From positions 47,551,803 to 47,615,802 of the forward strand of contig JASCQW010000112.1 in NCBI GenBank assembly GCA_030264375.1: a DNA stretch of 64,000 nt. Reading direction: 5' to 3'. How positions within the stretch are numbered: the stretch's first letter is position 1; each line of letters begins with the position of its first letter. Positions 1 through 64,000 of the stretch are shown here, piece after piece. The position numbers and the translations under genes are program-made. The notes beneath the pieces are model-generated. The model ran no database searches, had not been told where the DNA came from, and saw nothing but the letters and a program-made list of their open reading frames with translations. The stretch comes from Carcharhinus longimanus (taxonomy: Eukaryota).

Positions 1-187
1 CACAACACCAGGTTAGAGTCCAACCAGTTTATTTGATAGTAATCTCACAAGCTTTCGGAAATGGTGTTCCTTCGTCAGGTGAGAACATTCCATATACCTG
101 ACAAAGGAACACTGTTTCTGAAAGCTTGTGGGATTACTATCAAATAAACAGGCTGGACTTTAACCTGATATTGTGAGACTTCTTACA
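1..187. mobile_element. Palindromic Penelope-derived non-autonomous element (family A), truncated by the window start
   Basis: Arms ~1-80 and ~96-176 are reverse complements (cacaacaccaggttagagtccaacc... / ...ggctggactttaacctgatattgtg). The same sequence forms the terminus of the GIY-YIG-coding PLE at 56308-56420. Confidence 0.8.
43..84 (-). ncRNA. Minimal type I hammerhead ribozyme motif (PLE type)
   Basis: The minus strand reads UCUCAC-CUGACGA-A-GGAA-cacc au-UUCC-GAAA-GC-UU-GUGAGA: 6-bp helix I, CUGANGA core, 4-bp helix II, GAAA, palindromic AAGCUU in place of helix III, CUU triplet. Activity is not demonstrated. Confidence 0.7.
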
Positions 188-3100
188 AATTTTATTAAAG
201 CAGCAGAATAAGACATTGATGAAAGGCAGGCAATCTTTGAAGCAATCATGTAATATTTGTATCTTTGTTTTTTGCAAATTCAAATATTGCTTAAGATACG
301 GCATGAAGGGTTTATTTTGTTCCGACAGTCACAAACTTATACACTGTAATTGATATTTGAAATGGCTCATCCTGGCTCTGCCAAAGTTTACATCAGTCCA
401 GAGTTCAAAGAAACACAACCCAAAGTGCTCAGTGTTTGTTTTGTTCAGATTTTCGTAGAGAATAAGTGCACTGACCTGTTGAGGCCATCCTCATGCGTGG
501 ACAACCAAGGGTTTGAAACACAAACTGGATGCACTAATTGTCATTTTACGTTAACGTTTAAAGCCTAGCAGGTCTTTTTGATCATTGTGTATGTGGCTGA
601 TGTATTTTGCTGGCTGTTTTCTTTGTTATACAATAAGAGTTCTATTTCAACTTTCCTTCAGGTAAACTGACTTCTCCATAATAGCACACTGAACGTTTGC
701 AATTATCAGAGAAAAGCAGGCTGGTATGAAATCCATTGTCCATTACTAACTCATACAGCACAGCTCCTACAACCATATGTATCACCCACATTCACCAAAA
801 AACTATTTGCCATTTAAATTCTGGTGAAAGTATCTAAAGACTTCTTTTTATGCTACTATCAGTTGTTCAATGTGCATTTTTATGCAGAAATTACCTGAGC
901 TCTCTCCCTTAAGGCTTTGATGTGCTGCACTATCAATTGTTGGCTGAGATTACATGAGACTGCAGAGTACACAAGGCTGTCTGCTCTTGACTCAAATGGA
1001 AAAGAGAGCTGTTTATACTCAGCAACTGATTAGCCAACTCAGTCAATATTTGCCTGATGGGAAGATAATCAGTTCTTTATGTGAAACTGGTTTTAATTTA
1101 TCCAGGAAGAAAGTTCCTGATTTGATAAGCTGTCTTGTCACAAAGAGTCAATCTGACAACAGTATGGGGTGGAAATTCCTTCAGGCCTATTTGAGGCCTG
1201 NNNNNNNNNNNNNNNNNNNNNNNNNNNNNNNNNNNNNNNNNNNNNNNNNNNNNNNNNNNNNNNNNNNNNNNNNNNNNNNNNNNNNNNNNNNNNNNNNNNN
1301 AGGCCTGAATTGGGCACCACACACGTGGAAGAGCATGGCATTTCAAGGTAAGCACAGACTTAGTTTCATTAACGTGACTTGAACATTCCACTGGGACTTG
1401 CTGCAGGATTGCCCATCTTCAGAAAAAGAATGTGTGGCTCTTGTGTCACTGGTAGGGAGGACAGAGCAGCAGTAAGAGGGTGTTCCTCCTTCAGATTGAA
1501 AGAGCTTTTCTTGTCGGAAGCTGCGCAGGTTGCAATGATTAGTGAAGAATCCTTGAGAATACCAGACCTGGCTCCTATACCATTTGTCATCACCCACTTT
1601 CAGCAAGACAGAAAAAACAGGGCGGAAATTCTCTGACTTTACACGCCCTGCCACCAAGAATGGAAAATTTGGTGCTGGTGTTATGCAACTGAGTGCGTTT
1701 CTTTTTATATTCTTGGTGGGTTACAGATATTACTGTACTTTCCAAAGGCTGCCCCCTCAGAGGGGAGGAAGATCCTTACTGTTGCAGGTCAGAAGGGATC
1801 TGATAATAACAAGAGCAAAATGCTGTGGTTGTTGGAAATCTGAAATAACAATAAAAAATAGTAGAAACACTCTGCAGGTTAAACAGCAGCTGGAATTCTC
1901 CGGCTGTTCACACCGGCAGGATCTTCTGGCCCTGCTGTGGATTTCCCAGCAATGGGAAATCCCATAGGCAGCGGCAGGATCAGAAGATCCGGCGAATGGC
2001 ACACTGCCTCCCATCGCGAGAAACACGCCACAGGGAGGCCAAAGAATCAATCCCCCCACTCCCCAAATCAATGGAGAGCGAAAGAGAGACAGAGACAAAC
2101 TAAGTTAACAGGGGCTATGTTATCCTAACCTACCAATTAGGAAACTGATGGGATCCGGGTGCAAATCAGGCCCACTATTATTCTAAAATACTGTCAATGG
2201 AGGGTCCAATTGGACAGGGTGTCAAACGCTATCATAACCAATCCCGTGAGTTTTCTGACAGTGGTCAGGTTAAAAAAGCCTCTTTATGTTTCAGGTCGAT
2301 GACACAGCAAGAAAATGTTACATATGAATAGCTTTTAAGCAAGTACAAAACTAGGAAGCAGGGTGGGGGTGGGGAACAGGGACAGAACAAAAGGTTGTGA
2401 CAGGATGGAGGGTAGGACTCTTTAAATGACAAGGGATTCCTGATTAAGATTTGAGACAAAAGGTTTGAGAGTGATTCACTACTGTCTGATGCCCATACGC
2501 CTCTGCTCACATATCTAACCAAAATAATGTAAGGGGTATGAAAATGAGGTTGTGACATTGTTGTGCTGACCTTGTTGTAAATGGAATGATCAGCATATTT
2601 AAATATTGAGAGATCTGCAGTGTCTGTAAAGCCAGCTTGCAATGCATCATAAAGGCAGGAGGGGGTGATGGAAAACTAGTAATGAGTTAGAGTCATTGCT
2701 GAAGTGGAAAGGAGGCATGTAGCTGGTATCTAGGCCAAGTAGCATGTTAAAAGTGGCATTGTGTAAAGAGGCAAAAGCAATGCAATAAGTAGACAATCTA
2801 GGAGGAGATGTTTCTTTATTGAGATATAACGCAGAGGAATGAACTTGTTTGGAATTTGATCTTGTAGGCTATTTAAACATGTAGACTCTGTGGAGGTATG
2901 TTGCCATAGCGACTGCCATCTATTTTGACCCTCTGAACTTCTAACAGGGCAGAAATAAGTTTTCATGGCCGTATCAGTTCAAACAAGATAAATTACCTGC
3001 TGCCTCCAATCCTTCCCTGCAGTTTCTTTAAATGTAATTAATTATTCAATCCTCCTGTAGCACTCTAACAGTGTGCACTGAAACTTTAATCCCATCCCTT

Positions 3101-4839
3101 GTCACCTACGGCATAAAAATGGACACTCACTCACTGTTTGCCATATTTGAGCAAACTTCCTTTGCATATTCGGACAAGATTCTCAGGCCTTCCCTCAGAG
3201 TTTTTCTCTGCGACATGTCGTTCACTGGTGATGGGATCGTTTGGTCCCGCTGGAATTCCCATGGAAGCCACCCCAGCGATTTCTGGAGAATTAGGAGCAG
3301 GAGAAGGCCATTCAGCCCCTCAAGCCTGCTCCATGGTTCAGTAAGATAATGGCTGATCTGACTGTGGCCTCAATACCACCATCCTGCCCATCCCCCCTAT
3401 ACTCTTTGACTCTACTGGCCATCAAAAAAAATGCCTCTGGCTTCATAAACAGCGAGGGGGGCGGTCTTTAATAATATGTAACTATATTTAAATGTATTGA
3501 AATCAAGTTTATGCTTCTTGTGGACCTGATTACGTCACTGGCGAGGAGCGGCAAAAATCGGAAGTCATGATCTCTCCGGTGAGATTGACCCCTCCCCCCC
3601 CAACCCTGTTCTCTATTAGCTAACCAATCCTCTATCCATGTCACTACGTCACCACATTCAGTTTGAGCTCCTACTCTGACTGATCATGAATCCTCCACAA
3701 GTGCCAGGCCTGCTGTCCAGCTTCATAAAGCTGCTTGTATGCTGATAACAACTCCCTTGGACCCCCTACTCTTGTAGATGTAAGGATCCAGGTCTAGGCT
3801 GCTGATGCACCTACAGATCTAAAGGATCATTCCAGAATTCAAAGGCACTGAGACAAGCTACTTCTGTTCCAAGGGGCTCATGATACCACAGCGTAGCCTA
3901 GTGCCACTGACACTCCAACACTGTGGCATTAGGGTAGATTCAATGCAATGCAGGCAAGTAAAATAATTATTATTTTATTCAAGAAACACACATAGCCTGA
4001 AGATCGAATTTCAGAGCAGCTTACATTGAAAAATTCATATAAAGACTATTTAACCAGGCGAAAAACATGCAAACATATATCAATAAAAATAGACAAACAA
4101 ACTCAGTCAGATATTAAAAGAAGGGCAATGTTTAAAGTTATATTAAAATTACAAATCAATACACCATTCAAGTATTACAGGCACAGAGACACATATAAAT
4201 TTTATCATTAAAGTACTTCATTGAGGACTGAAATCATGTAAGGACTAGGGTTACATTAATACCGTCCCATCCTGCATCTTATAGGTCGAATGTACTCAAA
4301 CCTCTAGGCTGCCTGAGCATAGTGGGGGGCATCGGATTCTGAAACTGGGTAAGCTGCAGAAAGGATTTTCAGAACTTGGTGCTGAAAATTCGACATGTGG
4401 GAATGATTTCCATCATAATACAGGCAGTGGTGGCCAGACTGTATGTAATGGCAGCGCAGAAAAGTCAATGTGGAACTCTATTGATTTATAAGATCAGCAG
4501 CTTCCATAAGTGGAAATTCACGCCTTATACACATTTTCTTTTAATTACCATTAATTAAGAAATAACAAGGTGAAATACATTTACCATCAGATCCAAGTTG
4601 GGAAACAATTATTGAAATGTAATTTGCTAATAGTGTTAATTATATTGTCAAGATACACAGGTGAAGGGCATTGTTGAATTAAGTACCTAAAGCATTTAGA
4701 AATAGAGATTGCTGGGGTACTGGGGAGTGGGGAGCAGCCAGACATAAGTGAAGCTATGTTCTATTAATAAAACTATTACCAAGAAAAGCATTGGTGTTTA
4801 GTGTCATACTTCACCACCTGGCTTGTGATCAAATTAGCC

Positions 4840-5111
4840 CCTCTACCATGGGCTACGTTCGCGGCCAGGTGTCCCTGGAGAGGGAGCACGCAGTGTCCGC
4901 GTGCACAGTCGACGCTTTCCGCGCCTGTTGGGCACCACAGGGGCTGAGATGTGTTATAGACCCCGACAATCACATTTTGATTTGATGTGTCTTAAGTTTC
5001 CTTTGTACTTTTGTTTTTGTTTGGGCCGTTCCCCTTCCTTTTGGGGAACTGCCCCTTTTACTTTGTCCTAATGTAATTTGAGTTTGTTTATTTTGTTGAC
5101 CTAAAAAAAAA
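4840..5111 (+). mobile_element. Tx1/L1-clade LINE 3' end (ORF2 C-terminus, 3'UTR, A-tail)
   Basis: GYVRGQVSLEREHAVSACTVDAFRACWAPQGLRCVIDPDNHILI* resembles Tx1-like ORF2 C-termini; followed by a T-rich 3'UTR and A9 at 5103-5111. Confidence 0.7.
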
Positions 5112-5496
5112 GGCTCTTAACCTTCTAACTCATGCCTTAAATCTTTGCCCCTTGGTTATTAACCCCTTTAGTCATGGAAAAAGCGCATTTCTATCCATGT
5201 TATCTATGCCTCTCATAATCTTACACACCTCTGTCAGGCCTCCTCTCATGCTTCGCTGCTCCAAGGAAAACAACTCCAGCCTACTCTACCTTCCCACGTA
5301 GATCAGACCCTCCAGCCCAAGCAGCATCCTGACAAATCTCCTCTGTACCCTCTCAGTGCAATCACATCCTTCCTACAATGTGGTGACCTGAACTGCATGC
5401 AGCACTTCAGTTGCGGCCTAACAAGCAATTTATAGAGTTCTGGCCTCACCTCCCTGCCCTTGCACTCCATGCCCTGACAAATAAAGGCAAATAAGT

Positions 5497-5951
5497 GGGA
5501 AGCAATGGCCTAGTGTCCTCTTTCAAGGTCAAACCAAATAGACAAACTCAAATTAAGTTAGGACAAAGTAAAAGGGGCAGCTTCCCCAAAAGGAAGGGGA
5601 AATGGGCCTAGTGTATTTTCATTATTCATCCAGAAACTCAGCTAATGTTCTGGGGACCTGAGTTTGAATTCCACCACAACAGGTGGTGGAATTTGAATTC
5701 AATAAGAACAAAATCTGGAATTAGGAATCTATTGATGACCGTGAGCCCATTGTCGATTGTGGGAAAACCCATCTGGTTCACTAATGTCCATTAGGGCAGA
5801 ACATCTACTGTCCTTACCTGGTCTGGCCTACATATAGACTCTAAAGCCCCAGCAATGTCCTCTGAAATGGCCTAGCTAAGGGCAACTAGGGATGGGCAAT
5901 GAATGCTAGCCAGCCAGCGACGCCCATGTCCCATGAATGAATAAAAAAAAA
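5497..5951 (+). mobile_element. tRNA-derived SINE, second shark family (related copies ~34190-34445, ~39230-39445; tails on minus strand ~11070-11250, ~48895-48980)
   Basis: A-box-like tggcctagtg, B-box-like gtttgaattcc, body ...aaaacccatctggttcactaatgtcc..., tail gggatgggcaatgaatgc...aataaaaaaaaa. Confidence 0.75.
5517..5604 (-). mobile_element. Short 5'-truncated copy of the same LINE 3'UTR, inserted in a SINE head
   Basis: Reverse complement of ~5024-5105; flanked by the 10-bp direct repeat ggcctagtgt (5507-5516, 5605-5614). Confidence 0.75.
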
Positions 5952-6694
5952 TCCCTCCAGGATCTGACACCTTTCAATAAGGTCACGTCTCATTTTTTGG
6001 AATTCCAATGCATAATAGCATAAATTGTACAATCATCCCTCATAGAATAATCTCTTCATTCCAGGAATCAGTTGAGTGAAACTTCTCCGAATTGCTTCAA
6101 AATGCACTTATGAGTTCAGTTTTACCAAATGACAGCTCAGCTTAAAAAAATGATCTTTTCCCAATTTAAAACTGTTTCTCTTGGTCTATCTTTATCCGTA
6201 ACCATAGATCAAACTGTATTAAAATTGTCATCTCTAAAATATTCTCTCATTGATCACTTGCCCAGCTTCATTACTTAAAACCACATCCAGAACTATTCCT
6301 TTTTTTGGGGGGCTCATTACATACTGGCTTAGGAAGTTCTCAATGTATTTTAAGAATTATGCATCCTCCAAATCTTTCAAACTGATTTTCTCCCAACTAA
6401 TAATACAAAAATTCAAATGAGTAGTTCCCAGTCATACTGCTTTATAGTTTCTGTGATTCTCAACAATTTCCCTATATATTTGCTCTTCTATTTCCCTCTG
6501 ACCGGTTTAGGGTCTATAGTGTACTTCAGTAGTACAGCTGCCCCTATTTCCTCCATACGGCCTCATTAGATGCCCTTCCAATGTAACATCCTACCTGTGA
6601 TAATCTTTACAAAGGGCAAGCCACTCTCCATTTTCATTCCCTTCAATATTAAGTTGCTATTCCTCTCCTTTGTTTCAGCAATAGTTATGATATC

Positions 6695-6997
6695 GCATGG
6701 TGGCACTGTGCCTAGCACTGCTGCCTCACAGTGCCAGGGACCTGGGCTCAATTCTGCGTTTGGGTCACAGTCTGTGCAGAGTCTGCATGTTCTTCCTTTG
6801 TCTGTGTGGATCTCCTCTGAGTGTTCTGATTTCCTCGCGTAGTCCAAAAGACATGCTGGTTAAGTACATTGGCCATGCTAAATTCTCCCTCAATATACCC
6901 AAACAGATGCCGGGGTGTGGCAACTAGGGGATTTTCACAGTAACTTCTCTGCAGTGGTAACGTAAGTCTACTTGTGACACTAATAACCAAACTATAA
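6695..6997 (+). mobile_element. HE1-like V-SINE, alternative-tail subfamily
   Basis: tRNA-like head (ggtggcac..tagcactgctgcctcacagtgccagggacc), V-domain, tail aaattctccctc...ggggattttcacagtaacttc...cttgtgacactaataa. Confidence 0.85.
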
Positions 6998-7276
6998 ATC
7001 ATACTGTTCGTCTGTGCTTTCAGTTCAGCTACCTTATTCACAAGACTCCTTCCCTTGAAGTATTTACCAGTAATCACTGAACAACTTCCTTCTTGTCTAT
7101 TTCTAAGCATTGCTTCCTCCCGCTTCCTTGTTCATTGCCTAATTTTTGGCCTTGGTTCCAGTTTACTTCTCCCCCTTCTGAATCTACAACCAAGTTTCCA
7201 ACTGCCTGCTAAGACAGTTTAAAGCTTCCTCAGGGTTGCACTAAGAAATCTCCCCAGCATAATAATGGTGGTAGAA

Positions 7277-7580
7277 CAGCACAGTGGTACAGTGGTTGGC
7301 ACCGCTGCCTCACAGCGCCAGGAATCCATGTTCAATTCTCAGCTTGGGTCACAGTCTGTGCAGAGTCTGCACATTCTCCCTGTGTCTGTGTGGGTTTCCT
7401 TTGACAGTCCAAAGATGGGTTAGGTAGATTGGCCATGCTAAATTGCCCCTTAGTGTCAGAGGGACTAGCTAGGGTAAATGCATGTGGTAATGGGGATAGA
7501 GCCTGGGGGGGGATTGTGGTCAGTGCAGACTCGATGGGCCAAATGGCCTCCTTCTGCACTGTAGGGGTTCCATGATTCTA
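7277..7580 (+). mobile_element. HE1 SINE (CR1/HER1-type tail)
   Basis: Head, V-domain and ...gcagactcgatgggccaaatggcctccttctgcactgtagg..atgattcta tail. Confidence 0.88.
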
Positions 7581-8295
7581 CGAATTGTGGAAGTGCATCC
7601 TGTCCAACTTATTCAGGGTCGATCTCTCTTGAAACTGGCTTCAATGCTCCAGGAATCTAAAATCCCCCCCAACTCTTCATCCTCACATTCAACAACACTA
7701 CCCTTTTATTTCTGTACTCACTGGTTCCAGAAAGTAAGGATATCTATCAGAGTTGCTGGACAGGTTAATGAAGTATTTCAAGTGTGATATATATGTACAT
7801 ACCTGAAGTGTCTGGACTCTTAGACACATTTTTATCATTTGCAGAAGCATTTTCTGTTCCAGATTTGATTATTTCAAAAATTGCTTGGCCAGTAGTCTTG
7901 CCAAGTTCCAACAAATCTAAAGGGAAATATCATCATCAATAGTTCAGTGTTTATTCAGTGAATCTAAATTAACAAGTCTAAGTACAAACTCTGTAATCAA
8001 CATGGTTTCATAAAACCTTACTTTAGTATGTTTATAATTGGTGCAATAAAGCCAGTGAAGCATTAAATGTAGTTAATGTGTTCAGAATACTACATGACCC
8101 TGGAAAATGACATCCTTGGCATTCATGTATACACTTAGACTAAATATAGACCAATGTGATGGTGAGTGATTTAATATGCCTTTTTATCATACAATGCCAG
8201 CATGGCCTCAAAGTCACCCACTGAATGAAGATAATGAAGTACTTTCTCCCAAATGTAATGTTATTCGTTTTACTAAAATTGATAAAGACTTTTTG

Positions 8296-8640
8296 GGGCA
8301 CTATGGCTCAGCAATTAACACTGCTGCCTCACAGCTTCAGAGAACTGGGTTCAATTCCAGCCTTGGTGACTGTCCATGCAGAGTCTGCACATCTGCCTGG
8401 GTTTCCTCCAGATGCTCTGGTTTCCTCCCAAAGTCCAAATATGTGTAGATTAAATGGATTGGACATGCTAAATTGCCCCTTAGTGTCCTAAGAGGTTTAT
8501 GTTAGAGGGATTATCTATGGGAAATGTGTGGAGTTATAGGGGTAGGGAGGAGTAGAGGGCCTGGGTAAGATGCTTTGTCAGAGAGTCGGTGCAGACCCAA
8601 TGGGCTGAATGGCCTCTTCTGCACTGTAGGGATTCTATGA
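8296..8640 (+). mobile_element. HE1 SINE
   Basis: Same layout as 7277-7580, more diverged. Confidence 0.85.
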
Positions 8641-9099
8641 CTCTTGGCAAGCTTCCAGAATTAACTTAAGCAAACCCATCTTGTAGGTTCCCTAGCACAC
8701 ATAGGAACGTGCCCATGATATTTTCTTTAAATCTATGGGAGACGGAAGCTGAGATCAAATGTGCTAGATTACTCAGTTAAACAGTTAAATCTCCTCTGAG
8801 TGAAACTTAAGGGAAGTTGTAACACTTGTAGAGAAAAAGAAACATTGATTCTGATTTTAACTCAATATACTCACTGGGTAAGTTAAGCTACTCTTTGTGC
8901 ACACCCACTTGAAACCCACTGACCACTTGAAAGCTGCCACAAGAGCAACGGCTGGAAAAAGGCAGGCATTTTATCTGTAAACGTAATTTATTATTCAACT
9001 CCAACACAGTTTTAACTGGGTGGGACAGAAGAACTGCTAAGTTAAACCTAATTTTGCAAAAACCTGTACTGAAAAAGTGGTTCCACTGTTGTACCGATG

Positions 9100-11065
9100 T
9101 AAATGTGCAGTTGAATGGCAGGCCACAGACTGCACATTGTTAAAGGAAACTATTAGCATTAACAGGAAGAACGCCTGGAAAAGGTCAGATTAAATTGCAC
9201 AGAAGGGAATCTCATGTCAGACTCCAAAGAGGGTCTATCGAAGATTCTGAAGAAACGTGCCATTCTCTTCAATGGGGAGCTGGGAAACATGAAGGAGATC
9301 TCAGCCAGCTCAAGCAAGATGTTTAAAGATTAGTCCGCAGTTAGGCCTAAAGTGGAGGCAGAATTAGAGTGGCTGGTCAAGACAGCAGAGCTCAAGCCCA
9401 TTAACATGAGTGACTGAGCCCGAGTGGGAGCCTAAGGGGGATATGCGCTGAACTGGGGGGGAGGGTCCAAAGGGGAAGGGGGACTGATGGGGAGCGAGGG
9501 GGGAGTCTGAAGGGAGAGGGTGCTGAGGAGGGGGTTGGGTCACTGTCATGCCTGCATGGTGTGAGGAGGGCAGGGCGGTGGTTCACCCATGATTTGATTG
9601 GCGGGGGAAGGATGCCCCTCTTTTCTGAGGGATTGGTGGTGCTCTCCTGTACTCTAAGGTTCAGGACGTCATGTCTCTGTTTGTGATTAGCAACATCAAA
9701 GCCTGCCTGGTGCAGATCCCACCAGGGAGGACTGAGTGCATGACGGTGGGAGCTGGTGAATGAGCCATCAAACCTGCTAATTGTCTTACAATTAGTGGAT
9801 TCGCATAATTATCAGATTGCCACCCAGCATGGGCAGGAACCACAGCAGGGCCAGCTAGCTGGGTGGGATGAATCCCGATTATCATATTGCCTGTCAGGAA
9901 TCCTGATTTTTGGCTGATGCCCCATTTTGCGGGGCATCGGGATTTCTGTGGGCTGTCTGCCGAGTCCAGAGAATCCCACCAATGTCTTCAGAGAGAACAA
10001 TAGAAAAACCTGGTAAGATTTTTGCAAGATTCAGTTATCCTGAATAACTTGTTAATGACAATGGGCCACAGTTCATTTCGCAAGAATTCACAAACTATTT
10101 CAAGAAGAACGGGATTCAACACATCCGATCCGCTCCTTATCATCCTGCCACAAATTAGCTGGCAGAACGGTTCGTTTCAATGATGAAACATTCATTGACG
10201 GTAAGTCAAGAGCAAGGTTCATTGTTGAAATGATTAAGCCAATTCCTGATGACGCACAGGAACACGACACATTCAACACCCCAAAGTTTGTCAGTATTGT
10301 TCAATTTAAAACATCAATTACATAAAGAATCTGATTTGCTTAAACCGCCTAAGACGAGATACTATAGAGAAGAAACAGCAAGGTCAGGTTATACAACTTG
10401 GGAACAGGGCTAAACACGGGTTTTTCATTAAGGTCGATAAGTACTGGTAAGGAACTGATATGAGTAAAAAGTGGATGCCTGCCTTGCCTTAGCACAAAAA
10501 GGACCAGTCCCCTACACCGTACAAACTCAAGCTGATGTAGTACGGTGAAGAGCTGGAAACTTTGACAACCAGAACCAGTTTGTCAGAGACAGGATCAATC
10601 TCGAGTCCTCCAGCAAATTGTGCTAAATGAAGATCTGGACATATCTGAGAACCAGACAAAATCAGAAACAATTGGAGAAGGCCAACACTGAGTCAACCTC
10701 CCAACACTGCGTCAACTCTGGTGAAGATAAACACAAACAATGTTCAAACTAACTAACGAACAGCAGAGGTTGGAATCAACATGAAAAATTCGAGGTTCGC
10801 TGACAGCTACCCAGAAATCAACATCCTCTGAAATGTTTATTAACTGTTCATATTGAGAATTTAGATTGTTAAGGTTATACTGTATTTCACTGCAGGAACC
10901 TCTGATGTGAGGGGACTGGAAAGTGTTGTGTACTTAGGATTGGAACATGGTCACTTTAAGGGAACTATCATGTGACTTACTGATAATGTCATTGGCTCTG
11001 TGCACAGACAAATGGGCAGTGTATCCGAAAGCCTGTTGAGTAAACTTCTTTCCAGTAAAACCCTT
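9100..11065 (+). mobile_element. Decayed Gypsy (K02A2.6-like) LTR retrotransposon: protease/linker remnant, integrase, PPT and start of the 3' LTR; interrupted by a GC-rich insert ~9300-9980
   Basis: The frame from 10021 reads FARFSYPE*LVNDNGPQFISQEFTNYFKKNGIQHIRSAPYHPATN*LAERFVSMMKHSL...FLMTHRNTTHSTP (rve D..E motifs, three stops). ~9235-9300 reads LSKILKKRAILFNGELGNMKEI. A purine tract gaggggactggaaag is followed by TGTTG at 10924. Confidence 0.8.
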
Positions 11066-11349
11066 GTTTTTTTTTAACATTAATTCGTGGCACAAAGGCA
11101 TCACTGGCTGGCCAGCGTTTATTGCCCATCCCATGTCCTTGAGAAGGTGGTGGTGAGCTGCCTTCTTGATTCACTGCAGTCTGTGTTCTATGGGTTGACC
11201 TACAATGCTATTAGGGAGGGAGTTCCAGGATTTTGATCAATCTACTGTGNNNNNNNNNNNNNNNNNNNNNNNNNNNNNNNNNNNNNNNNNNNNNNNNNNN
11301 NNNNNNNNNNNNNNNNNNNNNNNNNNNNNNNNNNNNNNNNNNNNNNNNN

Positions 11350-11765
11350 CCAATGCACTCCCCCAGTCCACATTCGCCAATTCTTCTCTCATCCTACCGT
11401 ACTCCCCTCTATTCAAACAAAGGACACCCACTTCCTTTGGTTCTATGTATAATTTCCCTCCTTGTTTCTTAAGTGGACCAACTCTTCCTTGAGCTACCCT
11501 CTTGTTCCTAATATATGTATAAAATCCCTTGGGATTTCTCCTTAATCCTGCCTGCCAAGGATATTTTGTGACCCTTCTTGCCCTGTTTGAGCTGTTTTCT
11601 ACTTCTCCTGTATTCTTCAAGTCTTCATCTGTTTTTAGTTGTCTAGACCTCATGTATACATCCTTTCTCATTTTGACTAGATTTTCAATTTCCCTGGTCA
11701 TCTGTGGTTCCTGAATCCTGCCTTTCCTGTCCTTCCTTTTCACAAGCACACGCCTGTCCTGCACT
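11350..11765 (-). mobile_element. CR1 LINE ORF2 fragment
   Basis: NPKGFYTYIRNKRVAQGRVGPLKKQGGKL, typical of the CR1 EN-RT linker. Confidence 0.8.
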
Positions 11766-12600
11766 CGAGTTTGGTGCAGGAGGTTCCCCATGTGGGTTGT
11801 CCCCTTGTCCTATGAGGCGTCCTATGTTGGGAGGTGGTCCCTGAGGAGGGGGGGTCTCAATCACCATTGTGGGGGAAGGGAGGTATTTTTTAATTTTAAC
11901 TTCTTTAAGATTAAAGTATCCTTTAAAAAATGATTTCTGAAGAGCAAATGTTGCTGGCTCTATCAGGCCCCACCCTGTCTCACAGCATGACAATGTATGA
12001 GACACACTTCCAGCATGACAGTGTGAGACACCTCCAGCATTTTATTTTACTAAGTGTTGTGAAATATGGAGAGAAACACTGGCTATGCTGTTGGTGAACT
12101 ACACATTGGTTTTCTCACCAGGTCCAGCACTTTTGAAAAAAACAGAAAATTTCACCCAATATTTCTTTATTTCAATCCTTAATGATCTGGTTCTGAAGTT
12201 TAGTGGGTGTCTTTTTGTTGTGGATTCCCCCATCTGAGGTAATCGTTTCTGCATAACTTTTCAGTTCAACCATTTTATTGTATTACATACTTTGATTTGA
12301 TCACCCTTCAACCACCTGTATTCATAGAAATACAAAGCAAGTTTATGTAAATGAATCTCAAAGTGCAGGAATTCCCTGCACTAAAAGACAATAGATGCCG
12401 GTTCAAGTGAAATGTTCAAGGCTGAGGTTGACAGATTGCTATCATGTATGAGTAGCAAGTTGAATGGAATAAAGGTGGACAAATGAAATTGAGATACAGA
12501 TCCCTAAGGGCCTGAATGACTACTTAGTTCCAATATTCCATAGCAAGGTACCACAAAGAGAAATGTAGATAAATTGATCTATTTTAGTGGTGTTGGGTGT

Positions 12601-12850
12601 GGGGTACCGCGGCGCAGTGGATAGTATTTCTTACCCCAAGCCTGACATTTTCTATAATTTTATTGTCAAGTTCTCTTCCCTGAAGATTAAAACGACTGTT
12701 CAAAATGATTGTTTAAATGTTTCTGTAATGTTTAATTGTGGTGTTTTGAAGAATTCTATTATTGTTCCATGTTGATATTGTAAGCTCTGGCTTCAAGTCC
12801 CACTCCAACATTTGATGACCGAGGAAGGTGTGTTTGTAGTGTGGCAAAAT
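12601..12850 (+). mobile_element. tRNA-derived SINE split by a 141-bp insertion
   Basis: A-box-like ggcgcagtgg (12611-20) and B-box-like gcttcaagtccc (~12790) are separated by the insert at 12643-12783. Confidence 0.6.
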
Positions 12851-14504
12851 AGAGTATCAACTTGTAAATCCTTCCGACACACACGAAATGCAGGTGATAA
12901 GAATGGGAGAGATTCCATGTGATGGAAGGAAATTGAAACCTCAACCATTATCATCCATAGTGCAATACTGCAACATGCATGTAAAAGTGTATGTTGCCAC
13001 AGTAACCTAGACTCCTTGGGCTGGTAGGGATCAGATTGGTGGCATTAGCATAGGGTTAATCCTATTCTGGCTGAGGTAGATTTGGCCTACCGGTTGTGGA
13101 AGTTGTGGCGCTGGCGGTCAGATTTCCTTTTAGNNNNTTTTAGGTAGTGAACAGAAGAAGTGGCGTTGGTTGAGAAATAAATGTTGACCAGGAAACTAGA
13201 AGATCTGCTTTGAAGAGTGCAATAGTGGCCGAGCTTCTCTGGCTTTCCGTCAGCATTTTTCTTGGCAGCGGGAGACAGCTCACAGCTCACTGGCAGTGGG
13301 ATTCTCTCGTCCTGCCACTGTCAATGGGAATTCCCATAGAAGCTTCCCTTAGCTGCCAGGAAACCTGTAACAGGAGATGTGGCGAGACCAGGGAATCCTG
13401 CTGACAAGGATAGCCGGGTAATCCTGGCCAGTATCTATTGCATCAATTTGGACAGGAAAACATGATCTCAAAAGATAACAATGATTCTAATTACAATTGC
13501 AATTTATATTGGGAGAATCAGTTTAGTTTCTTAAGGGGATTACAATATCAACATGGAACAATAATAGAATTCTTCAAAACACCAAAATTAAACATTACAG
13601 AAACATTTAAACAATCATTTTGAACAATCATTTTAATCTTCAGGAAAGAGAACTTGACAATAAAATTATAGAAAATATCAACAACTGATTCTTTTAACTG
13701 TTTTCTCTTGTGTGGCTATTTAAGTTCACTTTGTTGCTGGAACCCCAGGACTAATATTTAATCCTGGAATCCTGATGCAATCTCTTTATCATTGACTGAT
13801 TAATGCACTGCAGAGCACAGTCTCCCTGAGCCTCATAAATAAAGGAACAATGAGGTTATCTTATCTCGAGTCTTTTCTTAATGTTATTCCCAGCAATAAT
13901 TTAGTTTCTTTCTTCCCTGCTTGTAACTCCATGCAGTGGATTTAAAAGGAATGACCTTAAATACAGTTCTGTTTGCACTCTACCTCCTAAGCAGCTGCAA
14001 TGGAGAACAAGGCAAATAGTGGATTAACAGTGGTACCTTTTGTAAGACTGACTAGTCTGTAAAATATGCTCATGGGAGACAAAACAAAGCCTGTAATTAG
14101 TACAGAAATATAGGCTTTCAGCATACTGTTTTGACTAATATATATTTCCTCAGCAAACCAACGATAATGAGATATTATTCCTTTGATTGAAAGTTTTGCA
14201 AATACAGTGCTGTGAAATTGATCAGATGCTGGATACAAATTTCCTCAGTCAACAGCAGCTCAGTTCCTGAAAAAAGAGGTTAATAATGGGGTGATTTAGG
14301 TGGCACTGATTAAACTGAGCAATAGTTTTCTTTTAAATTATTCTAAATACGGATAAACTAATGTACTTAAAGTGTCATTCAACTTATTTTCACTGCATTG
14401 CCAGAACAAATCAGTGCCACAACATGAGTCAATAAGGTTCTTTTCATGGGAAGATTTTATCTACACCAAATAATTAATCAGAGGATCAGTGTGCACCATG
14501 ACGG

Positions 14505-15318
14505 AATGGGTCTTTCTCTGGCTAGCAGGATGTGACAAGTGGTGTGCCATAGGGATCAGTGCAACAGCCTCAGCTTTTCACAATTTATAGAATGACTTAG
14601 ATGAAGGGACTAAAGGTCTGGTTGCTAAATTTGCTGATGACACAAAGATAGTTGGAAAGTAAATTGTGAAGAGGAATTAAGAAGGCTACAAAGGAATGTA
14701 GATAGGTTAAATGAGTGGGCAGAGCTCTCAGCAAATGGAGCACAATATGGGCAAATGTGAAATGGTCCATTTTGACAGGAAGAACAAAAAAGAAACTTAT
14801 TATCTAAATGGTGAGTATTGGTTTCCTTGTTTAAGGAAAGATGTAAATGCATTAGAAGCAATTCAGAGAAGGTTTATTAGATTAATACCAGGAATGAGAA
14901 GTTTGCCTTATGAGAAAAGTTTAGATCGTCTAGGCTTGTATCCACTGGAGTTTAGAAGAATAAGAGGTGACTTGATTGAGACCCTTAAGATCCTGAGGGG
15001 TATTGACAGGGTGGATATGGAGAGGATGTTTCCTCTTGTGGAAGAATCATTGCTTAAAAATAAAGAGATGAGAAGATTTTTTTTGTCTCAGAGGGTTGTC
15101 TTTGTAACTGTCTTCCTCAAAAGGCAGCGGAATCAGAGCCTTTGAATGTTTTTAAGGCAAAGCTAGATAGACTCTTGAGTAACAAGGGGTTAAAGATTAC
15201 AGGGTTAGGCAGGAATGTGGGGTTGAGGTTACAATCAGATCAGCCAAGATCTTGATGAATGGTGGAGCAGGCTCGAGGGCTAAGTGGTCTACTCCTGCTC
15301 TTAGTTCACATGTTCATA
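14505..15318 (+). mobile_element. CR1 LINE ORF2 remnant plus 3' tail
   Basis: AKFADDTKI (~14623-14650), ALEAIQRRFIRLIPGMRSLPYEKSLDRLGLYPLEFRRIRGDLIETLKIL, CR1 3' hairpin/tail; deletions and frameshifts. Confidence 0.9.
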
Positions 15319-16142
15319 GGCAGTGCATTTTTTTTTGCCATGTGCTTTTTAAATTGTCGTCCTGTCATGATATCCATTACTGACATTAGTGAGGTACAGT
15401 TGATTATTGCTACCACAGGGGTGTGACCCATGAAGTTTAATTGTGGATCTTATACTGTGCTTCCGAATTAACATTAGATGAATGTTAACAATAAAGTCCT
15501 ATTGTCCTACATGTGTTCTTAATCAGCAGTGTTGGCATATACCAGCGGTATCAGTGCTTCCCTGTGAAACAAGTTAGAAAGTGTTTCAAAATTAATCAGG
15601 CAAAGGAACAAAACTTTGCCAGTACACCAGTAATAATTTTATCTAAAGCTTTATTTTGAAAGCTTCCCTATGCATGACTTAAAAACAATCACACTTTGAT
15701 GGTTACTGAGGGTTGATTTTAACTAGCAGCTTGTTTGTAGCAGGTGGGAGTGTGGGGCTGGTTATAAAAGAGAGCTTGGTGTGTGGTTCAAACCATTGTT
15801 ACCTCCTGACCAACTTATTTGAATTCCAGCCAAAACCATCAGGAGTAAAGTCAAGGCTGGAGGTTAGGAGCCAAAGTGTTTTTAAGGTCTCTTCCTCTTT
15901 ACTGCCCATTTCAACAACATGCAGTATGCACAGTGAACACATCTTCCAATTGTCCCGTGAAGTTTCACTGTGAGTCCTACATACATGATAAAATCTTGAT
16001 TTTCTTTTATTAGTAATTCAGGTATTTCCCTGGGCTATCCAAAGTAAGACCCCCAGTAAATATGGTGGCAGAATAGTAATGAAGCAGGTGAAGTAATGCA
16101 CAATGATTTTAACTCCTTTAATGTCTTGTCACCACCAGCTGG

Positions 16143-16263
16143 AAGTCCCACAACACCAGGTTAAAGTCCTACTAATTTATTTGACAGTAAACCTACAAAC
16201 TTTCGGAAACTCTGTTCCTTCATCAGGTGTGTGGAACTTTCAATGCCGGATCTCCACATCATG
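16143..16263. mobile_element. PLE-derived family A copy, internally deleted; hammerhead core on the minus strand
   Basis: cacaacaccaggttaaagtcc...tttcggaaactctgttccttcatcaggtg; minus strand CUGAUGA-A-GGAA-cagagu-UUCC-GAAA. Ends in atctccacatca, the reverse complement of the PLE terminus at 56308. Confidence 0.7.
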
Positions 16264-17665
16264 ACCACAGCTGGGCCAAGTTACAATTGCTCCTTTGAGC
16301 TCATGGGGACATAGAAAGTAAAACCTCAATATCATCATGTCAACATGAAAGTGTGGTTCACAATCTATTTGTGACATTAATAAAATAATTGTTTATTTGG
16401 CAAGCAAAATTGTTCCCAAAACAAGGGCCCTTAATTTGAAATTGTTCTTAACTTCTGATCAGAATTTTGTCTTTCAGCTACAAACTTGAGGTGAAAACTG
16501 GTAGATAGGGAAGAAATCTTATATACAAACAAATAATAGTTGCCAGTAAAACATCTCAGTTAAACAGAGGCCAGAAAACTTTAAACTTATTGAACATATG
16601 GTTAGCAGAATGTTTATAAGGATTTTGTTATGCGAATATTAACACAGCAATAAAGATAATAGCCTATAACTTATCCAAAACAAGTTAAAGCTCCCAGGAA
16701 TGTGCTGAAGCTATCACCATTAGCAGTTTTAGACTCATGTATGTTATGCTACAATATAGAACAGAGTTCATTACTAAATACAAAGTTTACAAATGAATTC
16801 TTAAAATGTAACTATGTACACATTGGTGAATGATTTTGTACAGTACAGCTTTTGATCTCTGTGCTCTTTTAGGAATGCAGGCTTCAACCATGCATTAGTG
16901 CTACCCATCCAACTGTATGATTTATTTCCATTAGCCACTTTACTAATGGATGACTAATGGGCTGTGGGGTGCAAGAGTGAAAGGTCACATTAGATTTTTC
17001 GAGAATATTACAGCTCAAAATGTACTTCTCACTCATGAATCTGTTTGTGGATGACTTAAATTGAGTGCGATAGGTAAAAGACAAAACATTCCTGAAGCAA
17101 ACAAATCCTTCAGCAGAACTCTTTCCTTTCTGTTTCATAGAGTATGGTACATGATGAAACGTCATTTTATAAACTAACTACATATTAGTAGTTTTTAACC
17201 ATCATTTCTTGCTCAGTATTGAGGTGAAAACCTGTAAAACATCTTCTCTGGCATTAAGTGTTCTGGTGGTAATATTTATATAATAGTTGGTGTTCACTGA
17301 AACATTATAGTTTATATATTTATCCTTCATGTAACAAGAATTCATGAACATTCCTATAGTGTTAACTATTTAAAAAATATCTTTTGTAAAAGTGTCCTTT
17401 TAATAGCTCACTATTTAATTTAGGACAACAACTTGCATTTTTTGAACCTTGGATGCTGTGGTACATACATACCAAACAACATGGGAAAGGAACCATCAGC
17501 TGTTCCTATATAATGACGTATTTCACATTTTACTGAAGGGACTAACATTTTCTGGCAAACTAGTAATTGATACATTGGCCTTTACTGCAAGGGGATTGGA
17601 GTGCAGGAATGAAGAAGTCCTGCTACAATTGTACAGGGTTTTAGTGAGTCCACATCTGCAATATT

Positions 17666-18818
17666 GGGCCTGATTTTCCCGCAACTTTTCTGGAGGATCT
17701 GGTCAGGAGAATTGCATCGTCAGCCTTTTCCCGGGATTTGAGCACGCACTGGGAATGCATGCACATCTCCCAGAGCCAGAGAACAGTCAGAGTCCAAACC
17801 ACACTGGAAACCAGTGGGAGGACTGGAAAGTCATTTGAATCTTTTTAAAATATGTTTTACACGTGATTATTGGGAACTTGCTGGGCCTGACTGAATCTCC
17901 CACCCCACCAGGAGTACTTAATTCTAGCGGGGTTCAGACTTGCTTCCCACATTTGGGGAATGAGTGGGAGACCACATCAGAATGAAGGGGGGGGGGCAAC
18001 CGGGGCCCCCCAGAGTGTCGGGCGGTATGGGGGTGGTGACTCATGGGTATGGGCATCCTGGCAGTGCCAGTCTGTGCTTCCTGCAACTGCCCAAAGGGCA
18101 AAGTGCCCATGCCCAAGGGGCACCTTGGTACTGCCAACCAGGCATNNNNNNNNNNNNNNNNNNNNNNNNNNNNNNNNNNNNNNNNNNNNNNNNNNNNNNN
18201 NNNNNNNNNNNNNNNNNNNNNNNNNNNNNNNNNNNNNNNNNNNNNATGGCTCCCTGCTTGAGATAGGTGGGGGTGGGGGGGTGGGGGGGGGGGGTGGGTG
18301 GAGGGTGGAAAGTGGGTCCGCTGCCACTCTGCCTGTGTTCAGTGGAGGGGAAGAGGGGTCCATTGCCACTCGGCCTGTGATCAGTGAGGGGGGGAAAGGG
18401 GGGGAAAGGGGGGTCCACTGCCACTCTGCTTGAGATTGGTGGAGGGAAGGGGGCAAGGGGCCCGTAATTGGTCTGGGTGGTGGGGCTGTGGAGGGGGGGA
18501 TGGGGATAAGGGGGTCAGTAATGTTGTGGGGGTAGGGCAATGTCTGTGAGTGCCGGGGGAGGCATTACCTGGCCTGGGTGGAATGTGGCAGTGGAACAGC
18601 ATTCTATCATTTCTTTTCTGCACATGTGCAGTTGTTGTCTCTGATTGGAACTGCAGGGTTTTGGACACAATAAGCCCAGCCCACTTGTGCAGCGCAATTG
18701 GGAATCGTTGATACTTTTGCAGGTAGAGGCACCTGAGAATGGGTCTAAAAGTCGGATCTGAAACACTTCCAATTTCAAGTCTGCCCAGCACTTAGAATCA
18801 AAATGGTAAAATAGGGCC
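17666..18818. mobile_element. GC-rich non-autonomous TIR-type element (relatives ~25700-26788, ~47860-48682, ~37985-39110)
   Basis: Imperfect terminal inverted repeats gggcctgattttccc / ggtaaaatagggccc; collinear internal blocks shared with 25755-26172 (gcatctcccaga, ctggaaaccag, ggggcccccca, ggcagtgcca, ctgccaaccaggcat). Confidence 0.6.
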
Positions 18819-19954
18819 CTCAGAATCTAAAGGGGTTGTTCCAACTTGTAAGTAGCCTGCACAGTACTTGCTGTGTTATGTGTGGTCACATGCATCCCCA
18901 GCACCCCCCACCCCTCCATCATATCAAACTGACAGTGTTTAGGTTCATACAAGAAAAATTGCCATGGGATCATCAGAGCTCCAATTCCCAATCTTTACAC
19001 TTGATTGAATACACAATTTGGATAAGCTTTTGGATGGTATAATCACTTGGGATGAAAGGAAGGCATTGAAAAAACTTGTTCAGAAATAAAATTGTTGAAT
19101 CCATGTCATGTTTGTAAATGATCACATTAATGACTGCAGTATCTCTTCGATGTTATCTTTTTGAACACCCTTTAATTTCCCTGATTGATAGCAGTGGTGG
19201 TAGTAGTTGGGCGATTCCAGAAGTGTTCAGCTAATGGCGTAAAAAGCATGAGTAACAATGATAATAACATGACAGTGCAAGGCTGGATTAATAGTTTCAA
19301 TACATATTAAATAGAACTGCTCAAAATAGCAAAATACTGCAATTTTGTTTATAATGTTTGCATTATATTTATGAAGGCTGAGAAGTGCCCAACAACACTG
19401 AACAATACTTACAGAACCTTGCAGTTGATGTTGAAGGTATTCAGACTCCCTGTAACATTATGGGTTGTTCCAATTCTCCAAAATGTTTAAAGTGCCTCCA
19501 AGTTATAAACAGATCAATATTTATTTCTTAAGTGTTCAGCCAATCCCAGAATGTAAGATTCAGTACATATGGGGTATCTATAATGCTGTAGAGGGAAATT
19601 TTCTTCAACCAATTTTAACCCAGCAGTGTGGCCAAAGGGTTAAAACTAGCCTGGCCAGAAGTCACTGTATTTGAGCAATGATCCCTTCTCCAGACATTTT
19701 CACCATAGGATCCTCAGGGCTCTGGAGGGCACCAATATTTTGTTGATAAGTGGGGATCTGATGAGGTGATTTGGATCCTGGCACCAACTTAAAATGTGTG
19801 TGAATCATATCAATCCACCAGGCAAAACGGGCAAGCAGCTTCAAGTCACAAGAGCCCAGGGAAGTGTTAGGGTTTCCTTGTGACTGATAAGAGAGGAGAG
19901 TTTCCCTTGTCCATCAGGGAACGCTTGAACCTCCCAGCCTCTCATCTATTGACT

Positions 19955-20320
19955 CTGTCTATGCTTACCACCGCCTCAGCAAAGCAGTCAACACAATTAA
20001 GGACCTCACACACCCCGGACATTCTCTCTTCCATCTTCTTCCTTCGGGGAAGAGATACAAAAGTCTGAGGTCATGTACCAGCCGACTCAAGAACAGCTTC
20101 TTCCCTGCTGCTGTCAGACTCTTGAATGGACCTACCTCACATTAAGTTGATCTTTCTGCACACCCTAGCTATGACTGTAACATTACATTCTGCACTTTCT
20201 CATTTCCTTCTCTATGAATGGTATATTTTGTCTGTATGGCACGCAAGAAACAATACTTTTCACTGTATGTTAATACATGTGACAATAATAAATCAAATCA
20301 AATAAAATTAAAATCAAATC
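19955..20320 (+). mobile_element. Rex1/Babar-clade LINE 3' end
   Basis: RLSKAVNTIKDLTHPGHSLFHLLPSGKRYKSLRSCTSRLKNSFFPAAVRLLN, then 3'UTR and an (AAATC)n-like tail. Confidence 0.85.
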
Positions 20321-20944
20321 CACAGCTCTAGGCATTCCTTTTTCCTTCTCCAGTGGCAGTCAGCATGGACCCCATGCCCTTCCTCATTGACCTTTCTGTG
20401 GCCTATTACCAGTGAATGCCTGCAACTGGACAAATTACTGCCTTAGTTCTCAGGCCTCTTGGTCACCCTCACCAGCTTCAGTCGAAGTCAGCATCAGGAA
20501 ATGTAACGGAGGCCTGGGAGTTAATGTTTCTGGAGCTTCCCATTCTGGGAGAACAGCACTGCAATTGCTACCTACTATGGAGTTGCAGTGCTGATTCCCA
20601 ACCAAATTTCACATCTGGTCTCTGGTTCCCCTTTTCTTGTTTAGGATTCATATTGATGACAATGAGACTGGACTCATTTAAAAAAGTTAGATGTTGGGGT
20701 GTTGTTTATCCTGAAAAGTTAAAATCAATTCTTCAAATGAACCTTCCTTTTGCTCTGCACTCACAGTTTAAATTATCTGGTTAACGACCTTTAATATTTT
20801 GATGATTTGAATTATGCCCCTCTCAATCTTCCTTACTTGCTTTGAATACATTTTCCAGTGTATTGTTTCAGGTTGTATTATTTATACACCTTGCATTCAT
20901 CCCAATCTTTAAAGTTTAAGGTTTTTAAAGTTTAAAGTTGGTTA

Positions 20945-21222
20945 AAGTTTAATTATTAGTGCCACAAGTAGGCTTACATTAATACTGCAATGAAGTTACT
21001 GTGAAAATCCCCTAGTCGTCACATTCTGGCACCTATTTAGGTACACTGAGGGAGAATTTAGGTCAGTGCACCTAACCAGCATATCTTTTGGACTGTGGAA
21101 GGAAACCAGAGCACCTGAAGGAAATCCATGCAATCGCAGGAAGAACGTGCAAACTCCACATAGACAGGGTCTCTGGCACTGTGAGGCAGGACTACTAACC
21201 ATTTTAACCATTGTGCCACCTC
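20945..21222 (-). mobile_element. HE1-like SINE, alternative tail
   Basis: Reverse complement of the 6695-type consensus. Confidence 0.85.
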
Positions 21223-22184
21223 ATGTGCCACGGTGCCATTCCAATCTGTCATTCAAGGTTAGAACCCCATTTCCAACCCTTATCAAGTTAAAAATTACAC
21301 ACTTACTTTCCTCCAATTTTTCAGGGCAATCATCCAATGGAAGATCCTGCAGAACCCAGCCAGTGGAGAAAACCACTGAGGAGCAACAGAGAGAACCTGC
21401 AGCAAAAGCCACAACATCTTTACAGGGCACCAGATGCTGTATTTTGGTAAATAAAGAGTTTAAATGTCCAAAACCTTCTTTGAGAAGCTCTGGAAAATGG
21501 GTAAGGGAGCACAGTAGGTAACATAAGTGGATAAGGTGGGTAAGGGTAATGGTCTGTAAGGGGATAGGGGTGGTATGTAGGTAAGATGAGTAAAGATAAA
21601 GGTGGGTAAGAGGTAGAGGTAGGGTGGGTAAAGGAGTAAGGAGGGTGAGGGGGTAAGGTAACATGGGCATGAATGTACATTGGTAGGTGGCAGGGTAGTG
21701 AGGTTAGGTCAAGTCAGGGGGAGATCAGAGATCAGGGAGGAAGTTGGGGAGAGTCGGGGTCAGGGAAAGTCAATGCATCAGGAAGAGTCAGGGTATCAGT
21801 GGAAGTTTGTGGGAAGTCAGAGGGGAGTTGTGAATGTCAGTGTGGGTGATTGGGGATCAGTTTTATAGGAATTAGATGAGGATTCATCTAATATTTCTTG
21901 GATATTATCCAGGTCAGTAAGTGGGAATGATATGAAGTCTAACTTAGAGTTGGAAATTTTTTTGAAAGGTCCCGAAGAGAGGGGAATTGCCCACTAAAAG
22001 TTCAAATTTCCTAGGCAATTCCCATTGTGTCACTGTGTTGGGAATTCCAAAGATCCCTTAATGTATCTTGAGGGGTTTGCCTGAGATGGAAGATGTTGGC
22101 CTTTGTTTCCTCACTGTTAAGGTGAAGAGCCCTCTGCACAGGGGTCTTTGCTGGCACCTCCCCCACCAGATGGCAAAAAGGTCT

Positions 22185-22465
22185 GGGCGGCACTGTGGTA
22201 AAGTGGTTAGCACTGCTGCCTCGCAGCATCAAGGACCTGGGTTCGATTCCTGGCTTTGCCTTCCCCTCGTGTCTATGTGGATTTCCTCTGGGTGCTCCTG
22301 TTTCCTTCTGCATTCTGAAAGACGTGCTGGCTAGGTGCATTGACCATGCTAAATTCTCCCTCAGTGTACCTGAACAGGCACCGGAGTGTGGCAACCAGGG
22401 AAATTTCACAGTAACTTCATTACAGTGTTGATGTAAGCCTTACTTGTGACTAATAAATAAGCTTT
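22185..22465 (+). mobile_element. HE1-like SINE, alternative tail
   Basis: gtggttagcactgctgcctcgcagc...ggttcgattcc...cttgtgactaataaataagcttt. Confidence 0.85.
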
Positions 22466-23759
22466 ACAAGTGTGTTCCAGTGGCGTGTGAGGACAAGGAA
22501 GTAGAGGGTGTACATTGTGATAGGACATTAGGGCATTGTTGTGAAGCAGTTTGGGTTGTGGGCCATCAGCCCATGGGGGAATGGGGGGGAATTCGGGGCT
22601 TAGGGCCAATGAGCAGCTCCACCCAAGAAGGGATGTGCTCAGGTGATAGTCTACCACACAGCTGGGCATCCACAAGTCCTTGTGTGTCATCAGGAAAATA
22701 TTTCTATTAAAAATATTACACATTTTAACATCTTGAATAGGAGTTTAGGGTATAAGCAACAGCAAGATTTAAAAACTGTGGATCGTCTGTATACTAGACA
22801 ATCATCTTAATGACTGAAGCCACAGCATCCACATGTAACATGTCTTACTCATGATGGATAACCAATCCAACTCATTAAGGGCCACTTAAGATCAATTATA
22901 GAAGACTGCCTGTGATTTTCCAGTCAGCCTCGAGATTCCCAGAGGCAACCAGGAACAATTTAATTATTGTGAGTTGCCCTCCCAGCGATCGACTGTTGGC
23001 CAGCAAGCCAGGCAGCCATAGAGATCTTCCCTTACTGCCTGAGTTTAGCAGCTGCTACAGGCCTCCCACTGGAAGGGTTCCCAAACCCAGCCACCCAACG
23101 TTAAAAAAGTTGGAGAAAGGGCATGTCCACATTAACATGCACTCTCCCTCAATTAGCTTCTATTGAAGCCTGATGCTGCTTACATGCTGGAAGGCCCCTG
23201 TTTGGCCCGCTTTGACCGCCTGCCCACCATCTTTAAGTAGGTAGCGAGTGTCTCAACCATTAGTTGGCTGTTCCAGGGAAAATTGCATCGAGCTACTGCT
23301 TCCCATCCCATACGAGTTTCTGAACTCGTTTAAGATGGATGGTAAGGTTCAGAAATTCACAGGGAAAATCCTGCCCAAAAGGTGGTTCAAATCTGGAACT
23401 CTCTCTCCCAAAATGTTGTTAAGGTTTGGTCAATTAAAAATTTCAAAAGTGTTGCTGGTCGATTTTTGTAAGGCAAGTGCATTAATAGTTTCAGGGCAGC
23501 TGGAATTAGAATAGTGTTCAGCTATGTTCTAATTGAATGGCAGAGCAAGCTGTTCTTATTCTCCTAAGGGATCAGTCATAATCTCATTGAATGGTGGAGC
23601 AGACTCAATGGGCTGAATGGCTAAATCCTGCTCCTTTGTATAATGGTCCTATGAGATTCATCGCAGTGATTGAATCTGTAACAACCCTCCCCTATTCCCT
23701 TGGCCAAAAGTAGACATTCTGATAAACTTTGCTTCTTCTTCTTAAGCTGTTCCTGAGAC

Positions 23760-24655
23760 TCAAAGAACAAAGAACAAAAATAAATTACAGCACAGGAACA
23801 GGTCCTTGGGCCCTCAAAGCCTGTGCCAATCATAATGCCTGACTAAACTAAAACCATATGCACGTACGGAGTCTGTATCCTTCCATTCCCATCCTGTTCA
23901 GGTATTCATCTAATTGCCCCTTAAATGCCATTATCGTACCTGCTCCCGCCACATCTCCAGGCAACGCATTCCAGGCATTCACCACCCTCTGTGTAAAAAA
24001 CTTGCCTTGCACATCTCCTCTAAACTTTTCCCCCCACACCTTAAACCTTTGTCCCCTAGTACTTGACTTTTCTACTCTAGGAAAGAGCATCTGACTATCT
24101 ACTTTGTCCAAGCCATTCATAATCTAGTAAACTTCTATCAGGTCACCTCTAAGAGTTTATCCAACCTCTCCTCCTTGCTAATATCCTCCAGACCAGGCAA
24201 CATTCTGGTAAATATCTTCTGTATCCTCTCCAAAGCCTCCATACCCTTCTGGTAGACCAGAATTCTGGCAACTTGGGTCACTGTCTGTGTGGAGTCTGCA
24301 CATTCTCCCTGTGTCAGCGTGGGTTTCCTCTGGGTGTTCCAGTTTTCTTCCACAGTCCAAAGATATGTGGGTTAGATTGATTGGCCGTGCTAAATTGCCC
24401 CTAAGCGAGGGGGCCAAGCTAGTGTAAAGGCATGGGATTATGGGGATGGAGCCTGGGTGGGATTGTTGTTAGTGCGGACTTGGTGGGCTAAATGGCTTCC
24501 TTCTGCACTGTAGGAATTCTATAAAAAACTCGATCATGTTAGTGAGGCACGGCCTCCTCTTCACAACACCATGCTGCCTTCCACTAATAATTGCATTTGT
24601 TTCCAAATGTGAGTAAATCCTGTCCCTAAGAATCTTTTCCAATAATTTCCAATAA
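23760..24655 (-). mobile_element. CR1 LINE fragment (with nested HE1)
   Basis: KLLEKILRDRIYSHLE..RQHGVVKRRPCLTNMIEFF; ALERIQKIFTRMLPGLE; GDVQGKFFTQRVVNAWNALP. Confidence 0.88.
24270..24522 (+). mobile_element. 5'-truncated HE1 SINE nested in a CR1 fragment
   Basis: cttgggtcactgtctgtgtggagtctgcacattctccc...ctgcactgtaggaattcta, with minus-strand CR1 sequence on both sides. Confidence 0.85.
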
Positions 24656-24934
24656 AGTCGAAGGTGACTTGCATCCACACTAAAAATGAGTTCTCAAGTG
24701 ACTCAGAAGTCTAATGTGCAACTACATTGGCAACACAGGTGGATAACAAACCGTGTACAAACAACCTCTTGTATTTAATGATTGTTTGCCAAGATGCTTC
24801 AAATAAAATTTAAAAGTTAATTTATTTTGTAGGAATCATCTGGCTACCTTAATGGTTTCTTTGTTCTGCTGGATATGGATGAAATCACAAATGGATAGAT
24901 AAGGAAATTGCGGAAATTACTGAAATCACAGGTG

Positions 24935-25195
24935 AGGCAGCGGGTGGTTGGAACAGTGGGTGGGAGGGGTGCCCGGGTTGCCACGTGTTCGATGCTTGGC
25001 TTCAGCGTGTTCTTGGTGATGAAACTCAAGGTGTTCAGTTCATTGCCAGATGCTTTTCCTCCTCTTTGGATGGTCTTGGGTCAGGGATATCCGTAGGAAT
25101 TTTTCGTTTTTTCAAGGAGACTTTGAGAGTGTCCTTGAAGCATTTCCTCTATTCTCTTTGGGGCTCACTTACATGTCAAAGCTCAGAATAGACTG
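24935..25195 (-). mobile_element. RTE-clade LINE C-terminal fragment
   Basis: The minus strand reads RKCFKDTLKVSLKKRKIPTD, similar to the RTE 'KRFKDTLK.SLK' motif. Confidence 0.65.
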
Positions 25196-26799
25196 TTTAT
25201 TCCATTGCAAATTACATTAAATTTGCAAATCCTTGCAGTCAGGTTTTTAAATGAATTCTATATATCTTAGCTGTCCCACGTATTCAGTATTTGCTCCTTG
25301 TCACCGCTGGACAAGCCTGCAAGATGCAGAAGATTGTCTCCCTGCCAGAGAGGCAAAGGAAGTTCAGGATCTGGTCCAATGCCACCAGAATTTTAATGGA
25401 CCCAACTCAACAGCTTTCAGCTCCTGTTCTCTGAAATACCCCAGAATATTTCCGCCTGCTGTTTTTCCTTATGAGTATACTGATACACATGACAATAATA
25501 AATCAAAATTAAAATCAATGTTCATGCATTCCTTGTCCTTTGATCCATACTGCTTTGTTTTCGAACAAACATTGAGCTCTGTTAGTGAATTCTGAACCAG
25601 GACCGTTTGCACTAAAGTGATTGAGTTACGTTTTGTGATTAGCTTTTAAAATCATAAAAACAATAAAGCAATAATTTCCCTAAAATAAGTACAAATTTAT
25701 GTCATTTTGGTGACAATCATAAAGAGCTTTACACTACAAGATGAAACAGGTCCAGCCAGGAGAATCGAGTGTCAGCCATTTCACAGGATTCATGCATGTG
25801 TTTCCGATGCATCTCCCAGAACTGAAAAACAGTCGCAGTTGGGACTGTGCTGGAAACCAGCAAGAAGAGAGGTAAGTGATTTCTGTTTTAAATATATTTT
25901 AAATGTAGTTTAAATGTCATTATCGGGCCTGGCATTGGACTTGCTGGGCCCGATAGCATCTCCCACCCCTCCAGGAGTACTCCATTCTAGCAGGGTTTAC
26001 ACTAGCTCCCCACCTGCTGGAATAAACAAGGGGCAATTGGGGCCCCCCAGGGGTTTGGACAGCAGGGGGATGGCACCCCCTGGGCATTGGCACCCGGGCA
26101 GTGCCATCTTGTGGCCCCTGGCACTGACCAAGGGGCAAAGCGTCCATGCCCAAGGACTGCCAACCAGGCATTGGGCTGTCCTGAAGGGGTGGGGTGTAGG
26201 GGCAATCAGTGGGGGTGGGGGGCCCCGCTGTCACTCTACATGGCAATCAGTCTAAGCTGGAGGGAGGCCAGTGATCAGGGCGGGCTGGGGTAGGCTGGTG
26301 GTCCGCCAGGGAGGGGGGAAGCCTGCCTCCTGGGAGAGGGGGACTGACCCTGAGGATATAAGCAGGGTGGGGTCCGCCGTGGTGAGGGGGTGGGGGGATT
26401 GCCACAGCTGGGTGCGGGGGACTCCACATCAGGGCACTCCAGGACAGGGGGGTCAGGGCTGGCCTGGGAATTGTTGTGGGGGCCACGATTGGGCCATGGG
26501 GGGGTGTTGGAGAGGCAGCAGTGCGGGGGTCCTGGGCTGGCCAACGATTGAACTGGCCAGATAACTGGGAGACTGACAAATTGGGACCACTTGCACATGC
26601 AGAGAGTTCCGGAGCTGACAGACTCAAGGGCGAATAGGCCCCAACCCTAGAATTTTAATGAGATTCCGGACTGGGACCTGTGCAGTGCACAGAGTAGGGA
26701 GATTCAGGTCTGAATATGCACTGATAAAACAATCGTGATCTAGAACAGTTTTCCCACCAATTCAGCACTTTTGGGAGAATCCCGCCCCCCCCCCAAAAT

Positions 26800-27282
26800 T
26801 GTGTGCAATTTTGTGGTCTCCACATTTACGAAAGGATAGATTTGCAATGGAAGCATTGCTGAAGACTCACTAAATTGGACCCTGGGATGAAGGGATTGCC
26901 GTTTAATGAGAGACTGTGTAAATTGTATTTATATTCAGAAGAATAAGAGGTGATTTCTTTGAAACATACAAGACTCTGAAAGGGTTTGATAGGGGAGACA
27001 CTGAGAGATTGTTTCTGCAGTTCAGGGACTCTGAAACACAAGGACACAGTCTCAGAAAAAGAGAGTGACCATTTAGGATTGAGATGAGGAGAAATTACTT
27101 CACTTAAAGGGTTGTAAATCTTTGGAATTCTCCACCCCTAGGAGAATTGAATACTTTTAAGTTTGGGAGGGACAGATTTTTTTGGTCTCTGAGGGAATTA
27201 AAAGAAGGAAAGTGGACAGGAAAATGGAGCTGAAACCCAAGATCCAGTATTGAAAGGTTAGAGGGTCATGTGGTCTCCTACT
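26800..27282 (+). mobile_element. CR1 LINE 3' fragment
   Basis: agaagaataagaggtgatttctttgaaacatacaag...gagatgaggagaaattacttcac...tggaattctc. Confidence 0.8.
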
Positions 27283-27380
27283 AAAAGAGAAAATGCTGGA
27301 AAATTTCAGCAGCTCTGGCAGCCTCTGTACGGAGAGGAAAGAGTTGACATTTCGAGTCCAGATGACTCTTTGTCAAAGAT
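27283..27380. mobile_element. Family B half copy (other partial copies ~1810-1880, ~34555-34660, ~58345-58425)
   Basis: aaaagagaaaatgctggaaaatttcagcagctctggcagc...tttcgagtccagatgactctttgtcaaag; minus-strand helix II GAGUC-aucug-GACUC followed by GAAA. Confidence 0.7.
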
Positions 27381-27644
27381 ATGGGCCATGTGAGCGACTG
27401 CTGCTCCTATTTCTCGTGTTCTTATAACTGGACCCTGCCCCTCCTTCCACCCATTTTACTGCCTGTTCTCCAAATGGGAAATCTCTCCTATTTTGTTATC
27501 AGGGCACCCTATCCAAAATTGATAAAAGGACCCTTTTATGGCTCGGCCTTCTGTAGTTAAACATTTGCTGGAGTTTTACAGTGTCAGAGTTTCCCAGTTT
27601 GTGAGATGACCTACTATCTGCAAAAAGAAAATTTCGCCTCTACA

Positions 27645-28300
27645 TGGCTCAGCTGATAGCACTTGAGTTAGAGGAGATCAAGTCTCAATCTAGAGGCTTC
27701 TTAAATTATTTATTACTGTCACAAGTAGGCTTGCCATTAAGTTACTGTGAAAATCCTCCCCCAGCACCTGTTTGGGTAGACTGAGGGAGAATTTAGCATA
27801 ACAAGCCAGCATGTCTTTCAGACTGTGGGAGGAAACCAGATCACCTGGAGGAAACCCAAGCAGACACATGGGGAACTTGCAGATTCCACACAGACACTGA
27901 CCAAGCTGGGAATCAAACCAGGGTTTCTGGCACTGTGAGGCAAGACTACTTACCACTGTGCCACTAAACATCACATTTAGGGTGACACCTCAATGGAGGC
28001 TGAGGGAATGCTGAACCACCAGAGGTGTCACCTCCTGGATGAAATAGTAAACATAACTACCCTCTCCAGTTGATGTGAAAGATCTCATGCGCCATTTCAA
28101 AGAAGAGCGGGGGGAGTTCTGCATATATTTAATGCCTCAACCAACACCAGTAAAAAACTTATCAGCATCACATCGCTGTTTGTAGGACATTGCAGTGAAA
28201 AAATTGGCTGCCATATTTCCCACATTGCAACAGTGACTACATTTCAAATGTACTTTATTAGTTGTAAAATGTTCTCTGAAATCCTACGGCTATGAAAGGT
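27645..28300 (+). mobile_element. Deu-domain SINE (SacSINE1/AmnSINE-like), old
   Basis: ctgagggaatgctg..cagaggtg...gatgtgaaagatctcatgcgccatttcaaagaagagcgggggagttct...cctcaaccaacacc resembles the Deu domain; head ggctcagctgatagcac at ~27646. Confidence 0.7.
27703..27965 (-). mobile_element. HE1-like SINE, alternative tail, nested in a Deu-SINE
   Basis: Reverse complement of the 6695-type consensus. Confidence 0.85.
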
Positions 28301-31300
28301 ACCATTCCTGTTCTTTTTATTGCTTGGTAATGTTGCGGTGCATGTCCTACTGCTTTTTATTCCACTTCATCTGGCCACACTCACATAGCTATTTGCCCAG
28401 TCCCTTGACTCTAATATTGCCATCATTCACTCTCAAGAACAAAAATTGCTAAGTTGTGGCACCTCTGTGCTGTTTGAAATTCAAACATTATAAATAGGCA
28501 AAATATTTTTAGATGAACAAAAATAAAGACTGAAGCAATGGTAGAATGCTTCAACAAACTGTGTTATGGATGTCAAATCACCTGTTAATAGAAAGAAAGC
28601 CCATAAAGATGTTATTTTTAGCCTGTGACTTGTGCTAGTTTTCCATGTTCACATTGACTTGGCCCACCACATGTGGGGGAAATAAAAATCTTGTATAGGA
28701 AGGAAATGAAGACAAGAGTAACTCAACCATGGGTCCTTTTTATATGTCTCCTTGCGACCAATTTAAGTATTGGCTAAGGGCCAGATCCCCTGCCTACCTC
28801 TTTAATGGCTGGTTATTGTATGCTGGGAAAGGAAAGAATTGTAATGCGTTCATACTTTGGGAAGGAGAACAACAGTTTATCCAGCCAACCTTTGCAAGCC
28901 ATATATTGATCTCCCTGCTGTTCTTTGAAACTGATAACACCATATTTCCTCTCCTATTATAAACCTGCCTTGACTTTCTGTTCCATCATTCTCTGCTGCA
29001 CAATTATATTTTGATCTTACCAAATATTGTTTGCTAACTACTTTGGACACCACAGTTTAAACTTGCCCTTTGCCTGACAGTGGAACTGCCCTGGATCCAA
29101 ATGCTTAATATCTGTGAAAATCCTAACTACCATCATTAATTCTTCCTACACACTCTGCCAAATAGAACAACAGAAAAATTAAGCCAATATAAATAAATAG
29201 TGGAAACAGCTATTCCAGTTCTCATAACTGAACCATAACAAGCCTTCATCTTATATTTCCAAAGTAAAATCAAAATAATTTGACGTGAAGTTAATTTAAT
29301 CAACCTATAAATTGTTATAGCACATATTTCAAAGAATCGCCTATTGTGAGCATATCATTAACAGAAATTTGTTTGCACCCAACAGATTAGTATTTGGATA
29401 TTGTAAAATGTTTAATTTGTAACATTTAAAGAAAAACATCATTTTAAAAGATAGACCAGTCCTAAGGACCTTATTTTAAAGTAATACTGTGATATTTTAA
29501 TTTTATATGATTGAAATTGCAAATTAATACAATATTTGGATGGAAAAGCTTTGTCCTTGAAGCATGAAGCTTGAGGCAGTCCAAGTACTTTACGAAAAAT
29601 GTATGCTCCATAAGCAAAGAAGTTTTTAATAATGGTTGCATACTTCACCATTAGCACTATTTTCTACATATATAATACTGTCACTTTCTTTTGAGAACAT
29701 TTTAACCCCAGGGTTACTTCTCTGGCTGCAGCCTATTGATTCCTTTTGTGTTAGATTGTCAATACTATGAAATGATTTTGAGGGGAAAAAGCCCATCCAC
29801 TTCAGATGTGATGCCTCCTGCATTACCTAAACTACAGCAGAACAATGATGGACAACAGAGCTTTTCTCCTCTCTGCCAATTCATTCCCCATGGCAACAAG
29901 GATAAGAACGCTTGTCTGGAAGAGCTTCAAGCTGAGGTCTGGGATAATAAAAAATGGAATAACATCACAACAATTACACTGATGAGTGAGAGAGGCCACA
30001 GATGCATTCAGACACCCACAACACTGTAGGTTTGATGCATTTAGTGTTTTGCTCAGTGTCTCTTGTATGTTGAGAGCAGGTAAATAGAGATTTTCAAGTG
30101 AAACGTGTAAGAGATATAATGTGAGTGGCAGCATGCAACCTTGGTTGGTTGATAAGTATACAGGCAGTTTTCAAATATATTGCCATCCACTTCTCCTAAT
30201 TTAAGACAACCTTTGCTTGGCACTTCATCATCATCTGAACCTTATGTGATTACCACTGCAGATAAGAATATGTCCAATACAAGTTGTCAATCTAAATGTA
30301 TCAATTTCCATAAATGGGAATAATATCCCCTTTTTACCTTAAAGTTTGCTAAAGCTTTGTCGTGTGGAGTTGACATCTATAAAGAAGCTATTTAAAATGT
30401 ATAACAATAATTGAAAATGGCGTATTTCATTTTCATGGGCTGGAAAAATAACTTATTTTCCCATATTAGAGTTCCTAACAGGAAGCTTCATGAGTTAGAA
30501 TTCTTATCATGAAAGGCTATTCACTATTGTGCATGCTTAGAACAGTCAGGCCTAATCACTTTGTATTGTTTCACAATATTGTTATCAAGCATAGATAGTG
30601 GTGCTAGATTAATTTGTGATCTGGTTATAGATTGTATTTTCTCTGATAATCTGATCAGTAAGCACATTTCATTTTGTGCCAGTTGCATCTATTCTGCCCC
30701 TTGTTCTCCCTTAAAGAACATTTTCACATCCACCCCAACTCCCACAGTACCAAAAGTAGGTACAGTATCCTAGATGTGGTCAAACCAAGAAATCTGCATA
30801 TGGATAGAATGGTCTCCTACACATCTGCTGAATGGTTCTATTAATGCAACCCAATACACTGTTTTCTTGGCTCTATTATGATGTTTTCCTCTTCTCTCCA
30901 TATAACCATGAGGGGGTTGTGGTGTACTGGCCATGAGAAAGGTTAAAATAAAGCTACAAGCTCCTAGCTTAAGTTTACCTAATTACTCAGGTTGGTTTTA
31001 TGTAAGAACACTGTAGACTTAGGGGCGAACTGACAAAAGATATATTAAATAATGAAAAAGCTGGATTATGTGCCAATCGCTAGATTATTTCTAGTTGACA
31101 GTTTGGGGAATAATCAAAGAACATATATTTTAACTACCCCCAAGAGTTTTCCCAGAGAATAGTGAGACTCAGGTGACACTTCAGTTTATGCAGTGAGTGC
31201 AACCTCTCAGCACACCTCCAAAGTGTGAGCTGGTTGTTGGTGGCAGAGATCGCATCATATTAAAAGGCAAGTGGATTAACAGTTAACTATTGCATGGTTA

Positions 31301-31593
31301 ATCTGAACTTCTGCTCCAGGTTCAATCATCTGAAAGGGTTGGAAGGGAAGTTACCAAGAATTTACTTGCTAATTCATGCTGTTTCTTTAACTTCTGGTTT
31401 GTTAGCCTCTCTGAGAGATGACATGGCTATGAGGTGTTGGAAGTATCGTGGCATGAGGCTCCAGTAGCCAGGCACCAATAGCATTGCTTGCCTCTGGTGT
31501 CTAAACCTTGGGATAAGAGGGGAAGATACAGTCAAGCAAGTTTCTGGGTGAAACTGACTAATCGAACAGGGGAAGAAACAAACACAGTCCCAT

Positions 31594-31693
31594 NNNNNNN
31601 NNNNNNNNNNNNNNNNNNNNNNNNNNNNNNNNNNNNNNNNNNNNNNNNNNNNNNNNNNNNNNNNNNNNNNNNNNNNNNNNNNNNNNNNNNNNN
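31594..31693. other. 100-N assembly gap (others: 1201-1300, 11250-11349, 18146-18245, 38633-38928, 39557-39596, 51454-51553, 63595-63694)
   Basis: N runs in the sequence; the exactly 100-N runs are probably placeholders of unknown length. Confidence 0.98.
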
Positions 31694-31728
31694 TCCCAGA
31701 GCTAAGAGATGCTTTTTATCCTTGACAG

Positions 31729-32211
31729 GATCGAGAAAGTGACGGAGAACAACATGACGGTCAAGAAGGTGCCGATAAAAATCGTCCGGTCGGAGAGCCA
31801 GACGGAGAAGGAAAGCCGGCACAACCTCCTGAACAGCGTGGGCCCGGCGGGCTTCGCTGACCAGGAGCGGGCGGAGCGCATCGGCACCTGCCAGCACCCT
31901 CACTCCCTCTTTGCGGCCTACTCCAGACAGGAGGCCGGCCTGAGCGCCGGGCCGGCTGAGGCGGCAGCCGGCAGCGCGAGGGGGAGCGAGGAGAGGAGCG
32001 TCGAGGACATCAAGTCGGAGGAACTGGCCAGGGAGATCGTCGACAAGGACCGCTCCCTGGCCGACATTTTGTACCCGAACTCCAAGATGAAAACCACCAT
32101 GGATTTGATGGAAGGAATATTCCCCAAAGACGACACCTTCTTGCAGGAAGCACAACAACGCAGGAAACTGCCCCCCAGCCGATCTTATTCACCCAAGCTG
32201 ACGGAGGAAAG
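31729..32211 (+). CDS. shroom2: Shroom2 (APXL) internal coding exon, region preceding/entering the ASD2 domain
   Basis: Acceptor ctttttatccttgacAG (AG 31727-28) and donor AG|GTAAGG (GT 32212-13); 483 nt, phase 2-2, no stops. The translation RIEKVTENNMTVKKVPIKIVRSESQTEKESR...[57 protein letters not shown]...SPKLTEER closely matches human SHROOM2 as I recall it ([31 protein letters not shown]...[36 protein letters not shown]). Confidence 0.92.
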
Positions 32212-32244
32212 GTAAGGACGTGGATTAATGGTGGAATCCCTACC

Positions 32245-33060
32245 GTGCAGGAGGGGAGGCCATTCGGCCCATCGAGTCTGCACCGAACGCAACCCCACCC
32301 TATCCCCATAACCTCATGCATTTGCCCCAGCTCGTCCCCCTGGCACTGAGGGGCAATTTACTGTGGCCAATCCACCTACACGTTCAATGTGTAATTTACA
32401 ATGTGGCCATTGCTGGCAGTGTTCGGGAGTTTATTGGCTTCTCGTGCAAACATCGGGGTAGCAGATTTTACGCAATGGCCTTGATTGGCTGTCTGTGCGG
32501 AGTTTGCACATTCTCACCGTGTCTGCGTGGGTTTCCCCTGGGTGCTCCAGTTTCCTCCCACAGCCTGAAAGATGTGTAGTTTAGGTGGATCGACCATGCT
32601 AAATTGCTCCTTAATGTCCAAAGATCATAGAATGCGACAGTACAGAAGGAGGCCATTTGGCCCATCGAGCCTGCACCGCCCACAGTCCCACCCAGGTCTT
32701 GTTCCCGCAACACCCACGCACTTACCCTGCGAATCCCCCTATCACTAGGGTCAACTTAGCACGGCCAGTCAACCTAACCCACACATCTTTGGCGTGCGGG
32801 AGGAAACCGGAGCACCTGGAGGAAACCCACGCAGACACGAGGAGACTGTGCAAAACTCCGCACAGACAGTGGCCCGTGGTTGGACTCGAACCCGGGCCCC
32901 TGGCGCTGTGGGGCAGCAGTGCTGACCACTGTGCTGCCGTGCCGCCAGATGTGCAGGCGAGATGGATTGGCCACGCCAAGTTGCCCCTTTCTGCCCAAGG
33001 AAGGGGGTTGGTCAGGACTACAGCAACCCAGGTAAACGTCTGCCCGCCGCGAGCTAGCGG
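32245..33060. mobile_element. Cluster of nested HE1 SINEs filling the 946-bp shroom2 intron
   Basis: Minus partial copy ~32245-32385; plus copy from ~32487 interrupted at ...ccaaAGAT by a full minus copy 32626-32946, resuming AGATgtgcagg. Confidence 0.8.
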
Positions 33061-33157
33061 AGGGCTGGGGCCCCCGAGTGACTGAGGAGAAAGACCAGCC
33101 GCTTCCCGCTCGTGGTGACCTGTCTTTTTGTCCTTTCTTGGCTGTCTCACCCGCCAG

Positions 33158-33329
33158 GGAGGAAGAGATCCCGCCCATCGGAGCCTCCCTCACCACCAGC
33201 TCCACCTACTACAGCACATCCGCCCCCAAGGCTGAGCTGCTGAACAAGATGAAGAGCATGCAGCAGCAGATGGAGGAGGAGGAGGAGGAATCGGAAGACG
33301 AGCTCAACCACGACCTGACGGAGAAGAAG
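33158..33329 (+). CDS. shroom2: Shroom2 next coding exon (ASD2 N-terminal part)
   Basis: Pyrimidine tract plus cgccAG (AG 33156-57) and donor AAG|GTAATT (GT 33330-31); 172 nt, phase 2 in (compatible with the previous exon), phase 0 out. Translation [57 protein letters not shown]; [14 protein letters not shown] is the Shroom2-type motif. Confidence 0.92.
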
Positions 33330-33623
33330 GTAATTTACCCGCTCATTCATTCAGCCACGCCGGGCTGGGACCTCTGCTTAGAGTAGAGCGCAGCTGCTAA
33401 AACTGCCTGGTATGTCCGCATCCTGTTGGGAATTTTTGGGATGTGGGCATCGCTGGCAGGACGGGAATTTTATTGTCTCCTTATTGTACCGGGAAACTAA
33501 CATCGGGGTAGCAGGGTTAACACAATGGCTTTGATTGACTGTGCGGAGTTTGCCCATTGTGTCCACTTAGAATAAAGTGCAGTCCCTGGTGTGTCCGCAT
33601 CCTTGCTTGCGGGAGATCTCTGG

Positions 33624-33861
33624 AATGACTTGAGCTGATATTGCATTGAGAAAGCGTTGTTTAAAAGGTTTAAAGTTAAAGTTTACTTACTTATTAGTCA
33701 CTCAATGACTTGAGCTGATATTGCATTGAGAAAGCGTTGTTTAAAAGGTTTAAAGTTAAAGTTTACTTACTTGTTAGTCACTCAATGACTTGAGCTGATA
33801 TTGCATTGAGAAAGCGTTGTTTAAAAGGTTTAAAGTTAAAGTTTACGTACTTATTAGTCAC
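33624..33861. repeat. Tandem triplication of an 80-bp unit
   Basis: aatgacttgagctgatattgc...ttattagtcac units start at 33624, 33704 and 33784, with about one substitution per copy. Confidence 0.95.
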
Positions 33862-34160
33862 AAGTAAGGTTTACATTGAAACACTGTAATGAAGTTACTG
33901 ACAACAATCCCACCCAGGCCCTATCCCCATAACACTATGCCCTTATGCTATCTAGCCCCCCTGACACTAAGGGACAATTTAGCTTGGTCAATTCCACCTA
34001 ACCAACACAGCTTTGGACTGTGGGAGGAAACCGGAACACCCGGAGGAAACCCACTCAGACACGCAGAGAATGTGCAAACTCCACATAGACAGTGAACCAA
34101 GCCGAGAATCGAACTCGGATCCCTGGTGCTGTGAGGCAGCAGTGCTGACCGCTGTGGCAT
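33862..34160 (-). mobile_element. Chimeric HE1 SINE (alternative tail fused to a standard HE1 body at ~33900)
   Basis: ...aatgaagttactg|acaacaatcccacccaggccctatcccc... abrupt switch of subfamily. Confidence 0.7.
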
Positions 34161-37100
34161 GTGCCGGGAATAGGAAACATAAAATTGAATTAATAAAATT
34201 TGAAATTGAAAGCTAGTCTTTATAATGGTGACCGTGAAACTATCAATTGTCAGAAAAACCAATCTGGTTCACTACAAACTAATGTCCTGTAGGGAAGGAA
34301 ATTTGCCACCCTTATCTGGTCAGACCTATTTGTGACTTCAGACCCACAGCAATGTGGCTGACTCTAACTGCCCTTGGTAAACTATTCAGCTGAAGGGCAA
34401 TTAGGAATAGATGAGTGCTCACAACCCGAGTAAGAATTGAAAAAAAATACATATTTTACATTGGTCTGCTAGTTTACTAAAACTCAGTTTTTTACAACAT
34501 AAGAAAAAATAAATAACAAGACTTGTGAAATAAGTCATATCCCATAATTTAACACAAAACAAAATATTGGGATTCTGAAAATCTGGAACGAACTGAGAAA
34601 GTGCTGAAAAAGCTCAGCAGGTCTAGCAGCATCTGTGGAGAGAGAGAATCAGAGTTAACATGAGCAGCTTGGTTTAGTTATTTATTTACCGCATAATTAA
34701 TCAATCAAAGAGAATATATGAAACAAAGGGGTTTAATTTTTTGTGTAATTTTCAGAATTCTAACCCTACATAAAACCCTACATAAAACCCACTTAAAATC
34801 CTACATAAAAAATGGCCATTAAACAATTGAAATGTTTACAAACAGATTACATACTTCTTAACTTACCATTCCAATCTATGCATATACAAAATTTTACAGA
34901 AGCGATCTTGAGTGTAAGATGATTGTGATTGATACAACTGGTTTGCAGTTTCTGGAAAACTAGAATGTAATGTTAAATTATAGTCGCCAAAACATGGCAA
35001 ATCCCACACCATTTAATAAAGAAACAGAGCTTGATATATTCCATCACCATTAACTAATGATCCTAATCATAAATAGACTGAATCATGGAATGTGATTCTC
35101 AAAACACTTGTAAAGTTCCTCACATCTGAAAGTAAAGATTAAATTTGAGCTGTTCAGTCACAGTGGCTCTGACAGCATTATGTAACACATTCCTTTTCTG
35201 TTAAAAGTTGTCAACATCCAGTACAACATTATCTTTCTCTTTTATCCTCCTCCATACGTCAATAAAAAGGAGTTGTAAAAGTTAGTTGTTGTTTGATTAT
35301 TCCTCAGTGTCTTTGTAATATTGAAGATAGGGCAATGGAATGAATCTCATGATCTGCACATGTTGTGTAATGTTTACTATAATTAGTACTGTGGAGCTTG
35401 GATAGGAGCTGTCTTAATTTAGATTCTGACAGCTACAGAAAAGAGGGCTGATTTGGGCAATGAGTTTGGATAGTTCATTGATAATATGTGGCAAATTGGT
35501 TCACAAACAAAAACTAGTTTGTTCTCTATACCATTTAATGGTTCACCAGTCTTCAACTATCAAATGTTTCATATCTATTTCAAAGATTTCCCTATAATAA
35601 ATGTTACATTTAACGATCTATGGTTTTCAGGCAGATCTCATGATAAAGATTATTGTTAAGTCACTAGATTGCCAATATTCTGCGCATTTCTACTATTGCA
35701 TCAAGCTGACAAAAATATTGGCTGGAGTTCTTCGACCTCACACAAAATTCTCTGGTCCCACTACAGTGAACGAGAGATTTGGCTGAGCACCAGACAGCGG
35801 TGGCAGGGAATGAATGGCTGGAGAATTCCAGCTGTTATTAAAGCCTCACTAATTTCAGTTCCCATCGTAAATTTTCTGTGAGGGATAGTATGAAGTGAAA
35901 AGATACCGGGACAAGTGCAATTGAACTTGAACATTTCCTGCTCAAAGCTGTTTATCAAATTTTATTCTTCCCTCAAGCTTTTCAAATGAATGCAGTAAAT
36001 AAAAACTGAATATTCCAGCATGTTTAAAAATGATGGTATAGTGCGAGAATCTGAGGACAAGAAATTGCACTATTATTAAACAGATACTTTATATTTTACT
36101 TCATGGAGAAAGAGATGAGAAAGTTTCTTAAATTCGATATCAAGGCCAAGATTTTTGAGGAGTCATGGAAACTCCATATATCTTTCAATTAAGGATCTGA
36201 GGACAGCTAAGTTGTCCTCCCAGCAATAGGGGCAGGATTGCAACAATGTCATTAGCTCTGCCTCTCAATTCCCACCTCCGACATGAAAATCCGGTCACTG
36301 GAAATTCTTCAGCTCTCTGCATCTGGCCTGGGAGAAACTCCTTCAAATGGCAAGATCTTCATTTTGAGGGAAAGGATCAGGGTGGATCAGGTTCTGCCTC
36401 CAGGTGTAGATTGGAGGTGACTACTGGAGCTGACAAATGCCAACGCAAGCTATTTAAAAGAGTCTCTGGGTCTCTGTCCCTATTGTTTGCTCAGATTTTA
36501 GGCCCTCTGGGACTCATGCATCACATCCCCTTATCTCCCAGGTTAGGCTTGGATCAAAAAGTCCTTTTCTCATTGCTAACAAATCCCACTTTCATCAGTA
36601 GAGAAAAGTGAGTGGGATATGACACATACATAAAGGAAATCCTACGTCAATGCTGACCGACACAAACTTTCCATATTTTCACTGCAGTAAGATCCTTAAC
36701 CCAAGTGGGGAGTTACAAATTTTTAGAGTAAATGTAAATGCTCTTGAAGGTTAGAGAAGATCTCTGGAACTGTTAAGCTGTGAAGTTATTTTAAAAAAAA
36801 ATTAAATTGACTGCCTGTATCAGAGGTAAAAAAAAACGATCTAGCAGTTACATTAGTTGTCGATGACATTATTCTAAGGATTATCATCATGCCCTTTTAA
36901 TGCTTGTCTGCTTTCTACAACCTATAATTGTTCCAGCAGGGGGCCCTAAGTTCAGAGTTTGAAGCTCAAAGAGGTTGTTGAAGGATTATTTGTCTCTAAT
37001 GTGGGGTTATGAATGCAAGTCTATTTGTCTTTTTCTAAGGGTTTAAATTTTTGTGGAGATATAAATGTCTTGAATGGTCGTTCATAAATGGGAGTATTTT

Positions 37101-38199
37101 TGAGCATAGTGAAGACTATAATGGATATTCAGAACTTTATTGTGTTTCATCTCAACATAGCTCTTGAGATCTGCCTGCAGGGAATACTGGATGGGGTGTA
37201 CAGAGCATGCAAGCGAAAATGGTGGTGGATGCATTGGCATGAGTTGGCATTAAGTTGTCAGTGGGGGCTAGAATGGACCATGGGAGTGTGGATGATAGGG
37301 CCATGCATAGGCAACACTGGGGCGTGGGGAGTGGAGGAGGGTGAGGAGCTGCGATGACTGAATACTAGAGGACCTAAAATATGAACGCACAACTGGGACA
37401 AAGTCTCAGCAAAATTCGGCAGCTTTTAAACAGCCTGCCTCTGTGCGTGGCAGCCCCATCACCACCTGTGACCTGAATCCATCCCACACCCATCCCCTTG
37501 GAATCAAGGTGTTTCTCCCAACGAGAGTACGGAGAGCTGGGAAATTTCCAAGGATTGGATTTTCATATTGGAGGTGGGAATCAAGAGGTGAGACTATCCA
37601 CACTATTGCATTGCTTCCTGTGTTGCTAGGCTGACAGAGAGCAAAATGTTGCTGTTCCCTGAGTTTTAGTTGATATGGGGACAGTTCTGCTGCCTGGGGT
37701 GGGAACAGAGGCAGGCAGATTTGGGGCAGGCAGGTTAAAGGGACCATCTCCATCCTACCCACATGTGGGATGGGAGGAGAATCCTTCACAGAGATTTTGA
37801 TTGTTTGAGGCCCACCAACAAATATGAAACTTGTCATTAAATATCACTTTATTATACCTACCAAACATCTCAAATCACTACACCAACAACTGCCCTTTAA
37901 TGTTATCACTTTAATTTTTGAAATGAGTCCTAATGGTGAATGGCCCATTTTCCTTTCTGGTTAACACTTCCCAGGGAGTGAACAAGGGCGATCTTACCAG
38001 GATTTGGCAGAGTGTCGATTCCAACGGGAAAAAACAGGACTGATCGGTTTTCTCTGCGGATCTTCCCACACTGTCACAAAACGCTATTATACAGGGAGCG
38101 GGGCCTAAACACGCTGGCAAAGCCTGGCTGCACTGAGATCAGGGCACCATCTTTAAACAATGCCCTGATCTGAGCATGAATAAAACTCTCCCCCCCACT

Positions 38200-38632
38200 G
38201 TTCATCCCATCTTGATCAGGATCAGCATAACATCCCCCACCAACACAGCCCTAATTGGAATCAGCATTCGCGCACCCCCCACCCTATCCCTGATCAGAGT
38301 CGGCACTCAAAGCACTCAACCACCAACCCCACCCCCCCTTGCCCCCAATCAAAGTCAGCATTCACCTGGCCCGCCCCCTGATTGGAATCAGCACTCACTC
38401 CCACCACCCCTGTGATTGGAGTTGGCACTCACACCGTCCCCACCACCCCCCAATTCCCCTGATTGGAGTCAGCACTCACCCTGCCCTCCACATCCCCAAT
38501 TAGAATCAGACTCAAAGCACTCAACCACACCCCCCCCTCAATGCAACACGGAGCAGAGTCAGCAGTCACCCTGCCAACCCCCCTGATTGGAGTCAGCACT
38601 CATTCCCCACTGCCCCCGTGTTCAGAGTCGGC
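38200..38632. repeat. Degenerate C-rich minisatellite running into a gap
   Basis: Recurrent gattggagtcagcactcac unit separated by C-runs; N-gap 38633-38928 follows. Confidence 0.8.
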
Positions 38633-39996
38633 NNNNNNNNNNNNNNNNNNNNNNNNNNNNNNNNNNNNNNNNNNNNNNNNNNNNNNNNNNNNNNNNNNNN
38701 NNNNNNNNNNNNNNNNNNNNNNNNNNNNNNNNNNNNNNNNNNNNNNNNNNNNNNNNNNNNNNNNNNNNNNNNNNNNNNNNNNNNNNNNNNNNNNNNNNNN
38801 NNNNNNNNNNNNNNNNNNNNNNNNNNNNNNNNNNNNNNNNNNNNNNNNNNNNNNNNNNNNNNNNNNNNNNNNNNNNNNNNNNNNNNNNNNNNNNNNNNNN
38901 NNNNNNNNNNNNNNNNNNNNNNNNNNNNGTGGCAGGGGTGGGGGGGGAGTTGTTTAAAATATGGAAATCTATTAAAATGTGTGTAAATCAGGTTCACACC
39001 CAATGTGTCAACAGCAAGGGGCAGCGAGGTCCGTGACTTCCAGATTTTCCACACCTTGAGCTCATGCCAGGAATCTTGCAGATGGACAAAGTGGGCTCAA
39101 GATTCTGGCCATTGTCTTTCAGGTATGATCTCAACACCCTTATCTTTCAGTAAGATCCGCCTGCTTTGCTGAATAGACAGTGTGCACTGAACACCAAGCA
39201 GTGGCAACAGCATAATATTAACTACTGTAGGGGTGACAGTGGTGTAGTGACATTGTCGCTGGGCTAGTCAGGGACCCCAACTGCTGTTCTAGGGACCCAG
39301 ATTCAAACCCCACCATGGCAGATGGTGAAATTTGAAATCAATTGAAACAAATTCTGGAATTAGAAATCAAATGATGAAGCCATTGTTGATTGTCATAAAA
39401 ATCCATCTGGTTCACTAATGTCCTTTAGAGACGGAAATGCCCTCAGGGATGGACAATAAATGGATATATTTCATATTTTAGTGGAATTCTCAGCTGTGTG
39501 TTACCATTTGGGGGGTAGTTATTTTTAGCAGTTGCAACATTGACAATAAGGTGGCANNNNNNNNNNNNNNNNNNNNNNNNNNNNNNNNNNNNNNNNATAC
39601 AAGATGGTGAATATTGTGAGGCGAGCTGAGTAAACATGGAACTCAAGTTTCCCTCAAAGAGGCAAAGCAGGGCTCCAAGTGGATCTCGAGTCGGTGGACA
39701 AGACTCCTGTCACCTGTTAATTGTCTCTCGACCTAACCTGAGCATTTCCAGCCTTTTTTAACATCCTTCTGATTTAATAAATCTGCTCATTTAGGTAAAA
39801 TGTTCATCGTTACACGAAAATCCATACAGCAAACCTGGAGTCATGTAGCTCATCGGGGGGAGAAACAAAACAGCACTGCCAAGAATAGACTGAAAGCAGC
39901 ATCCATACAACGTCTCTACATGCATCCTTCAATTCCATCTGTCTGGATAATGGGATGATGTTAGCTGCTGTTTCCCAGAATGACCAATGTATTTAT

Positions 39997-40122
39997 ACAG
40001 TGAGAAGTCTCACAAAACCAGGTTAAAACTCAACAGGTTTATTTGGAATCATGAGCTTTTGGAGTGCTGCTTCTTCATTGGTGAGTGATGAAGCAGCGCT
40101 CTGAAAGCTCATGACTCCAAAT
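39997..40122. mobile_element. PLE-derived family A palindrome, degenerate
   Basis: agaagtctcacaaaaccaggttaaa... followed by the inverted repeat atttggaatcatgagcttttggagtgctgcttc / gaagcagcgctctgaaagctcatgactccaaat (40041-40122). Confidence 0.75.
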
Positions 40123-43100
40123 GCGGAGCCACATGTAGGGACATTCTGCAGCAGAGCAGCTGTGGGGCCACTGTTGTGTGAAGTGTTCTCCCTGTAATGC
40201 CCCATGACATGTCAGCAGGTTTCAAGAACAGATTGATGACAGCTGACACACAGGGCCGTGATTTATATCACCATAAATGGTTGGAGAAGAGGTGGAACCC
40301 CACAACATTTCTATGTGGGAGGCCTGATGCAATTTAAGTGCACTCAGGCACTTCACCGACCTGCATTGAGGCTCCCACATGATTGAGGCCCCTGTATGTT
40401 GCAAAGTCCGTCTCCCTCAGAGCTGCCAATTATTCAGAGGCTGAAAATGGCCCCCCAGCATCAACAACCTGTGAGTGTGGCTGCTGTTTGCAATGCTCCG
40501 AGACAGAGCCTGAGGATCAATGTTAGATCCCTGGACACAGGTGAGTGGGGCGGGATGGGGGGTCACAAGGAGAGATTCACTGGGAGATGGGGAGGGTGGT
40601 TGGAGACAAGGATCGCTTTCAGCAGCTCCCCTTCTCGATGCTGGATCCAGTGATTGGCACAGTGCGCCTGTCAACAAGGACCCCGCACCTCCCACTGAGG
40701 CCAAAGGCAAACCTGACATTGTTTACTGGACAACCTTCTGGAGGCTGTGTGAATCCCATCAAATCCCTGAGCTACCACTGAATTCTGGTGGACTCAGTGA
40801 TAAATGATATCCAGTGATAAGTGATATCCAGTGGTTCCTGGCATCCTATGATCAGCAATTGGGATCCCTACAATGGTGCACTTCCTGCTCTCTACTTAAT
40901 TGGGGATAGCTTTCCTGATTTGGGCGCTTTCACCTGATTCTCCTGCATCCATCCCTGCCCCCGCCCCACCTGGCCACTGCCCCAGACCAGGGTTTAGTGC
41001 AGTTTGTTAGGGTCCCAGACCAGAACCCCAAGATATGTTGTGAAGCCAGACTAGACCCCAATAATTTTTCCATTTTGACATAAAGGTGAGGAAAGGATAC
41101 TTCACTCCAGAAGTAGTTCTACTGACAAATTATGGATCTTTTAAAATCAAAACAAGCCTTATTCATAACACAGTTTAACAAAATGTAGCAGCTTAACTGT
41201 TAACAGTTGAATAATCTTTAAACATGAAAAGAAAAATCTCTAATTTCTACCTTATCATGTTTCAGTTTCAAATTCAGCGACCTTCTTCCAATAGACTTAA
41301 AACCTACTTTAAATATAGTTAGCAATCAGAGAGATGCTTGCTCTAACTTAGGTTAACAGCCTTGGAACTTCCAGAGAGATGTTGTGGAGAGAGGGAGCAG
41401 ATTTCTGTCTTTAAACAGCTCCAGTCAACAACTGAACTCTAAACTGAAACAGAAAGCTGTTTCTTTGCTACAGACATAACTCCTCCCATTTATTGAATTA
41501 AAAAAAAGCAGGTTCCATTCCTTTAAGAAAACAACCCCAGGGCAAATCTCCATTCATAAACAACAGTCCATTAGCCTCCTGCTAAGTAAATCCTATATGA
41601 GTGAAATGAGCTATTATCCTGCTGTACAGCATCTGAACTATATGTTTTATGAAATACTCCAGCTGCCTGTAAAATAGTCCCCCTTCTGCATAAAAATATC
41701 AATAGTACAGAATCATCATAAGCTAACTTAATTCAATTCTGTCTGTGCTCTCCTTGAGTGTGCTAGTTTATCAGAAACATGCCAGTCAATGTCATCATAA
41801 ATTAGATATCTGAAGGTGAGCTCCCCATCTGAAAAGTTTGAAAGGCAATAGAATAAAATAAACTTCTAGGCAAGACCATTTTATTGAGCAAAACAAATTA
41901 GTTTAAAAGACAATGAAATATTTCTGGAGAATGGTGACGAGCTCTATAAAAATGCAACAAGCTTGTTGGGCCTATTCTTGTTCCTAAACATTCTTATGTC
42001 TTGTAGCTACCACAATAAATATCATCACATAAATATATCATGTGACAATAGAGAAACCAAGGGGAACTGGTACAACCAGCAAGAGAACTTGAAAAGCTAT
42101 GAGAAAACATTTCAGCCTTTCATACAAGCACTTCTGTTTCCATAGTGCTGCAAAGTGAAATTTAATACTCTCCAAGAAGATTGGGAGGCAGGGAAGGCCA
42201 TCATATTGGTGGGGAATGTGTTGTCTGGAGAGCCTTTTGCCTTCCCAAGTACCTTGGTTAAGTTTTGGGTGAAGAGGGTCGAGACTGCCTTCCTGCCCAG
42301 AGATCAATTGAGGATCTTAAGTTAACAATTAAGGGCAGCAGCCAGGGAAGGACATAGCTGTGTAGACAAGTTGCCATGTATGCCCTCGTTGAGCTTCCCT
42401 GGAACCGTTAAAGGTTTGGGAAGTGAGGGTTGCCCGTATAGCTTGGGCAACCTATGCCCAACAAAGGGACCTACCTGCAGAAAGGCAATCTTCTGTCCTT
42501 TAAATCGACCCACTCTCTCCAGCCTCCCAATGAGTCTGCCGCACATACCTGAGTTCTGGGGCTCCGTGGCTGTCCTTTATCCTTGGGTATGGGGCAATAT
42601 TGATGGTGGTCACTGCTCTTGAAGGTGCTGCTGGTACTGAAGAGCTGGTGGCTTCTGATTGATGGCAGCTTTCTGAGGCAGCACCTCTGCCCTGGAAGGC
42701 CCTGGAAATCCATGTTGTCCTGTTGGGTTCCTGGTTAGTATTGAATCATGTCGGGGTTCCTCTGCAAAGACTCACTGTTGTGAACATCAGATTCAGCCTT
42801 GAATATGGCATTGAATTAATTGATAATGATATAGCATATCATCAGGACATTTACAATGCACTGCAATTAACTTTAATTTTTGTTCCCTGAAAAGCCCATT
42901 CATGTAGACGGATTTCACTAAATTGAATGCTCCATGATTTATTTATTACATAAATAAAATACTTACAGCAGTAAAGCTGCATTGCCAGTGCACACGTTTG
43001 TTACCTTTTTGAGTAACATGCAAATACATTCAATTGCTGGCACATTCATGTTAAATTCAATTCAGTGATATTCACTTATATTTCCATTGACAATGCAGCA

Positions 43101-43631
43101 TCACTGCTATTCTGCAGTAATAGTACTAAATTCCAAATACTTGGCAACTTCAGTCTATTTAATATGGAATTTTACTGTTAATCATATTTATATTAATAAG
43201 GGATATGATATATTTTCTAAATAATAATTGAGATACATCTAGAATTATTTTACTTGGATGATAATTGGATAAGAAGAAAATTTAGATCTATTACTGTCCA
43301 GGATGAGAAATTTCATTAGCTGTCCAACATCATCAGAACTATTATTGAAATACCAGCATCTCATCCTAAATGCCAGTTATTGAAATAATTCCAGCAGCAA
43401 TGAGAGGAAGTCACTTCTTGTCACCACATAAGAAGGTTAAACACGTTTGCCCTTAGATTATTATTGATATTATTTTGGAAAATCATGCTAACTGTTTGCT
43501 CAGCTGTCAAGGGAGTGAGAACGTGTCATTTTCTTTTCTTCTCAGAAACAATTTTATTCCAGGATCCTCATATTTCCTGATTAAGGCAAATTACTATCTT
43601 TAAATTGCAGATAAATTGATGTGTCTTAATC

Positions 43632-43932
43632 ACGGTGGCACAGTGGTTTGCACTGTAGCCTTACAGTGCCAGAGGCTGAGTTCAATTCTGGCCTCAGATG
43701 ACTGTCTGTGTGGCGTTTGCGCATTCTCCCTGTGTCTGTATGGGTTTCCTCCACTGTCCAAAGATGCACAGTTTGGGTTGAATGGCCATGTTAAGTTGCC
43801 CTGTATTGTCAGGGGGACTAGCTAGGGTAAATATGCAGGCTTATGGGCATAGGCTCTGGGTGTGATTTTGGTTGCTGTACACTCGATGGGCCGAATGGTC
43901 TCCTTCTACATTGTAGGACTTTGATTCTGATC
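43632..43932 (+). mobile_element. HE1 SINE
   Basis: cacggtggcacagtggtttgcactg...ctcgatgggccgaatggtctccttctacattgtagg. Confidence 0.85.
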
Positions 43933-44977
43933 CTATGTTACTGCCCCAATAGTTTTGTTCTGTAGTCACATTCCCGATCTTAACAAATCCTTTTGTGGCA
44001 AACTCAACTCATTCTAACTATTCCAGCTGGTCTTCTACAACAATAATTTTTCTTCTGAGCAATTTGGTGGATAATAAGCCTTTCCTGGTTTCCATCTTGT
44101 CAAGTATTTCCCTACTTTGAATCCTGCTTTTATGAATGAGAGGCTGAAACCTTGGGTTTTGATTCTACGATAAAACTGTACTAATCAAGTAATTTTTCAG
44201 AACATTAAAGCTATGTGGCCTTTTCCTTTATATGGGGAAATTTGTTCCTCTTCAAAGCATTTATCAATGCAGCTGGACCTAAGCTTCTGACTAGGGGAAC
44301 TGATTTGGTGCCTTATCCATTTACCACCAGAACGGGATTCTTGTACACCAATGCAGAAAAATGGCAAAAGCTGACCAACAATCCTTTTAAAACTGATACA
44401 GAATCCAAAATCTAATGCAGTGCCCTCAAATCCCCAACTCCTAACCCTCCTAAATTCTAAAATAATTGGTCTAAAAATGCAGTGGAGCATAATTGTAACT
44501 AAAGCTAAGGGCAGGATGTTAGAGAAGGAGGTTGGGGCAGTTTCTGGATATTGGACATACCTCCGGGCGTAACCTTCACTCAATGCGAATTTTGCAGAAT
44601 GCCAGTTGGCATGGAGGTGGACTTATTATCTAATTAAGGATGGTGGGTGAGCTTTCAAAACTGAAAGACCAATCAAGGCCTCCCAACTTGAACACAAAAT
44701 CTAATGGAAGCCATTTGACCCTCAAACCTGCCCACCATTTAATCAGATCAATCCTGATTGTAAGTCCACTTTCCTCCCAACCCCCATATCCATAAACTCC
44801 CTTGTAGATCAGAAATCTGTCCAACGCTTTCACTGAATACATTCAATGACCCAGGTTCACTGCTCTCTGGACTGGAAACTTCCAAAGATTAAGGCCTGGA
44901 TTTTTGCAATGAGGCAAAAGCAGGGGGGGCTGAAATCCAGAGGTCCCACCCCTGAACATGCCACTTCCTGGTCTTAT

Positions 44978-45105
44978 AGGGATGGGAATTGGAGTGGGTT
45001 GGGATTTCACAGGGATGGGAATTGGAGTGGGTTGGGATTTCACAGGGATGGGAATGTGAGAAGATTGGATTTCACAGGAATGAGAATGAGAGCGGGTTGG
45101 GATTT
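44978..45105. repeat. 33-bp minisatellite, ~4 copies (two perfect)
   Basis: agggatgggaattggagtgggttgggatttcac x2, then degenerate copies. Confidence 0.9.
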
Positions 45106-48100
45106 GTACATGAGTGTTTCGCAGAAGCACCGGCCCATGTAAAATAGCAGCTGCCTGCAGGCATGTCTGATTCTCATTAGCCAGGAATGGATAACACAAA
45201 CAGAATTCTTCCATGGCCCCATTCAATACCAGACAAGGAGGGAGAATTTGCTGGGAGTACAAAAATCAGTTTCATTTCGATGTGAATTTCCCAGATATAT
45301 TCCACTGGTGCCTGCCCATGGGAAACCCGCCAAAGGCTGGCATGAAACTGATATGCATTCTGCTAATGAGATGCAGATGAAGGCCAAATCTTCCACCCAG
45401 GCGCTGCCAGCAGGAAAACACACTGGTGTGAAACACATCTGGAGTAATATGGCATGCAGATATCATGACTCACCTGAACAATGTCTGTGCTGCCTCTTGA
45501 GTTTGGAATAGAGGCTAATAGCCACCCTGAATGCTGGAACACCACAGCAATGGGTGTGAGGAGCATCTATCAGATGGATCTTCCAGATACAGTGCCATCG
45601 AGGTGGTCAATCTTCCAGCTTCAGAGTGTTCCTGGAGATCCACCTTCACTCTCAGGATCCTCCAGCCTCAGAGTGCTCCCTCCCAGAGATCGCTCTTCAT
45701 CTTCTGAAGGTCCATCCTCTTTCTTCAGTAGTGTGTCAGTGATGTTGGGTGCCTTTTCAACATGGTGCCCAGATACACCAGTAGATTACGTGCCATCAAG
45801 GCTGCCCCGCCATGGATTATGGCATAAAACATCTGGCTGTATGATTTATGAGTTCAGCACCAAAAGATGTGGCAAGGTTTCCTGTCATCTACCATGGCAG
45901 GAAACATTTCCTGTTCCCACCCCACCACAGGACTTATGCCTAGATTAGACCTCGTAGGAATAGGTCTAAACTTCGCAGAGCCATTTGAAAGAGTAAGATA
46001 CCCTGGGAAATCTTTGGGGGAGGTCAGGTACTCTTTGGGAGAGATAAAGTGCGGAATTGTTAAAAGTGAACATGAATGTGCATCAAAAGTACCAAAAAAA
46101 ACTGTCAAAAGCAACTGTCAATTTGTCAAGGATTTTAAAACTACTGCCCTTTAAATCTTTGAAAAAACTGTATAGAGTGTTAAACAAAATCATTGCTTAC
46201 TATTTCACTCTATTACATAATCCCGGTGGCTATCATTCCTGGATAGAGATAGGAACCAGCTTGCCAGCTGGCCAGTTTTTATCTCCTGCTCTCTCTCTCC
46301 CTTTCTCCTGGCAGGAGCTCAAATTCCTGCCCCAAATGTTTAGTCAACAAAAAGTTCATAAATTAATGAATACCTAAGAAAGGATACAAATGTTAAAAGC
46401 ATAAAACTTATCCTCTAGGATGGCTTTGCAACATGATTCCCTCCCCACACCTAACTTTCTGCTTGCATTGGTGAATTTTCCAGAACAGTGATGTCTCTAA
46501 TGATCACAGGCATTGCATTTTCTTTTATCTAAAAGGTAAGAAATATTTTCTCAATTCTCATTTGCTAACTTGTTTCTCAACTTTATATTTTGCAACTACT
46601 TTCTCCCAGTGGTCAGCAGCTTTTAATTACTGGGATGGAAAACAATACCTCATTAATTTATATGATTCTATAATGGCAAAAAGAGGATTTGTACCTGGTG
46701 TCCCCGAACATTGCAGTTGGAGAAAAATGCAGTCCAGACAGATAAACAGGGAAAGCAAGATTAGACCAGAAAAGAAACAAAACGATCAACATACTTAGAC
46801 AGGTGGTTCACAAATTGCTCAACTTCTTTTAAAAGCGAGAGCTTTGGATGATCGACATATGAGGAATAACATAGTTAAAGATCTATTTTGAGAAAAAAAA
46901 TTCTTTGAAGAGGATAATGATGATAAACACATGATGAATCAATTTGTGATCACAATATTTCAGACCTTATCATCATGTAGCAGCTCCAAACTACCGCAGA
47001 AAATAATAAACAGACATCTGGCCCAGGCAGTTCCACTAAGCACATGTTTCTTCCAGCAAATTATTTGAAAAACCCGAGTTTTTTCTGCAAAATATTGACA
47101 TTACACACCATTAGGAAGGGTAGTATGTTCAGAGTCTGATCACAGAGATTCTAGAAGGAAAACCTTACTTCCACACTTCTCCTGAAAACAGATCCTTCAG
47201 CTGAAAAAAAACTGAAGTCACACAAAAGTCATGAAAAGGTCACTCAGCTAACTTCTAGAAACCATAATGCTGGATAGAATTAATATTCACTGAGATAGAC
47301 GTGGGAAAGTGGACTCATTAACACCCAGCTGGAAAGGGCTATCTGTTCCCTGAGGAGCAGGGGAATGAGGAGGAGGGCGGAAAGAAGCAGACTAGACAGC
47401 TCCTATCTGACCACTTGACCATGAAGAACATCCAAGCACATCACCGATAACAGCAACTCCAATTCACCAACCTTCCCATACTTTGTGTTCCCTCAGTTAC
47501 TGATGATCGTGACGTCCACTTGGCCTCAATGCAGAAGTAAAAGCAACCACAAGATTAACAAACCAAACTAAATTAATGAATGAAATCAATCCATATTGCA
47601 TACAAAAATCAATGCATCATTCTTGTGTGTTCCTCATTGCTTGCCCTTTGTATATTTTGCCTGTCCTGGTTCTCCCAGGTACACCCGGTATTACCTTGTG
47701 ATTGCAGCATGGCTGATGGATGGCTGTTGACTTTCACTGGAGGAGGCCACATCTTGACTTAGGCAGCAGCAATGTGGGCTGGCTGGCTGGCTGGCAACAA
47801 CAAGGACACCGCCTCTATTCTTGACCCCTGCTCTTGTGTGTGGTGAGTTATGTGCAGATCCCACTGCCAGTTTCATAGAGTCATAGGGAAGTCCTCCCCG
47901 GCAAGGAAAACAACTCCTCCCCATGAATAAGGAACAGTTGCATTGGGCTCACCAGTGGAACAGGAGGGCATTGAGGGCTCCTGGGAAGGCCAAGTGCAAG
48001 GCAGGAGCGCCCCTTGGTTCAGCCTGGCACCTGGGCAATGCCCACAGGGCACCTGAATGGTGCTGTCTGGGCAGTGCCAGAGGACAGGGCCAGTGGGGGG

Positions 48101-49529
48101 TGGGGCCTGTGGGGACAGTATCAGGACTCTGGGGCCAATGGGATGGGGCCTGTAGGAGCAGTGCCAGGGGTGGGGCCAATGGGGATGGGCCAGGGGAGCA
48201 GGCAATGGGGGAAGGGGGTCCTGCTGCCATTCTGCATGTAATCGGTGGGGGACGGAGGGAGGGGGGCTGCGATCAGTTTGGGCAGCAAAGCCACAATCAG
48301 TCTGGGTGGTGGAGCCGGGTCAGACTGGGCGGCAGGGGGCTGAGTCAGGGGCTGCAAGCCCCCATGATTGCGGGGGGATGGGGGGTGGTGAGCTGCGCCA
48401 AGTTGCCTGCAGTAGCAGGGGCCTGATAGCTCTCTCTTTGTCTGTCAGACCCCTGCTAATGTTAATGCATGTGTGCAGCATCAGAAGTTTGCACATACGC
48501 ATTATGTGCTCGACAGGCTGTTTGGCGAGTTAAACTCCACCCACTTCTTCTCTGGCTAGAAACTGACTAGCCCATCTTTTTAGAGACAGAGTGCATAAGG
48601 AAACCCAGCCAAAAATGGATCTGGAACTCTCCCATTTTCAGACTAGATGGACACTTAGAAAAAAGTCTCATAAAATTCCACCTTTTGTGTCCAAATCTGC
48701 ATCCTGTACAGCAAAGCTTCAACTGTACAGCTTCCAGTAACCAGGCACCTGTCTCATCAGATCCTTACACTACAGTATATTAAGCTCCTTGTGGCACTTA
48801 TTACACTTTCATGCACAGTTTTGAATAGTGCCAATTTGTGCTTTGTAGGTTTTCTGTACCTCTTTCATTAGGATCTCATTGTTAGCAGTGATTATTTTTA
48901 TTTATTTGTTCATGGATTGTGAGTGCTGCTGACAAGGCCAGCATCTTTTATTGATTCCGAATTGCCCTTGAGAAGGTATTCATATCATCTAGCAGAGAAC
49001 CATATCTCTCCTAGCGTGAATCTTTGCCTGCCTGCAATGGCCAACACAGTTTATGCCAAAGGGGACATGGAGGATCTGCCCCCACTACTCACTGCCTTCC
49101 GCCACATGGATAAATAACAAGGTGGCAGCCTTGTGGTTAGTTCAGAGAATGTAACCGTGGTCATTGCATATAGCTTAACAATGTGTGTAAGTTGTGGGGA
49201 ATGGAGGATCGCAATAGCGCTGAGAGTTGGAAATGTGGAGTGTGTGAGTAAGAGCAGTAGGATTTGGAATGAAATGCCTGTTAATTGTAAGAGGATGAAG
49301 AGAGTAGTAGGGCTGTAGTTGGTGACAATGTGAGGAGTGAGTAATTGATGTGGGAAGTAAGATTCTTTTCTTAATAACTCTGGTAAAGTTCATCAAACAT
49401 TTCTTTGCAATGCAATCATTGTTCCCAGCAACAATCTCGCCTGAAACTTCTTCCTATAGTGGCGGAGGGCACAGAATTTAAAAGGAAGTCTTTCCATAAG
49501 CACTGTATGTTCCAAACTTTAGAGCTAAT

Positions 49530-49900
49530 AAAGTACTTTTTGAAGTCATCATTGTTGTTACATAGGTAACCAATCTGTGCACAGCAAACACCTGCAAACA
49601 GAAATGCAGTAATGCCCAGATAATCTGTTTAATAGNNNNNNNATTGAGATATTCAGTATTATCAAGGAGACGCGGGGTAACTCCCCTGCATCACATCAAA
49701 ATAGTATCATGCTAAATTTGATATCCACCTGTGGGAGCAGATGAGGCCTTGGTTTAATATATTATTTGAAAGACAGCACCTCCAACAATGCAGCACTTCC
49801 TCAGTACTGTTCTAGAGTGTGTCAACCTTGGTTTTGTCGTGGAGTGGGGCCTCAAACTACTCTCTGATTCAGACGTTCAGGTATTATCAACTGAGCCACA
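49530..49900 (-). mobile_element. Deu-domain SINE, old
   Basis: Reverse complement of the Deu core (gaaagacagcacctccaacaatgcagcacttcctcagtactg; aactcccctgc; ends aactgagccac). Confidence 0.7.
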
Positions 49901-50294
49901 ACTGATACATACTTTGGAGTCTTTTCAAGGAAGAAAGAAAAGTAGAGAGGTTTAGGGAAGGAGTTTCAGGCCCATCACTGGTGGAGCAATAAAAATTAGG
50001 GATGTTTAAGAGGCCAAAATTAATTAATCTTGGGGCTGAAGGAAATTACAAAGATAGGGAGAGGTAAGGCCATGGAAGGACATGGCAAAGAGAGACTTGT
50101 GAATGTTGTTTTTCCATCCTCCACCCTATAATAGACACACAGCCAATGAAGAGCATAGGTAGAACTTGTCCCAAGCACGGATTATAATGATGAGCCACAG
50201 CACTAAGTTAACATATCCCTGCACGCATGTGAACAAGTGTGCAGCAGATGAGTCACCCACAGATCGATTACAAACCCAATCAAATTTCTAAAAG

Positions 50295-50582
50295 TGCTTA
50301 GCACTGCTGTCTCACAGTGCCATGGACCAGGGTTTATTTACCGGCTTGGGTCACTGTCTCTGCGGTGTCTGCACGGCCACCCTGTGTCCTTGTGGGTTTC
50401 CTCCAGTTGCTCCAGTTTCCTCCCACAGTCCAAAAGACATGCTGGTTAGATGGATTGGCCATGCTAAAATCTCCCTCGGTGTACCCGAACAGGCACTGGA
50501 GTGTGGCAACTAGGGGATTTTCACAGTAACTTCATTGCCGTGTTAACTTAAGTCTACTTGTGACACTAATAAATTAACTTAA
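50295..50582 (+). mobile_element. HE1-like SINE, alternative tail
   Basis: Matches the 6695-type consensus including the cttgtgacactaataaa end. Confidence 0.85.
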
Positions 50583-50999
50583 AAACTGCCCACCAAAAGA
50601 ATAAGGATGACAGGGACAAGAGACAACGTTGTGTGTGATTGTCCATGTCCTGCTATAAGCATAGCACCAGTATGTACAATGCCGTTACACTCGATTATTG
50701 CTGCAACTATTCCATGCAGACATTCCTTTACAAACTTATAATTACTAAGTAAACATAGTTCATCAATTTGGCAGCAGTAGACCCTGAAATGAAAATCTGC
50801 TAAACTACATTTCATGTACATTGGCACAATACTGAACCATGGGCTCCTGGCTGATAATGTGTTTGACATTTAGCTTCACAAGATTAGACAATCCAGATGA
50901 CAAAAATAACAAACTAATAAATTTGAAGCACTGCATGTATTTTACGTCCAAATCTCCACATTACCTCCAGAATATGAGAGCAGGGATGTACTTCTGTGG

Positions 51000-51680
51000 T
51001 TATATAAGATTCCAATCAGACTTCATTTGGAGTATTGTGGGCAGTTTTGAGCCCCATATCTAAGGAAGGATGTGCTGGCCTTGGAAAGGGTCCAGAGGAG
51101 GTTCACAAGAATGGTCCCTGGAATGAAGAGCTTGTCATATGAGGAATGGTTGAGGATTCTGGGTCTGTACTTGTTGGAGTTGAGAAGAATGAGAGGGCAT
51201 CTTATCGAAACTTATAGGATACTGTGAGGCCTGGATAGACTGGACGTGGAGAGGATATTTCCACTGCTTGGAAAAACTCGAACCAGAGTGCACATGCTCA
51301 GGCTAAAGGAACGATCCGTTAAAACAGAGATGAGGAGGAATTTCTTCAGCCAGAGAGTGGTGAATCTGTGGAACTGTTTGCCACAGAAGGCTGTGGAGGC
51401 CGGGTCATTGAGTGTCTTTAAGACAGAGATAGATAGGTTCTTGATTAATAAGGNNNNNNNNNNNNNNNNNNNNNNNNNNNNNNNNNNNNNNNNNNNNNNN
51501 NNNNNNNNNNNNNNNNNNNNNNNNNNNNNNNNNNNNNNNNNNNNNNNNNNNNNGGGATCAGGGGTTATGGGGAAAAGGCAGGAAAATGGGGATGAGAAAA
51601 ATATCAGCCATGATTGAATGGCGGAGCAGATTCAATGGGCCGAGTGGCCTAATTCTGCTCCTATGTCTTATGGTCTTACA
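51000..51680 (+). mobile_element. Young CR1 LINE 3' end spanning a gap
   Basis: KTEMRRNFFSQRVVNLWNCLPQKAVEAGSLSVFKTEIDRFL; tail ...gtggcctaattctgctcctatgtcttatggtctta. Confidence 0.9.
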
Positions 51681-54364
51681 TCCACACTGTCAGATGCTGT
51701 AGGGCAGGCTCCGTAGGTGTAAGACAAACTTTAAAAACAAAACCAGGATATTCCAGCTAAATATTTTACTTAAAACATAACTCATCCATACAATACAATC
51801 TTTTAATTACAGTGCACATAACATTTCTTTTTCTTACTTTTTAACACAAATTATTGTGTCAGTGACAAAATAAATCCATGCATAAACTATAAAGCTCCAT
51901 AACTGTGACAAGGGCACTATATACAAATCATAAATGAATAGTGCTAATATTTATCTCACTCTTTGAGCCAATTGTGTAGCTTCCTGCTATTCATTCAGTT
52001 AAAGCTTTGCTCAGTTTTACCATTATTCCACAATGGATTCAGTTCCAAATAACATTAAATTTTCTCCAAATGTTTTAGCAAAAACTTTCAACTACAGCAA
52101 CAAGTGAAAGTGCAGGTGTACAGTACTTGTATCAGTAAAGCCCCTTATGGCATTTCTTTTACTTTCACACCCAGTTTTGTGTTGTGCTATTTTGTGCTTT
52201 GTACGCTTTCTGTTGCACTTTCATTCGGACCTCATTTGAAAATAATAGTGTGATTGAAGGGAACATCTATATATAAAATAAATCAAGAAAGAAAAACCTT
52301 ATTATCTTTTGAGCGATGATGTTTTCTAATCCAAAAGTACTTACAACAGCATCTAAAGTTCTGAATTGACAAAACATTTAGATGAACTTGATAATTAGGT
52401 TATTGTCATTGTTCGACTGGACTCATGCATTAAATTTATTAAATCATGCTCTGAGACTATTGCTAAAGATGACTTTGGGAGAAGCCAGAAATATTGGAAA
52501 ATGTCCCTGCAGCATAATACTGTCATTTTTTTCTTTTGATGTCGCACTCCAGGCTAAAGAAGACTCTAAGTTGACCAACAAGACTGACACTTGCCAGCAT
52601 TTGGCTACAACATAGAAAGAAAGTCCTGATGAACGTACAATTCTATAAACATTATAGAGAATTCAGCAGTATTATTTTGATGGAGCTAACTGAGTGAATA
52701 AAAGCAAGTGAAGCAGTATTCACATCCAGCTTGAACGACTGTGCAGCTATTAAATGTGTGTGGCTCAGCTGGCTTCTTTACTCACTTAAAATGCAGTGAT
52801 GAAAATATGGTAAAATGCTGCAGTGAACTGAGATGAATAAAATTACTCTATTTCACTTGTATGTGCAAGTTTAATAATGTGAGACTTTAATGCACAAATT
52901 AACTAATCATTAACATAATGCTGTGGCCCCTTGTTAATTGAATACTGTGAGCTTTGGGCAAAGCTTCAGCGTACATACCGAATGCACAGACAATGCATTC
53001 TCAGTCTTCATGTTGAAGTGTCACTGACAGCAACAGGCCACTGCATCAAGATGCCAACCTTCCCATGGTCTGCTATCAGCCTTGTTACTCCCTATCTAAT
53101 GGAAAATCTATCATTGGGTATATTTTATTGTATAAACCCCACAGAACTGTTGAAATATAAGAGAGTAAGGGTATCAATAAATGTATAGTAGTTTTCTTCC
53201 TAAAACCCAAAAAAATGCCTTAATAGATCACAAATCTGTGTAAAAGTATACTACAAAGCCATATTCAAAAGAACAAGGAGGAAATGGTGAAGAAAGACTG
53301 TAAGTACTTTATCCTTAATCCTGCAGATTTGATGGGCTAATGGCCTTTCTCTGCACATTGAGGGTTCAGTGAGATCTTAAAACTATTTTTGGATGCAGAT
53401 AAATTGAGCCTTTGGGTCTTTGTCTTGTGCAGGTCAATTACATCCTTTGCAGCAACAAAAGATAAATGACAAGATTTTAACATTCTGACTGATGTAATGG
53501 TGTCAACCAGGCAACGCTGATAGTACAAAATGAGATGTTGATTAGCTACTGCACAACCTAGTTTGCTATAACAATGTGAAGCCAAACTTATTTGGCTGCA
53601 TAGAAGATCCCACCATCTAAGCCAGTCAGAGGAGTCCCAATGGAAAGAAAAATTCTGGCGGAAGCCAGGAATTCTAAGAATTCCAAGCCCTGGTTCTGAA
53701 TGCTGTTTGTTAGAAATGTGTGCAACATGCTTAGAGTCGGGGGATTTGGGGTCCCCTGGCTTCCCTTCCATAGTGACCTGGATACCAGAATGGAACCCAT
53801 CCATCTGAAGCATTTTAAACAAACCAACACAACTATTTTATTCAATCTTCTAATGAAGGGGGAGTGATAAAGCAGGGATTTAAAAATAATCTTAACTAGT
53901 TGATCCAGCTACTGATTATGTAGCTGGCCAGCCTGTATTTCATACCCCGACAAACCCACTGTCACTCCCGCCCATGCACCTTAAGAAGCATTCATAGTCG
54001 TGTAAGTGCCTGCTGTTATTGTGCTATTCTTCTTAAGTAACCCATTCTGAAATTGCAAACACTTCTGGGGTCAGCAGCAGAGGTGATACCTGTTCCTATG
54101 TATTTCTTGCAGCAGGCTACAGCTATGCTGGGGGAGTGTAATTTTAATCTAACCTGCCCAAAGGGAAATTACAAGATTAAATTGGGTGCCCAAATTTACA
54201 CTGTCTGATTTTACTTTCCATTGAAGTAGACTGAAACTGGTATAATGTGGAGTGTTAAATATGTGATCAATGACTGTTTCCATTGGATAGATAAACTTAT
54301 TCCAAGAATTTTCAGTCCCTGATTGTACATAGTTTCACAAAAAGAAAGTTTGATTCAGTATGAT

Positions 54365-54675
54365 GGCATGGTGATTAACACTGCTGCCTCACAGTGCCAG
54401 GGACCGGGGTTCAATTTCCAGTTTGGGTCACTGTCTGTGTGGAGTTTGCACATTCTCCCCGTGCCTGTGTGCATTTCTCTGGGTGCTCCAGTTTCCTCCC
54501 ACAGTCCAAAGATATGCGGGTTAGTTGAATTGGCCATGCTAAATTGCCCACTAGTGTCAGGGGGAATAGCTAGGGTAAATACATGAGGTAATGGGGATAG
54601 GATCTGGATGGGATTGTGGTGGTTGCAGATCCGATGGGCTGAATGGCCTCCTTCTGCAGTGTAGGATGCTATGAA
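54365..54675 (+). mobile_element. HE1 SINE
   Basis: Full head, V-domain and CR1-type tail. Confidence 0.88.
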
Positions 54676-55976
54676 TTTTATTTTCAACTTCAGAGAGAAC
54701 ACAGTAATATATTTTATTGATATGAACTGTTGGGCATTAACATTCTTGTAGTGACTTCAGTTGAATTGATAATTCAATTATCTGTTTCTGAAACAAGTGA
54801 GCTGTGTTTTAAAAGTGTTTCTAATCTGAATTTGCTCGGTGAATCTACCTCTCTGTTTTCTGAACGATAACACTGACCAGATGGTGGAGCAGTCAGATAT
54901 AGAATGAAAAAATGCCCAAAATTTACACTGTGTTCAATATGTTCCTGATTAGATTTGACATTGCAGACTGGACAGCCATTAACACCAATATTAAACTTTC
55001 ATGAAAATATAGACAGCTAGCAGAAGCCTAATGCTGACAGTACACTGTCCTACAGGTAATAATTACTCTTGGCTATTGCTAAAGTTAGAGTTACTAAGGA
55101 GATTCATTGCTCATGTCCACCAAATGCAGCTCAAGTATGAAACATATTTACATAATACAGCAATCCTCAATGGTATTTTAGTACGAATTACTGCAGCAAA
55201 ATAAATTCAGCACATATTTCTTCCATAATTATATCTTCAATGTTTGTCAAGTGCAAATTTTTCTATCTGACTGAAATTCCTAAAGAAAACATCCTAGACT
55301 TAGTTTTTTTTCATTTCCATCTAATTTAGACATTAAATATCTGTATATTTTTTCCATATTAAATTACTTAAAGGTAGATAGGTTAAATTAATTATACAGT
55401 GAAAAATAGGCTGGATTATTAACAATGTTTCGTGAATCCCTTTTCTGCAGGTCTCTTTCACAATAGTTCCCACATTCTTTATCTTTAATTCAATGCAACT
55501 GCAGTCCTCTATTCACGGTTCCTGGCACAAGGACTTCAATTGCATCTCTTAATCATTGTCTTGCTGTATACCAAATGCAAATGCTCCATGTAGTACATAA
55601 ATCAGATCACCAACACAGACACGTGCAGTTTAGCTCAATCACTGTCAAGCCGGTATCATCACATCTGTCGCTTACATGACAGTAATGAACTAGATACATT
55701 TTCTATTTATAAAGACTAAAATAAGTGCAGAAGCTAATGAGGCACTGGAGACTGCATCATCTGGCCTACATCCAGATAGTGTTCTTGCTGAAAAGGATTT
55801 ATTTAAATATTGAGGTGAATGTGATGCTTTCACGATTCTAAAGATGACATTGCAGTAAGGCATTGAGGAAGTGTGTCACAAAAAAACAGGTCGTCTGCTC
55901 ATTATCACACTGCTGTGCGAGTTTACTGTGTGCAAATTGACTGCAGCATTTCCTTCAGGCTGCGGTTACATGTGCC

Positions 55977-55995
55977 TCAACACTAGGGGGAGCAC
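55977..55995 (+). promoter_or_regulatory. Candidate CTCF site
   Basis: tcaACACTAGGGGGAGCac versus consensus CCASYAGRKGGCRS; motif match only. Confidence 0.35.
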
Positions 55996-56136
55996 TTTCT
56001 GCACATGTGCAGATGCAGTGACAATGTCAAAGCCTGTTACTGTGTAGAGTGACACAGATGTCTGAGAGTGACAGGTAGGCATTTTATTCATCATTGGTGA
56101 AAATTAATAAAAATTAACCAAGTAGTTAAGAAAATA

Positions 56137-56200
56137 AACTGTGGGCTCAAAACCATGACCCTGGGATTGACTGCCCCATTGTCTACCAATCAAGCTTGCC
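56137..56200 (-). pseudogene. Degenerate tRNA-Lys(CUU)-like sequence
   Basis: gtgggctcaaaaccatgaccctgggattgactgccccattgtctaccaatcaagct aligns by eye to the reverse complement of vertebrate tRNA-Lys-CTT; the anticodon arm and T-loop are mutated. Confidence 0.55.
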
Positions 56201-56307
56201 AATCTGCATAGGAACTCTCTGTAGAAAGTCTACCCAACTTGTTCCAATGAATCAAAAGAAAAAATATTGTTAGTGGTTAATGTGGCAGTGTTAAACCAGC
56301 CTTTTTG

Positions 56308-57107
56308 TGATGTGGAGACGCCAATGTTGGACTGGGGTAGGCACAGTTAGAAGTCTCACAACACCAGGTTAAAGTCCAACTGATTTATTTGGAATCACAA
56401 GCTCTTTCATCAGGTGAGTGGTCAGTTCCCAAACACGACATATATAGGCACAATTGCAAAATTGGAATGTGAAGAATGGTTGGAATGCAAGTCTGTAAAG
56501 GTAGTCAAGTTTTACAGGTATGAACAGTGTGCGTGGAGAGATGGATGATTACAGGTTAAAGAGGTGTGAATTGTCTCAAGCCAGGACAGTTAGTAGAATT
56601 TTGCAAATGGTGGGGGATACATGTAGTGTGACACGAAACAAGATCCCAATTGAGGCTGTCCTCATACGTGTAGAACTTGGCTATCAGCTCTTGCTCGATA
56701 TTCTGCATTGTTGTGTGTCTTGAAGGCCACCATGGAGACCCAAAGATTGGACGCTAAATGACCTTGACTGCTGAAGTGTTCCCCGACTGGAAGGGAACAC
56801 TCCTGCCTGGTGATTGTCGAGCGCAGCAAATTAACCAGCCTTTAGGAGAACAGTGACCACAACACCACACAACCCTGCCACAGTAACCTCTGCAAGACGT
56901 GCCAGATCATCGACATGGATGCCATCACCACACGTGAGAACACCGTCCACCAGGTACATGACACATACTCATGCGACTCGGCCAATGTTGTCTACTTGAT
57001 ATGCTGCAGGAAAGGATGTCCTGAGACATGGTACATCGGCGAGACCATGCAGACATTACGACAACTGATGAACGGACATCGCTTGACAATCACCAGGCAG
57101 GAGTGCT
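56308..57107. mobile_element. Penelope-like retroelement 3' fragment (GIY-YIG endonuclease), internally inverted
   Basis: Plus strand 56822-57105: ...TTQPCHSNLCKTCQIIDMD...YSCDSANVVYLICCRKGCPETWYIGETMQTLRQLMNGHRLTITRQEC (VVY..YIGET = GIY-YIG; one in-frame stop). The continuation RSTITRQECSLPVGEHFSSQGH and the 3' terminus are on the minus strand, 56823 down to 56308. Confidence 0.9.
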
Positions 57108-58029
57108 GGGTGGAAGTAGGTATTGGGAATCAGAGAGTTTCCTGATGTCACAATCTACCTCCATCCCAGCAATGCCAGCAGGTGGGATCTTCATCTCCTG
57201 CAGGACACAATGTAGATTGGAGTCCCCCAAGGTAGAGATGGAGATCCACCAATGCCAATGTGACCAAGATATAAAGCCTGCCTCTATTTCCAGATATATC
57301 AGCCCAGTTCTTCAGATCAATGCAAGCCTCCCTGCACCTTCCCGCTTAATATTTCATGAGGATGCTTAAAGGGGGCAGCACCATTTTTACTCACCTTATA
57401 CTCTTTACATCTCTGATCCATGGTTCATGCCTCCATTCTGCAGGTGCAATTTAGAATGGCTTCTAAGGTGCCTCCAGCTCACTGAAAATTCCACAAATTC
57501 TGAAACTCTTACTTCCAGAATGATGTTGGCAATATCTAAACAGCAGCAGGTGAGGTTCTGGCAACACCGGCTTCTGCACTCCTCTCAAATTAGCAAAAGA
57601 CAATTTTTTTTCTCATTCCCAGCTCTGTGCAGCCTCAAAACGAGACCCCAAAATCCAGCCCCGAGCTCCATGTTACAAAAAGGATATAGAAAAAATGGGG
57701 GAAGTGCTGAGGAGGTTTACACAGATGATAAAAGTTGAATAGGCTGAGACCCAGATTCTCTTAAAAAAATGGGATTGGAAGTTAACTTGTATGATGTCCT
57801 TAAATTTTTGGAAGGTTTGTTGGGAATTTGCCAAGAAACTGTTTCCATTTGTGAGTAAGTTAAAACTAGAAGCTATAAATATACGATAGATACTAATTAA
57901 TCAATTAAGAAATTCAGGTCAGGCTCCTTCATTCAGAGAGTAGGAGAAGTGAAATTTGCTACCCCAAGGACTAGGTAGGATGAATAGATGCGTTAAAAGA
58001 GAAGCTAAAGAGGCAAGGAGAAAGGATTT

Positions 58030-58325
58030 AAAGATTAAAGTTTATTTATCAATGTCACAAGTGTGTTTACATTAACATTGCAATGAAGCTACTATGAAAA
58101 TCTCTTAGTCGCCACACTCCGGCACCTGCTCAGGTACGCTGAAGGAGAATTTAGTATGGTTAATGTATCTACCCAGTACATATTTTGAACTGTAGAAAGA
58201 AACTGGAGCACCAGGAGGAAATCCACAGACTAGGGGAGAACATGCAGACTCCGCACAGTGACCCGAGCTGGGAATTCAACCCAGGTCTCTGGCGCTGTGA
58301 GGCAGCGGTGCTAACTACTGTGCCA
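58030..58325 (-). mobile_element. HE1-like SINE, alternative tail
   Basis: Reverse complement of the 6695-type consensus. Confidence 0.85.
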
Positions 58326-59597
58326 GAATGATATAAAGACAGAAGATGCTGGGAAAACTCAGTAAGTCTAGCTGCAGCTGTGGAGACAGAAACAGAATTA
58401 ACGCTTTGGGTCCAAATGACACTTTATCTATTGGGAGAATGAGATTAAGTAGATGGAGAGAGATGGAACTCATGTGGAACATAAAGACCAAATGGCCTGT
58501 TTCAATTCTGCAAATTTACAGAATATGTAACATTATTACAATTACATTAAATATGTTGTAAAATACGTTATAAAATATACATTTATGATCTCATAACACC
58601 TAGCACATGAAGAAAGTGTAAGATCACTGTGAACGGCAGAGCAGTTTGAGGGGTCGAATGGCCTATTCCTGCGCCTTGTTCACATGTAAGAAAATCTTCC
58701 TCCATAATTATTTAGCATTTTATCACAGAATTTCAAAAGTGTACCATAGAATTTGCTAAGCTTTACGTCAGCATTAGCTTCTTTTCTCATGGAATCCCAT
58801 AGGTTCACTTAGACACAATAGAATTCATTTAATGTTTTATGCAGAACAACAGCATGGAACTCGGTAGCAGTTAGAAAAATCATTCTAGGAGGATTTCCTA
58901 CCTGACAGTAGCAGAAAGCCTCAGTTCACATTTATTACTGTCAAATGCTGGACATCATGGTCTGTGGCCAAGTAACAGAGATGACTATTTTTCAAATCTC
59001 AAGCTGTGAGACACTGAAGAAAATAGTTGTCATTTGTCTTTAGAAGCATTTGATCAATGGGTACTAAGCTTCATTATATTTTCCATTAAATCTCTTGAGT
59101 CCTGGACCATATCATTCACACCTGACCAACACTGGTTTTAAGAAGATGATTTTTTTTTCTCTTTGTGGTGAAGCATCTGGCCAGTTTCAATTGCGCATAA
59201 TTTCTCTCTCTCAAAAATGCAACAATGCTTCTTTTAGATTTTTAAATGTATTCAAATTAAATCAATGCTAACTTACCTTTTTACTGAACCTCTGACGTAG
59301 AATATATCAGAACTACTTACAAAGGCGAGCAAGTAATGTGAGGGTTTCATGGGGTGATTTTCAACTTTGCAGCCTTTCCGGTTCATAATTGGAGCAGATG
59401 GCTTACCCTTTAAGAAACCCAACCGATTCCATTGTCAACAACAGGTGGGCAATCCATCCTGTCAGACTATCACCCAGGGGCTGAAGATGAAAATTACCCT
59501 ATGAGTCAATGGGGTTGATTTGTAAAGCTTCTGAGGATGGGAAAGAAATGTCAAAGCAATGTGGTCTAGGGAGAGGCAAGGAGATGCTGTGAGATTC

Positions 59598-59828
59598 AAA
59601 ACAGAAAATGCTGGAGAAACTCAGCAGGTCTGACAGCATCTGTGGAGAAAGAACAGAGCTAATGTTTTGAGTCTGGATGATCTTTCATCAGAGCTGACTA
59701 AGGCTCATCCAGACTCAAAACATTGGCTCCATTCTCTCTCCACAGATGTGGTCAGACCTGCTGAGTTTCTCCAGGATTTGCTGTTTTTGTTTCAGATTCC
59801 AACATCCGCAGTATTTTGTCTTTTTTTT
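59598..59828. mobile_element. Palindromic PLE-type non-autonomous element (family B) with decayed hammerhead motifs
   Basis: Arms 59598-59691 and 59694-59787 are inverted (aaaacagaaaatgctggagaaactcagcaggtctgac / gtcagacctgctgagtttctccaggatttgctgtttt). Both arms read CUGA(U/C)(G/U)A-A...aucca-GACUC-AAAAC-AUU. Confidence 0.75.
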
Positions 59829-59889
59829 AGACGCTGAGCAATGTTTGGTCTCCCGTGGTGCAGTGGAAAGAGCAGAGGACATGCAGTAG

Positions 59890-60270
59890 GCTTAAATTGG
59901 ATGGTGGGAGGGTGTGAACATCTCACCGGGGAAGCTTAAGGTGCAGCAAGAAAATGGAAAGATTTGAAGATAAGGACAAGGACTTTGGTGTTGACAGGAT
60001 GGGAACAGGAAGCCAGTATATGTTGATGAAAGTGACATATGGTGAAAGGGAAGGTTCTGGCCATGGCATCCGGGATGGGAAAGTTGGCAAAAAAGGACAT
60101 GCAAGAACTCAAGTCTATAGATAAGTAAGGCATGGATTAGGGTTTTCGAAGATGTCAAGTTTGCAAATGGGCAATGTTGCCTCTGTGGGAAAATACAGTT
60201 TTGACCAGATATCCAACAGGAAGACCAGCTTATGGTTGAACAGAATGTCAAGGTTGTGCCACACCTCAAC
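59890..60270 (-). mobile_element. Old L2-like LINE fragment
   Basis: KTLIHALLIYRLEF (cf. L2 ETLIHAFVTSRLDY) and KVLVLIFKSFHFLAAP. Confidence 0.6.
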
Positions 60271-60292
60271 ATTTTGAAAGACTTTTATTGAG

Positions 60293-60562
60293 CATAGAAA
60301 TATAGAAACTAGAAGCAGGAGTAGGCCATTTGGCCCTTTAAGCCTGCTCCGCTATTCATTATGATCATGGCTGATGGTCAAATTCAATATCCTGACCTCC
60401 CTTCCCCCAATATCCCTTGATCCCATTAGCCCCCAGAGCTAAATCTAATTTCTTCTTGAAATTAGACAATGTTTTGGCCTCAATTACTTTCTGTGGTAGT
60501 GAATTCCACACATTCACCACCCCCTAGGTGAAGAAATTTATCGTCACCTCAGTCCTAAAAGG
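60293..60562 (-). mobile_element. CR1 LINE 3' end (further short CR1 pieces ~3287-3430, 5115-5490, 5965-6120, 17560-17665, 23370-23640, 44705-44885, 57670-58010)
   Basis: catagaaatatagaaactagaagcaggagtaggccatttggccc...gaattccacacattcaccacc. Confidence 0.85.
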
Positions 60563-63500
60563 CAATTGTTATTCAGGCAGGGGAATTTAAAAATCTCAAG
60601 AATTACATGATATCTTGAGTATTTTCATGTATTAGGACAGTGGGGCAGTAGTATGTATTTAGGAGCAATTTTATTCACCATAATAACAGAAACGAATGTT
60701 TCCAAGTAATACAAAAGAATCAGCAAAGAACAACAAAGTTCCCCCAATGGTTCTGCTGGAAAATTTACTGATTGTTATGGCGCTGAATCAAAATGGGCAG
60801 GAAGGGTCAAGGTTCAATTTTCTGTGTGCTTGATTAGCCAATTTCACCCGGCCAGTATAACAAGTACAATTTGCCTCAACATCTCTGCAATAGGGATTGG
60901 AAAAAATAAGTTTCTGATTAATACTGAGCAATCTTTGCTAGAAAATCATTTTGTGTTTGCACATGTATTGAGAACAGGACGAATCTCTGCTGTGATGCCA
61001 ACTTATGTTGAAAAGCAAACTGACACTGAGCACTCATCCATGAAAAATCTGCAATATTTGTGAAATGATATTCCAGCATAAATTAGCATCTTCAGAAGAG
61101 AATAGAGCTGACCAGAATTCAATAGATAGAGTGAAATGCTTTGATCTGAAACAATTATAGTGCAGTCTTCCTCTCCTCAGAATTGATAACTGTCTTTCCC
61201 ATTCACCAGCCCCCGCCATCCACCCACCACTCCAGAGGGCTTTGATGCTGGTACTGATCAGCATGGACTTGGCAAGTTGGACCCTGAGAGCCCAGAAGAG
61301 CACCACCATCCCCTCTGCAAAGAGGGACATCCCACCACCCCCCTCAACTCAAATAATAGGTCACCTCCACAGCACACAGGTATGAGCACGAGTTTAATCT
61401 TTTGTCTATACTGATTTTTGGATTACAAGGCCATTATATTTACATAGGAGGACTAAACTTCAAAATCAGTTTACTGTTCAAAAATACATATACATGGCAT
61501 CAGAAAACCTTGAAAGAATGTCAGCAAGTACCTAAAACCGCCAATCAGACTGAGAAATCAACTCAATAGCTATAAAAGAGGGATTCCCCAGGCTCGCTAG
61601 CCACTGGCGAAAATCGCGATGGCCCATAAAATCAGGCTTCAGACAAAAAATTGCTTTTGGTGCTGGGTGCCAAATCCATCGCGATGCTCCCAGCCCATCC
61701 CATTGGCCATGATCTGCTTTCCGCCCATAGTGGGTGACAACCCAATAATTATGCAAACCTACAGGTTTGATGTTCCATTCACCAGCCCCTATCATCTACC
61801 CACCTCTCCAGAGGGCTTTGGTACTGGTAATGATCGGCGTGGACTTGGCGAGTTGGACCCTGAGAGCTCAGAGAAACACCACCATCCCCCCTGCAAAGAG
61901 AACATTCTGTCCCCCGGCGACCCCCAAAACTCAAATAATGGGTCACCTCCCAATCCCCCACAGCATATAGGCATGAGCGTGACCCAATGTCCCACAGGCC
62001 TCCTCCCCCATCAGACCACCCTCTCAGGCCCACCTTCAGGCTACATGCCTTCACAGTGCCAATGGTTCTCAATTCCCTGGCACCTTGGCACTGACACCCT
62101 GGCCTTGGGCTGGAGGGAGGTAGAGCCAGTGGCCATTAGCTACTCTGCAACTACCAGGCTGCAAAGTACAGTTCCATCAAGGGTCCTAGGGGTAGGTGGA
62201 TTTGGGCCAGGGGTAAAGGGTTGACTTCTCACCTCTGAAATGTGGTTCTCGGGGTTGGACTGCCCCTTCTATTCATGGGACACCTGAAGACAACTACTGG
62301 TGATGTCAGACAACCCTGTGATCAATTTCTGCACTGCTGCCTATCAGCTGTGAAAATTCTGAAATAGCAGTGAACTTTAACCTCCATGCACCTCCTAGCC
62401 ACCTGGCAGGACTTTAAATCACATCAATATTCCATTCTGTATCTGGAATTTTCCTTTCTCCTTGTCAGAAGCTGCAGGTGAGAGTAGACCCCTCTGAAGT
62501 CTATTGACCGAGAGGTGATATCAGTTTCATCTGAGGAGAGGTAGGGGTGGGCAGGAGTCTGCACTCTCCACAGCTCTGCACTCCACCCCTTTGTGTTAAC
62601 GCAACTTTGATATGAATTCTGTAGACTGAAAAAGAGGAAGTTAAACCACTTATTCACTCTGAAGAAACCTCTGCTACCAATCAGGAGTAGAGTCTATATA
62701 AACATTGTAGTTAACAACAATAGTGGTACTTGAGATACATTTAATTGTAAAAAAATATGTAAATAAACACAGACTGTCAATGGAAGTCGCTTTCAAAGCA
62801 CTGCACTTTGAAGTTGACAAAGATCAAAGGCTTCCAATGGAGTAGAGAGAGTTTCAAAGGGTTGAGCTTGCTAGGAAGACTCAGAGATCTTAAATTAAAG
62901 CTGTATGAATACAATGTGGCTGAGTGCACAGCTGGGGAGAATGGAAACAACCACCCCTGGTGAAACTGACATTTCCTCTCCTTCGACGGACTTCAAAGAG
63001 GTCTCCTCACCTGCAGCTTCTGACAGGGAGAAAGGAAAATCTCTGCTGCAGAATGGAGTGCTGCTGTGATTTAAAATGTGCTGCGACCGGGGTAGTACAG
63101 CTGACGGGCAGGAATGAAGATATTGATCTCAGAGCTGCCAGAAATCATCATGCCAGGGATGATCTTCAGCTCTGCTAGGGCCATAAGGGACAGTCCAGCC
63201 ATGAGACCCCTATCTTGGGAGGGTGGCGAAGTCAACACCTTGCCCCCCAGCTCGGCCCCAATCCCCAATACCCTTCCTCTGCAGCCTGGCAGCAGCAGAG
63301 TAGCAAATGGCCACTGTGCTTATGGTCCTTGACCACCCCCCCCCTTTGGGTCCAAGGCACCAAGCTAGGGTGTCAGTGCCAGGGTGCTAGGGTGCAGAGC
63401 TCTGTTGGCACTCTCAAGGTATGTGTCCTGAAATTGGGTCTGAGTGGGAGATGAAGGTGGGAGGGCAGCTACTGGGGCTCTGAGTGGGGAAGGGGGATGA

Positions 63501-63959
63501 GTGATGGCTGACTGGGGATGTGTGCTGAACGGGAGTGGTCTGAGTGGGGAGGGGGGCTGAATGAATGCTTGAGTGGGCAAGGGAGGATGAGTGGNNNNNN
63601 NNNNNNNNNNNNNNNNNNNNNNNNNNNNNNNNNNNNNNNNNNNNNNNNNNNNNNNNNNNNNNNNNNNNNNNNNNNNNNNNNNNNNNNNNNNNNNTTCTTT
63701 CACTGAAGTATCATGGACTGAAAATACATATTGGGAACTTAGGGAGTTACATGGTAAGCTGCTTAGTATGTTTTCTCTCTGTGTTAAATTAAACAGATAG
63801 AAAGTTGTAGTCTGCCAAATAGGGTGTGTGGCAGAATTCCTAATTTATATGCCTAAAGGTTCAAACTTTGTGCCAGGAGCACGAGAACCAATAATTCTAA
63901 TGGTGACCAAAAACAGAAATGGTTCCATTTCACTGACCTTTCTTACACATATGCTAATA

Positions 63960-64000
63960 AAGTATGGTTAGTGCTGCTGCCTCACAATGTCAGGGACCCG
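63960..64000 (+). mobile_element. HE1 SINE head, truncated by the window end
   Basis: tggttagtgctgctgcctcacaatgtcagggacccg. Confidence 0.7.

Follow-up and report, generated by a model that had tools for sequence, protein, structure and literature searches.

Insertions made of an inverted, 5'-truncated copy with an optional tail are a published pattern of Penelope-like elements (PLEs; PMC3846280, PMC8969392), and the inverted-pLTR architecture itself has already been published (PMC3846280, PMC8557442). PLEs have also been reported to carry opposed hammerhead pairs "close to each other" (100-700 bp), and the minimal hammerheads of metazoans are described as cleaving not at all as monomers and weakly as dimers (PMC4209133). 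For an Anolis PLE, the ribozyme is described as requiring protein, as being abolished by a substitution at G8 (G8C) and as dispensable for insertion in vitro; reverse transcription starts at two sites bounding the tail, and the template is uncut (PMC11167929). The pLTRs of Adineta have a TATA sequence about 20 bp from an initiator-like site (PMC3846280). The Neptune and Nematis groups are defined by a DKG motif, a CX2-5CxxC linker and a Cys pair between GIY and YIG with a His downstream, and the role of the hammerhead in PLEs is called unclear (PMC8557442); PMC6155905, where it touches the subject, merely restates the link between hammerheads and PLEs. We saw no cartilaginous fish among the hammerhead hosts in the text of PMC4209133, and our literature search, which covered neither Repbase and Dfam nor the supplements of PMC4209133 and 10.64898/2026.07.22.740005, found no paper on the present PLE family in cartilaginous fish.

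The locus considered here opens a 64-kb stretch of the Carcharhinus longimanus genome (the window). It is a genuine and ordinary palindrome: two back-to-back ribozyme-bearing ends of a common Penelope-type element. Its arms (1-80 and 96-175) form an inverted repeat with 88% complementarity, in agreement with the original prediction of a head-to-head palindrome with two opposed minimal type I hammerheads, whose cores lie only about 20 nt apart. The palindrome thus stood, but its proposed extent of 1..187 did not: on the right the element stops at 186, and on the left it continues past the window start. Because the genome reads N directly left of that point, the left end, the tail and the target-site duplication of this copy are not visible. 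Positions along the pLTR are counted from a family anchor, in which C3 is -38 and the ribozyme cut falls before -8. The left arm (1..81, minus strand) is a pLTR copy read from 81 to 1; it has its 5' end 3 nt upstream of C3 (at -41) and its 3' end beyond the window start. It differs from the majority of 40 sampled arms at 3 of 81 nt and is 97.5% identical to the 3' pLTR of the most complete parent copy, L069. The right arm (82..186, plus strand) is 86.7% identical to the same pLTR. The bimodal 3' ends of the family and its hotspot of 5' ends identify it as a tail-less copy: it ends at the tail-less boundary CTTCTTAC and begins at -54, inside the truncation hotspot. The junction of the arms is 81/82. 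Downstream of its ribozyme lies AATAAA (143..148, plus strand), a putative polyadenylation hexamer mirrored at 28-33 on the minus strand. The two arms differ from each other at two of five diagnostic subfamily sites, both by transitions.

A first-look search of the 2.68-Gb genome with the stretch gave 4,545 candidates. A 24-nt anchor had 3,474 exact genome matches and its reversed control none; the intact-core pattern had 9,490 and its reversed control none, which places the latter far above chance. Copies of the family reach upstream to varying lengths, leading up to the element L069, in which an inverted tail-less pLTR is followed by RT, linker, endonuclease and a second pLTR that carries the ribozyme, AATAAA and the tail. 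Identity of the window arms to the two L069 pLTRs is 86-98%, and the proposed PLE-terminus foldback, with its minimal type I hammerheads, is borne out by this element and by the covariation of helix II. L069 encodes the DKG motif (as KPADKGG), a CX4CxxC linker (CHSNLCKTC) and endonuclease motifs (VVYLIRCRKGC..IGET, with two Cys between the GIY- and YIG-like motifs, and a downstream His in EHFSGH). Its RT scores below the cut-off for RVT_1 (E 3e-4), and peptides from all three regions match GIY-YIG-bearing loci (tblastn E down to 6e-24); searches of Pfam, NCBIfam and PDB returned no named match for its endonuclease or thumb. Since the L069 copy is broken and gapped and its endonuclease region is unscored by Pfam and NCBIfam, assignment to a clade rests on motifs, by which the parent is an EN+ PLE of Neptune/Nematis type. 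By the tests made, the window copy is a truncated EN+ PLE insertion with an inverted pLTR. A first GIY-YIG search returned eight loci, none with this pLTR. Two other GIY-YIG PLE families (L031 and L032) lie on short contigs and have long open frames and minimal hammerheads of their own, and some long PLE copies (L069:3648-4094, L132, L133) show further internal inversions beside the inverted pLTR.

We then asked how insertions of this family are built. The 3' end could be read in 87 of 96 arms taken in genome order, and the ends were bimodal: 37 lay at +51..+60 and 34 at +84..+90, that is, tail-less or with a 36-nt tail. The two classes fit the two initiation sites of the Anolis element. In 30 inverted pairs, the tail was on one arm in 18, on both in 1 and on neither in 3; the other 8 had a shortened arm. 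The family therefore presents 5' truncation, an inverted copy and an optional tail, with the right arm of the window copy tail-less, and the arms of its palindromes range from a few bases to kilobases. Shared sequence of at least 7 nt across the ends, a candidate target-site duplication, was seen in 7 of 20 single-arm copies, compared with 0 of 20 controls; 2 of those 7 are element-internal.

Contigs carrying the right flank under three organism labels start at 171-175, within the right end of the element, and differ from the window at 0 positions, at 15 positions in about 1030 and at 13 in about 620, which weakly suggests that the insertion may be older than the split of those three organisms. 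RNA-run contigs from another organism (X1) contained copies of the pLTR family and gave no cover of 201-1200. The window holds further pieces of such elements: a further copy of this pLTR, which has a hammerhead motif and is fused to an inverted tail piece (16142-16236, minus strand); a longer PLE remnant (56308-57105) with the tail, part of the pLTR and an endonuclease fragment in inverted pieces, 77% identical in amino acids to L069; and an older palindromic stub of a sister family (39999-40100; helix II GGAGC/GCUCC). At 31706-32212 (plus strand) lies a probable coding exon with a GT donor at its end; its peptide, which we take to resemble SHROOM proteins, had no significant match in a PDB search. 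If the palindrome lies within an intron of that gene, the dead arm would be the sense one in the pre-mRNA.

Could either ribozyme fold and cut? The minimal type I hammerhead with the intact core lies on the minus strand (43..84). Read from 84 to 43, it is UCUCAC-CUGACGA-A-GGAA-caccau-UUCC-GAAA-GCUU-GUGAGA, an exact match to the predicted sequence, both core boxes included. It consists of CUGACGA (78-72), an extra A (71), helix II (GGAA/UUCC; 70-67/60-57), GAAA (56-53) and GCUU (52-49). The palindrome AGCU stands in place of helix III, the predicted cut is between 49 and 48, and the parental part of helix I is 81-79/48-46. Its identification is based on sequence, fold and helix II covariation among subfamilies: the core agrees with CUGANGA, GAAA and NUH and has the extra base and G10.1-C11.1, and the motif folded alone forms helices I and II at -10.9 kcal/mol (z -2.5), a value matched by 3 of 200 shuffles. 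The plus arm, in contrast, fails at G8 and C11.1. This degraded hammerhead (95..131, plus strand) has the expected CUGACAA at 98-104, with G8A at 103; further changes are C11.1U (119) and, in helix I, C-to-U substitutions. The segment 92-131 folds with a z of -0.13, and the motif is predicted to be inactive. A transcript of either strand does carry one sense hammerhead motif, as had been proposed. The "perfect helix I" of the minus motif fared less well: the 6-bp pairing is present, but it is a junction chimera, a by-product of arm joining, and not a feature of the family. Only CAC/GUG is parental; the UCU that lengthens the helix to 6 bp across 81/82 is supplied by the right arm, being antisense to its opening bases (82..84, plus strand), where the parent sequence diverges. 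The helix I conserved in the family is 3 bp long, as in 28 of 30 same-subfamily motifs. Rfam, which does not model the minimal hammerhead form, gave no match at gathering score across the whole window; its 11 matches to 1-400 at E<=10 include no hammerhead family.

In fold predictions for the full palindrome RNA, the hairpin reached -114.0 kcal/mol versus -71.8 kcal/mol with the ribozyme enforced, and the pairing probabilities of the ribozyme helices were 0.0. The anticipated competition between hairpin and ribozyme is thus won by the hairpin by about 42 kcal/mol. Transcription of a head-to-head pair always yields the complement first and the sense motif second, and in read-through RNA of the window copy a hairpin of about 80 bp is predicted to block the ribozyme.

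Is the palindrome copied as a unit, or is its mirror half made anew at each insertion? The window junction has a single match in the genome. Of 96 unique head-to-head pairs found, 63 carried the anchor of this subfamily; their junctions vary widely, and their partner arms share subfamily letters at the five sites in 34/35, 41/49, 47/54, 50/55 and 46/49 cases, compared with 21-36 expected. Arms are also more similar to their partner (0.920) than to other copies (0.900). Unique and varied junctions, together with the likeness of partner arms, therefore indicate that the mirror half is likely rebuilt at each insertion, apparently from one template lineage; gene conversion, or two RNAs derived from one master, could also account for the concordance. 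The original prediction had raised a self-processing RNA mobile unit. A corresponding rival reading is a non-autonomous palindromic element that spreads as a unit, is processed by its own ribozyme and is mobilised by PLE proteins. Such an element would accord with the many palindromes of about 200 bp among the first-look candidates and with the recurrence of some junction types (three alike among 100 of 348 matches listed), and non-autonomous PLE derivatives and retrozymes have been published (PMC8557442; 10.64898/2026.07.22.740005). Fixed left and right arms copied as a unit, however, would give the reverse of the partner likeness seen. The junctions do not suit a unit either, the sense ribozyme is made after its complement with a pairing probability of zero, and arm lengths are continuous up to the RT/endonuclease element, with the core lost at a neutral rate. 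The copy is an inverted pair with one dead core and a unique junction, not a head-to-tail tandem, and failed as a retrozyme or fixed unit. We regard this explanation as largely refuted and very unlikely.

Selection on the ribozyme is visible at the level of subfamilies. In helix II, Watson-Crick pairing holds at pair 3 for 26 of 28 motifs (A-U in 17, G-C in 9) and at pair 4 for 23 of 28; 0 of 5000 shuffles reach this covariation, although the motifs are related copies and independent events are overstated. The covariation between subfamilies shows selection in master elements. Helix I pairs 4-6 were no better than shuffles in the 28 motifs (the first three pairs are fixed by the search pattern), so that of the covariation check proposed for both helices, helix II passed and helix I beyond 3 bp did not. 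Among 40 dispersed arms, non-CpG core positions were conserved in 340 of 360 cases (94.4%) and flanking positions in 901 of 960 (93.9%), contrary to the expectation of a core conserved above its flanks; the CpG positions G8 and G12 were conserved in 58 of 80 (72.5%). Because core and flank are similarly conserved, the dispersed copies decay neutrally. In three copies, an identical deletion removes the 8 nt that follow the predicted cut; it is bounded by TT repeats and probably arose by slippage. The matches concerned are G000:C112:56508894 and others, e.g., C133:37788224, C190:72687335 and C6047:2216.

These data bear on whether the host has kept the minus-arm ribozyme, or uses the hairpin as a small-RNA precursor or editing substrate. 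The intact core, the 6-bp helix I, the mere 3 differences in the left arm and the older shared insertion suggested by the three-organism contigs that span the right end into the flank would all suit a host role. Yet the "apparently intact" core, although real, is unremarkable, being intact by chance in 8 of the 40 dispersed arms as well; the additional pairs of helix I arose by accident at the junction, the opposite arm carries a dead core, and the Rfam matches to miRNA models, which any long hairpin would yield, score far short of the gathering threshold. We hold a host role to be highly improbable, and the window locus is likely without function. A MITE-like DNA transposon, with the arms as terminal inverted repeats and the ribozyme as a chance look-alike, would be short, palindromic and abundant with fixed outer ends as seen here, but is scarcely credible given the variable 5' truncation, one-sided tail, single-arm copies, apparent duplications of variable length and helix II covariation, and is refuted by the continuity of the arms with the 3' end of an RT element.

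The 5' ends of the copies did not cluster at the scissile bond: a hand tally (83 matches, with 7 internal deletions set aside and some ends uncertain by 1-3 nt) placed the end at -8 in 6 of 76 truncated copies, and a script did so in 2 of 30 fetched loci. Apparent ends at 0 to -12 numbered 11, 2, 5, 7, 7, 9, 4, 5, 6, 3, 4, 5 and 8 in the 76 copies, and the interval -1..-14 was slightly raised (1.09% per nt). The absence of such a footprint does not mean that the ribozyme never cuts. Ends were instead concentrated at -47..-56, with 20 ends or 5.0% per nt versus 0.6-0.75% in four other intervals (about 7-fold; arms L119 and L145 were left out as over-extended alignments). By hand tally, 62 ends lay at -50..-56 and 2 at -57/-58 among 100 of 348 matches listed. 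This hotspot lies 12-18 nt upstream of the core. Since it includes single-arm copies, annealing at the imperfect palindrome GAACCTTC is not its whole cause. Its site, TCAGAAC, is initiator-like by comparison with the initiator consensus and follows a TATA-like box by about 20 nt. On these sequence features, there is an even chance that the hotspot marks the 5' end of the RNA; microhomology or pausing is a less probable source, and a splice site an unlikely one. The intron reading would draw on a 75-nt GT..CAG stretch ending at -53, but is weakened because a genome search allowing one mismatch found 0 matches to a spliced copy and because donor and acceptor are lost in several copies and sister families.

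We conclude that the locus consists of two head-to-head pLTR copies and is very probably a single, severely 5'-truncated insertion of a PLE of putative Neptune type, now in functionless decay. We infer that the element protein would reverse-transcribe uncut RNA of a single lineage, starting at each of the two tail boundaries. Synthesis of either product would end prematurely, usually at a point 12-18 nt upstream of the core that is probably the 5' end of the RNA; repair would then join the two truncated products head-to-head. Selection acted on the ribozyme in master elements, in which cleavage likely requires a dimer or the help of protein. More tentatively, the stubs can be read as Penelope strong-stop DNA, with starts at the 5' pLTR tail boundaries of one uncut RNA and run-off at a transcription start 12-18 nt upstream of the core. 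If so, thousands of junctions would map the start site of the element, and the templates for integration would never have been cut by the ribozyme. The residual value of the family is its junction record: it offers a fossil record for inverted-copy formation and for the hammerhead role in PLEs, and the one-lineage arms, the discrete 5'-end site upstream of the core and the lack of a scissile-bond peak bear on both.

Among known systems, Pen2a_Av of Adineta (PMC3846280; scheme in the legend of Fig. 2 of PMC8557442) is described with the same head-to-head, inverted, 5'-truncated pLTR, a tail of 30-40 bp at one end and a TATA sequence about 20 bp from the initiator-like site; its variable duplications have putative counterparts here. 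In the present family, unlike there, nearly all of the body is absent, which leaves just the two ends, and stubs of this kind number in the thousands in one genome. With the metazoan PLE hammerheads reported in PMC4209133, the motifs share the core boxes, the extra base between 9 and 10.1, G10.1-C11.1 and a palindromic 15.2-16.2 without helix III; helices I and II are 3 bp and 4-5 bp here, compared with 4-5 and 7-8 bp in Schistosoma, and the cores lie closer together than in the opposed pairs of that report. The Poseidon element of Anolis carolinensis (PMC11167929) has two RT start sites bounding the tail that match the two 3'-end classes here, and no ends are seen at the ribozyme site in either; unlike it, the parent here has the CX2-5CxxC linker of Neptune/Nematis. 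The animal non-LTR retrozymes described in 10.64898/2026.07.22.740005 are likewise non-coding, pLTR-derived and equipped with a type I hammerhead, but they are head-to-tail tandems able to form an active dimer, whereas the window copy is an inverted pair in which one core is dead.
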